The notes under the pieces are model-generated. The model was not told where the DNA came from and did not search any database. It worked only from the letters and a program-made list of their open reading frames with translations. 64,000 bases of DNA from Hyaloraphidium curvatum SAG 235-1 (Eukaryota > Fungi > Monoblepharomycota), in the NCBI GenBank assembly GCA_025558095.1, contig JAIVFI010000001.1, forward strand, positions 868,001 through 932,000. Direction: 5' to 3'. Positions 1 to 64,000 of this stretch are shown here, one piece after another; position 1 is the stretch's first letter; each line of letters starts with the position of its first letter. Made by a program: the position numbers and the translations under genes.

Positions 1-3000
1 GGCCCAACCGGCGATCCTTTCGCAGGGCATCGTCTCTGGCATGCTGGATTACTTCCACAAGTCCGGCCGCTTAAATCTCCTGGATCCGGCGGGAATCGAT
101 CTGTTTTCGACGATCTGTGTGCTCTTTTTCGTCGTGGATCAGCGACCTCGCATCCGAGCCCAGGTGCTTGCCATGCTGGAACGCCTGTATGCTCCCTCGG
201 TCGGCACAGGCTTAGTGGATCGGATACTCCTTCCCCATGTGTTTGCTCGACTCCCGGAGGAAACGGATCCTCAAATTGCGGCAGGCTGTCTGCAGTTGCT
301 GGCCGCGGCTTTGGGCGACGGGTTTGGCGGGAGCGCGACGGACGCCCATTTCCATTCTTTCGTGGGACTTCTCTTCGATTGCGCTTCGTCCTCCTCCCCT
401 GTTGGGGCACAGGCCGCGGCGGTGCTTGCCGACACTTTCGTCGCTTGCTTTCAAGGCCGGCAACCGGCTCGTTTCGCCCCGACCATATTCTTGGAGCTCG
501 TCAAGTTTCTGGGAAGGACTGATGCGAATGCAGCTGCACGCTTGGAAACGCTGAAGCTTCTTGCACAGCTGCGCGCGGACCGCCAACACAGGGTCCGCTT
601 GGAGGGACTGCGGGGGCGGCGCCTTCGAGGCGTAATGCCTGCGGCAGGGGACGATGCCTCCGCGCCGTCAGAAGGATCCATGCTCCTGTTCTCGGCAGTG
701 GTCAGTTTCCGCGAGGAGGAGGGCAGTACCAAGGGCCAGACGGTCTCGTTCGGGGATGATGGCATGCAGGACGATCTCGCTTCCGATACCACCAAAAGAC
801 AGCCGGATGGCGAGGAAGCTGTGGGCCAATCCGACGTCCTTCTCCCAGTTTCAGCCTATGTCGAGCAGCTGACTGCTCTAATGCGCGCCGAAAAGGATTG
901 GGACGTGTTCTCCGCCGTCGTTGTGCTTTTGCCGAAGCAGCTGGCGAACTTCACGCTGTTTAGGGGCTGCCGCGTATCTCTGAACGCCCTCCGTGCAGGA
1001 CTGTGCGAAAGCATCACTTCGGACCTGCTGGCGCCGCAGCTTGTTCTTGCAAAGGGTGCCAAACGGGCGGACGTGTACCTGCAGGCCTACCGCTTGCTGA
1101 CCTCGCTGATGCCGTACAAGGGTTTCTTCGCCAAAGCGGGCCTCGACGACATGGTGCTCGCGTTCCAACTTGGGCTGACGAAGTGGCCGACGACCGCCAG
1201 ACCTTGCGTCCATTCACTTCTGCAGTGTTTGCATGAGGTGCCTTCGAGCATGGTGAAGTTTCTGCCCAACACTCTCGTCAGGATGGCCCAGGTCATTTCC
1301 ACAACATCGCTTTCTGTGCACATCCTGGAGTTCCTCTCGGTCCTCGCGCGCATGCCTTCACTGTACAGCAATTTTGTGGAGGCGGACTTCAAGAGGGTGT
1401 TTGGAATCGCTTTGCACTACATTCAGCATTCTTCGGCCGTAACGAGCGCTGGTCAAGTGTCGGCGCCCAACAGTTACGCTTTGGGCCAGTTTGTCATCTA
1501 CCTGTCATACCACGTCGTCACGGTGTGGTTCATGAACCTGCCAGTTCGGGAACGTCGACGTTATGTTCCCTTCATCGTGCACTATCTCGCGCTCGCCAAC
1601 GGCCCCGCACCTGCTCTGGACGAGAGGATCGAGGTCCTGGTGGACATGCTCCTGCGATACGCGTATTCGAACTCCCAGGCCAAACCGCAGCGCGGCCTGC
1701 TCGACGAGCTGTTGTTTGGCGAGCTTTCGGCGACCAGCCAAGTGATTTCCAGGTCGTGGGCGCAAGGTTAGCACTTGTGTGTGAATCCGTTTCCGCGCTC
1801 TCTGACGTTCTTCCAAAGGCGGAAGCCTCGTCACCGCTCGGACGATCCGGTCCCTCGGATGGTGCGAACTTACCGTACGGCGCCCCTCCGGCACCGCCAA
1901 ATTGCTCATTAGGTTGGAGAACCGGCTCAAAGGCGAAGAAGCGGACTTTGCGAGGGCGCTCTTCCCCATGGCACATTTGGGATTCGAGACGGTGGACGAC
2001 CTGGCTTTGATCTCCAAGGCAGTCCAGAGCACCTCTGGGCACCCGCAACAGGAAAGTGCGGTGGGCGGCAAGGAAACGAACCAGCAGTATGCCAAGGGTC
2101 ATGCACGGACCATATCGTCGAGATCGGACCCGGACGCTGCCAAGGGCTCTCTGGCTGTGCCCGATAGCTCGCTGAGGAGGGCGAAATCCATCAACGACAC
2201 CGCAGTTGGTAACGCTGGCGATGCATCGGCTGGCCCAAGCGAACCCGCGCGCGCTGGAGCTGAAGCTAAGGAGGCGTCCGCCGACCCCGACCCGTCGTCC
2301 CTCTTATCGACGCTGAAGGAGACCTTGATTTCGGACGGTGGGACCGGGGAGAGTGATAGGACGAACCACACGTCCACGCCCTATCCCTTCAAGGACGACA
2401 ACCTGCTGGATCCCGGATTCGTGATGTCGCAGCTCAGCACCTATCCGGATCTGTCCGGCCGAGCGGAAGACAGCACGCGTGCGCTGCCGGACGACGACGG
2501 CACGACCCGTGCCATAGCGGTACTCGACCGCATACCCGTGGTCGATTTCCACAAGATTGGTGTCGTGTACCTCGGACCCGGTCAGACCACGGAGGGCGAG
2601 ATCCTCCGCAACCGGCGAGGGTCGGCCGCCTACCACCGTTTCCTCGCAGGTCTAGGCTCGTTCAACCGCCTGCGGGACCTAAAGGACGTCTACACGGGAG
2701 GCCTGGACATTTCGCAGGATTTGGATGGCGAGTACGGCCTTTTCTTCGAGGATGAGGGCTCCCAGATCGCTTTCCACGTCACCACGCTCATGCCAAACAC
2801 CGACGGGGACGAGTCGTGCACGTCCAAGAAGCGGCACATTGGAAACGACTACGTGCTGATCGTGTTCAACGAATCGGGCGTCGAGTACGAGTTCCGGACG
2901 ATCCCGTCGCAGTTCAACTTTGTCAACTTTGTCGTGGCTCCCATCCTGGGGGAGAGCGGCCCGGCGCCTGGCCGCGGTTCGGACGTGCCCCATCTGTTCA

Positions 3001-3323
3001 GCGTGACAATGCAGCGGCGGGAGGACATGCCCGATTTTGGGCCACTGGCCGACACGAAAGTAGTCTCGTCAGCCGCCCTCTCCCCGCTCGTTCGACAACT
3101 GGCGACGCACGCGGACACTTTCGCGCAGATCTTTTACCTGAACTCGTCGGGAGTACCTGCGGATTGGATCTCCAACTGGCGCGAGCGATTGCGGCAGATC
3201 AAGCGCGCGCGGGAGAGGGCGATGAAGGTCACAGTGGGCGGTGGAGTTGGCGGGGGAGGCGAAGACGAGGGGCGGCAGAAGGCCGTGTTGGATCACGCGC
3301 TAGACTTCACCCGCTACGTCTAA
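1..3323 (+). CDS. TSC2: Tuberin (TSC2), 5'-truncated by window edge; C-terminal Rap/Ran-GAP domain
   Basis: ORFs 41-1771 and 1902-3323 are joined by a GT-AG intron at 1767-1818, restoring GWCELTVRRPSG. GAP motifs HKIGVVY, FHVTTLMP and KKRHIGNDYVLIVFNESG are present; the protein ends LDFTRYV. Confidence 0.93.
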
Positions 3324-6300
3324 AGGGAGAAATGCGAGAGAGATCGGCCTCCACGAAACGCTCGTTCGCCAAAGTCCTCCGTTGTGCCGTTAAGCTTGAG
3401 CTCACGGTGTCCCGCGCCTTCTGCGAAAGGGTATTTTGCGGCACGCCTTCCAGAAGAGCGTCCAGCGACCCTTGCAGCACGCTCTGGCGGTGCGGCAGCT
3501 GCATCCCCACAAGCGTCGACGAGATCTCGGAGTACGCGGCCGGGTTGAGGAGCACCAGGGGCAGTAAGGGCCTGCTCAGGCTCCACTGGATCGAAGAGTC
3601 TTCGAGCAGAACGGCCTGCAGCAGCTGCAGGAGCGTGAAAGGCAGGATATCGCCGTGCGACTCCAGGAACCTGAGAAGGAAGTGATCTGAACCGCGGCTC
3701 TTGGTCCGTTCCGCGTAGACAAAGGTCGCAATGTGGTCCACAATGGATGCGCACGTGGCGGCGTTGGCGGAATCCGGGTTCTTCAGGACCTCGCTAACGA
3801 TGTGGAACAGGTGGGTGGGGATGGTATCCGGAATGCTGTCGACGAGGTGCAGGAAGGAGGGATCCGTCATTGCATCCAACACCTGGCAGCAGGCAGTCTG
3901 GAGCTTCTGGTAGTTGAGGATATCGGAGATGGGTATCTTCATCAGCCGGAACACGGCGTCGATCGCGGTCCGCAGGGCCGGATCGTCGTAACTGTGCGTT
4001 GGCAAGCGCGATTAGACACCAGGCACAGCGGGACGGCGAAAGCGACACATACAGCTTGAAAAGAGAAAAGTTCACGTAGCGGCCGGCAAGGGCGAGCGAA
4101 AAGAGACGGCTAGGGAGTTTCGTGAGCAGGAAGGAACGTGCCGATTCACACCAACTCACAAGCAGCTTTGGGTCCCCTTGATCTTCCTGGCATACGCATT
4201 GTCCAGTCCATACTCGGGCAGCGACGTGGCATAGCCCGCGTAGATGGCGAGGGTATCGGAAATGGCCCGGAACAGGAGCACCCCGTTGGGCGAAGTCTCG
4301 ACCGATATTCGGGACACGCGGTTCTGTGCCACTTCGCACAGGAGCTTCAGCAAGCTCGCGGCGACTCCGGGATCGCCGACGTGCGAGCGCAGGAACGGGA
4401 TGATCGCCGAGGTCAGGTGCGGCAGCAGCCACCCCAGGGCCAAGCCGTACGCCTTCTTCGACGAGATCGGGGCCAGGAACCCCTGGATGTGCCGAAACAG
4501 GTTCTGGATGGCCAACACGGCGTCGCCGGTAAAGGCATGAGGGGCGCGGGAAAGCTGCTGCAGCGAGTCGGTCCACGGGCGAACGAAGGCGCCAAACTCC
4601 TCCTCGCTGATGTCCCCGTCGTTGGCCGGATTCGCCACCAGAAGACGGGCCAGCAATCCGTAGAGCTGGACACGAACCGACTTTTCCGTCGCCGGGGAAG
4701 ACAGGAAGGGTATCTGGGGATGCAGGCCGCCGGCTGCGTCGTAGGCCAGTCAGACATGACGCTGCGGGCACCATGGGAACCTCCTACCCATGCCATCGCC
4801 AAAGAGGAGCTGCTGCACAACGCCGAGCTTCTTCATGTTCTGCGGCGGGACCTGGTTCAGCCGGCCACCGCGAAGCTCCGTGGCCACACGATCCGCACTT
4901 TTGCCGACGTGTACCCCAAAGACATCTCGTGCAAGAGCTTCACCGCATGCCGAACAATGACGGGATCGTCCTTCCAGACAGCCAATGTCGTGAACCTGTC
5001 GCGATTCCTTCTCAGAGGGTCCCGGTAGCGACAGCGATCGCGGGAGAACCAACGCATGCTCGCAAGTGACGGCAATGAGCTGCGCGGGCTCAGTGATTCC
5101 AAAGGAAGACCCCAAGCTCTCGTAGAGCTTCGAGTACCGTTGGCCGCTCTCTGTGCTGTATGTTCTTTGGAGAAACATAGTCAACAGCTCGGCGGTGCCG
5201 TGACGCGGAAACGAGCACCCACTTGCGCAAGGCATCCAGGAACTTGAGGAACGCAAGGCTCACGGCCGCAGACGAAGCCTTCGGGGTCTGCATCACCTGG
5301 AACACGGTCAAGGAAAGCATCCCGTCGCAGGTATCATCGTCCTCGGAGTAAACTCCGTAGGGTTGTCTCGAGGAAATGAAGTGGCTCGCCATGAGCAGCA
5401 ACCAAGCAGTCCGCACCGCGTGGCGGGAAGAAACTGCCTCCCTTTCCACCGCGGCAACCAGAGCTTCCACCGAAACCTTGTACGTGAAACGTGCAATGCC
5501 AGCAAAGAACTCCAGCTGCGCCTCGTCGTGCCCAGCGTCGTCCTCGTCGAACCTATCGCCCCCCCCGTCCAACCGCTGTCCAATGAACCGCGAAACCAGC
5601 GCCGTGGTCACTTGGCGCATCTTCTCCGTGTTCTTGGTCCCCACGTTCGAAAAGCTGTTGACTACCCGCGCCCAGAATTGCAGGATGTTTGTCACGGCCG
5701 TTGCAGACACCTCAACGCCAAAGGCCCTGAGCGTGAGCTGCACCATGTGGTCCAACCACAGCTGAAAGCCGCCAAGCTGGTCCACTTCCGACAGCGGCAA
5801 AACCAGACGCGCCATGAGCCGCGTCAGCTCATGGAAAGTTCCCTCGTCGGACAAGCCGTGGGACGACTGACAGGTGTCGGTCAAGCCCCGTAACAGGTGC
5901 TGCAGAAACGTCTTCCGTTCCTCCTCGGAAAAGAGCGATTTCCGGCACGCGGAAAGAAGTCCGATCGCCTCCATCAGCGGTTGGGTCTCGGGCGGCGACC
6001 ATTTGCGGTACAGTTCAAAGAGCGACTTGAGCGCATCGGGCACGTCGCTCCTCCACGAGGTTGGAATCTGCGTGGCTCCCGCAGCCTCTTCCGCTTCGTC
6101 CGGGTTCGTGCCGAGAAAATCGAAGGACAAGCACCGCACGCACAATCCCGCGGCCGAACCCCGTGCCCGCTTGATCGCCGGCTGGGCGTCTCCGAATGCG
6201 GAAGATTGGGTGAGGCGCTTCATGCACGCGAGGCTCGTCAGGAAGAGGTTGTGAAGGGCCGTGTCTCTGCCGCGGCCGCCGGGATCCGTGAGGGTCCGCA

Positions 6301-7051
6301 GGAAGGAAGAAGCCCGATTCGACCCACCTGAAGGATACCGCCGTACGCCTATGCCTCGATGCACTCTTGTTCCTCCTCTGGGAGCTATCCGACATATCCA
6401 GAACAATGGCCGACAGCAGATCCATGATAACGGGACCGTCGGGAACGTCCGAGTTGAGGAGGGCGACCGAATCGGTGACCGTGGCCTTGTACAGGTCGTC
6501 CTCCAGCCAGCCGAGGCAGGTGAGAGAAGAAAGAAGCCTTGCCAAGGCGCCTGTAACCAGGTTCGATGCGGCGTTCCCTCGCAGCGCCTGAAAAGCAGCG
6601 GCGCCTGGGAGACACATCGTCATCCCGAGTCCGGGACGTTTCCGGCCGACACACCCACGCAAGCCCGACTTCAACCCAATGTCCAGCGAACCAAAGTGGG
6701 AGTTGACGACCGACAGGAGCACGGTGGCGGCAAAGTACTTTGCCCAGGCCGTCTGAGCTTGCTCAAGCAGGCGCAGGGCGTTCTCCAGCGTTTGCTCGGG
6801 ATTCCGCTGGATCGCGCCCCGTTCCCCGCCCCGCGCCGCGATGGACGGCGGCACATTGTCGTAGGTCGGGAAAAGGTTGAAGAGGTAGATCTCGGCCTCC
6901 TCCCTGCGCGAAAGGTCCGTGCCTCCCAGGGCCACCGCGCACGCCTGCAGGACGCGACAAAGACGCGTCAGGCGCGCCCGGACGCCAAGCTTGGACTGAT
7001 GAAAATAACCTCTTCCACGGCTCTCAACCCCGCCGGATCCACCGCCATCAT
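3307..7051 (-). CDS. XPO7: Exportin-7/RanBP16-like HEAT-repeat nuclear transport receptor (multi-exon)
   Basis: Motifs CLSFDFLGTNPDE...QIPTSWR, FHELTRLMARL, SPNGVLLFR, WSLSRPLLPLVL and YVNFSLFKLYDD are spread over several minus-strand ORFs separated by short introns. The ATG (7051 or 7048) is inferred. Confidence 0.85.
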
Positions 7052-7176
7052 CCGCCCGGGTAGCGCCGGGGAAAATTGTTTATTTGCACGGTGTAGCTGC
7101 GCGATTGGGCTGGGCGGCCGGCATCACCGCGTCACCCGAGGCGTCCCTCACGAATCGCTTCTTCTCGTTGCCAACA

Positions 7177-8235
7177 TCAAGCGTCACTACCGTCGCCGTC
7201 GCTGCCTTGCTGGCGCCGGAATTCCTCCCTCAGCATCCGTGTGATTTCCTCCTTGGTCAGGCCCGGATTCTGCTCCCGAAATAGGGGCCGATTCTCCTTG
7301 GCAAAGCGGCCATAGGCCGTCTTTGGCGCCCGACTCGACGGCCGCTCGTCATCGCTCGCCAGAGAGGACGGTTCCGGCGCACGCCTCTTTGCTGGCTTCG
7401 CTTTCGCCTTGTCCGGCATGCGCTTCAGTGCCTTGATTCGGGCGTCGGCCTCCCTGGCTTTCCGCCGTTCTCGCCGAGCCGCCCGTAGAACGCTCGCCAG
7501 CCTTTCCTCGTCACTCGATCGTCCGCCGAGCAGGTCCGACTCGGAAGTGATCTCCTCCGCGCCCTCGGAATCCCGGTCCCGCTCCTCATCCGTCGTCTCT
7601 TCCCTCTCGATGCCGCCTTCGACGTCGTCCCCCTCCTCCGCGGCATCGAGGTTTCCGCTTCCCTGGTCCCGATCCGGTGCGGAGGGTCTCGGCGACCCTT
7701 GTCCGGCCGCCACATGTCCTTCGTCGGTACGGTCATCGCTCCGAAGCGGAAGCTCCGGCTCGATGCTTGGCAAACGAATCCGTTCCTGATGGTTCGCGGT
7801 CCCAGAATAAGGAGAACCGGCTTCGCTGTTCGCATGCTTCGGAGTTTCATCCTGGGCAGGTGTTCGTCCGCGCCCGGAGGCGGCGCCCGCGACGTGGCCT
7901 TCCTTTCGTTTCAGGACCAGGGGCAACGCCGTCCGCTCCCCGTCGCCGTGGAATGTGAGCCGTCCGTCGAGCCGCAGGAGGACTCGTTCCCCCTTCGCGA
8001 CTTTGTCGCCGCCGACGTAAAATGGGTTCGCGCCGGTCGACCGGGTCACGAAGATTCCGTCGCCGCTGGGATCGACTTCCAGATCCACGGCATGCTTGCT
8101 GACGTTCGAAAGCTCCGCTTCGGGGGCCCACGGGTACACACCGCGGACTTCCAGCCTGCCAATGATTCCGTTCGGCGGGCAATCGAGCCGTGTCCCGTCG
8201 ACGGTCTCGAAGAAGTACGAGGAGAGGTCGCTCAT
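7177..8235 (-). CDS. Uncharacterised protein: N-terminal FHA-like domain, acidic linker, C-terminal HMG-box-like motif
   Basis: FHA-like pattern IIGR...SNVSKHAVDL...STGANPFYV. The C-terminus APKTAYGRFAKENRPLFREQNPGLTKEEITRMLREEF resembles HMG-box helices 1-2. Confidence 0.6.
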   Translation of the reverse strand: MSDLSSYFFETVDGTRLDCPPNGIIGRLEVRGVYPWAPEAELSNVSKHAVDLEVDPSGDGIFVTRSTGANPFYVGGDKVAKGERVLLRLDGRLTFHGDGERTALPLVLKRKEGHVAGAASGRGRTPAQDETPKHANSEAGSPYSGTANHQERIRLPSIEPELPLRSDDRTDEGHVAAGQGSPRPSAPDRDQGSGNLDAAEEGDDVEGGIEREETTDEERDRDSEGAEEITSESDLLGGRSSDEERLASVLRAARRERRKAREADARIKALKRMPDKAKAKPAKRRAPEPSSLASDDERPSSRAPKTAYGRFAKENRPLFREQNPGLTKEEITRMLREEFRRQQGSDGDGSDA

Positions 8236-8387
8236 CGGGCTTCCTTGTGAGTGCGAAGCCGTCTTTGCACGCGCACTGAACACGACCGGGCAAGTAGCAA
8301 TCAGGATGGAGTTCCGGCGGCGGGGACGGAGGGAGCACGATCGATCCGCCGGCCGGACAGGACACGGATTCGAAACCACTTGCCGCC

Positions 8388-9360
8388 ATGGCGGAGTTCC
8401 TTTCGCTGAAGAACCCGTACGCCACCGACGACGTGTTGCTTAGAACGCCGTCGAGGAGGGACGGCGTGCCCGAGGATTTGGAAACGGACCTGCGGCTCTA
8501 TGCATGCGAATTGGTGCAGTCGGCCGGCATGCTCCTGGGACTGTGCGTGCTTTCCGCGGGGCGGTCGCAGGAACGAAGAGTGACATCCACGGACCCTGCA
8601 GGCCACAGGTTGCGATGGCCACCGCGCAGGTGCTGGTGCAACGTTTCTTCTACCTGTCGTCCATGCGCAAGCACAGCGTCCGGGTGAGCCTCCCGGAAGC
8701 ATTCGCGTACAAGCGACTGTCGTTGACGCTACTGATCGAGGACATTGCTATGGGGGCGCTCTTCCTCGCGGCAAAGGTCGAGGAGACTCCGCGTCGGATC
8801 CGCGACATCGTGCTCGTCTTTGATCACGTTATCAAGCGTGCCAGGGGCCAGAGCCTGGAGCCTGTGGAGATGTTCGATGCCGCGTTTTTCGAGCTCCGGA
8901 ACGGCCTCGTGGACGGCGAGATGCACCTCCTCCGCGGGCTAGGGTTCAATGTGCAGGTGCAGCACCCGCACGGGATCATGGTCAACTACCTGCAGAGCCT
9001 GGGGCTCTCTTCCAACCGCGAGCTTTGCCAGAAGGCTTGGAACTGCCTAAATGACCAGCGAGTGCCGGCCGCAGCCGCCCTCAGGCCCATCTTCTCACCC
9101 GCCGCGCCAGGCTGCGAACCCCCATCTCCGTCGCGTACCCGGTACACACGGTGGCGTGCGCCGCCATCTGGTTGGCGGCACGGCAGATCGGGATCGCCTT
9201 GCCGACCGTGCCGCCGTGGTGGCAGGTGTTTGACGCGGAGCTCGAGGATCTCGAGACCATCAGCCTCATCCTCCTCGACCTCTACGCGCGGCGTGTCGGG
9301 CGGGCGGAGCTGCCTCTGACCGCCAGGGAGCTGGAAAGATACCGGCCCAGTGGGCGCTAG
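8388..9360 (+). CDS. CCNL: Cyclin L
   Basis: TPSRRDG..EDLETDLRLYACELVQSAGMLL, LPQVAMATAQVLVQRFFY, GALFLAAKVEETPRRIRDI, LLRGLGFNVQVQHPH, AWNCLND, PPWWQVFD; three short introns. Confidence 0.9.
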
Positions 9361-9377
9361 TGGTTGCCAGTGATGGC

Positions 9378-12300
9378 TCATGCTGGGAGCTCGCTGATGC
9401 TGCGCTCGGACGTGATGCGGCGGCTTGACCCGTATTTGTTGATGAGGTCCCGGAGGATCGCCAGAAAATCATCTGGGCACATGGCCGTCGGAACCCGCGC
9501 CGCGCATGCCGGCCTCAAGGGTGGTACCTACCGAGAGGGATGTGGTCGGTGATCCAACGGCGTGGCTGGACCGAGATCGAGTGTTTGGCGTCGATCTGTG
9601 TGTCGATCAAGGAAGGATCGTGTGCTCCCGGCGAGAACGAGAGGCGGATCGAGTACTCGCGCGGTGCACCGCTGGAGGGAGTCATTGGCCGGATCTGGGG
9701 CGTACCCGCCCGCGAAATCACGTCGTTGGCCTCGGAGTTCGGGCTCGACGACGCGGGGGAGGCGATCGCCGCATTGGAGACGATAGGAGACGTGTGCCGA
9801 GTGCGCTCGTAGAGCTCAAACACGATCTGTGTCAAATCTGCAAGACGGGACGTCAGATTCGCGCGCCCGGTCGGTGTGCCCACGCCTCACAGTCGACCTC
9901 GTCCACCTCCTGCGGGGAATAGCTCAATCGGACCGGGATTCCGCAAAGCAATATCACGTTCAGCAGTGTGATGACCTTGGACTCCTTGGTGAAGAACAGC
10001 CGGGTGCAGGGCGTGAGGGAATCGCGCGCCTCCTCCAGATCGTCGACAATCTGTCGCACGAGCGGCAGCGCGCTCAGCACTCCGATCTCCAGCTTCTCCT
10101 CCTTTTCGATGCCGTACTCCTGGGGAGCGACAAAGTCGAACAGGTTGCGCGACTTGTACCATAGCTTCCGGACCATGTCGTTGTTGGGGTCGTCCGGACT
10201 GCCGAACATGGCTGCGGACCACATTAGCCACCGCAGGGTCCGGTTGGAGACCACGATGGGCCACCTTACCTTCCAAAAAATCTCGGTTGTGCAATGCATC
10301 GAACTTCATCGAATCGTCTGACGTGCAGAGCCACAGATGAACCAATGATCGGGCAAGCACAGGAGGGTCCGCGACAACTCACAGAGTTCTGATACCTTGG
10401 AGGCCTCGAAGGATTTCCTTTCCACGTCACAGAAGCCTTCGCAAGGTCCGGCGATGATGAGGCCGTCCACGCACGCTCGATCTCAACACCAACCTTCAAA
10501 CAGCTTCTCCCATCGCTCCTGATGGAGAGCGGGGAAGTCACCACAAGTCTCCGGCAACGCAGAGAGTAACCCACTGCAACAAGGAAAGGGCTGTCGGAAC
10601 AGCACCAGCGTGACTCAAACTGGAAAAGCCCTTTCGCCATGTTTTCCTTCATCTTGGCCCGCAGGGTCTTGAGGATTTCAATCGTCTGGCGGCCGACAAT
10701 TTAATGCATGTTGCCAGATCGTGCAGTTGTATGCCCTGACCTCGGTGACGGCGATGGAGGGGTCCACGAGGTCGGTTGGCAGGATGAAACCGGGAGGCAG
10801 CAGCTTGAGAGCAGCACTACTTTCGTCCCCGTCGGCGTTGACAATCTGAACCAGCTTTGCCTTCACGAGTTCCATCTGCTCCTTTGCAGCGTCGCTGTCG
10901 TCAAGCATGTGACGGCTTACAACTGCGAGTCGCCGTGAATATGTGCATCACGAAAGGTTCGGGCGCCGCCACCCACTGATCTGATCCTCGGCAACGCTGT
11001 CCACAGACAGAAAGTAACGAAGGAAGATGTCCGCAGTGGCGAGGCACCTCCTTTCGCTGCTGCTGTACACGCGGACGTCCTCGAGGACCCTCTTGTTCAT
11101 GAGCACCAAGTCCTTGCGCAGGTTCTCTCCCAGATCCTTGCTCTGATGGCGGCCGGCGTGCGTGTATTCCCCACCCCTTGAGGACCCTGGTAAACAGCAT
11201 GTTCGCAGTCGGCCGGAGCGCCTACCATTTGGCAATGAGCTGTATCTTGTCTAGGATGCGAGTCTTTTTCTTGAAGCTGGGCTTGATTTGAATCTTTGTC
11301 CCGGGCAACGGGCCCTTCTTTTCCATGATGAATCGGAGTTGCGCGAGGGAGGCAGAATCTTCCAGCTCCGCCGCTTCTTCGATCGCGGTCGAAACCTCGG
11401 CAAGCTCCTCGGGCTTCTTCAGGATAAGCTGGCACGGGCACGGTCAGATGCCGCAACGTCATAGCAGCTTTATCCGTTCCTAACCTCCTCCTCGCTGCCT
11501 TTCAGGAGCCTCAGAAAAGGTGCAGATCGAAAGATGAACTTGACCTTTTGCTTGGGTGTCCGGTCCCCGTGTCGTAACACCGATACAAAGGCCTTCAGGC
11601 GCCATGCACCTTCGTTGCCGAAAATTTGGCGGATCAAAGAATGCGGGACCTTCCGCGCAGCCGCCGACTCGACGCAGATGTCGCGCAGTATCTTGGCGCA
11701 GCGGTCGTAGTACTCGTCGTTGCCCTTGACGAACGACCTGCGGTTCCAGCGTTCGAGGTCGAAGATATCTTGCTGCACGCCCCCGCACCCACCAGCCGTT
11801 GACGTCGATGACGTACGACTTGCCTCCGGCTCGAAGAAGATCAAACCCGCATACCGTCTGCTTGAACGCCTTGGACACCTTGGTCGCCATGGTCCTCTCT
11901 TCCTCGGAAAGCGGCGTGATGTAGCGGACTTCCTTGCCTTCGGCATTTCGCTGCACCACGCCGTCGACAACCGGCGACCTAAAGCACAAGAGCTGTCGTT
12001 CAGTCGTAGCGGCGGGAGCGGGGGACTCGGAGCCCCACTTCCTCGTCTCGGCATGGTGATATATGTCGGAAATGGTGTACACCTTGACGTCTTCCAGATT
12101 GTCGGCAGTCATGAATTCTTCGTAGATGTACGACTTGTCGGTGCGCACGTTGACCAAGGCTTGGACCAGGATGTCAGACGTGTTCACTCGAGAAAAGCGC
12201 CGCCGAGACCCCCACTCGGATCAAACTCGGAAGACTTGTTGCCGACCTTGCGAAAAAGCTTCCTCGCGCCGCCACCAGCCGATTTCGGGTAGTAGATGTA

Positions 12301-13076
12301 AACGTTGTGGTCCTCGCCGGATGCCGGTTTCTCCACGAACGGCTTCCTGATTTTCTTGCCCCCGATCACGATCGTATCCTCGTCGAGTTGCTCAAAGTGC
12401 TCCGTTTGGAAGGCCGCGGGAGTGAGGTCGACCCCCAGCGACTCCTTGACCCTCTGGACCACCTCGTCTGAATGGCAGTCAGGATAGTCCCTGTTTGCCC
12501 AAATGCTGTACGGCGTCGGGACCCCGACTCCCTGGAGGACCGTGAGTACCAGCCGCCGGTCCTGGAGGATCTGCTGGTAAGACAGGTCGTTGATGCACAC
12601 GGGGTTGAAGTGGCGGACGTATGCGATCGCCTTGTCCAGCGGGAAGCCCGTCGAGAAGAAGGCGATCAGAAAGTCGCAAAACGGCCAGTTCTCGGGGTCT
12701 TCCCGGGACAGGCACCACGGGGTTTAGCAGCCTGCCGAGGAAAGGCAGCGGCGAACCCTGCACCTTCGTCGAGGAGGACCTTGTCGCCTAGATCACGTCA
12801 CGGTTTAGCCGTCGTCGAAGGCCAAAAACCATTGGGCGCACCGAAGATCACGATTTCGAAGTCGCCCAGAAGCAGAATGCGGTTGAGGATGTTGCGCATC
12901 GGCTTTGCTCGGGCCTTGGAGTCCATCGCAGCGACCCCGATGACGTCTGCCACGATTCGGTCACACGATGTCACCGGGGCACCAAACGGCCCACATTTCG
13001 CCGGGTTCGGAGCATTTGGATGTCTGTAGATGGTTGCTCCCGGCGCAATGCTGCGCCTCTTTTCGTGGTCGGCCAT
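9378..13076 (-). CDS. VIP1: Inositol pyrophosphate kinase/phosphatase Vip1/Asp1 (PPIP5K), multi-exon
   Basis: Kinase motifs [21 protein letters not shown] and [20 protein letters not shown]; histidine-phosphatase motif [12 protein letters not shown]; TRLFFTKES. The last exon ([10 protein letters not shown]...ELPA*) ends at 9378 after an intron. Confidence 0.93.
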
Positions 13077-13156
13077 AGAGCCGAGGAACCGGGACGCGTC
13101 GTGATTGGTCCGCGCGGCGGCGAAGGAATCTGCACCGTCCAGACGCGTCGCAGCCA

Positions 13157-15822
13157 ATGAATCCTCCGAATCAGGGGCCGCCGGGCCCGCCGCCGGGCAC
13201 GAATCCTGCGCCGGCGGGCCCGCCCGCGCTGCCGTCGTTCCAGTCGATCGCGGCGTCGGCGAACCCGCCGCGTCCGCTGATGCAGCCGCCGTTCCAGGGC
13301 GGCCGGCCGCAAATGCCGCTCGGCCCGATGGGCGGCTTCCCGCAGTACGGCATGCCGCGGCCCGCGCCGATCGCCGCGAAGCCGCAGTTCGACTACGCGC
13401 GCCCGATGCCCGCCGGCCCGCCGCAACCGCAGTCCCCGGCGCCGCCCGCACGGCCCGCCTACATGCCGCCGCAGCAGCAGGCCGCGCAGCCAGCGCCCCG
13501 CATCATGCTGCCCGCCCCGCGGCCGCCGGGATACGCGCCGCCGTACGGCCAGGCCATGGCGCCGGACTACTACGGCCGGCCGCCCCCTTCGCAGCCCGCT
13601 CCGCACTGGGGACAGCCTCCGGCCCAGCAGCAGTACCAGCAGCCACCGCCCGCGGCGTCTGCTCCGACGCCGCAGGCTTCGCAGGCGCCTCCTCATTCAG
13701 CCGCCGCGTCGGCCCCCTCCGCTCCGGCCCCGCAGCCCGAGAATCCCCGCCCGCCCGAACCTGCGCAGGGCTATGCCCCTGCTTCGGACGTCCCGGTGAA
13801 GAAGGAGGCGCAGACCGCGCCGGAACAGTCGCCGGGCGGCTCCGTTGCTTCGCCCCACCCGGACTCGGACGAGGGCAAACCCAGGTCGAGGAAGCGGCCG
13901 CGGGAAGGCGAGACCGGCGGAAGCTTCCTGGGCGGGCGCTCAAAGGACGGCGACGGCAACGATGGAGGGAAGGGCGGCGAAGGGTCTCGCCGTCGCAAGG
14001 GTCTCCCGATTCCCGTCAAGAACGATCCGAAGCTGGAGAACGTTCCCGAAGGAGTGGCTGTCATCGATTTCGGTAGAGACATTGTGGCGAAGGCTGGGAT
14101 GACGTTCTTACGCGACCGCCACCGCAGGGACCCTTCTTTACGTTCCTCCCGCCCCGGATCTCTCCAACGCCGGCGATCTCCGCCTCAACACGATCCCACG
14201 TTTCATCTCTTCGCAATTGTACTCGGTGGTTCGCGTGGCTGTGCCTGCCGAGTTCCTGACCGTGCGTGGGCCTGCGGTGCGGAAAAAGTGCATTTGGGGG
14301 ACGGAAATCTACACGGATGATTCGGACCCGCTGGCCGGTGGGGCACGCTGTGCACGAAGCGCTGGTCGATCTGACCCACGTACCTCTGTAAAGCCGCGAT
14401 CCACGCAGGGTGGTACAGGCCCCCGGATGCCCCGCCGGTCACTGTCGCTCCCGCAGACCCAGAAAACGACGAGGGCAAGGCGTCGCAGGCTGCGGCGCCC
14501 GCTGATACCGCCGCGCGTGATAAAGAAGCGGGATCCGTGGCTGGACCCGACAAGGAGCTTGAAAACGAGGAAAGCAAGCTTGGCGTCGAAGCGGAATCCG
14601 GAGACAAGGCTGGCAGCGGCGAAGATAAGGACATGGCAGACGGCGATGCGGGGTCCAAAGCCCAGACCTCGTATTCTATGCCGGCGAAACCCGCCGATCA
14701 GGCCACCACGGCGCTTGAGCCGTCAGAGGAAACCCCTGGCGGCACGTGGAAGGCTCCGCCACCTCGCGTCCCGTTTTCCGGGGCGATCGACGAATCGACG
14801 AAGCTGCCGGACCACGATCTGCTCATCACGTTGCGCATCCTGCCCCAGCTGGTGCGCTACACCGGCTCCCTGCGTTGCGGCCTCGTTTCCCGCGGCTGGG
14901 GCGCGGGCCACGACGGGAACTCGATAAGGGTCATCGAATGCGAGAAGATAGCGTGCGGGGATGCGGTGAAGATGGCCAAGCACAGCATGCGCAAGGCTGC
15001 TCCCGTTTTGGGGGCAAGTCACGACGATTCGGACGGCTATTTGATGGTGATGGAACAGCGCGAAGCCTCTGGGGACCTGCAGACTTTGTGAGTCGCAGTC
15101 GGCCCTCGCCATTTGCATACCACTGACTCCTCGTTCAGCATCAACTATTCCCCGGCGACACTCAACTTTTGGCCCCCGTTCCTCCTGCGGATCATGTACC
15201 AGCAGGTCGACAACCAGAATCCCCCGTCACCCCCGGCGGACCCCTCACAGGCGGAGAGGTTGAAGAAGTGGGAGGCTGAGTGGAAGACGCTCGTGGGCGA
15301 TTGGGAGGGTGTGAGGCTGGCCGACATGTGGCAACGTGATTGGCGCTGTTGGCGCGTTCGGATTTGCGGCAAGAACCAAACGAGTCTTTTGGAGTCTGTT
15401 GCTTCTGCCGAACCTGGGATGGAAAAGCTGGAAGAGTGCGTGACCTTTCTTCCTCGAACGGTTCTCTTCGGCTAACTGGTGATTGCAGGCCCCGGACTGT
15501 CTATTATTCCTTGAGGCTAGTGAAGCCTGCCCCTAACGCAGTGACGTCCAACTCCGACCGCTACGTTTTGACCAACACCACTACCGGGGACGTTGTCGCA
15601 ACCAATCTCCGCCCGGACGAAGTTTTTTTTGACGAGGAGGGACTGGTGCTTCGGCGCAGGGCAGCAGGAGCGCCACTGCCTGACAATGGTCATCTTGATT
15701 CGTATACCACGGGTGATGATGCTCCGAACGGGGATGGCGCAGTTGGGAGGGCAAAGGCACCCGTGCTGGGACCTGTTGAGCTTCCCACGATGATACCTGT
15801 TGTGAGGGTTAGGTGGAGTTAG
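13157..15822 (+). CDS. RXT3: Rxt3-domain (Rpd3L histone deacetylase complex) protein with Pro/Gln-rich N-terminus
   Basis: [15 protein letters not shown]|AAIHAG and [40 protein letters not shown]; introns e.g. 14338-14393. The 3' exons are less certain. Confidence 0.8.
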
Positions 15823-16527
15823 GGAGGGCCCGCGTTGTTGGGTTGACAATGTGGATATTGATGAGCAGAACATTTACTGGATGCTGAGAAGCACGCAAAG
15901 CCCCAACCCATGTAGTGCACCACACACAATCTACACAACATGGCCACCTAATCTGTAGCAATTAAAATCACCCTCCAAGAGACCCCCAATCGCGCTCCGG
16001 AAAACTGTAGATTCTGAGCCTTTGCACTCTATGGCCCTTGCACATGACTAGGCCATCCCCCAAGGCCTGTCCTGACACCCCGGCATTCCCAATGATCTTG
16101 AGCTTGAAGTGGCTGGAAGACAACCACCCAACTGGAAGAAGTGGCTGGAAGACAAGCATCCAACTGGAAGAAATGCTGTAAAATGCCACAAAAAGTGAAG
16201 GATGCAAAAGGAGCAGAGGAACTGCAGTTTGAATTATTTCCTGATGGAAAATGCTTGCTTGCACATGGAAGTGAAGCATGATGCGCCCCACAGAGTGAAA
16301 ATCCCTGAGAAGACAGGCAAAGGAAAGCCAGACAAGCCGGCAGAAGTGAACATGTGCGAGACAGTCTGGGATGAAAGACAGATCAGCTGAACCACGAGCT
16401 TTAGGCTTGCCTCACAGAGCTGACCCACCCACAACACCTCAGAGGTGATGGGATGGACCACAATGCGACCATCAATGCAGAAAGTAGTGTACGACGTGGT
16501 GGTAAAATCATCTTTGACCGGGTGTGA

Positions 16528-16603
16528 CACAAGATTCTCCACAGTCTCCTTGGGCCATGAGAAAGTGTCCTTCTCCCACATCTCCCTCCCATCTTCGCCG
16601 CCA
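16528..16603 (-). mobile_element. Short internal fragment of the LINE family
   Basis: Reverse complement is nearly identical to ~24060-24134 (GGEDGREMWEKDTFSWPKETVENLV). Confidence 0.85.
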
Positions 16604-16675
16604 AGACCGGAACATGAAGCAGGCGATGTCTTGCAAACGGGCAAGAAAGCAGCGTGAGGGCAATAGGGAGAGGAG

Positions 16676-16851
16676 AGAGACAGGTGCAGATGAGGCAGGT
16701 GATGCTCCTGGTGTTTGTTGTGTTATTCTCCCCTGAGTGACCGCCTCCCTAGGTAATTGCTAGCCAGAAACCATCGTCCCATCCAAGTCCAGTTGCAATG
16801 CCAAGTTCAACTCCAACTCGTCCCGAGGTTCCAAACACATCCATGCATCCC
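16676..16851 (+). repeat. Left arm of a ~177-bp inverted repeat pair
   Basis: Aligns by eye (about 85% identity) to the reverse complement of 28383-28559. Confidence 0.9.
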
Positions 16852-17194
16852 TGTGAGGACTTGACTTAGGGTAGTTGGAGCACTAGCGGGCAGCCAAGAG
16901 GCCATGTGCAAAAACCCTTTATATCATCGATTCTCACTATAATTACCCTTCGCCACCTTCAGCCTTGCTTGGTCCTGCCACGCCCTCTGGCAGGGCCCTG
17001 CCAGGATCTGCCCCCGATCCTGACAATCCCCAGGAACATGAGCCGACGAAGTTCGTGCCTGAATAGTATCATGATTTTCTGGAGGTCTTGCATGCGTGGG
17101 ACTTGGAGAAGCTTCCCCCTCACCAGCCGGGAGTGGATTTGGGGATCAATTTGCAGACAGTTGATCTCTCTCAACTTGACAACAAGCTCTTCAG

Positions 17195-17335
17195 CTTTTG
17201 GCACCACTTTGTCCCTTGCTGCTTACACGTCAAACTTCGGATGAAAGCCGTAGTTTGCAAAGAATACGTCATTTTTGTTGATGCATGGACGGAATTGATG
17301 TAGGTAATTCCGCTAGAGGCAAGAGCTCTCCAGCT
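17195..17335 (-). mobile_element. Ty3/Gypsy integrase C-terminal half (frameshifted)
   Basis: Reads W..ELLPLAE / YINSVHASTKMT / FFANYGFHPKFD across frameshifts, the conserved post-catalytic integrase motif. Confidence 0.8.
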
Positions 17336-17603
17336 TAGAATAGTGTTGGTGACCCGGACCTGCCCCTGGCTTGGCCGCTGTTACACCATGAGTTTGCTGC
17401 TAATTGCAAAGTTCATCGTCGTCGTGTGTCTTTTTCATTTTCCCAGTTTTCCTGTCCTTCATGGACTTTGAGATGAAGCTGGCAATGGAGTTGAAGGCCT
17501 TCTCCTTCTGCCGCCTCGCTTTGATCGTGGGCTCGAACTCCTTGATGCTAAGAGCCCAGAGCCAGGTCTCCATGTTCCACTCGCGGCCTAGTGCTTCCAA
17601 TCT

Positions 17604-18838
17604 CGTGTAGTCAAATTCCAAACACCCCTGCCCACCCCGCTGCTCGCGCGCGCTCTTTGGGCCGCGAGCAGCGGAGCAGCAGTGTCTGGGGTCGTCGTGC
17701 TTTAGGGCTCCTGCCCTCTAGCGCGGCGCCGGCGCGGTGTGCGGGTTGGGCACCCGGGGACGCGCAGACGGGACCGGCTGCAAAACCGGTGCCCCAAGCG
17801 TGGCATTCGACGCCGCAAAAGCGCTTGAGGAACCCATTGGCCTCAAGAGGCTTGCGCTGGCCCTGCAGGGCGGCTAGGCTCTTCTCCGGGGGGCGCCGCG
17901 TCTGTTAGTGGGCAAACAACGCGTCGCGTGCTGAAGACGCGACCGCGGGCCTACGACAGCGTGTGCCTCACGTGTGCCGCTTGAAAAACGTGCCGTAGGA
18001 CCGCGTGGCTCTCTGGCTCTGGGCGCGGAAACATGACACTTAACGGCGGCGCACGTCAAACATGGGACGCGTTGCTCGCGTGGACGCACCCCGCCAAACA
18101 ACAAGCGACCAACCGCGTGCGCTTTCTGGTGCGAAAGGGCGCGAATGGAGCAGGCAGCTGCGCGGCGCATTGGCTCTAAACGCTGCTGACTGCCCGCCGG
18201 TGCGCCTCTTCAAGGAGGGGCCGCGGCGCAAACAACGACATATCCGTGGATTCCGGTCTCTGGACACGTAAGCGGCCAACACAGGGATGGAGGCAGGAGC
18301 CCTACGGCTTCTTTGCTCGCCTGCACGGCGACTCCAAAGCGCACGGGGATGGAGGCAGGAGTCCTACGGCTCTTTGCTCGCCTACACGGCGACTCCAAAA
18401 CACACGGGGATGGAGGCAGGAGTCCTACGGCTCTTTGCTCGCCTACACGGCGACTCCAAGACACACGGGGAATGGAGGCAGGAGCCCTACGGCTCTTTGC
18501 TCGCCTACACGGCGAATCCAGCACCTTTTGACCAGAACCAACACTGAACTTTTCAGGATCTAGATGAAGCTGCATGCCTGACATTGTACCCGCTGGATGA
18601 GAAGGTCCCAAAACCCAAACCGAAACCAAACTGCTCATTCTTTCTGGAAGGTTTTTCACCTTCGTGGGAAGGTTTTCCTGCCAGCAAACAACACCGGGAC
18701 TGGAGCATACTGTGGATTCAAGGGAAGGAGGAGGCAGATAGGTCGTCGACACAGCTAAACAAACCAATGGTGGTGTAATAGCGGCCAAGCCAGGGGCAGG
18801 TCCGGGTCACCAATACCATACCCATACCCATTTCCGTG
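17604..18838 (+). mobile_element. Putative non-autonomous SINE-like retroelement inserted in the LINE, flanked by 5-bp TSD AATCT
   Basis: AATCT occurs at 17599-17603 and 18839-18843, and removing the insert restores the LINE (compare 24431-24460). It ends in the LINE 3' motif (18771-18812) plus a (CCATA)-like tail and has no credible ORF. Confidence 0.6.
18280..18520 (+). repeat. Tandem repeat, 4 copies of ~61 bp
   Basis: Unit CACGGGGATGGAGGCAGGAGYCCTACGGCTCTTTGCTCGCCTACACGGCGACTCCAAAACA with few variants and no unique spacers. Confidence 0.95.
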
Positions 18839-21034
18839 AATCTAGTCTGCAGCTTCTGGCGCCGCTCCGCATTTGCTGAACAGTGAAACAGAAAGTGTTG
18901 TTCGTCTCCAATGTGCTCAGGGTCATGCTTGCACGTTCTCTGCTGCACCTCAAGTCCTTGGTGCCTGCCTGTCTCCACCTCCAGGTCGTGGGTAGAGCAC
19001 AGCAACTTTTGGACATTGACATCCCTCCGGTGCTTCTCCACCCGGATCAGGGATGGTCCGATGTGGCCAAAGGTCATGTCACACATCCTCCAAAAGTGCA
19101 GTTTGTCGTTGTCCTTGAGCCTCTGGGCATTGATCTCCCTGAACTTGCCCTTCACAAGATTCTCCACAGTCTCCTTGGGCCATGAGAAAGTGTCCTTCTC
19201 CCACATGTCTCGGAGTCCCGACAACTTTGGCGTTTCCATTCCTCCCGAAACCATGGCGATAGGCAATGGGCCGCGGGTGTCGTTACCCCGGTCGAACGGG
19301 GGATGCGCGCCACCGCTCGCAGGATCATCCGCCGGCATCCTCGCCCCCCCCACCACCCCACACGGCGGCAGCCGCTCCAAAAGAAGACGAGGTACGCACC
19401 GCGTCACAGTGGGAAGCGGCAGCGGTGAAGGTGGCAAGGGGCACGAGCAGAAGAACTAGGCAAACCCTGGCCAACATCGAAGAACCTTCCGGCACGACAC
19501 CGGGGCGCTCCGGAATCAGGCCTGTGTCGTGCTCCCGAATCACGCGTGCGGAAAGGACGGCAATTCCAGAACGGAAACAACGATCCCGGTCTCGCGTGTG
19601 GGGGAACGGGGGGGTGCAGAAATCCCTTTGCGGACGCCATGACGGTTTGGCTCTGCCCCCCACCCACTTGCCACACGCTTTTTCCCCAACCTTTTGACTC
19701 GATTTTGTACCAAAATCTATAGTCAAAAGGCATGAACGGGTTCCCATATTGGCCCACTGCCTTGACCTTTGTGTTGTAGAGCTTGAGCTGGAGGTCAGGA
19801 CTCATCCCAGGCTGCTCCCTGATGTCACGGAGCCAGAGCCCATAAGCATCGCAGCGTTCATCTTGGCCTCTCTGCCATGCACATGGTCCTTGCTCCGGCC
19901 GGTTGAGGTCAGCTGATACCCCAGAAGCTTGAAGCTGTCAACCCTCTTCAGCTCCTGGTCCCTGTACATGAGCTTTACACGGTGAGGTATCTTCCTGGCC
20001 ATCCACTCTGTCTTGCTGACGTTGATCTCCAGCCCATTGGCACTGGCATATGCAGACAGAAGATCCAGCTGCATCTTGGCATCCTTCACCGTCTTCGAGA
20101 TCAAAGTGGTGTCGTCTGCAAAGAACAGAGCTAGCAAGCTGACCATCCTCTCCTGATCCTCTTCCTCCTCAGACACCATGCCCAGATCCATCCCTTTTGC
20201 ACCATTGGCCTCCATGAAAGCAGTGATGTCGTTGATGAACAAGATGAAGAACAGCGACGAGAGAGGGTCCCCCTGACTCCGGTCAGGAACTTGATGAAGT
20301 CTGACTTGGTCCCGTCTTCATCCCGGAGCCGTCCCCACACGCGCCCGAACGCCATCTCGAACATGTCAACAACCTGTTTGGGTACTCCCATCTCCTCCAG
20401 CTTCTGCCATAACCTGGGGCGCTCCACCGTGTCAAAAGCCTTTGTGAAATCTACAAACACCATGATCAGCTTCTCCTTGCGTGCCTTGGCCAGGGAGAAG
20501 AGTGCCTCGGCAAGGAGTACTGCATGAAGGGTCGATCTCCGTGCACGGAATCCAAACTGCGAGCCTTCCAGCAGCTTGTTGCACTCAGCCCAGGGAGCTA
20601 GCCGAGCGTTCCAGACCAGGGAGAAGACCTTCTCCAGCGTCCTCTCTATGCTGATGCCCCGGTAGTTGCCAGCCACGTTCTTGGGCCCCTTCTTGTGCAG
20701 CATCACCAGCAGTGTCTGGCCCCGCCAATCTTGCATGTCGACGCCATTGAGCACAACAGCTTGCTTCAGCACAGTGGTCCCGTACTTGACGAACTCGAGC
20801 CTGATCCCATCCTTATCCGCTGCCCTGCCGTTAGGAGCCTTTGGGGTGCAGCAGGTTCCCAGGAGGCGTGATTGTGGCCTTGGGGAGCGGTGGGAACGTG
20901 AGCCTGGGGTCTTCCTCGATGTTGGTCACGTATTCGGCGCTGGCCACCATCTCCATGTGGCGTACCAGCTCCGCAAAGGGCACGGGGTTGCCCTTCCGCC
21001 TTGCATAAGTCTTCCCAAGCAGTTGGTAGTATTC

Positions 21035-22595
21035 GAGCTGCTGGCGCAGGAAGTGGAAGGTGTGGAGCACCTGCGTCCGGGATTCGTCGGCGTAGATTTC
21101 GACGGAGTCGCCGACGGAGTTGGCGGGCCAGAACGTGAGCACGGCCTGCGGTTGGAAACGGTTCTCGGCGATGATGCGCTCAAACAGCTTCTTCGCGTCG
21201 GCGAAGAGCTTGGTGGCCTCGGCGCTGACGACCTCGTCGGTGAGGATCTCGGGGTAGCGACCGTGGAGCTCCCACGCGCTGAAGAACGGGCCCCAGTCGA
21301 TGAACTCGCGGTCGAGCAACTCGCGCACGGACACGTCTCTGAAAATGCGCGTGCCCAAAAACTCGGGACGCGGGATGTCGACGGTGGTCCAGTCGGATTT
21401 GAATGCGCGGGCGCGGGCGTCGGCAAGCGGGAGCAGCGGGCGGGTGGAGCGACGGTTGGCGAAGTCGGCGCGGGATTTTTCCTGCTTTGCGCGGACGTCA
21501 GCGACGTAGGCGGGCTTGTTGTCCGTGCTGAGGAGCTGCGAGACGACGCCGATGACGCGCGAGGCGTCGAGCACGTGGATGACGGGCTCGGAGTAGTGTG
21601 GCGTGATCTTCACGGCGTTGTGCGCGGCGGAGGTGGTGGCGCCGCCGATGAGCAGAGGGATCTTGAAACCCTGGCGCTCCATCTCCTTCGCGACGTGGAC
21701 CATCTCGTCGAGGGACGGCGTGATCAGGCCGGAGAGGCCGATGACGTCGACGTTTCTCTCCTTGGCGGCGGCGAGGATTTTTTCGCACGGCACCATCACG
21801 CCGAGGTCGATGACCTCGTAGTTATTACAGGCGAGGACGACTCCGACGATGTTCTTGCCGATGTTGTGAACGTCGCCCTTGACGGTGGCCATGATGATCT
21901 TGCCCTGGGCCTTGGCGGTGCCGCCGGAGGCAATGAGGGCGGCTTTCTCGGCCTCCATGAAGGGCTGGAGGTAGGCGACGGCCTTCTTCATCACGCGGGC
22001 GGATTTCACGACCTGCGGAAGAAACATTTTGCCCGCGCCGAAGAGGTCGCCGACGACGCGCATGCCGTCCATGAGCGGGCCTTCGATGATGGCGAGCGGC
22101 TTGCCATATTTCTGGCGGGCTTCCTCGGTGTCGGTGTCGATCCAGGCGTCGATGCCTTTGACGAGGGCGTGCGAGAGGCGTTCCTCGACGGTGAGGCTTC
22201 GCCAAGCCTCAGCAGTTGAAGGTTGAGAGTTGAGAGTTGAGGGTTGGCCGGAGTGGGCGGCTTTGAGTTTTTCGCCGTGCTCGACGAGGCGCTCGGTGGC
22301 GTCGGGGCGGCGGTTGAGGAGGACGTCCTCGACGAGGACGAGCAGCTCCTTGTCCACCTCCTCGTAGACCTCGAGCATGGCGGGGTTGACGATGCCCATG
22401 TCCATGCCGGCGCGGATGGCGTGGTAGAGGAATGCGGCGTGCATGGCCTCGCGCACGGGGTTGTTGCCGCGGAAGCTGAAGGAGACGTTGGAGACGCCGC
22501 CGGAGACTTTGGCGTGCGGGAGGTTTTGTTTTATCCAGCACGTGGCCTCGATGAAATCGACGGCGTAGTTGTTGTGCTCCTCGATGCCGGTGCCG

Positions 22596-22636
<41 letters not shown>

Positions 22637-23143
22637 GAAGCCGACCTGGTCCACGAGGAGGCGGTAGGCGCGTTCGCAGATGCGGATTTTCTCGGCGTAG
22701 GAGGCGGCCTGGCCGTTTTCGTCGAAGGCCATGACGACGACGGCGGCGCCGTAGCGGAGGATGGTGCGGGGGCAGTCGACGAACGCCTCTTCGCCCTCCT
22801 TGAGCGAAATGGAGTTGACGATGCCCTTGCCCTGAAGGCATTTCAGGCCGGCCTCGATGACCTCCCACTTCGAGGAGTCCACCATGACGGGGACCTTGGC
22901 GATCTCGGGCTCGGAGGCGATGAGCTGGAGGAAGCGCGACATGGCAGCGACGCCGTCGATGAGGCCGTCGTCCATGCAGACGTCGATGACGTTGGAACCG
23001 TTGTCGACCTGCTGGCGGGCAACGGAGACGGCTTCCTCGTAGGCGCCCGCTTTGACGAGTTTGGCGAACTTGGGCGAGCCAGCGACGTTGGTGCGTTCGC
23101 CGACCATGAGGAAGCTGCCGAGCTGCTGGGTGAACGGCAGGCC
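21035..23143 (-). pseudogene. metH: Bacterial-type cobalamin-dependent methionine synthase fragment (pterin-binding, cap, B12-binding and start of reactivation domain), inserted in frame in the LINE ORF
   Basis: 703 codons, intronless, nearly all third positions G/C. Motifs [38 protein letters not shown](N)[28 protein letters not shown]. Lacks the homocysteine-binding domain and most of the AdoMet domain. Confidence 0.95.
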
Positions 23144-23700
23144 CTTAGGCTCTCGCCTGAAGAATGGTTCCAGCAGCTCAGAGTTCTTGTGCTCCGTGAT
23201 CTTCCGCATCTTCTTCTCCAGCTTCTTCCTCTCCTTCTCCAGCTCTCGCGCCTTCCCTTGGTACTCCTTCTTCCACTCCTCCTTCTCCATGAGGGATCGC
23301 AGCTCAAGAAGGCTTGACAGCTTGCGGTCGATCTTGGTCCTCTCCGCCGAATCCGCAAAGCCTTTCAGGAACTTATCAGCCTCCTCATGTACGCTGACCT
23401 CGTCGTACTTCCTCTTTGCCACCTTGTTCACCGCCGCCATGATCTGTATCAGCTGATTGCACTTGTCCGAGCCAGCTTCCATCTGCTCGTACTCCTGCAT
23501 AGACTCTTTCACCCACGCCTTGTCCCAGAGATTTTGCATGATCACGAGGAAGTAGAAGTCGCAGGGCACGTGTTTGCCACGTGACTTGTTCTCCTTTGCG
23601 GTTGGTCGCTTGACGTTGACCTCGATGGTCATGCTCAGCGCCATATGAGCTGAGGTGACGACCCGCCAACCCTCCTTCACAAAGGCGAGCTCGGTCATCA

Positions 23701-24051
23701 ATCTCAATGAAATCCATTGTAGAACCACCTGAGTCTGCTGAGGGCCGAACATGCATTCTCACAGTTGTAGACAGACTCTCCAAACAAGTGCACTTTCCGG
23801 ACTTCAAGAAGCTGCCAGATTCGGAACAAAGGGCAAAGAACTTCCTGAAGCACGTTTTCAAAGAGCATTCCCGGATGAGATCATTTCGGCAGAGGGACCC
23901 AGTTCTTGTCAAAGTTCTGGAACCGTCTCACGGAGCTGTGTGACGTGAAGGTGAAAATGTCAACATCTTTTCACCCACAAACAGATGGAATTGTCAACCA
24001 GACTCTAGAGCAGTACCTCAGAGCGTTTGTGAATCGCGATCAGGACAGCTG
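23701..24051 (+). mobile_element. Ty3/Gypsy integrase core, N-terminal half (frameshifted)
   Basis: [66 protein letters not shown]. Confidence 0.88.
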
Positions 24052-24720
24052 TATACTATGGCGGCGAAGATGGGAGGGAGATGTGGGAGAAGGACACTTT
24101 CTCATGGCCTAAGGAGACTGTGGAGAATCTTGTGAAGGGCAAGTTCAGGGAGATCAATGCCCAGAGGCTCAAGGACAACGACAAACTGCACTATTGGAGG
24201 ATGTGTGACATGACCTTTGGCCACATCGGACCATCCCTGATCCGGGTGGAGAAGCACCGGAGGGATGTCCAAAAGTTGCTGTGCTCTACCCACGACCTGG
24301 AGGTGGAGACAGGCAGGCACCAAGGACTTGCTATTGAGGTGCAGCAGAGAACGTGCAAGCATGACCCTGAGCACATTGGAGACGAACAACACTTTCTGTT
24401 TCACTGTTCAGCAAATGCGGAGCGGCGCCAGAAGCTGCAGACTAGATTGGAAGCACTAGGCCGCGAGTGGAACATGGAGACCTGGCTCTGGGCTCTCAGC
24501 ATCAAGGAGTTCGAGCCCACAATCAAAGCGAGGCGGCAGAAGGAGAAGGCCCTCAACTCCATTGCCAGCTTCATCTCAAAGTCCATGAAGGACAGGAAAA
24601 CTGGGAAAATGAAAAAGACACACGACGACGATGAACTTTGCAATTAGCAGCAAACTCATGGTGTAACAGCGGCCAAGCCAGGGGCAGGTCCGGGTCACCA
24701 ATACTATTCTATTCTATTCT
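24050..24720 (+). mobile_element. 5'-truncated LINE copy (C-terminal ORF region, 3' UTR, (ATTCT)n tail)
   Basis: ORF 24081-24647 is nearly identical to the reverse complement of 18839-19206 plus 17336-17603; tail CTATTCTATTCTATTCT at ~24703-24720. Confidence 0.92.
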
Positions 24721-25382
24721 AAGCCAGGCCTAGCGCTTTAACCCGCTGCACAAGTGGTTCAATCTCACAGGACTCGGAAGGCCCGAAGTAGAGTTAGTTG
24801 TAGCCGGGGTTTGACCTGGAGATTCGCTTGAGGGAGACTGTCTCCCGAAGGGGGACATCTCAGAAGGATCAGACTTGATGGATTCAGACCCCGCCGAAGA
24901 CAAATTCCGCACGGCAAGGACGAATGTAAACACTGACGAACTGTGGTGATTGATGACTACTTGGCAGTACATTTGGTGGCCTTTTCTATCATGGGAAACC
25001 TGATCCGGATCAGGCCCCTGCGGTTACGATGAACGACTATTTCCCCACCAAATGCAAAACGTAAATACAGAAAGATGACCCGGACCTCTGCATGCATGCC
25101 CCCACCCAAAGAACCACTGCCCCTGCGCATCATTTCCTTGTCATCAGCTTCCGGACCTACTTCTGCATGTAACAGACTGCCACTTGTAGAAGTTGACTGC
25201 ATCTGATACTGACCACTATTGCATCTTTGCCCAAACCTGCTCGGCTGCTCATGGACTGCTGATGGTGTAACAGAGGCCAAGCCAGGGGCAGTCATTGCCA
25301 GCCCTACACAGCATTCACCACGACATGGTGCATTGGGTAATGGCCGTACTCCAGGCTAGGGCAGATTGACTCTGGGCCGCAG

Positions 25383-28017
25383 TTGGGTCCTGACCCTTCG
25401 GTGGAGGAGCTCATAGCCTACATCAACCATCCTTCAAGGATCCTGGACATTGATCTGGAGGAAAAATGCCTGAAGCTTCTAAAGGCCATGACAAAAAGGA
25501 AGAACTGCAACAAGGAGCAAGCACGATCCTGCTACCTTTGGGGCAAACGCATCCTGGCACTTCATCTGGCGGTTTTGCAGGGCAAACCAACCCCCGTGGG
25601 GACGGGTATGTGTGTGCTGGGCGGGGGGGGGGGGGGGGGCACTGGAAAGTCGTTTGTGGATGAGGTGACATTGATGCTTGCACAAGCATTGGGCAGAGGC
25701 GAATGAATGCGTGCAGCTGCCTACACTGGATCGGCCGCTTCTGGGTTGCAACAGCTGACCCTGCATTGTACCTGCTCTACAAGGAGCTCAAGATCGAGGC
25801 ACTGAAGGGTGCTGGAACTGGGCTGCCTTCCTGAGGGAACTACTTGTGTACTATGGTGGAGAGGAGGGGAGGGAGATGTGGGAGAAGGACACTTTTTCAT
25901 GGGCCAAGGAGACTGTGGAGAATCTTGTGAAGAACAAGTCTAGGGAGATCAATGCATGCCCAGAAGCTCAAGGACAACGACAAGCTGCACATCTGGAGGA
26001 TGTGTGACATGACCTTTGGTCACATTGCACCGTCGCTGATCCGGGTGATGGAGAAGCACCGGAGGGACGTCCAGAAGCTGCTCTGCTCTACCCACGATCT
26101 GGAGGTGGAAACAGGCAGGCACCAAGGACTTGCTATTGAGGTGCAGCAGAGAACGTGCAAGCATGACCCTGAGCACATTGGAGATGAACAACATTTTCTG
26201 TTCCACTGTTCAGAAAATGCAGAGCGGCGCCAGAAGCTGCAGACCAGACTGGAAGCACTGGGCCACGAGTGGAACATGGAGACCTGGCTCTGGGCTCTCA
26301 GCATCAAGGAGTTCGAGCCCACGATCAAAGTGAGGCGGCAAAAGGAGACGGCCCTCAACTCCATTGCCAGCTTCATCTCAAAGTCCATGAAGGACAGAAA
26401 ACGGGGAAAATGAAAAAGATGCACGACGACAAAATTCAAATTAGCAGCAAACTGATGGTGTAACAGCAGCCAAGCCAGGGGCAGGTCCGGGTCACCAATA
26501 CTATTCTACTCATGGCAAGAAAAGCACCCTGCATGGTTTCCTTATGCTGTTGGTCCTGGAGAACAATGACAAAACAACGGAGCAATTCAAAAAGAGCTTG
26601 CGGCACCTCGAGGAGCACAAGGATGCTCTGCGTGCAGAGCTGTGCGACGTGTGGTTCCTGAGCCTTGATGAGATGGGAATGTGCGGACTGCGCATGATGG
26701 TGCTGCTGGACCACGGTCTGAAGGTTGCCAAACACCCTTAATATCCCGAGGCGGCAACCCTTGATGATGTTCCTGGATTTCGGTGGCATTGACATCAAGT
26801 TCTCTGGGTTCTTTTTCCAGCTTGCTCCGGTCCAGGACAGTGGGCTCTATTGCCGCACCAAACTTTCGGATGACTTGCTTGCTGTGCGCACGGTTTGGGA
26901 ACACTATGTTACCAAGGCGGTCGAGCTGGTCATCAATCACCGCACCATTGGCCGGCTTGCGGAAATTCTTCTTGCCATCCGCAGTGGCCAAGCAACCATG
27001 CGCAATATTCTGGACTTGCAGGCACGGTGCATTGGGCTGGCAACGTGCCCGATGGGGCATCCCCGTGCCAGCCATGCCATCAAACTGACTGACCCCGAGT
27101 GGATGAATGCCGTGGTGATTACCCTGAGCAACCTGGCCAAGGAGGCGTTCAACATGGATGCTGCCGTTGCTTACGCTTTGCGTACCGGCAAAACCCTCCA
27201 CCTAATCCAGGCGGTTGACAGCCCCACCAAGCCAAGGAAATCCAAAACAAAACCCAATCCACAGCCGAGCCGTGCTATGAGCGCTCTGACATCTGCAGAC
27301 AAGAAGCAGCTGCTTGCCTTGCCGGACAGCAGCTTCAAGTACAGGTCCGGTTACCTTCCCTGGCTTGAGGGCATGCCGGCCTTCTTCCGGTCGAACCTTG
27401 CCGTCAGTGCTGGAATATCCAATGGGACACTGGGAAAGGCGGGCCCCATCCACTATGCAGTGCCTTTGGACGCCAGCCGCTGGGTATACGACACTCGGTA
27501 TCCCGATTTGGATGTACGGGTGGTGCCGCCTCCAGATGTGGCCATGGTGTCCATCCCCAACCCTCCCAGGCCTTTCAAGTTGTCGAGCAACATTGGGTGG
27601 AATGAGGTGCCTGTTTATCCGACGACGCAAAGCAAACGGGTTGCGCTGCCCCATGAAGGAAGCCAACGGAAGAAGCACCGGGCCATCTCGAGGCCCCAGT
27701 TGCACGTGAGCCCGGGATGGGCCATGACTGCGCACTTTGCCCAAGGACACACACTGGATAAAGTGTGCCTAGACTTTTCCTTGGACGGTACCTGTGGGAC
27801 ATGGTCCATCCTGCAATTCCTGTACGTCATGCTGTCCCGTGCACGGAGTCTGGATGACGTTGTCTTGACGGGGATGCTCAATGGCAAGGTTGTGGTGGCC
27901 AAGCTGTTGGGCGGATTCAGCGAGGACATACTGGCCGAGATGGAACGGCTGAGGAAACTGGGGAGGCAGACCCAGGTGGCACAATCGGTGTTTTTGGCAA
28001 GGATGGAGGGCATGTGA
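25383..28017 (+). pseudogene. PIF1-family SF1 helicase pseudogene, probably Helitron-derived, interrupted by a LINE
   Basis: Walker A GGGGTGKS; AAYTGSAAS..TLH; motif II LSLDEMGM; motif III FGGIDIKFSGFFFQLAPV; motifs V/VI WAMTAHFAQGHTLDKV and YVMLSRARSL. In-frame stop at ~25706 and frameshifts. Confidence 0.85.
25770..26508 (+). mobile_element. Second 5'-truncated, more diverged LINE copy inside the PIF1 gene
   Basis: ORF 25952-26413 is homologous to 24081-24647; it has the same 3' motif (26456-26497) and a CTATTCTA tail. Confidence 0.9.
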
Positions 28018-28269
28018 TTGGTACAATATTTGTGCATCGGGGTAAATTGTGGTGCCATGCATAGAATCAATCCACTTCTCCATTGATGCAACGCATTGCG
28101 CCCATGGAGTTGTCAAAAGGGACCAGCGGGGGAAGCTTGCTTCCCTTGAGCTCTACGTCACCAGCAGTATCTGGCCCCATGCCAGTCTTCCATGTTGACG
28201 TCATTAGAACATTGCTGAGGAGATCGACAACAGCTTGCATCAACACAGCGGACCGTACTCGACGAACTT

Positions 28270-28382
28270 GAGCCGTATCCCATCTCTTGAAATTGCCCAA
28301 TCTCCATGGCCTTGGCCCACATCTCCCTGTCCTCTGAACGCATGGCTCCTGCGTCGTTCCGTGGTACACGCTCTTGTTGTTG
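28270..28382 (-). mobile_element. Ty1/Copia pre-RT remnant
   Basis: VPRNDAGAMRSEDREMWAKAMEIGQFQEMG resembles the Copia motif P.T..EAM......W..AM..E..SL...GTW. Confidence 0.55.
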
Positions 28383-28559
28383 GGGATGGATGGATGTGTT
28401 TGGAGCCTCAGGATCGAGTTGGAGTTGATCTTGGCATTGGAGCTGGACTTGGATGGGCGGATGGCCTCTGCCTAGCAATTACCTAGGGAAGCGGTGTCTT
28501 AGAGGTAAATAACACAACAAACACCAGGAACGCCACCTGCTTCATCCGCACCTGTCTCT
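28383..28559 (-). repeat. Right arm of the ~177-bp inverted repeat pair
   Basis: Reverse complement of 16676-16851. Confidence 0.9.
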
Positions 28560-28810
28560 GGGCGCCTGTGACCAGGGGTCTTTGAGATTAAGAGTCTCAA
28601 CTGCTCTGACACGTACCTGCTACCCCTTCTGGAAGGCAATTCACGCCAAGTTCAAGGATGGCACGACACGCTTGGCTGAAGCTTCGCAAGCCCGCGCAAA
28701 CAATTGAGCTCTCCAGTGCTTGCAGCAAAGACTCCAAAATGGGGCAAGGACAAATGCTTCACTCCAGTTCATTATGAGACGAATTACAATACATTCATTC
28801 AGTTAGTGCA

Positions 28811-31800
28811 TCACAAGAGACAATGTAGCACATGCTTGAGGTGCTAGATACATCTCCCACCACCAATCACGGTATCATCACCTCGATCTGCTGTCGCAAA
28901 GCAGGATATTTCTTGACCAAGTCCTCACATGACACAGACAAAAGAACCTCCTCCAGCCATGCAATCAAAAGAGACACTTCCTCCTCAGTCAAAGCCATAT
29001 TCCTCAGATGATCCCAAAAGCTTGGGAACATCTTGGGGTAGCCACACTGCACAAGACTCGGGTAATCCAATGCACTTTGCAACTGTTCAAAGACAAATGT
29101 GCGCAAGTGAGATTTGATGTTATCTGTGGCTTTGTGATGCTCAAGCTGTGCCAAAATGTGCAGAGCAATGGCTGAAGCGCAAGTAAATCATCAGATCACA
29201 TTCAGTTGGTGCACAATTACCTTCTGGAATAGACGTGAACTCAAAAACCAGCTTGGCTGCCAAGGAGGGAGATGGATGATCAATGCATAACACTCCCAAC
29301 TTTTCCTTCTTTCCTTCCTACCTTCAGTTTCTACATCACCACGCACCAGGGTAACTTCATAACAATCACCCGGGCACAAAAAGGCCTGGCAGCAAGAGCA
29401 ACGTCGCTTTCCAGTGCAAGGAGAGCAATTGTCACTAATACCTGAAGTCCTCCGCGAGGCATTGCCATCCCATGTGATGCGACAGAGTTGACATAGAGGC
29501 CCACATGAGGGCTTCCACACGTGAGCACCACACTTGTAATTCTACGACGTTTTGGAACTCAAGGGCAAAATCCATGCATTTTGAGTGACCTACTGGTTCT
29601 CTTCCAGGACCTGGCACGAAACCCCCACGAGCAAGGGCAAGTCTTGATCCCAATCCTGGTAGCGGTGCTCTGATTCAGCCAGCCAAGTCAGCGCAAGGGG
29701 CAGCTGCAAATGTTTGGTCAGAAACAGCAGGCATGTAAAGCATCAACCAACGCACTGCTTCTGAAAGTTCTCTGCCCCGTGCTTGCATTGTCAGCTCAAT
29801 GGCACATTGGGGCCTGACGTCAGGCAGAATGACCTCGTCCAGAGATCCAACATCTTGAGTTGGAGACGCAACACCTTGTGCTGGTGCTGGGTGAGATTCA
29901 ACGTCTCAAAGGATGGGAAGATATCCACCATCGATGATTGCCAAATGGACCGATCCCCAACTTGTTGGATCCACCATCTTGCAACGGAGGCGACCATTGT
30001 GCAGAGAGGAATCCACGACATGCAGCCGAAGAACTGCCTTCACCTCCTCGTCTCCTGTCGCGTGTCAAGCAGAGCAGAAGCCCATCAATGGTGCGCCCCT
30101 CACTTTGCCGCAAACTCCATCCAAAACACGGAATACAGATCGGAGGCTTGTTGATTGTGAACGTGAACTTGATGTCAGCTTGCAAAAGATTGTAGACAAG
30201 GTGCAATCGACCCTTGACAAGGACTATCTTCTCAACAGTGTAGGAACCCGGTGGGAGAGGTTTCTGCGTTCCACATAAGATCCACAAGCACTGCTGTAGC
30301 AATGGAGCACCCACAAATGATCGCACAGCAAGCTCAGTGGCTCCTGGTTGAAGAACTAGAGCTGTTCCGGACCGCATGCTGGTTTCCCCCATCCCAGCAG
30401 CCAGGAGATGTAGATGTACGGCATCCACGATGAAACTCTGATGCCGCAGCCATCAGGAAAACAGTTGACTTCTGTACTGCAATACTTACCGCGACAAAGT
30501 GGTTGTGGACTCGGAGATTGATTGCAGTGTTCTCGGAAAAACCAGGCGGCGAAGCCAGCCCTAGTACTTCAACATGGAAGACGAATTCCGACTCCCTAAC
30601 AAGATCTTCGTCCACGATAAGGTCGAGGGCGGGTTTCGGTGCCAGGGTGCCTACCTCTAGCCAATGCTCCTGCAGCGGAGCCCAGCTGATCCTCATAGTG
30701 CATTCGGCGGTCCAGCGGCTCGCGAGGTAGAATCTCGAGCAGTCGCAGGACCGATACCGTGTACTGTTCCAGGTCCCCTAGCATCTTCTGGCAAGTTGCA
30801 AGCTTCTCCAATAAGTCGTAGTCGGATGCATCCCAGCCGCTTTGAGCGTATCGATTGCACATGTCCTCCAGAATCTCAGCCGCAGCCACGTAATCTTTCC
30901 TGTCACTGTAGAACCGTTAGCTCTAGCACGCCACGGGGCGTGAACAAGTCATACAATGACAAGGAAGCGATATCGCCTTTCAAAAGCCACATCGATCGAA
31001 ACCTTCCGCTTCTTTGGAAGCTAGCGATGGTACGATCCGATAAGTCCTGAAGCAATGTGAAGTAAGCTCGCGCGCATGCGGATTGCTGGGTGGGCCCGAC
31101 CTTGTACAGGCGATCGAACTCCGCCTCAGATTCGCAAGCTTGCCGGAGGTCGGGCCGGGTGATCTTATCGCAAGCAGAGTCTTCGTCATCTCCAGGTGGC
31201 GTCAGGGGCCCAGTGACACCTGAGGCGATCTCGGAGGGCTGAGATAGGAAGCCCCTCAAGCTTCCGATCTTGTCGAGCTAAGGCCAATGTGAGCCAGAAT
31301 GCTGCTGTTCGCTAGCGCAGCCTTGCCTGTAAGCGAGCCAGGTGAAGCAGTTCCGCCTTGATCGACTCATACGCAACCACGGTGGAAGCCGGAAATCGCA
31401 GGCTGGCAGCAAGAGCGTCACATCTCTCCACGACATTAAGACACGAGGAGAAGACCCATGTCATGCCAAAGCAAGGCACTAGAGCCACCTGGTCGGGAAT
31501 GTGAGCGCACCGATGCTGCACAGTCCTTGCAGCCGCGGGCATACTTCGTACGACGTTAGCGTTCTCGAGAACGCTGTAATGAAGGCCTTTGCCTTCAGGC
31601 AAATGTTGACCAGCAGCTTCAGATGAAAAAGCAGCTGCATCTGTCGAGCGAAAAGGTAGATCCGGAGGTCGAAGATGGAGGTCCTGTTCTGTGCAATCAT
31701 GTCGCGATAAGGCTTCCGGCTGACGTCCAGGATGTCGGCACTGTCATCGCCCATATCCGTCCCGCCGAAGGTTCTGAACCAGGGGGCACCTTGCTCTGGC

Positions 31801-32753
31801 GAATGCTATGAGTAGCTGCGACTGCCGACCAAACACCAGGAAAGAACCGACCTGCTAGAGTTTGGTAAAACGACAGCTCAAGCTCGTCGCATTGCAGCAG
31901 CGCATCATCGTACAAACCGACCATCTCGTAGGTGCTTGCGAGTCCTTCCTAGCGAGGGATCCACGTCAGCGACACCTCGGACAAGGAGACGTCCGGCTAA
32001 CCTTGATAACGAAAAACTGGCAGTAATTCCAGCCTGGCATCAAGCGCTGGGCCTCTAGACGCTTGATAGTCTCGTCGTATTGCGAAACAACGTTGCTCAG
32101 CGTTGCCAGGACACCGCCGGTCAGCTTTGTCAATGCGTCCCTCCAGCCCTCAGCGTCGAAGAAGTCTCCCGCAGCATTCGCTTGCAAGCACGTCACGCTG
32201 TCGGGCTTCAATTGCAAAAGAGGTCACAAGTCACAGGCGACGCACGAACCGATCGCGCTTCGACGTGTTGAAGTCTGATCGGAGTTTGTCCAGGACCGTG
32301 CTGCTCCGCAGGAAGCTGGACCCTGCCTTGGCTTCTTGCTTTGTCACGAAGACAATCAGCCACTCCTGGTTACGTTTCGAATTCATGAGCGCAATCCAGT
32401 CCTGTATGGCCTTCCTGCTCTGCTTCCGGTACACATCCACCTCCTGACCCGGAACTCAGCGTTCGTCGGCGGGCACCAGCCGTCCAGCGGCCACCGACCT
32501 CGCATTCAAGGAAATAGAGGTGAAGAAAAGGCCCTTCGTGAAGATTCATGCCGGGCACATTCTTCGGGAACACCTCCGGGGTGAACCGCACGAGCTCCAG
32601 GGCAAGACTGGGCAGAGTTCGCGGACCGCGGTGGCTTTCCGTCGGATTCGTCCACTCCACGTTGACGAGGGGCAACTTGGATCGCAGGACAGGAGCAACC
32701 TTCTCCCAGGAACCATCGTGGTCCAGGTACGTGACCAGGAGCTTCGACCCCAT
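28811..32753 (-). CDS. TRAPPC10: TRAPP II subunit TRAPPC10/Trs130 (many introns; 3' end uncertain)
   Basis: PFLHLYFLEC, EWLIVFV, VLDKLRSDFN, RLMPGWNYCQFFVIK, MVGLYDDALLQCDELE, FDLRIYLFARQMQLL, SGRFRS, YAQSGW. An open frame can be spliced through ~50-nt introns down to ~28880. Confidence 0.85.
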
Positions 32754-32824
32754 TTGGCGGTCGGCGTCGATCGCGGCCGCGCCGATCGAACTTGTCCGGT
32801 TCAATTTCGACTTACAACAGCACT

Positions 32825-34598
32825 ATGCTCGACCTGGACGACGTTGCAGGAGTGATTTCCGAGCGGGACGGCATCCGTAGCGTTCGCATCGCGTCTCTAG
32901 CTCCACCGGGCGAGCTCTTAGCCGGTGCTCCAGGTTGCTCTCCAGTTGCCGGACGAACTCCTGCATTGCGCTACGGCGCTCGCGGGAGAGCTTCAAAAGA
33001 GGACGGGCCGCTCCGTTCACGTTTTGGGGGACACGTCTTACGGGAGGTTCGTGAGATCTGCAGCACTTGAGCTGTTCGTGGGCCGACTTGGACACACAGC
33101 TGCTGCGTGGATGACGTTGCCGCCGAACACGCCTCGTGCGACATCATAGTCCACTGCGGCCGGTGCTGTCTGTCTTCGTAAGCCTCTCCTGTGCTCTGCC
33201 CTTGCTGGTCCCGACGCCTTCCGAGTGCACCAAAGGTTCCTGTCGCTTACGCCCTGCCTCGCGAAGACCTGGACCGTGGCAACCTGATCGACGCCGTTCT
33301 TGCCTTTTTGGACGGGCGGCCCAGCCATCTTTTCGTTGCGTTCGATGTTCCTTTCGTACACCACGGCGGTGGGTGTCCCCCGGAGCGACTGCACCGCCTC
33401 CGATCCCAACCGCCGTTGTGCAGCGCAATTGATATCTGAGTTGCGCCTGCGCGGCATCAATGCCGTCGCGCTACAGCTACTGTTTCCGACATCTACGTTG
33501 GGCAGCTTTGCGCGGCTGCCGGCGGGGGCAACGGTCCTGGCTGGGTGCGGGCGGTGGCACGAGGGAACCGAGGGTTCGGGGGACCGAAAGGTTCTCTTTG
33601 TGGGGAACCATGGTCCCGCTCTCGTCCGCGTTGCTTTGGAGTTCCACGGGGAACAGGTGCGTTTGCAGTCGCAAGACGTCCCATCGGCTATGAACCTGGG
33701 GCTTGCGCAGGTCTTTCAGTACGACCCGTCGGACGGTGCTGTGAGATCAGTTGCGGCTTCGAAAAACAGGCTGCTTGCACGACGGTGGTGCTCGAAAGGC
33801 ATCTGGGGTGGCGTTTCTGACTCCCGACGTGTAGCTATGCCTTCATGGACAAGATCAGGGATGCAAATTCGGTGGGGATTGTTATCGCCGCGCTAAGCCT
33901 CGGTGAGTTTCGGGGCGTGGAACGATGGCCCACACTGGGGGATGAGTCAGAGCAGAGAAACGTGATAGGAATTGCCGTCCGAGAGCTTACACTCGGCGAC
34001 GAGAACTGCCCGACTGACAGACGACTCTGCGGACTGCGATGCGTGCCACCCTTCTCTGGCTAACGCGGAGTTTCGTTCATCGACAGATGGTCTCAAGCCA
34101 TTACTGGGCGAGCTGAAACGTGCTTTAGAATCGGCCGGAAAGCGAACGTACGAGCTAGTGGTGGGCAAGATCAACGTGGCGAAACTCGCCAACTTCCCGG
34201 ACATGGACGCTTTTGTCTTGGTGGGGTGCCCAGAAACGACCATCGTGGATTCCAAGGACTTCTTGAGGCCCATAGTCACACCGTTTGAAGCTCTCCGTGC
34301 TCTGAGCCCGCCCGACGCTCCTTGGAACGGCGAATATCTCTTGAACCCTGGAGGCCTGGTCGGACTGGCCAAGGAGGCAAGAAAGCTGGATGACGACGAG
34401 GATGGCATCACCCTGAGTCCCACTGAGGTGATCCAGAAGGCCGGGTCGAATGCCCTGACTCGCGTCCTTGACGGAGCTGCGGTTCACCTTTCGGCAAGGT
34501 CCTTCCGAGGATTGGATGTGGACGATTCGCAGCCTCCTGCCATCGTTCGTGCCGGCAAGATGGGCATAGCCACCTCGTACGATGCTGCTGCATTGTAA
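32825..34598 (+). CDS. DPH2: Diphthamide biosynthesis protein 2
   Basis: VALQLPDELL, VLGDTSYG|SCCVDDVAAEH, VVGKINVAKLANFPDMDAFVLVGCPE, PIVTPFE, C-terminal RSFRGL...GKMGIATSY. Confidence 0.9.
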
Positions 34599-34620
34599 CG
34601 TGAACGCAACAGAACGGGTA

Positions 34621-37600
34621 TTAGAGCTGCCCCACTGCCTGTAGCTGCCCAAGAATGTCGAGCAGCCTTTTCACTCCCACAATCCATTGCCCAGTCAAAT
34701 CGAACTTCGTGGTCAGAAGCTCGACTCTGATCTTATCTGCGACATCCAGCTGCTTCGAATCCATTGCTGCAATTGGAAATGAATGAGTGGCGATCCATTC
34801 AGGGCAGGATTCCTACCGACCTGCGGTCAGCTCCAACGCCTTTGCAATGACGAGGCCGTCCGATATCTCGCGATTGTTGAGCTGGTCAAAGAAAGCAGCG
34901 AAACGCTTCTCAGTGTCATCCAGAACCCTCTTGTTCTGCGGCTGCGCGGAGACTGGCGTTGGAGGGCAGCGAGAAGCATAGCCACGAACCACTCACTGGT
35001 CCTTGGGTGCGAGCGAGCTGCAACCAGCGCTGCAGAGAGCTGACGATCGGCATCTCCGAGGCAGGGATGCCACTGAGATCGCCCGGTGCTGCGTCCACAG
35101 TATTCAGATCACAAGCGATACGAAAACGAGGGCGATGGCAACTTACGCAGCCTTTTCTTCGCAGGCGGAGCAGCCTCCGCCACTGGAGGCGGGGCGCTCT
35201 GAACCGGTCCAGCGGAAGGGGCGCGGCCTCCCATACCCAGAGGCGGAGTTCGAGGGGTCACGGAACTTGGCATCTGCGGACCCGGGGTTGGCACACCAAC
35301 GCCGCCCTGCGGCCTGGGGGGTGCCGGTGTGGCAAACACGCCGGGAATCTGTTGCGCGCTACCAGCCGCCCCTGGCTGCGGAGCGTGGCTGAAATTGGAC
35401 GCCGGCGGTGGTGCCACGGCTGCCGGGGTCCACGTGTTTTGGGGCGGAGGTGCGATTGCGGTGCTGGCAGCTGCCGGAGGCGGAGGAAAACCGAAGGTGG
35501 GGGCCTTCGGCATTGCTGGCGGAGGCTGCACAGATGCCGGCTGCGAGCTTGGCATGGGTGCGACAATAGGCGCCACTCGGGGGTTTGCGGCTGGCATGAA
35601 ACGCTGGGGAGATGAGACCATTGGCGGATCGTTGAACGCGGGAGGAGGCAGGCTCGATGTCTGAGGGGGCGGCGGGGTGGGCCTCGCTGGCGCCAGTGGG
35701 AAAACCCCGGGCTGCACTGCAGGCACGGCGGGTCCTAACGGAGCATAGCTCTGCGGGGCCACGGTTTGAGGTTGTCCGTAGTACGACGGCATCGCAGCAG
35801 GCTGTTGTACGTAGGTGTACGAAGCTGGGCCTGGCTGCTGAGTGTACGGGGCGGGCGGTTGCGGCTGCGGGGGTCCGGGAGGCACGATCTGGTACGAGCC
35901 GGCAGACAATCCTTCGCCCGACCAGGGCACGGGCGCCTGAGCAAGATGCGATGGTGCGGCAAGATCCTGTCCGTGCGTCTCCACGGGCACAAGGCCCATC
36001 TCGTTGATTTCGAATGCAGCTTCCGGAACGTTGCCGACGGACGCCTGGGTGGTTTCCGAGAGAGCTTGGAAGACGCGGTCACGAAGAACCGCAACCATGT
36101 GCTGTTCATGTTCGTCCTCGAATGAGTGAGCCGGGATTCGTTCCAAAGACCGCCAAGCCCAATCCAAGTTGCCCTCGTTTGCAACGCACTCAGCGAACTG
36201 GGCATAGCGAAACAGGAGAGCTCTGATTCCCGGTGTGAATCCGCTGGTTTCAAGCGCTCCTTCAATGTCCAGGCACTGTCGCAGGACGAGGAGCTTCTCA
36301 GCCAGATCCTGCAGCAACGCCAATCGCTCCCGCAACACCGTCGGCGGGCCCTTCGCCGACATGCCGTTGACTACCCAGCGCTCAAGAACGTTGGCAGCGT
36401 CGCCAGCCGCGACCTGCACCAAAAGAGCGGCGAGATCAAGCGAGGGCTTTTCGTCTGCAGCGGCCGATTTCGCCCTCTCTCCGATCTTGCCGGCCAGCAG
36501 CTCGCAGGCCGGGGGGAAATCGGCTTCCGCAGCATAGGTGCATATCAAGACAAGCAGATCCTTCCAATCCTTCCACCGCTTCCCGGTCAGATCGGCGCCG
36601 CGGACCACATCCACGACTCTGCCGTCGAGGCAAGCCCCAAGAACGCGCGCATAGGGCTTCTCCTTCATCATCTTCTGCAGTACTGCCGCACGCGTCCTGG
36701 AAAGAAGATCCGGGCCACCGCACACAGCCAGCAAAAGGGCATCCGTGAACTGCTCCGCCGCGAGACACTTTTCGACGCAAGCCCCCAAGTCCCCGGCGAC
36801 CAAGCTTTTCGTCAACTCGTTGCTCAAGTCCACGGGCAAGGGCCTGGCCGCACCCTGGGGATCAGCAGTGGCGATGACGTCAGGGTAGAGGGCGAAGGGC
36901 GCGGTCCCCTCCGTCGGATGGATTGGCCTTTCCAAGCTCGCCACGGAGCGGGAGACCGGGTGGTAACCGTCGGCAGAAACGGAAGGAGCGTTAAATCCGA
37001 GGTGCTTGACGATCTCGGCCCTCGGAGTGTCGGAGAAAAGCTTCGACAAAAACAGCCACACATCTCGGTCCTCGCTCGATGCTGGCACAGATTGTGCCAA
37101 CGACTGGCACAACGCTGCGAAGCTCTGGGAAGTGCCCGAAAGCGCGGCATCCTCAGCCGCCGCTACGCGCCTATCGAACGTGGGCTCTGTTGCTACGACA
37201 AGCGACACAACGCTTGGTACGGCCGCATTGCCTTCCGGCTTGGTGCTGTTGCGGAAGCAGAGCAGCTTCCCGCCGAACGAGAAGGACGCTCCGCAAGGGC
37301 GGCGCATCCACTTCGGCGGCCTTTGGAGGGAGATCGCAGGCTTGGAATCGTTCCCTTGGGCGCCAAAAGCGAAGGGATCGTCCGTCACTCCCACTGCTAC
37401 GCCCGCGTGGTCTGCCTCGCCTGTTCCGTGCCGCTGCAGCGAGTGTACCGCGATGATACCGTCGAAGCCGCCGATCGCCAACAGATCTGGGTTCCGCGGG
37501 CACCACTGAACTTCGAACGCCCAATTGCCCGTGACGTCGACGGTTCCCAGGTTCTCCGTGGTCGATGGATTCCACAGCAGGGTACGATTGTCTTTTCCGC

Positions 37601-38696
37601 AGCTCAGCATCAAATCGGAGTCCTTGGGACACCATGCCACAGAGAGGACGCCTTTTGTGTGGCCGACGAGTGACTTGCAACGAAACAGAGTGTGAGCAAC
37701 CCAGTCGATGTTTCTGCACAACACCAACCTTCTCGGGAGCTCTTGCATTCTTCAGGTCCCAGACCAGCAATGCCGGGCTGTTGTCGTCGTCAGATGCAGT
37801 AACGATTTGCGTCGGCTGACGCGTAACCCAGTTAGCCCCCGGTGGCTGGCGGAGCGCATGCACACCAACCGTGTCGGGATTCCAAGAAATGGCAGTGATC
37901 CCTTTGCGGCCGCCGGGATGGGCGAGTTGGATGAGTTCCCTCCGATTCCTCAGGTCCCATATGACGGTGTAGCCATTTGTGCTGGCGCTAGCAAGGATGT
38001 GGGCAACCTGCCGATTCCAAGCCACGCAGGTCACGTCTTCGAGCTTCGTGGACTTTGTTGCCGGAGCGTAGGGCTTGGTCGGGTTTGCGAGGTCCCAGAT
38101 GAAGATCTGCCGCGGCAACCGAACGTCGATGTTGGTTGGGACACGCGAGCCACTTCCCATCGTCACCCACCTCGCCGTCGTTGGAGCCGGTCGACAGAAG
38201 GTTTGGCTGCAGCGGATTAAAGTCCAGCCCGCGCACGGGGCCGCTGTGCGCGCCGGTCTTCGTGAGGAGCGATTCCCCGCCATTGATGATGGCAGCCGGG
38301 TTCCACAGGCCCAGTTCCCCGTTCTCCAGGCCTCCGGCCAGAATTCCGTGCTCCTTGGAGCCATGAGGTCCACCTGCCATGCTCCATGCCAGCCGATTGA
38401 ACCTGCGGGACGCGCTCAGACGCGGCCTGACCGGGCAAGGGCAAACGCTACCTCGCCGGCGCCTTCGTCTGGCCCAGGGTGCGCACGACGGACTCTGCGC
38501 CGTTTAGGTGCGGCGAAGCCCCGTCATCGGCATCGAGGCCGAGGTCAACAATCTCGAGCTCCGTCGCGGTGCTGAACGACGCATCCAGCGCGCCGGCGAC
38601 GGTGCCGACCGCGAGAAGCGGCAGCTGCGGGCCGGGCGACCATGCGAACGTTGCGGTGCGGTTCAGCTGCCGCAGTCGGCCGCCGCCGCCGGCCAT
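34621..38696 (-). CDS. SEC31: COPII coat protein Sec31
   Basis: N-terminal RTATFAWSP...GTVAGALDASFST; WD40 repeats; RPPKWMRRPCGASFSFGGKL; Pro-rich region; C-terminal WIVGVKRLL. Confidence 0.95.
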
Positions 38697-38782
38697 GGCG
38701 CGACGGTTTGTGGACGCGTTGTGGGCACTGGACATACGTGGCCAAGCTGTAGGCGCGAGGCCTTTTCGCAAAACATTCACTT

Positions 38783-39166
38783 CTAGGTCACTTTGGGCTT
38801 GCTCCGCCGCTTACTCCGGAGCATAACCAGGGCAACGAAGCTCGAAACTCCGGTCAGTCCGACGAGGAGCAGCGCCACGGGGACGCGGATCGCCCATTCC
38901 GGGGGCGGGAAGTACGCTCGCGCCGGGTGGTCCGAGTCCACGAACGGCTGGGCCGCGCAGAGAAGGGGAGACAATTAGGCGCAGTCTTGAACAAAGAACG
39001 GATCTGCTCACTAGCACGAGGGCCCACAGGGTGTAGTAGGCGAAGACCGCGAAACCGACCGCTATAAGGCCCGCCCCGGCGATTCGGTCCTCGAGCGCCT
39101 GTGTGCCAATGCAGAGGGGTCCATATGCTGCTGCAAAAAGCCTGCTGCGCGCGAGCAGCCCACCAT
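38783..39166 (-). CDS. DPM2: Dolichol-phosphate mannose synthase regulatory subunit 2
   Basis: DRIAGAGLIAVGFAVFAYYTLWALVL|PFVDSDHPARAYFPPPEWAIRVPVALLL. The first exon appears to contain only the ATG. Confidence 0.88.
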
Positions 39167-39248
39167 TCGAAGAACACGGAAAGGGTGTGGTGACGAGTCG
39201 CGGCGCCTGCTGCGTTCTGCCCCGCGATCCAGTGGACGCCGATGCCAT

Positions 39249-42200
39249 ATGGCCGATCGCGGCAACCGCGGAGGTAATGCATCGAGAGATCCGCGCCGAC
39301 ATCGCGCCTCGGACGCGCCTCGCCGGTCGGAGACGCGTCCGCGACGGCGAGACGCGCGCCCCGCGGGTCCAAGCTCCGGTGGTGCCGGCGGCATGGCATG
39401 GACGCGTCCCTTCGCTGCTGGACGAGGGACGCGCCTTCATCTCTTCCTGCCGGATCCTGGACATGGGCGCGATGTTCGCGGCTGCCAGACAGAGCTTCCT
39501 GACGCTCGTTTCGTTCCCGTGTCTTGCAGGCTTCCGCGGTAACTTTCCACCCAAGCCCCGCGTGGTGCAATCGGCCTCTGCGCCGAAGCCTTTGGATCTA
39601 CCTAGTTGGGTCCTTGCGTCGTCGGACGGAGCTGGGAGCTGACCTCTGTCTCCACCTCCTAGGCTTGCGGAAAGGCAATGTCCTGGGCCTGGATCCCACT
39701 GTGAACATCGTACCGTCCGGGATAGGCGCAGTCTGGGGATCTTCGCCGGGCGATGCACCGAAGCCGAAGGAGGCCGCTCCCAATGGCCCCGCTGCCGGAC
39801 CGGGAGATCGAGCAAAGCCCGCGAGCCCAACAGTACGTCCTTTTGGGCTACACAGGCCGTTCCGGATGCTAAAATCGACTGTAGGCACCCAAGGAAGTCC
39901 CGAAACAGGGCATTGAAGGCGCCCGCCCGGCAAACGTATGGCAGCAACGTGCTGCCTCAAACCGCCCGGCGCCTCGAGACCCGTGGGTGCTGGCCTTCTT
40001 CTTGCGGGGTCGGGCCTTACAGTGCGCGTTCTGCAGCCTGGGCATTCTTGGAAAGCCTCCGAGCGGGGGCGATACAACATGGGTCGACGATACCGAGATG
40101 GATTTCTCGAAAGTGCCGGTGTTTGAGGAGGAAGGGGAGGAGGGCGGACGGTCTGGCACTCCTCCGAGCTCCGGTCAAGCTGTGGGCCAATCAGGCAGGG
40201 AGCTCGACCGCGTTTACGACAGGCGAAACGGGCCTTTCGACCGGGAGCTGCCGAGGGAAGCTCCTCATTCTGCGTGGCGACGGGAAGACCCCGGCCGGGA
40301 GGATTACATGCATCACCCCTCGGCGTGGCGGAGGGATGAGGAGCAGATGCATCTGAGATACGGCGGCCCCGACAGGGATCGGATTGAAGCGCACGGCTAC
40401 CGCGTCGATCGCTTTCCTCCGCACGACCATCACCATCCCGCTTGGGAAGGCCGACGACCACCCGGCAGCGGCTTCGAGGCAGAGAATGACCATCGATTCC
40501 GCCGCTATGAGCGCAACTCATTCTTCAGCTCCCATCCGCCGCAGTTGTTGCAACGTGGGCCCGACCACGGCACTGACCCGAGGCGTCATGCCGTCGGAGA
40601 TCCGGCGAACATCACCGCAGCCAGGCGAGGGAGCTTGGATGCCGAAGCAGTTGGCCGCAGCGTTGAGGCGCGCCGCCTCCCCTCATCCGACAGACTTCCC
40701 GGCGCCGAAGCTCGACCCCCCCGGGAAACCTCTCCAGCTGCCGCGACGAGGGACGGGCCGCGTGACGCGGTGCCGAGCCGCAGCCTGTCGCAAGATGCCT
40801 CCCACGTTGCTCCCTCGGACGGTTCAATGCCGGATCGACGCCGGATTGTTTCAGACGATCTGCCCCGCCAGGCTACCGCCGAGCACGCGCCGGATTTGCA
40901 GCTTCCTGCCCCATCCGCCGCCGCGGAGATGGTGCTGGACGCCGCGCAGATCCTTGCTCTGCAAAAGGAGTCTATGGCCGCCATCCTGGAACGCGCAAAG
41001 AAAAGGAAGGAGGAAGAGGAGCGTTTGGAGCGCGAAGAGTCGGAGCGGCGGCGTCAGGCCAAGCTTCGAGAGCTGGAAGAGAAATTGGGCAAGCGGAAAC
41101 CCGACGGAACTGCGCCCATTGCCTCTCCTAAGCCCAGCGCGGAGCTGAAAGCGAAAGCTGTTTCCGGTCGGCCCGTGGACGGTGTAGCACCGCAGGCGGA
41201 AGGCGCGGATGCCCGAAATCTCGTCCCGGCAGACTCTTCCGCAAGGAACGCAGTTTCTGTTGCGCCGCTACATACTGCGGCTGCCGTGCTTCCCGGAACC
41301 GCTTCACCGGTCCCGGACGTCGGTACAGCTCATATTGACGCCTTGGTGGCACAGACATCGAGGCCGCGCGACGCCGTGCGGGGCCAGCTCTGGATGCCGC
41401 CAAATTCGCAGGTCAAACCTTCTTCCGAACCGACAAAGGGCAAGCGTCCCACGGTTGCCGGCACTCTCGACGCGACCAAGGTCAAGGGCACCACGGGCTC
41501 CGGCCCGTCATCGAGCCAGGCCCTGGAATCAACCCCACCTGTCCCACCCCGGCATCAAAATGCTCCAAACGAGCTCCCGACTAGGCCTTCCCCCGCGCGG
41601 CGCCAAGCTCCCCGGGTGGAAAATTTGGTGGCATCGACGCCTCCCCGTCGCCAGCCTGCTGCTTCTACAAGCTCGCATTCGGACAACATCACGAAGGTTA
41701 TGGAGAAGATCACCAACCTCCGGCTTTCGCTGAGCGAGCCAAAAGAGAAGCGAGAAGAGCCCGGTGATGCGGGAGGAAACGGGCCCGAATCGGATCGCAA
41801 AGGCGCTGGCTTGGAGGAAGGCCAACGATCCATGGAGTCGGGCAAAGCGTCGGAACCAGTGCTGCAGCCTGGAAAGGCTTCTGCGGGGGCCGAAGTTGCC
41901 TCTTTGGACAAGGGCCCCAACCATCTCGAATCGGGCAAGGATGCCTCGGACGCGGCGAGCCCGAAAGGCCCACGGTCAAGTCGGAAACCCAAATCAGAGT
42001 CAAACACGCCACCCCGCCTGGATAAGGCGAGACAGCGGGAACAGCAGGAGGGATCGGCGGAATTCGCGCGCGCTCGACGATCGGACGGCACCGTCGGGGG
42101 TACACCCGGGACCAAGAGCTCAGGTAACGTGCGAGGATGGACGAGCGATGGCAGTAGGCTCACGTCAAGAGCTAGATCCGGAAGCCGCGAGCCGCAGGTC

Positions 42201-43778
42201 TGGAAGAGCCAAAGGCGAGAAGGAGCAGTACAAGAAGCACTCGGATCCGTGGGCAATCAGCTTGCCGCAATCCGTGTCGGAGGCTGTCCGTGCAAAAGGT
42301 GTAACGGTCAAGTTCGTCGCTCCTCCAGGCAAGTGTTGGGTTCGAAACCGTTCCGCTTGTTTTCCTGACTCGCGATGTCCGCAGAATCCGACGAAGGCGG
42401 GAAGCTTCCCGCGGGCGCGAAGCCAGCGTCGAGCACCTCGAATGCCCGGATGGCGCAGGACGCAAAAGCTGCGGCCCAACTCAGGGACACGGGCATACCT
42501 CACCTGCTGCAACCTTCGGGCGTGTTTCCTGGTGGATCGACAGAGGGCACGCCGCCTTCAACGCTCGGACTGGAGCCGATATGGGAAACCATCCCGGGCG
42601 GGCATCCCGGCCACCAGCACACTCTACCAAACAGCCTTTCGGCCCTGGAGGACGAAATGCACGATTCTCCGCTGGACGAACTGGGTCGTCAGCTTCGAGA
42701 AGTCGACGCGGCAAGGGGCAACCTCGCGGTTCCATTTCCCGCGCCGCGAATCGAGTTGGACGGGCCCGTTCGCCCGGTCCAGGCCGTCGTCTACGATTCC
42801 AGGGGCAATCCCGTGCCGCTTGTGCCGTTCCAACACCAAAGCAGCATTCTTTCTGGTGGTGGCCCCTTGGTACCGTGGGCGCTGGGCCCGGAGGTCAGCA
42901 CAAAGAAGCTGCCGTCTGGTGCTTCGCCGCCCGCGGCTGGCGGATTGCCTTCGCGAGAGGCCCCATCTGGGAGCCAAAGCACTCGGATGTCTCCTCATGG
43001 TGCAATTGCACCACTCCCGCCGATCGGAACGCCTCTAACGGGCCGCGATCGCGTCGGTGGGCCGAACGGAGCGAGGCGCAACGCCCCAGCCAAGGAACCC
43101 GAAAGGTCCAACTGGAATGCGATGGACGGCGGCGGAATCGTTTTGAACATTGCACACGCTCGTGTTCCCAAATCCAACGTCGGGAAGGAAGGCGACGGTA
43201 TCAGGAGGGCACCGGGGCCAGCCGAGCGCCGCGGAGACTCCGGCGCACCGCTGCAGAGCGAGTCGCTCTTCTCGACCGGCGTCGCGCAAGAGCTTCAAGG
43301 CGCAAAAGGATCCCCAGCGGCCACAGGTCGGCCGGCGCGGCGCCGTGCGCGGGGCAAGGGCAACCCTGCTGGAGAAAACCAGCCGCGCGGGGAGCTTCCG
43401 GAAGGAGCGCGGAACTCTGCGGTGGCTACTTCAGGAGTTGCACCTGTCCCAGATCGTGGAGACGAGGCCGCCGGGTCGACGATCGCGGGAGAGGGCCCCG
43501 ACGGCGGTGGTGATGGCGGCACCCCCCGATCGCGCAGAGGGCGCGGCCAACGGAAGAAGGGGACTGGCAACGCGGGCACGGAGGTCCCAAACGGCCCCAC
43601 CGTTGACCATCCTGCTGGTGCGGAGCAGCCCGCGGAAGACGGTTCCCAGGCGGCAGGGCAGCCATCCAAGGGTGGGCCCGGCGGGCGGAGAAACCGCCGT
43701 TCGCGCGGGCGCGGTGGGAAAGGCGGCGAGGCAGCATCTGGCGTGACAAGACGAGATGTACAGGCTGATCAGCCGTAG
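39249..43778 (+). CDS. PRRC2/BAT2 (MOS1)-like large disordered protein
   Basis: Spliced PKPLDLPSLRKGNVLGLDPTVNIVPSG..WGS (BAT2 N-terminal-like); WVDDTEMDFSKVPVF; coiled coil ERAKKRKEEEERLEREE..RQAKLRELEEKL; RG-rich tail. The start is uncertain. Confidence 0.7.
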
Positions 43779-44020
43779 TGAGGCAAAGAATCTGCCATAA
43801 GTAGCGAGGGGGGATTGGAGGGCGTCATCAACACCACCTCGCAACCTCCGGCCCCGCCACTTCCGAGTCCAGCGTTCATCGCGGGTCCGGCCTCAAGAAT
43901 TGCCTGAAAGGCACCGAGGAAGATCGATTACAACGGAATCGGAAGTGTTCCGAGCCGAACGAACACGGCGGGCAGGCGCTGGTTGCGGAATCTCCCGGAG
44001 ACGCCGGAACGTCTGCCGAC

Positions 44021-45587
44021 ATGTCTGCGGGGGCCAAGAAGCCTGCACAAGCCCCCTGGTGGACGGGGGGCGCGGCGTCCTGCATGGCTGCGTCAAGTGC
44101 GTTGTTGGGAGACGGCCGATGGAGTCACGGTGGTGCTGACTTCCCGGACCTGCCACGCCCCGGCGCTGGACATCGCAGTCACACACCCCATCGGTACGTT
44201 GCTCCGACTGTCGACCTTGAGCTCAATGGCTAGAGCTTCTCGTCGATCCCAGACCTTCTGAAGGTCCGTATGCAGACCTCGACGACCGGAAAACCGACCT
44301 ACACCGGGACCGTCAAGAGCATCATTGCTCAAAGCGGGCCACGCGGCCTTTTTGCCGGGCTCTCGGCAAGGTTTGTATTTGAGGGCATGGCGGTCGTCAC
44401 TGGAGGCACTAGCGATCGGTTCGCAGTCTCCTCCGACAGATCACCTACTCGACCACCCGTTTTGCCGTTTACGACGGGCTAAAAGATTGGCTCAGCAAGT
44501 CGGGCAATCTCAATTTCGGGACGCAGCTGATGGCGTCAATTGTGGGCGGTGCGGCCGGAGGCATCGTCGGTGAGGTGTGATCGCAGAGGAGAGATGTCGA
44601 TGCCTGACCTTCGATCCTGGCCAGGGCAACCGGCGGACATAACGGTCGGCGCTCCATTTGCGCTCAAACACGTCCCGAAGATGCTGATGCTTGTTGTCGT
44701 GGCAGAACGTGCGGATGCAGAACGACGGGAAGCTGCCCAAGGAGCTTCGGAGGAACTACCGGAATGTGTTTGACGGAATCTTCCGGATCACACGAGAGGT
44801 GCGGATCCGCGGCCCGAACGATTCGCGCCGGTTCATGACCCCCTGCTGTCTCCAGGAAGGGATCTCCAGTCTTTTCCGGGGCCTCTCTGCCAATGTGTCT
44901 CGGGCAATCATCATGACCGCGTCCCAGCTTGTGTCTTGTGAGTCTGTCGTGCTCTCCACGAAGTGTGCGTCTCAAAGGGGAGCCATAGACGATGTGATCA
45001 AGGCCAAGCTGCTTGCTTCGGGCTACTTTGGTGATAACATGGTCACGCACTTCTCGTCGAGCCTCCTTGCGGTGGGCGACCGCGGAGCCCTCCCCGTGGC
45101 TAGGCGCTGAAGCAAACGCCACCAGGGCTTGATTGCGACGACCTGCAGCAGTCCAGTCGATGTCGCCAAGACAAGACTGATGTCTGCGGTGACGGTCGAG
45201 TACAAGGCACGCACGTTCCCGGACGCGTGCCGTGGTTCCTACTGACTATTTGCTCAGGGCATGACGGACGCGCTCGTAAAGATCGTCGCCAAAGAGGGAC
45301 CCCAAGGGCTTTTCAAGGGTGAAGCATCCGATGTTTGGCCATTTTGAGCTGAGGTTCACCCGGTACCTCCTGACAGGCTGGGTTTCGTCCTTCTCTCGGC
45401 TAGGACCGCATACTATCTTGGTGAGTTGTTGCCCTCATGTGCTCGCAAAAGCAAAGCTGACCGCAACCCGCCGCTCCAAGACCTTCGTAAGTGCACGCTT
45501 CATTGAGAGGCGGTGCGGTCTGGCTGACCCGATGGTGCTCGCAAGATGTTCTACGAGCAGCTCAAGCGGCTTACAACGTCTGCCTAA
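44021..45587 (+). CDS. DIC1: Mitochondrial dicarboxylate carrier (SLC25A10/Dic1)
   Basis: WWTGGAASCMAA, THPIDLLKVRMQ, RQITYSTTRF, VRMQNDGKLP..RRNYRNVFDG, SPVDVAKTRLM, RLGPHTILTFMFYEQLK; about 11 introns including microexons. Confidence 0.92.
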
Positions 45588-45596
45588 TGCGCCCGT

Positions 45597-46103
45597 TCAC
45601 ATGCTACTACGATACCGATCCAGGATGGCATGGCATTTCTCGGCAAAGAACGTGAAGGGTTCGGCGTCCGACTGCCATAGAGCATCCAGTGTCGGTGCCT
45701 TGCTCGGAACGTCTGTCCGCACAACTTCCTCGAGAATCGCCCGGAGCCTAGGGTCGTTTTCCAGGGAGATGCGGAGGTCCCTATCGAGGAGCAGCTGGCG
45801 GAGGGCATCCTCGGCCAGCCGGTTGTCCTCGTCGATGTCTTCGTTGCTCGGGAACGCGGGCTCCGGCATATCTACGGCGAGCATAGTGCTTTGATTCTGC
45901 GTGCGTACCGGAGCGCATGTCTTTCCCGGATTTGCAGGATCTTCCACGGCCAGGTCGGTGTCCGCGGCAGCCGGGCTCGCCGGGGAATCCGCCTTTTGGC
46001 ACACTTGGCGGTGCTCTTTGAAGCAGGCAACGGAGCAATAGGCCACCAGACACGAAGGGCACTTGTACCGGCGCGGCACCGTTGCGCAGACTTGGCAGAG
46101 CAT
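45597..46103 (-). CDS. HIT1: zf-HIT protein (Hit1/ZNHIT3-like)
   Basis: CQVC..RYKCPSCLVAYCSVACFKEHRQVC; C-terminal LENDPRLRAILEEV...FTFFAEKC. Confidence 0.8.
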   Translation of the reverse strand: MLCQVCATVPRRYKCPSCLVAYCSVACFKEHRQVCQKADSPASPAAADTDLAVEDPANPGKTCAPVRTQNQSTMLAVDMPEPAFPSNEDIDEDNRLAEDALRQLLLDRDLRISLENDPRLRAILEEVVRTDVPSKAPTLDALWQSDAEPFTFFAEKCHAILDRYRSSM

Positions 46104-46344
46104 CGTCCCGCGAACCTTCCGCCGGCGTGAAACGCGCACGTAAACAATGGTGATGGCCTGGCGCGTCGTTCGAATCCTTCCCGCAAACCCCTGGCTCGAC
46201 ACCCGTCGCGACCAAAGAAAAGCTTCGCAAGCTCTGAAGATTCACTCCAGGATCGAGGATCGTCTATCTGTAACGCCAGACATTCGGTAATCGCGCCGTC
46301 AAGCACGCATTGCGTCGATCTCGACGACAGCGATCCCGACTTCG

Positions 46345-46994
46345 CATGGAAGAGAAGCGAATCATCGCCAGGCTGCACAAAGAGACGGTTCTGCTCACGC
46401 GGGAGCTCGAACGGCTCGGACGCGTCGCGCAGCGGCACAAGGAGCTCGACGTCGGCCTCGTCCGGCAGCTCGGGGGGCAGCGCCGCCGTCCGGACAGGGC
46501 CGTATCTATACCGGACTGCAAGCCCATGCCCCCAACGAGTCGGCCCAAGCCGAGTGCAGCAGCCGGCTGCGCATGTGCGGCCCGGGCGGTGGACTCCGAT
46601 TCCGCCCGACGGGTCCGCGAGCTGACGGCAAAGCTGGAGAACGAACAACGACGAAATCGCAAGCTCCTCGAGGTAAAGAGATCGCAACTATTGGCTATGC
46701 TTCGGGCACTAAAACATCCATGCTCTCAAGGCGCTGGAACAGACCACCGCGGAGAACCAGACCTTGCGAGAGGAGCTGGCGGCGCCCGCACCACACGCCC
46801 ACCAGCCGGCATCCACATTCGATCCCTGGGCCGAAATCTTGGAAGAGGTCAGGAAGGTGGGTGACGTGGGGCAAGATCTGGTCCAGCCAGGAGCTGACGC
46901 CGGTGAACACGCCCAGGCCCAAAGGCGACATGCTTCATTCCTCGCCTCGCCCTACTCCTCCACCACGTCTTCCTCCGCACCGTCGGAGAGATAG
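46345..46994 (+). CDS. Hypothetical small coiled-coil protein
   Basis: Heptad-rich exons (RLHKETVLLTRELERL; RVRELTAKLENEQRRNRKLLE|ALEQTTAENQTLREEL) joined by plausible introns; no family recognised. Confidence 0.45.
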
Positions 46995-48534
46995 TCGTCC
47001 AGCGGGGCCAGGTTGGGCGCGAGCGACGAGGTCTTCCGCCGCTTGCGGGGGCTTTGGAGCTTCTCCGCCGGCTCCTCCCCGTCCGCGGAATCCGCGAGCT
47101 CGGAGCCGCTGTCTTCCAGGGCCGCGACGGGAGCGATGGTCGTGATGTCGGGAAACTCCTCGGGCGGCTCGACCAAGCCGTGGATCTTTTGCCGGGTGAG
47201 GGCGTCGTCGGCGACCTGCGGTGCGGCAACGGTCAGAGGTGCGAGAAGCTGGGTTCTTTGTTGGACACACAATGTCGAACTCGTCCTCCATTTCCCTGTA
47301 GTCCGTGTTCTCCTCGACCTCCCGAAAGTCCGGGGCAAAGGCGCTCCAGTTCTCCTCCGTGCTGTTTGCCCAGATGTAGACGCGGTCTTCCTGCGAGACG
47401 GTCGCGATGATCGGCCGGAACGGGTGCCACTGGGAGCGCGGCAAGGCGCGCCAATGAGGTCGAGGTTTCGTCGTCGGTCAGTCGATTTCGCTGGAAGGGC
47501 GTTTGACGCGCGACACCCACGGCCAGATCCCTCAGAGTCCCGCCCTCGGGCGGCCCGTTTAGCTTCCGGACCAGGTTGCCCATGGCCCTGTCCCAGATGT
47601 ACAGCTCGTGCGACCCGCGCGACTGCGACGCGCCGACGACGTAGTCCTCCCCCGGGCTGAAGCAGCACGTCGTCCACTGGCAGCCCTCGACGTTGTCCCT
47701 GTACTTGACTGTCGCGGCCACCTCCGGGATGCCGGTCTTTGCGTCCAGCGGCATGGCGCGGATGACCTTGTCGGTCGCGTTGACGAGCAGGTGGCGGCCG
47801 CGGCGGCCCACGGCGATGCCCTTGACGCCGACGCGGTTCTCGAGGCGCGTCTGGAAGACGACCTTGCGGTCGGCGGTCGAGACGACCGCCAGCAGGCCCT
47901 TTGAGTTGCCGACGTAGATCCAGACCCCGCTGCGCGAGAAGCACGCGACGTAGGTGGTCATGTCGGGCGCGCCGTGCTCGCTGGACGCGGTCAGCAGCCA
48001 CGCGACGTGCCAGCAGGCGGGCACCTACTCGCCGAGGCCGCCGACCGGGCCGCCTGCGCCCTCCGGCGGCTCGCCCTCGACAAAGATCGGCAGCAAGCGC
48101 GGGGCGTCGCCCTGGCCGCCGAGCTCGACCAGACACGGCACGTAGGTGGCCGCGCACACCAGCAGCGAGGAGGCGTCGCGCGGGTGGAAGCATGCGGCGG
48201 CCACGGGAGCCGGGAAGCGCAGCGTGCGGGTTCTTGCGCCCCGTGCGAGGTCCCACACGCACACGCGGTGGTCGCCGGCCGACAGCAGCGCGGCGCCGCC
48301 GGGCGCCCACGCGAGCGCGACGACTTTGCCGGCGTGCGGCGGGCCGAGCACGCGGGCGGGCGCGCGCGCGGCCTCGACGTCCCACACGGCGAGCTGCCCC
48401 TCGCCGCCGCCCAGCGCGAGGTAGTTGCCGCGGCGGCTGAACGCGCACAGCGCAGGCGAGTGGCGCGGCAGCACGAGCGTCGCCGTCACCGCCGCGGGCA
48501 GGTCGCCGCCCTCGGGCAGGAGTTCCAGGTTCAT
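46952..48534 (-). CDS. RBBP5: COMPASS WD40 subunit RBBP5/Swd1
   Basis: MNLELL start; WD40 repeats; LYIWDRAMGNLVRKLNGP; WHPFRPII; NWSAFAPDFREVEENTDYREMEDEFD. Confidence 0.93.
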
Positions 48535-48561
48535 TCTACCTCCCCTACTTAATTAAACGTG

Positions 48562-50230
48562 ATGGTCCTTGTGTCCCAAACAACCATTACTCGCAGTAAA
48601 CAACCGATGGGGAGAGCGCAGCGGCTGGCGGCGCACCCGCAGCGGCGCTCGCTGCTCGCCGCCGCGTGCGGCCGCGGCTTTGCCGTCGTCGACCTCGCCG
48701 TCCCCGCAATCGTCGCCGTCCCGTCGCCCGCAGACCTCCACGGCGCCGCCGTGCGCGCACTTGCCTTCGTGCCCGGCCCCGGCGGCGACGGGCTACTCGT
48801 GACCGTCGGCGACGACAAGGAGGCGCGGCTGTGGCGGGCAAACGGGGGCGCCGCGCAGCTGCTGGGGTCCAAGCGGCTCGTCAAGCGCGCAAACGCCCTG
48901 GCCGTGGTCGCCGCCGCGGACCCGGCGTGGGCGGACACGCCGGCCGACGCCGAGAACGATGCCTCGCCGGTCGTGCTCATCGCGGACAAGTTCGGCGACG
49001 TGTACAGGCTCTCGCTCAACGACATTCGCCGGCCTTCGCACGTGCTGCCCCAGACCAGGGTCAAGGTCCTCGCCGGCGACGAGGAGGGCGCCGCCAACCT
49101 CGCCATGGGCCACGTGTCCATGCTGACCGACATCGTGGGATTACTTCGGCTCCGGCCCGCCGGCACCATCTAACAGCCAACCTGAACAGGCCCTGGACCC
49201 CGCCCGCGGCCTCGTCTTCACGGCCGACCGGGACGAGCACATCCGGATTACGAGCTATCCCAAGATGTACAACATCCACGGCTACCTGCTGGGCCACGAG
49301 CAGTGCGTAGATTGCCGCAAACGGCGCGCCAATCCGTCTCACCTGCCGAAACAACCATCCAGATTCGTCTCCAACATCCAGATCGTCCCGCACTCCCCCC
49401 GCCACCTCGTGTCCGGCGGAGGGGACCCCTTCTTGATCCTCTGGGACACTGAACGCCAGCGTCCGGTGGCGAAGCTGGACCTGTCGGACATAGTCGAGGC
49501 GCGGGGCGGGCTCGTGTCGGCGGCCGAGGCCACGGCAAAAGCCGCGGGCCTCGAAAAAGCTCAACTGCGGCCCGCCTTTCACAACAGAAGGCATCAGAAG
49601 AAGGGGCCTGCGGGAGCTGGTGGTCCGGAAGAACCGACAGAAGGCGACGCCGCCGCGGAGGCCCCAGCGGAGGACCTCGCCGCGGACGGTCGGGACAAAC
49701 TCTCCGTCGCCCGCATTGCCGTGTCGGGAGACGGCCATGCAGCCGTCCTCCTCGAAAAGTGGGTTTCCGTGTCCCAACTGCACTACACGTGGCTGAGCGT
49801 TTGTCCGTGCAGTTTCCCCCACGCCCTCGTCTACCCTCCGCTGCCCGCCGGTGCGGGCCTCCCTCTTGGCGAGCCTGCCGTCATCGATCTCGGCGGCATC
49901 CAGCCCGTGGATGCGGCTTTCGACGGAGACTTGCGCCTGTGGATTGCCATGCTGGAAGGTCCGCCTTTGACGCTGTGGAAGCTTGGCGCCGCGGGGAACG
50001 CGTGGGAGCCGGTGTTGGCGGATCCCGTGCTGGACCTCGCCAGCAAGGCGGTTGCAGACGTTCCCGACGCACCAGCAAACGGTGCGAAAGCGACGCCGGA
50101 AACCGCGGTGGACTTTTTCCCTTTCGGCAAGATCCGGAAGACGATGGGGGAAGAGAGCGGCGACGAAGGGGGTGAAGACTTCGGGGAACCGCAGCAGGGC
50201 GGAGGGCGGAAGAAGCGGGCCAAGCGATAG
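48562..50230 (+). CDS. TRM82: tRNA m7G46 methyltransferase non-catalytic subunit Trm82/WDR4
   Basis: VTVGDDK, IADKFGDVY, MGHVSMLTDI, TADRDEHIRITSYP..YNIHGYLLGHEQ|FVS, LVSGGGD. An alternative ATG lies at 48607. Confidence 0.9.
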
Positions 50231-50239
50231 CCGTTGGGT

Positions 50240-52628
50240 TCAGCGTCCCAGTCGTCCAAAGTACGAAGGGTCGCCCAGATTTACCCTCTGGCCCGACATT
50301 TTGGATCGCAGGTCGCTCATGACCTGTGTGGGCGTGGGCGTGGGCGGCTGAGCCAAATCGCCCGGCGAGTCGCCCGCCTTCACCCACCTCGGCAACCTGG
50401 TTCTTGTCCAAATCGTCGCGCTTGGAAAGCACGTCTTCGAGGTACGCGCCGGGCATGTCCGGGTAGGCTTTCCACGCGGCATACGCGTCGAGGAACAAGA
50501 GTCCGGGCTGGCTCAGGAGCACCGACACGATCTTGTCCACGGCCTCGAAGGCGCCCTTGACCCGCTTCTCGTTCCGGTACTTGGTGAAGAACGCTTCGGC
50601 ATCGGCGAGGTCCCGCTTCAGCCGGTCCGCGCAGAGCCCGGCCTTGTAGCGCGCCGACTTGTTCCGGAAAGCATCGAGGTACATGATGACGAAGCGGTCA
50701 AGCAGCTCCGCAAAGAGCTTCGTGAACAGGTACTCCTGCATGTGCGCCTGGAAGTCGTTGCAGTAGTCCTCCAGCGTCCCCAGCACGAGCCTCATGAGGT
50801 CCTCGCTGTACCACTGCTGGCAGTGGAGCTGTCCCACGGCCGGCTTCGTGTCGTTGAGCGCCACTTCGACCAGCACGGTGTAGGCCCGCTTGGCGACGCG
50901 CATGAAGCCGTCCTGCGTGCTCCCCAGCGATTGGTTCATCTCGGCCCGGTACTCCTCCCCCGCGAAAGGATCCAGCTTCTTCACGATGACCTCGGTAAAC
51001 TCGGTCGCGCGGTAGCAGTCGTTGGCGAGGGCCATGACGTACTCGGGAAAGCCTTTCGGGGACTCGGCCGGCTTCGTGAGCAGCTTCTGGAACTCGGCGT
51101 CCAACACGCCGAGCCACTTTGTCTGGAACTCCTCGAGGGATCTGCAGCACTCCGAAACGACGTCGTACAGGAGGCGGTCCCTCCCCGTCGCCGCGGCAAT
51201 GTCGATCTGCTGGTTCACCATCTGGAACATAATGACCGGGCTCGCCGTGCCGTAGATGCCGTTGTTCTCCTCCGGGGGCTCCTCGCGCGCGCAGAACTGG
51301 CGCATCTCCGTCACAAACAGGTTGCCCATCCACTCGTCCAGCTTCGTCCTGATGAGCTTCAGGTAGTCGTTGACCAGCTGCTGCTCCTTGCCGTCCAAAA
51401 GCTCCGGCATGAGCACCTCCTCCGAGACGCCGAGCCGAACCCGCATGTCGTCGTAGTAGTCCCTGACCCATTTCAGAAGCCGCAGGATCGACCCTGCATC
51501 CAAGTAGTTGGCCACAATCCTGTTCAGCAGGTCGTAAACGTGGATGTGGTACCGGAGGACAAAGAAGGGGAAGATGCCCCATCGCCTCGGGAACAGCGGG
51601 GCGACGTCGTCGTACACCACCGTCAGATCGTCGACGACAAAGTCCATGTGGTCCAAAGTGCCGAGCAGATCGCGCGAAAAGGGGGCGATGGCCTCCTGGA
51701 ACCTGGCCGCCACCGTTTCCTGGAGGATCTCCTTGAACCGGCTCAGGTACCCCTTGGGCGTCCGCCCGACCGTAGACACGTGGTCCGGACTCGGCAGCAC
51801 GGCCGGGTCCGACGGCTGAGCGTGCCCAATCATCTCGTCCAGGCGCTCCTCCGCCTCGATGATCTTTGCCAGGCGAACCACCACGGAAGGCTGCTTCGCC
51901 TGCACGAGGTCCAACACGTGGTGCGCAAGATCCCAGAGGTAATCCGCAAACTCCGCGACGACGTAATCCAGTCTCCGAAAGTATTGCTGGCAATGGGTTC
52001 AGCCGTTTCAGGGATGCCGAATCTTCGCGCGGGAAAGGCCCACCTGCAAGGTCAGAATCACGTCCGCCGAGGACCTCTTCGAGCGCTCCATGGTCGAGTT
52101 TCTAAAAGCCTCCAGGTGCACAATCTCGTAGTGGATCGGCAGCAGATGTTCCGCGGGGCCCAGAAGGTCGCGCCGCTGCTCGGTGAGGAGGGCCGAGACG
52201 CGTGCCACCCGTTCGTTCAGGCTCTGGAACTGCTCCATGTGCTCCTTCGTTGACAGGAAGTTGCGGTGTGTCCTCGATATCTTTTTGATCTTCGGGTAGT
52301 TCTGCACCATGGTCTGCGCGTCATTGGACAGCCGGTCCACGGTCTCGAGGTTCCGTCCGATCGCGTCCATGTCGTCGCGCGTGGTCGACAGCAGGGCCAG
52401 GGCGCGAACGGCGTCGTCCACCTGCGTCTGGACCGCAGTTTTGAGCTGCGCGTCGATGCTGGCCTTCTCCGCGACCAGCTTGCGCTTGAACGCCAGGAGA
52501 CGGTCAAAGTCTCCGTGCTTGAAACGCTCGCTAATCTGCTGCGCGGCCGCTTCGTGTGCATCTGCCACCGTCTGGGACTCGAGCTGCAGCTGGAATGCAG
52601 CCGCAGGATCCCGCGCGGACCCGTTCAT
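50240..52628 (-). CDS. SEC6: Exocyst subunit Sec6/EXOC3
   Basis: EKASIDAQLK, HLLPIHYEIVHLEAFRN, VVRLAKIIEAEE, VAPLFPRRWGIF, MFQMVNQQ, YVMALAND, TLEDYCNDF. An alternative upstream ATG lies at 52673. Confidence 0.92.
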
Positions 52629-52686
52629 GGTTGGAGACGGCGCCGCGGTCCGGCGGAGCTTGGAGCTGATCATCACCCCCCGCCGC

Positions 52687-55600
52687 TCACGACTCCTTCA
52701 TTGCTATAGCAAGCCGTTCGCCGCAATACAAGCACTGATCGTAGGCACGCAAAACACCCTCGAGCACAGTGCCGGCAAAGTGCCGGGGCAGCAGCGTCCG
52801 CTTGCGGCAACCAGTGCAGATCCGCACGTACGGGGTGCTGATGACCGTCATCGTGACGGAGCAACGTTCCCACGCGTGTCCTTTCGCGCACGTTGCCTTC
52901 CACGGCGAGTCCAACGGCAGAAACTCCTGGCACGCCGGACAGCGTTCCCTCAGAGGGAGTCCGGTTGGGGCGCTTTTGGAAAGCATTGCGTTGACGGCGG
53001 CCAGCTCGGGCGCGACGTCGATCGACGGAGATGCAAGCCCCCCGTCGCCGACGAGCAGCTCGCACAGATCCTTGACCGTCGGGAGGAGGTCCGGAAAGGC
53101 ATCCGGGTTCAGCAGCACGTAGTCGCACAGAGTCATGAGCGAATGAGAGATCGCGTCTGGCTCGGTAAACTGTTAGCTCCGGCAAGCCGCAGGGCGGGAG
53201 GACGTCTACCATTTGCACCCTCTGCAACGGAAAGCCGCAAGACGCGCTCCAGCCACCTCATCAGGCCGTCCGTATGGTGCAGATGGATCATGTCAAAGTT
53301 CCGCGCCAAGGCCATGGAGGACCCCAGATCGAACACCTGCACGAAGAGCCTCTGACGGTTAGGCCGACGAAGTGCACGGGGAACGAAAGCAAACCTTCAT
53401 GCTCGCCAAGACCGTGTTGAGAACCCGCAGCTTGTTGAGCTGCACGCTGTGGAACCAGTAAGACCGGAGCACGTCGAGGTGGTTCGACAACTTGGCGGTA
53501 GGACTTGCATCTGGCTCGACCGAGCTCGGGGTGGCAAGATTCCCAAACACCGACGATCCGTCGGTCATGTGATCGACGGAAGGTGGCGAAAGGAGAGCGA
53601 CCGTTCGAGCGACCAAGGTGCTTTCGGGCGCGACTTGCTCTTCCTCCGGAGCAACCCGCTGTGCAGACATCTCGTTGACGACGTCGATCGCAAAGGCCGT
53701 AGATGAACATCGGTCCACTGGGAAAAGAAGAGGCGTCAGGATTGTGCAGTACTTGGAACCGAAAAACACCGACGGATTCGAGGATCCGCGAGCTCATGCT
53801 GCAGCCAATCCAAGAGACCGAGCTTGCCTTCGCTCGACACCGTCCTGAACAGGACGTACGAGACCGCCTTGATGGCAATCTTGAACTCGACGTCGGCGAC
53901 GGACTGCAGGCTGCGGAGCAGGCTGTCAATCGCACTCTCGAGAACGTGTGGCAGAAGAACCTAAAGTGGACCGCCTGTATCGAGCCGAACTTCGACGGTG
54001 ACAATCCGAGCAACCGAGCCTGGGTGGGATACGGTCGAAGTACCGTGCTCTTGCTGGCATCTCGTGCGTCGCGCTGGACGGTGATGGGGTTCTCCAATGG
54101 CCCAGGTATGGCAGCATTCCCCTCCTGGTCGCCATCGCCCTCGTCATCGTCAGCCGACGCCTCGAAAACTCGATGACGCAGAAGAGCCCCATAGAATTCG
54201 GAGGTCTTGTTGTCTGCAACATCCAGTGCCGCGGTGGAGGCATCGATCACATAGACGGCCCCATCGAGAGTGATGAGCTCCAGCGCTGTCCCGGTGGTGT
54301 TCCATGCGACCCCTGGAGATGGAGTCAGTGGGCGAAGCCCGAACATCCACCGCAAACACCGCTGCGCACCGACGATGGGGGTAAAGGAGTCCAGCATCGT
54401 CCTCCACAGCTCCCAACCGTTTGACCTTTTCGATGCAACATGCAGCTGGTTGCCCTTGATCGCAGCAAACCTCCGGCCTTCACGCTGAAAAATGGGTTAG
54501 TATTGGGATGCAGCGCCCGAAAGACTGCGCCCACGCCGCTCTTGGTCCACCGGATCGCCGTGGGAAGTCTGTCATCGCATTCCCACACCCGCTGCCGCGC
54601 CGACTCGACCAGTTGCGGGCCCCTTGAGCCGGTCTCGTCGACTCGGGTTTCCAAGACGTCGAGAGATCCGCTCGAGCCAGCCACAACGAGATTGCTCGCA
54701 CCTGTTGGGGCGATGGACTTTCGGTGGAGCTCCCTCGGATCGACACGCCACGCACCGGTGTCGTCCCACAAAGGCAACCAGCACTGGCGTGTAATCCACG
54801 AGCTAGGTTGCACCTCAAAGGAACCTGTAAAGGCAAACTCTTGGTCGCAGAAGCTGTTGCGGGGGTTCGTTCAAGTGTTGACGCGGCAACAGCGAAGAGA
54901 ATCACCGCCAAACCAATACTGATCCTGCTCTCGTGCCCAGCGTGACAAACGTGTAGCTGCTGCTCGTAGACTCCGCTGTACACGAAGCGGACCACGCGCA
55001 AGCTGAGGTGATCGTTAGTGAAACGCCCATTTCGCGGGCTTCCAATACTTGCATGTGACCTCGGCTGCCTCGAACTCCGCCCTGGTTTCAATGGCTTTCT
55101 TTCCAACGACGTTCTGGAGGATGTCCTTGGAGAAATCAAACATCTGCCGGATTGTCAGTGACTGAGCGAACGCCCGAGTGCGATTGGTAAACGCACGACC
55201 GACCAAGTCCCTCCCAAGGGATCTTCATCGGGCGCGTAGACCACCGCACGTCCGCGAGATGTCACTGCAAGAACCAGTGTCCTGTTCCGAGTGCGCTTTG
55301 CCTTCAGGCGTGATTGCAGACGAGCCGATCGCTTCCGCTCACCCGCCAAGCGGGCTGCAGCCCATGGGAGACCAGCAGGCGGCCACAAACGATTCGGAGG
55401 CGCTCATGTCGGGACGGAATTCGACCTCTTCGTACGCCGGCCGCGGCGCGTCGGTAAGACCAGTGACGTGTCGAACAGACCGATTACTGACCATCGACGA
55501 ACTCGTAGCGGGGCCTGGCACTCGTCCGGGGCAGCTCAATGTCCGCACGGTGGAATGCATTGGTCGTGCTGCCCAGCCGAGGGGTCTGGAGGCGGTGGAG

Positions 55601-55755
55601 ACGTTGGGACGCGGGAATCCAAGCTGCCCGTCGACGCGTTTCCGCACCAGGACGTGCAGGTTACGCGTGGTGATGACCAGCAGGCTGCCAGCATCGCTCC
55701 AGGACAGCGTATCGAGGTTTGCCGCCTGTGTAGGGAACTTTAGGAGGAGGTCCAT
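52687..55755 (-). CDS. GTF3C4: TFIIIC subunit delta (GTF3C4/TFIIIC90-like) with C-terminal zf-TFIIIC
   Basis: N-terminal LSWSDAGSLLV and CWSPMGC..LAVTSRGRAVVY; C-terminal ERCPAC...CAKGHAWERCSVT...RICTGC...CLYCG. Confidence 0.8.
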
Positions 55756-55948
55756 CCCCGTTGCCGGCGCGAGTTGGTTGTGGTCCGACCGACCAACACA
55801 ACCCCGTCCGAATCACGGGCTACACCTGCCCATTCCGGACTTTCCAGGCCACGGTGAGATTCATGCCTTTGTTTGCCCCACTTTCGCGTGCCTGACGCGC
55901 GGTCTTCTAGAGTCGTCTCTTCGCCCCGAGTGACATACCAATACTGCG

Positions 55949-56443
55949 ATGGACCGGCTCAAGCGCACCGAGCGGCCCGCCGACTTCGATGGCAATGTCG
56001 CAAACCTTTCCGCCGCCAAGGTTCCTGCCTCGACCAAGGAGACCGGGCCCGGGGGTGTGGATGCGTCCTCTGTTTCGACTTCCGCGTTCGGTGTCAAGCT
56101 GAAGAAGACTCAGCGCCCCGCTGACTGTGAGCGATTCGAACTAGCTACGCCGCCTTGCTCGGCCTGATTTCGCGCGGCAGACGACGGGACACTTCCAAAC
56201 CTGAGCAAGCCGAGCTCGACGGAGACCGAGCCCGAAGCTTCGTTCGCAGGGGTGCAGCTCAAGTCGGTGAGCCAGGTCAAGGACTCCGACGTCTCCACCA
56301 AATCCACCGAGCTCGAGGTGCCGGTTCTTCCGCACAAGGCGCTGAAGAAGGTGGAAGACGGTCCCGCGGCGAAGGAGCTCTCTCTGGCCACCGAAACGCA
56401 AGCCCTGGACCACGGCAAATCCGGTGGCTTGGCCATCGCGTGA
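55949..56443 (+). CDS. Small uncharacterised protein with four LKKT-like (WH2/thymosin-like) motifs
   Basis: Two exons (intron 56127-56180); repeats DRLKRTERPADFDG, GVKLKKTQRPADYDG, GVQLKSV, KALKKVE. Confidence 0.6.
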
Positions 56444-57031
56444 CATTGAATTGTTGGCGGTTTTGCTGCCATACGGACGTTCGGGGCTCGGACAGATTCA
56501 CAGGTGCGGGGGGAGGGGACAGATGAGGGGAGAACCGCTATGATGGCTATGTTTGATTCCGTTGTCAATGCTACTCTGTTTCGCCATTTCTGCATTGATC
56601 TATGCCAGTCCAGGTAGCTTCTCTTGCGTCCAAGGGTGGGAGTCTACTCTTGAAAACCAATCCGTACGACCTGACGGCGAAACACCGTCTGGGGATCTCC
56701 GACATATTTCGAAGTGCCAAATAATGCCTTATATAGCCTTCCGGTGGTGCTTGAGCTCTGAAACGGTTTGAGGTGTGGGGGAGGGGACCGGCCGCAGCGG
56801 GCAGCCTTCGCGTGGAGGTCGCGCACCTTTCACTTCACTAACCGTTTTTCCTGCCCTGCCCGCGCGGCTCCCCGGGAGCTCCCTCGCCCCGGACTCCGCG
56901 CCGCCGAGCCCGAGGCTGCTCACCCCGCTCGCGCGCGGCCGTCGGGCGGAGGTCGGGGCTCTCCGTTTCGCGCTGCAGACGCGGTTCCACGGGACTGAGA
57001 GACCCGCGACCGCGAGCGCTGTTCGGGCGCC

Positions 57032-60000
57032 ATGGACGCGGAGAGCGCGGAGGCCGCGGACGTTGGAGTGGAACACATGGAGCATAGTCCCGATGTGGCC
57101 GACGAGGCGGGCTCGGCGGTCAACGGCGAGCTGGATGCCGGCACGCCGGCGGACGGCGACGGCGACGCCTCCATGAAGCGGAGGCCGGCGGACGACGACG
57201 ATGCGCTGGACGCACAGTCACAGTGAGCGTCATTTGGCCACGACCGCGGGTGGTGGTTGATCTCTGGCGGCAGGGCGAAGAAGCTGCGGACCGACGATGG
57301 ACCTGCACAACCCGTCGCGGAGGCTGCTGCGCCAGCGCAGGCCTTTGTCGCGGAACATGCCGTGGCCAACGGGATTCCGCCACAGGTTAGCACTCTTGAC
57401 GCGGACGTTTGGCACGCGCCGGGCTTAAAATCCGGAATACGCTCCTTCCAGACGGCAGCGGCTCCGGAACCGGTGGCAGCCCCCGCACCAGTCAGCCATG
57501 CTCCCGCTCCGGCACACGTCCCCGCACCCGTCGCAGCGCCGGCTCCGGCGCCGACAGTGGCCACCCCGGCTCCCTACACCGGACCTCCCGGTCCGATGCT
57601 CCCTCCCGCACCCATCAAGCGCTCCTACCCGACTCCGATCGACACCAGCTTCGGTGGAAACTCCCGCAACGCCTCGAATCTTTCGAAGGACCAGTATCGC
57701 TACCTCCTCAGCGTAGTCAAGGAGCTGCGAAAGCTGCCTGCGGCCGGCCCCTTCAACAAGCCGGTGGATCACGTTGCGCTCAAGATTCCGGACTATTACC
57801 GGGTCATTACCGAGCCCATGGACCTTGGCACGGTGCAGGAACGGCTGGAAAAGAAGATGTACATGGACGTGCAGGAGTTTGAGCACGACGTCCAGCTCGT
57901 GTTCAACAACTGCTACAAGTACAACGGGCCGAGCCACGCGGTTTCCGGGTGGGCACGTGCGGTGCAGGACGAATTCCAGCTGCGGATGAAGAACTTCCCC
58001 GCGCAAGGCGACGAAACGCCGGGGAGCCCCAAGGTTCGTTGGCATGCTGGCCGGGAGCGAGCGGACGCAGCTTATCGTTTTGGCGCGCAGTTCCACGGCC
58101 GCAAGAATTCGTTCACTTCCGATTCGATCCGTCCAAGCGGGGGCGGCACGAAGACCAAGGGCCCGCGGGATCCTCGTCGGTACGAGGCCGAGATGAACTT
58201 TGCCCGGAAGATCATCGCCGAGATGAAGCGCCCGAAGTACAAGGACGACAACCAGTGGTTCCTGTACCCCGTCCCGGATTCGGTGCCAGGCTACAGGGAG
58301 GTCGTCAAGTTCCCCATGGACATGTCGACCATGGAAAAGAGGATCTCCAACAAGACCTACTCGTCGATCGACGAATTCCACGATGACATGAGGCTGATGT
58401 TTTCGAACTGCTACAGGTACGTATGGGCGATCCTGCAGCGCGCGGCCATCCGTTTGACTGCCATGGCCGCAGCTTCAATCTTGCGGGAGATGCCGTGTAC
58501 ATGGCCGGGAAGCGTCTCGAAGCGGTGTTCGACGCCGAATGGCGGCGCAAGCCCGATTTTTCGCAGCCGCGGCCGGTTTCGAAAAAGTCCGGTGGGAACA
58601 AGGGGGCAAAGAGCGGCTCTCCATCGCTGTCGTCGGACGACGATTCGTCCGATTCGGATTCCGATGCTTCGGAAGGGTCCAACTCGTCGGACGACGGTGG
58701 GACGGACGCCGGTTGGCCAGCGTGACCTGGGCTGACTCGTTCCCGCCGCCAGAGAAACAAATCAAGCTCTTGCAGAACCAGCTCCAGCTGGTGACGGCGC
58801 AGCTTACCGCGCTGGTGAACAAAAAGAGCATGAAGGACGGCAAGAAGCACCGGAAGGAGAAGTCGAAGGACAAGGAGCGGAGAAAGCGGGAGAAGCGCGA
58901 ACGCGAACGCGAGCGCGAGCGAGAGCGGGAACGCGAGCGCGAGCGGGAGCGGGAGCGGGAACGCGCCGCGGAGCGCGAACGGATGGAGTGGGAGAGGGCC
59001 TCCATCCCGGCCAAGACCAAGGCGTCGAAGATCGAGAAGAAGAGCAAGAAGGCGTCGAGCGGGGCGCCCAAACGGCCTTCGGATCCTTCCAAGAAGAAGT
59101 CCTCGGTCGCGCAGCGTGAGATCACGCTGGAGGACAAGCAGTTCCTCACGGAACAGATCAACAGCCTCAACCCGGAGTACCTGACCGAGGTTGTTCAGAT
59201 CATCCAGCAGAACATGCCCCACCTCGCCGTGAGTTTCATGCCGCCACGAGCAGACGTGCCATTGCTGATGCGTCGCCGCGTCGCTACAGAACACGGATTC
59301 TGGAGAGATCGAGCTGGACATCGAGACTCTGGATCAGAACACCTTGCGCAAGCTGTACCAGTTTGTCCTGGACAAGAGCAGGACGGCAGCACCAGGTGCG
59401 TTCCCCTGCAATATGGCCGATTGTGTCCGTGCCTAACTCTGGTTACCAGGTGGACGACCGCGGAACCTCGGCGGCTCCGACTCGGACTCCGATTCAGGTA
59501 GTGACGCTTAATGAAATACGGTCGTTTCGTCCGCCTCCGGTACCTCTGCAAGGATGGCGGCGAAGGCGGCCGAGAAAGCTGCTGGTGCGACATAGATGTA
59601 TCCCGCATAGCCCGCCGTCCTTGCAGCAGGGAGTGGGGCGGGCGAAATGTACCCATTGATTGCTTTGATTGGAATACACGTTCTGATGCCGCATTCCCCT
59701 TCGCAGACACGAGCTCCTCGGACAGCAGCACTTCGGAAGGCGACCGTTCGGTAAAGCCGAAGGAAGCGGACGCCGGTCGTCCGGTCGAATCCGAATCGGC
59801 GGCGAAGGAACCGGCGCCAAAAGCAGCGTCGGAAAGCGCTGGCAAGGACCCTAAGCAGCCGAAGGCTGATCTTCCAGCCCCGCGTGCGGATGCAGGCGCA
59901 GGATCGTCGTCCGGTCAACCCGACCCGGGCACAGCTTCGAAGCAGAAGCCCCCGTCAACGACGGCGGCTGCCAAGGGCGAGGATGCTCGTCCAGCCAAGA

Positions 60001-60583
60001 GCCAGAGCTTCCGAAAGAAGGTGATTCGCATGGTCTGCTCGCTCTTTTGCACCGCTGAACCCTGGTCTGCTTTCATAGGAACCAGGGCAGTCTGCCTCGA
60101 AGGATGATCTCGGACTGCTGAACGACATTTGGGACGACTACGAGGCGCAGGTATGCATCTCGTTGCTGTTCTACTTGTCCCGCGGCTCATGCTTCGCCTT
60201 CGATGCAGAAGAAGAAACGGGCTGAAGCCGAACAGCGAAAGCTCCAGCCGGTAGCCGCCCCGCCGCAGGCGGCGAACGTCGAGGATTCGAAGCGCCCAGC
60301 GGGCAAGCAATCGCCGCCGAGCGCCCGCGGATTGACCCCCGAGCCGCAACGGGAGCCGGAACGGGAACCGGTGCCCCGTGAATTGACTGCGGAGGAGATC
60401 GAGGCGATGAAGCTTGCCGCCCGGCGCAAGCGCGAGGATGAGACGCGCGACTACATCGACTTGCGGCGGAAAAACTGTGTCATGGCGGCGTTTGAGGAGA
60501 CCCTGAGTCGCGACATGAAAGACGGCACGCTCATGGAGATGCGAAATCGCTTTGGTTTGGAATGGCATCCGTCGTTCTCCTGA
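57032..60583 (+). CDS. BDF1: BET-family double-bromodomain protein (BD1, BD2, ET, plus C-terminal BRD4-like extension)
   Basis: BD1 [37 protein letters not shown]; BD2 WFLYPV..PGYREVVKFPMDMSTM..FSNCYR; ET domain ITLEDKQFLTEQINSL..EIELDIETLDQNTLRKLYQFV; tail IDLRRKNCVMAAFEETL. Confidence 0.92.
58895..58985 (+). repeat. Coding (Arg-Glu)n hexanucleotide repeat in the BET gene
   Basis: GAACGC/GAGCGG/GAGCGC units encoding RERERE... Confidence 0.9.
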
Positions 60584-60588
60584 ATGTA

Positions 60589-61933
60589 TCATGTTGACGT
60601 TGGCTGCTCGCCGCGAATGCACAGTCTTTGTAGCCGGCGCCTTTCCTGGAGCAATGCCAAGCTCTCTGGATCCGACGTGTCCAGATCCCGCCATCGATGG
60701 AGGTTCATTCCTTTCAGAGCACTTTCCAGATTCGTCGCCATCATCTTTTCGTGCAGGATCTGGTCGGTGATACGGCTCAGAAACTGCTCAAGGCGCTCCT
60801 CAGCCTCCAGTGTCGTGCGAGCTTCCACATCTGCTTCCATGCGGAGGTTCAGGCGCTTGAGAGCATCGCTGTTTGTGCGCTCCGTGTCGGCTGCTTGCAG
60901 CTGCAGTGCTGCGACATCCTGCAAGGCGAGCGCGTTCGAAGCTTCGTTAGTTTTGATTTGGTGTAGAACGGATCGGAGCTCGTCCTCTCTGACCCCGAGC
61001 TTGGACTCCTGGAACTGAAGAGCAGTCTGGTGGGCGTGGAGCTCCGCATCCAGCTCTGCAATTTTCTCCTTTGCAGCCTGGTGGCGCATGTTGCATTCGG
61101 CCACGGCACCCAAGAGGCTGGCAAGTTCCGATCGCGCTCCATCGCACTGCAGAGAGACGAATCTTGCTGAGTCGGAGAGCTTCGCGGCGGCAGACTGAAG
61201 GCTGCGGAGCTCATGCTTCTTGCCCTCGATGAAGGATTTGACCGAATCGTTCTCTCGGCTGTCGGCTTCAACCGTGTCCCGAACGGATGTTGTCGCATCC
61301 CGTGCGTCTCCCAGGACTCGTTCCCTCAACGAGGTTTCGTTCCTCACAGCGGTAACGAGACTCTTGGGAGGTACCGTAAGCTCGCCCCCCGGCCGATTTT
61401 CCGAACAGGGTGACGGCAATCACCTCTTGGTGCGAATGCTGCTTTTGGCAATCGGCGATCTCGTTCAGCAGCCGATGCTCCTCTTCTTCCATTTCGCGAA
61501 TTGCTTTCTCGTTTGCGGAGAACCTCGACTGCAGCCGGAGGAGGGCCGAGTCCAGCTTTCGCGATCTGCGCTCCTCTCCTTCGATCCGGCGCCCAAGGTC
61601 GGCGATTTCGTCCTCCAACCCTTCAATCTCCCCCAGCAAGAGACGCATTTCGTTGCTTTGGATTGGAAGCTCGGGACCTGTGCGATGGTCCGCGCGGTTG
61701 AGCCGCTCCAAGACGGCATTCTCGGTCCGCACGCTCTCGGCTATACTGCGGCGAACTTCTGCGCAATGCCGCCGCTTCCCAAAGATCAATCCCTCCAGGT
61801 CCACGAGTTTGTCGCGAGCACGTCGCCGTTTTAGCTCGAGCTCCGCCACTTGCTCGTGCAGCCTTTCGTTATCCGTCGGGATCCCAGGGCGCTCCAACGC
61901 CATTGCGCTTTCAGTGCCCGGCGACCCCGTCAC
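60589..61933 (-). CDS. Coiled-coil protein, possibly a divergent, shortened CCDC39-like axonemal ruler protein
   Basis: Two ORFs joined by an intron at ~61367-61424; continuous heptads. The N-terminus (NERLHEQV...EMRLLLGEIEGLEDEIADL) loosely recalls CCDC39. Confidence 0.55.
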
Positions 61934-62155
61934 GGCTGCCAGTTCGTCGTTGTTCTTTCTTTATTGTTTTGCGAGACGGGCTGGCGCCGAAGCGACTGGA
62001 ATTGACACCAGCTTCGTGAAAGCTGCCTGAGTGCGCAGCCGCGGTCAACTCAACGTGAACGTGAACACAACAACCGTTCACCCACCCCTCTGCTCGCTCT
62101 CCATCTTCGTTTCAGAGTCCGGAAGTGACCTTCTGTTGAGGAATATCACACAGTA

Positions 62156-63085
62156 ATGGCGGAGGTGGGTTTTCCGAGCGGGATCTGAGGCGAGAGAGCT
62201 CATGAAATCGCCGCGACACTCCAACGTGGACGTCGGTTCCCGGGACCTCCTGCGGCCATCGTGCCTTCCAGCATCTCGCTTCGATTTACGGCACCGAAAA
62301 GGACAAGGTCAACTGCAGGTGGGCCCTCTTCCGCGCTCGGGAACGGTTCGGGGCGCTCATTCACGCTCCGGCCCAGCTTCTACTTCAAAATCGGGGCATG
62401 CCGGCACGGCGACCGGTGCTCGCGGAAGCATGTCCGGCCCAACTTTTCGCAGACGGTCCTGTTGGCGAACCTGTTCCAGAACCCGGCGCACGACCCGTCT
62501 TGCACCATGTCGGAGGACGAGATCCAGGAGATGTTCGACAACTTCTTCGAGGACATCTTCATCGAGCTCGCCAAGTACGGCGAGATTGAGGAGATGAACG
62601 TGTGCGACAATGTCGGGGACCATCTCGGTGGGCGTCGTGCCTTCCGGCCGCCGTTGGTCTCTTTGCTTACCTTGTCGTCCAGTGGGCAACATCTACATCC
62701 GGTACAAGTTCGAGGAGGATGCGCAAAAGGCGGTCGATGCCCTTAACATGCGATTCTATGCCGGGCGGCCAATCTACGCCGAATTGTCGCCGGTCACGGA
62801 CTTCCGGGAAGGTTGGTTCTGCGCGCCGAGGTTGCGTCGATCTGAGAACTAACCGCCCTCCTTCCAGCATGCTGCCGACAGTACGAGAACGGAGAGTGCA
62901 CGCGTGGCGGGTTCTGCAACTTCATGCACCTCAAACCGGTCACGAAATCCGTGGTCCGGAACCTCTTTGCTTCCCAGCGGGCGTCGCTCAAGATGAAGTC
63001 GGGCGGCCAGTCCCCGCGGTCGCGCAGTCGGTCTCGGGATCGCGGGGACCGGGACCGGGAGAGGGAGCGGGAGTGGCGCGGGTGA
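62156..63085 (+). CDS. U2AF1: Splicing factor U2AF small subunit
   Basis: [72 protein letters not shown]; RS tail. Confidence 0.97.
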
Positions 63086-63121
63086 TTGATGTCGATACCA
63101 ATTGATCCATCTCTGTCTCCC

Positions 63122-63825
63122 CTAGTATTTCCGCGTGTGTGCCCTGCGCCGCGTCAGCGTGTCCGCCACCTCCCAGATTTCCTTTTGGCGTGCCATCTTC
63201 TTTGGTTTTGCGGCCATCCCGGGCCGAAGAGGCGGCATCAGGCCCACCGGGAATCGTCCCCGCTCCAGGAGCAGCTCGTCATGCCGGACCCAGTCCGGCC
63301 ACTGCAGCTCGCTCTCCTGCAGCACATTCTCCTTGTCCGCCAGCCTTTCCCACAGGAGCGTGAATGGCTCGGAAGCCGACCGGTCCTCCTCGGCCGCCTC
63401 CTGGGCCGCGAGAAACACGTCCGAGTGCTCGTGCAGCAGCTCGCACAGGCGCTGCGAGAGCATCCTTGCCCTCGACTGCAGCACGTCCGTGTCCCCCGGC
63501 GGGCGATGGACGGGCAGCCTGACCTTTGCGCCGTGCCTCAGGTTGACGAGGCCGTGAGCCAGCTGGTGGTGGAACCGCTGCGGGGCCGTCAGCAGCATCG
63601 CGGCGCTGAGCCGCACGGGCCACCTGCCTCGACGTCCCACTTGTCCTCGCGGTCCCGCGGCCGCGGCAGGTTGGCTGCGACGAGGAACGGCACCCACTTG
63701 TCGTGGCGCAGCGGCGTGAGCGGGTTGCCGGTCTGCGCCATGTGCATCGCGCGCAGCACGAAGCTGCGGCTGACGATGCACTGGTCGAAGTGCACGTGGC
63801 GGAAGAGGTACACCGGCGAGGCCAT
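63122..63825 (-). CDS. MHR1: Mitochondrial ribosomal protein mL67/Mhr1-like
   Basis: VYLFRHVHFDQCIVS...PLRHDKWVPF matches the Mhr1 pattern (QVvYS...LRkDxWxP); ELQWPD near the C-terminus. Confidence 0.7.
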
Positions 63826-63932
63826 CGTGCGGGGGGCGGGGGCGGATGATGAGGGAACCCGCGACGATCAACGATCAACAGTCGCACGAGCGACCGGCCT
63901 GGCCGGGTAGACCACACCCGCGGGCCGCCGCA

Positions 63933-64000
63933 ATGGACATCAGGAACTTCTTCTCCAAAGCGTCGGGCTCGTCGGCAAAGTCCAAGCGCGCCGACGCCGA
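63933..64000 (+). CDS. 5' end of a gene starting MDIRNFF (RFC1-like N-terminus), truncated by window
   Basis: ATG GAC ATC AGG AAC TTC TTC...; an MDIRxFF start is typical of replication factor C subunit 1, but only 22 codons are visible. Confidence 0.4.
   Translation, partial: MDIRNFFSKASGSSAKSKRADA

Follow-up and report, generated by a model that had tools for sequence, protein, structure and literature searches.

An early-diverging fungus carries a LINE copy whose coding region is interrupted by a fragment of the bacterial methionine synthase gene metH. This fragment was found in a 64,000-nt window (G000:C1:868001-932000), which is the whole stretch of DNA analysed here, in a genome of 32 Mb and 55 contigs. 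The locus raises the question of how bacterial coding sequence came to be joined, in sense and in frame, to a eukaryotic retrotransposon, and whether the transposon itself took part in the transfer. The initial annotation of the window ascribed the fragment to horizontal acquisition by the retroelement, either through double template switching of its reverse transcriptase (RT) onto a bacterial transcript or through end-joining capture of DNA.

Structure of the chimeric reading frame

The fragment occupies the middle of a minus-strand open reading frame (ORF) in which LINE linker sequence leads into MetH and MetH leads back into LINE linker. The ORF, its parts, and the surrounding repeats are as follows.

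15800 to 28800, no strand: CpG-depleted island of nested repeats (LINE fragments and other repeats), CpG o/e 0.57-0.69, with LINE pieces mapped
20831 to 23752, minus strand: chimeric ORF of 973 aa, comprising LINE linker (aa 1 to ~203), the bacterial MetH fragment, and a 67-aa LINE linker
23142 to 23695, minus strand: LINE part upstream of the insert, with the end of the endonuclease region and a coiled-coil linker; 91-94% to paralogs by BLAST; reference positions 1125-1675
21033 to 23141, minus strand: inserted metH fragment of Opitutaceae type, 2109 bp or 703 codons, matching residues 403-1105 of a bacterial MetH of 1298 aa
22385 to 23101, minus strand: complete pterin-binding (methyl-tetrahydrofolate) domain, Pfam PF00809 positions 1-244 of 244, E 2.5e-62, ORF aa 218-456
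21968 to 22189, minus strand: B12-binding cap domain (B12-binding_2), Pfam PF02607, E 4.3e-25, ORF aa 522-595
21623 to 21904, minus strand: B12-binding Rossmann domain, Pfam PF02310, E 1.8e-21, ORF aa 617-710
21032 to 21310, minus strand: AdoMet activation domain Met_synt_B12, first third only, PF02965 positions 6-98 of 273, E 5.5e-31, ORF aa 815-907
19732 to 21032, minus strand: LINE part downstream of the insert, with linker and reverse-transcriptase domain, frameshifted; reference positions 1677-3025; many paralogs at 89-98%

The 973-aa ORF reads as quoted in the initial annotation, with the fragment in frame and in the sense direction. The source annotation has a gene model of 799 aa (P0001) that is entirely contained in this ORF, whose stop results from a ~35-bp deletion and a frameshift relative to the paralogs. 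The insert had been placed at 21035-23143, a range of the correct length that was counted in codon phase; the true limits are 21033-23141.

Both ends of the insert fall inside metH domains. The pterin- and B12-binding modules are kept, as had been proposed, and the AdoMet activation domain ends abruptly at the 3' junction. The N-terminal homocysteine-binding domain S-methyl_trans (PF02574) is absent from the 973-aa ORF by Pfam, and no further part of bacterial metH outside aa 403-1105 was found anywhere in the genome. Without the homocysteine domain and with two thirds of the activation domain missing, the predicted product cannot be a complete enzyme, in agreement with the initial annotation. 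The B12 motif of the insert is DVHNIG, where all bacteria, fungi, and animals compared have DVHDIG. The D, H, and G of DxHxxG are therefore retained and the conserved Asp after the His is replaced by Asn.

The flanks of the chimera align to the linker between endonuclease and RT in intact LINE paralogs. These consist of a single ORF of 1079-1111 aa encoding Exo_endo_phos_2, an APE-type endonuclease, followed by RVT_1. Directly downstream of the chimeric ORF, on the same strand, the ORFs at 20131-20772 and 19802-20242 also match RVT_1. The LINE has a 3' UTR of ~70 nt terminating in (TATTC)n, and more than 150 RT matches are spread over most contigs of the genome, mainly as truncated copies. The RVT_1 ORFs, the intact two-domain paralogs, the 3' UTR repeat tail, and the number of RT matches together identify the flanks as a genuine non-LTR retrotransposon, with relatives at most 42% identical in a protein search.

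The copy that holds the insert is itself heavily damaged. Most of its endonuclease is missing, and its RT is frameshifted 67 codons past the insert. LINE homology ends at 23695, which marks either a 5' truncation or an interruption of the copy, and a further interruption lies at 19732. LINE copies in this island are nested within each other.

Integration and bacterial origin of the fragment

Bacterial sequence in a fungal contig could be an artefact, produced by contaminant reads that were assembled in or by a chimeric library molecule. Parts of the sequence recur in samples from freshwater, periphyton, and soil, where Opitutaceae are common, and such bacteria could accompany a fungal culture. 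However, short-read contigs from another run on the same organism (X1, 2018) hold both junctions, covering 20973-21193 and 23062-23177 with 0 differences. The junction contigs extend 36-161 bases to each side, and some X1 contigs end in Illumina adapters. A further X1 contig of 1070 nt lies inside the insert and is error-free. Among the X1 contigs listed, none runs from the insert into bacterial flanks. The recurrence of both junctions in separate data shows that they are no product of the assembly. A chimeric molecule, in turn, would yield one junction, whereas two are present here with the LINE restored at the adjacent base.

The remainder of the assembly gives no sign of a bacterial contaminant in the form of 16S or of other metH pieces. 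A bacterial SSU model did produce five matches of ~1.8 kb and 559 bits, which are taken to be the 18S genes of the fungus. Metagenome contigs from freshwater, periphyton, and other sources contain only relatives of the insert. These are ~90-95% alike with many differences, and their coverage is confined to 21044-23141, stopping exactly at the insert ends. An artefact is thus scarcely credible, and the bacterial fragment is truly integrated inside a eukaryotic LINE copy. X1 possibly derives from the same strain as the assembly. Fixation in the species is therefore not implied, and a strain-specific or culture-acquired event is compatible with these data.

The bacterial origin claimed for the fragment is borne out at both the DNA and the protein level. 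Over its whole length the insert is 89.7% identical to a metH gene in a MAG (L123:4212-6315), which adjoins TonB-receptor and periplasmic-binding genes in a typical bacterial B12-uptake neighbourhood. A protein search of 5.8 billion sequences returned methionine synthases named Rariglobus, Lacunisphaera, Opitutus, Opitutaceae, and Verrucomicrobia at 87-90% identity. The best match among 401 sampled genomes of the bacterial family was 91% at the amino acid level. This family-wide search was used instead of a broader scan of genome contigs, in which the closest relatives were absent and the best of the matches listed reached 72-78%. In a tree of 47 rows, other bacteria and eukaryotes included, the insert is nested in Opitutaceae. 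The smallest supported sets that contain it have 5, 19, and 21 rows (SH-aLRT 97, 99, and 99, respectively) and are all of Opitutaceae type. These sequence comparisons place the donor within Opitutaceae (Verrucomicrobiota).

The host has a MetH of its own on contig C17, present as two long open frames that were handled separately and left unjoined. In the tree, these pieces fall beside chytrids within a eukaryotic MetH clade that is separate from the bacterial sequences (SH-aLRT 100). The native MetH is ~74% identical to Chytridiomycota MetH and 51-61% identical to the insert. The phylogeny therefore assigns the insert to Opitutaceae and the native gene to chytrids, and the fragment does not group with the host's own metH. 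A retrocopy of the host gene, the reading against which the initial annotation had set its own, is ruled out by this identity and grouping. Cobalamin use is reported for early-branching fungi (PMC8085122), with which the host's own MetH is in accord.

Two further signs of foreign origin had been put forward. The motifs described as bacterial-type are indeed common to the insert and Opitutaceae MetH; GERCN and DSSNF stand in their place in the host, in a chytrid, and in a mammal. The second sign, a jump in codon usage, calls for a correction. The insert has a GC of 0.64 and a GC3 of 0.89, compared with a GC3 of 0.77 in the LINE flanks; the native host MetH reaches 0.91-0.95, so high GC3 by itself is no mark of foreign origin.

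The empty site and the route of capture

The LINE sequence that the initial annotation had rejoined by removing the insert exists in the genome. In at least five paralogous copies (L005, L006, L007/L020, L008, and L011) both flanks are directly joined and the site is uninterrupted, with ...CCTAAGGG followed immediately by ATACTACC... across the insertion point. Intact copies read ...RREPKGYYQLLGK... at the empty site. In L005, L006, and L011 the site is CCTAAGGGATACTACC, in L007 and L008 it is the same plus 3 nt, and its counterpart in the chimera is AAGGG[2109 bp]ATAC. Three copies have ...GAGCCTAAGGGATACTACCAACTG..., where the chimera has ...GAGCCTAAGGG, the insert, and ATACTACCAACTG....

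By comparison with the paralogs, 0 LINE bases were lost or duplicated at insertion and no target-site duplication (TSD) surrounds the insert, in line with the earlier reading. The limits of the insert agree to the base between the paralog comparison, the bacterial gene homology, and the ends of the metagenome contigs. In five close bacterial relatives, the 5' boundary falls between GGCTCC and CTC CCC TTC, and the 3' end reads CTCGA(A/C/G). With donor bases inferred from relatives (best 91% aa), the 5' junction shows 0 nt of microhomology and the 3' junction no more than 1 nt, compared with the 1-3 nt suggested initially.

Junctions at which the LINE continues with its very next base, nothing being lost or repeated and only 0-1 nt of microhomology being shared, are the hallmark of DNA breaks repaired by end joining. 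This junction anatomy favours the second option of the initial annotation, and the capture of bacterial metH DNA by end joining at a chromosome break in the LINE copy is given a probability of about 0.6. It is well established that mitochondrial DNA becomes integrated at breaks through NHEJ, the route accepted for NUMTs (PMC3798261). At this locus, a linear piece of genomic DNA internal to an Opitutaceae metH would have entered the nucleus of this osmotrophic fungus. It would have been received by a double-strand break inside a LINE copy that was already integrated and 5' truncated. Ligation would have been non-homologous and essentially blunt, as with NUMTs and other filler DNA, leaving a recent, single-copy, and most likely functionless capture. 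The substrate was presumably DNA rather than cDNA, which look alike for an intron-less bacterial gene; the repair was presumably end joining, and the fragment is presumably without function.

Sense orientation and frame at both junctions are improbable by chance, which counts against end joining. Their joint probability is 1/2 x 1/3 x 1/3 = 1/18. This value is not negligible, as the event was noticed precisely through its long ORF, and under end-joining capture the agreement would be a 1-in-18 coincidence made visible by that ORF. A model based on RT predicts the orientation, and a model based on selection predicts the frame.

In one form of RT capture, the LINE RT would leave its own RNA for a bacterial metH transcript during target-primed reverse transcription and then return. 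In another, bacterial RNA would be copied into cDNA from a primer supplied by a chromosomal break, and this cDNA would be joined in. The sense of the insert matches the LINE ORF, as expected from copying of an mRNA. The element encodes an RT, and its family looks recently active, with intact ORFs of 1079-1111 aa and 2 private differences in 871 sites of the RT part of the present copy. Template switching by LINE RTs is also known. In LINE template-switch chimeras and transductions, for instance U6-L1 chimeric retrogenes, the foreign part is found at the 5' or 3' end, following one switch, and the product has its own TSD. Such cases resemble the present locus in that foreign sequence is joined to a LINE in the same orientation. 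They differ from it in that the insert here is internal, with the LINE continuing at the adjacent base; the foreign part of known LINE template-switch chimeras is 5'-terminal. A second switch would need to hit the base next to the first with zero LINE bases lost or duplicated, and the 5' junction shows neither microhomology nor an untemplated base. The model further requires that bacterial mRNA met a LINE RNP inside the fungal cell. LINE-mediated capture would be recognised by a terminal foreign part together with a propagated chimera or a TSD of its own, and what is found is an internal insert in one copy. Capture by RT is accordingly considered unlikely, and the proposal of a LINE-mediated transfer route goes unsupported, as the LINE resumes at the adjacent base and the chimera is a single dead copy.

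Lossless return to the original position is also typical of templated insertion, and the clean junctions would suit replicative template switching (MMBIR/FoSTeS). Here a replication end that had stalled or broken would copy 2.1 kb of bacterial DNA present in the nucleus and return to its template. Such switches normally involve at least 2 nt of microhomology each, compared with 0 and at most 1 nt at this site. A free fragment of foreign DNA also suits ligation more naturally than replication, and replicative switching is regarded as quite improbable.

Age, function, and comparison with known insertions

The insertion is young. The CpG o/e of the insert is 1.30, compared with 1.30-1.38 in its bacterial relatives, 0.57-0.69 in the flanking repeats, and ~1.1 in host gene regions. 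At sites identical among five relatives, the insert has 51 private differences in 1657 (3.1%), an upper bound because changes of the unsampled donor lineage are counted in. CpG transitions are mildly enriched among these (15/51 vs. 28/193, Fisher p = 0.02), and conserved CpG positions are changed at 4.1% vs. 2.8% elsewhere. The LINE copy is young too: private changes in it, counted against the per-column majority of the paralogs, amount to 0.2% in the RT part (2/871), and to 2.3-2.7% beside the insert, a stretch sampled in few paralogs. The insert is present as a single copy in the genome, and no further copy of the chimera, a prospect raised by the initial annotation, was found there.

The private changes comprise 31 synonymous and 20 non-synonymous differences. 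Relaxed selection after transfer leaves no signal in these, as the N/S of 0.65 lies inside the range of 0.48-0.93 in bacterial lineages.

The long reading frame could itself reflect function, with the fragment co-opted as a B12/folate-binding module in an expressed fusion, or tolerated in the LINE protein and carried by retrotransposition. The 973-aa frame is unbroken, a gene model of 799 aa has been called in it, and sense and frame are kept. X1 contigs also cover the insert and both junctions and are possibly RNA, although their nature as RNA is a guess only. The private substitutions show no added constraint. The LINE copy is without most of its endonuclease and has its RT frameshifted 67 codons after the insert, and the metH part lacks the homocysteine domain, two thirds of the activation domain, and the universally conserved Asp of the B12 motif. 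As the chimera is also single-copy, a selected fusion is considered very improbable.

It is similarly doubtful, to the point of being very unlikely, that metH became part of an active LINE lineage, lying in sense and in frame so that the RT stayed translatable, and that the chimera then retrotransposed to leave this copy as a 5'-truncated daughter. If this were true, LINEs could pick up coding sequence of bacterial origin as cargo and spread it through the genome of a fungus. No evidence was found for a LINE moving its cargo, with the chimera being single and the copy 5' truncated and frameshifted. Additionally, LINE-cluster loci totalling 144 kb were scanned by composition, and eight short gene-like segments were flagged as possible bacterial cargo. 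Six open frames from these segments were tested, leaving out L025 and L038, whose longest frames are LINE-sized, and 0/6 had a Pfam family.

End-joining capture, the preferred reading, can be set against several known systems. In yeast, Ty1 cDNA or mitochondrial DNA is captured at induced breaks. Extrachromosomal nucleic acid likewise serves there as end-joining filler in a fungus, but these fillers are endogenous and the present one is foreign and bacterial. Bdelloid rotifers carry foreign genes in transposon-rich telomeric regions; these are many and often intact and expressed. They share with this locus the location of bacterial DNA in repeat-rich, gene-poor chromatin, whereas here one truncated fragment lies in an internal LINE island. 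Pestivirus polyproteins contain inserts of cellular mRNA, acquired via two polymerase template switches. These inserts are equally precise, in frame, and in sense as foreign coding sequence; however, strong selection for the in-frame product acts on them in RNA virus populations of enormous size, which sets them apart from the single dead LINE copy described here.

The closest resemblance is to NUMT, NUPT, and Wolbachia-type insertions, which are random, non-functional DNA of prokaryote type with no TSD, little microhomology, and no dedicated integration machinery (PMC3798261). The present insert has the same attributes as a NUMT, with no TSD, no target loss, 0-1 nt of microhomology, and an arbitrary donor fragment. 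It differs in its donor, an Opitutaceae bacterium of free-living type that is neither an organelle nor a known endosymbiont, and in its chytrid-like fungal host. The target is also distinct, as the fragment sits in frame in a LINE coding region within a repeat island. What has been caught here, at an early stage, is the bacterial equivalent of a NUMT in a repeat island of a fungus.

Events of this kind, in which DNA is transferred laterally by illegitimate recombination, are already known. What sets this one apart is its free-living-type donor, its early-diverging fungal host, and the preservation of junctions, empty site, and a donor lineage at ~90% identity. A literature search found no paper describing this insertion. 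Bacteria-to-fungus transfers on record mostly concern old, functional genes, which no longer reveal how integration took place. In the present case the junctions, the empty site, and the close donor lineage together point to plain end joining of random DNA into repeat-rich chromatin. The locus thereby offers direct evidence that free DNA from bacteria gets to the germ-line genome of an early-diverging fungus and becomes part of it. The case also shows that fragments which annotation pipelines would drop as contamination can be real, and cautions that fusion in frame to a transposon ORF does not by itself count as evidence of capture by the transposon.

The repeat island that received the fragment may be a centromere. 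Among the neighbours of the insertion region is a SEC31-like ORF.

Clustering and amplification of the LINE

Across most contigs of the host fungus, copies of the LINE, the APE-type non-LTR retrotransposon family hosting the metH insert, are gathered into clusters, approximately one to a contig, within which insertions are nested. Examples are given below.

LINE clusters
C12, 481-494 kb: LINE cluster
C37, 304-317 kb: LINE cluster
C5, 721-730 kb: LINE cluster
C36, 172-192 kb: LINE cluster
Window 15800-28800: LINE cluster of the island containing the metH insert

The contig of the window, C1, has two such clusters, at ~391 kb and ~888 kb, the latter being that of the window. A distribution of this kind, with roughly one cluster per contig and nesting, is what would be expected of retrotransposon-based regional centromeres.

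Within these clusters, pieces of the LINE have multiplied into tandem arrays. Recurring LINE fragments are separated by fixed spacings of ~2029, 2011 and 1239 bp (C12:481711-488140, C37:305095-313827 and C36:188078-191935). A tandem array of ~61-bp units, evident as staggered self-matches at window 18279-18520, adjoins LINE 3'-end sequence and is found in several clusters, including those of the paralogous LINE-bearing loci L007 and L020.

Possible antisense introns and other features of C1

Contigs from X1, a separate 2018 run of the same organism, omit 58 bases (window 23089-23148) and 64 bases (window 23388-23453) at the chimeric ORF; on the plus strand, both omitted stretches start with GT and finish with AG. 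Each gap is carried by one contig, with 28-30 bases on the shorter side. Tentatively, these may be small introns spliced out of an antisense transcript of the chimeric ORF, or the contigs could derive from paralogs.

Elsewhere in the repeat island, a 430-aa ORF gives weak matches to the PIF1 and UvrD_C_2 helicase domains (E 0.013-0.11) and may be a fragment of a Helitron-like or helicase-bearing element.

Window 26725-28017 (+): 430-aa ORF

C1 also carries five near-identical SSU rRNA genes, presumably 18S, of ~1.8 kb each, which are spaced 30-80 kb apart with no tight tandem array.

SSU rRNA genes on C1
34313-36120: SSU rRNA gene
81258-83065: SSU rRNA gene
112949-114756: SSU rRNA gene
180907-182714: SSU rRNA gene
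260147-261954: SSU rRNA gene

Relatives of the MetH proteins

Some Opitutaceae MetH proteins (P0031-P0034) are unusual fusions, 1640-1685 aa in length, in which PF06414, a zeta-toxin-like kinase domain, is present in addition. The native MetH of the host is 88% identical to P0133, a protein of environmental origin found in metagenome data of JGI and ENA, as against ~74% for MetH of the closest named chytrids; close relatives of the host fungus are therefore present in metagenomes.
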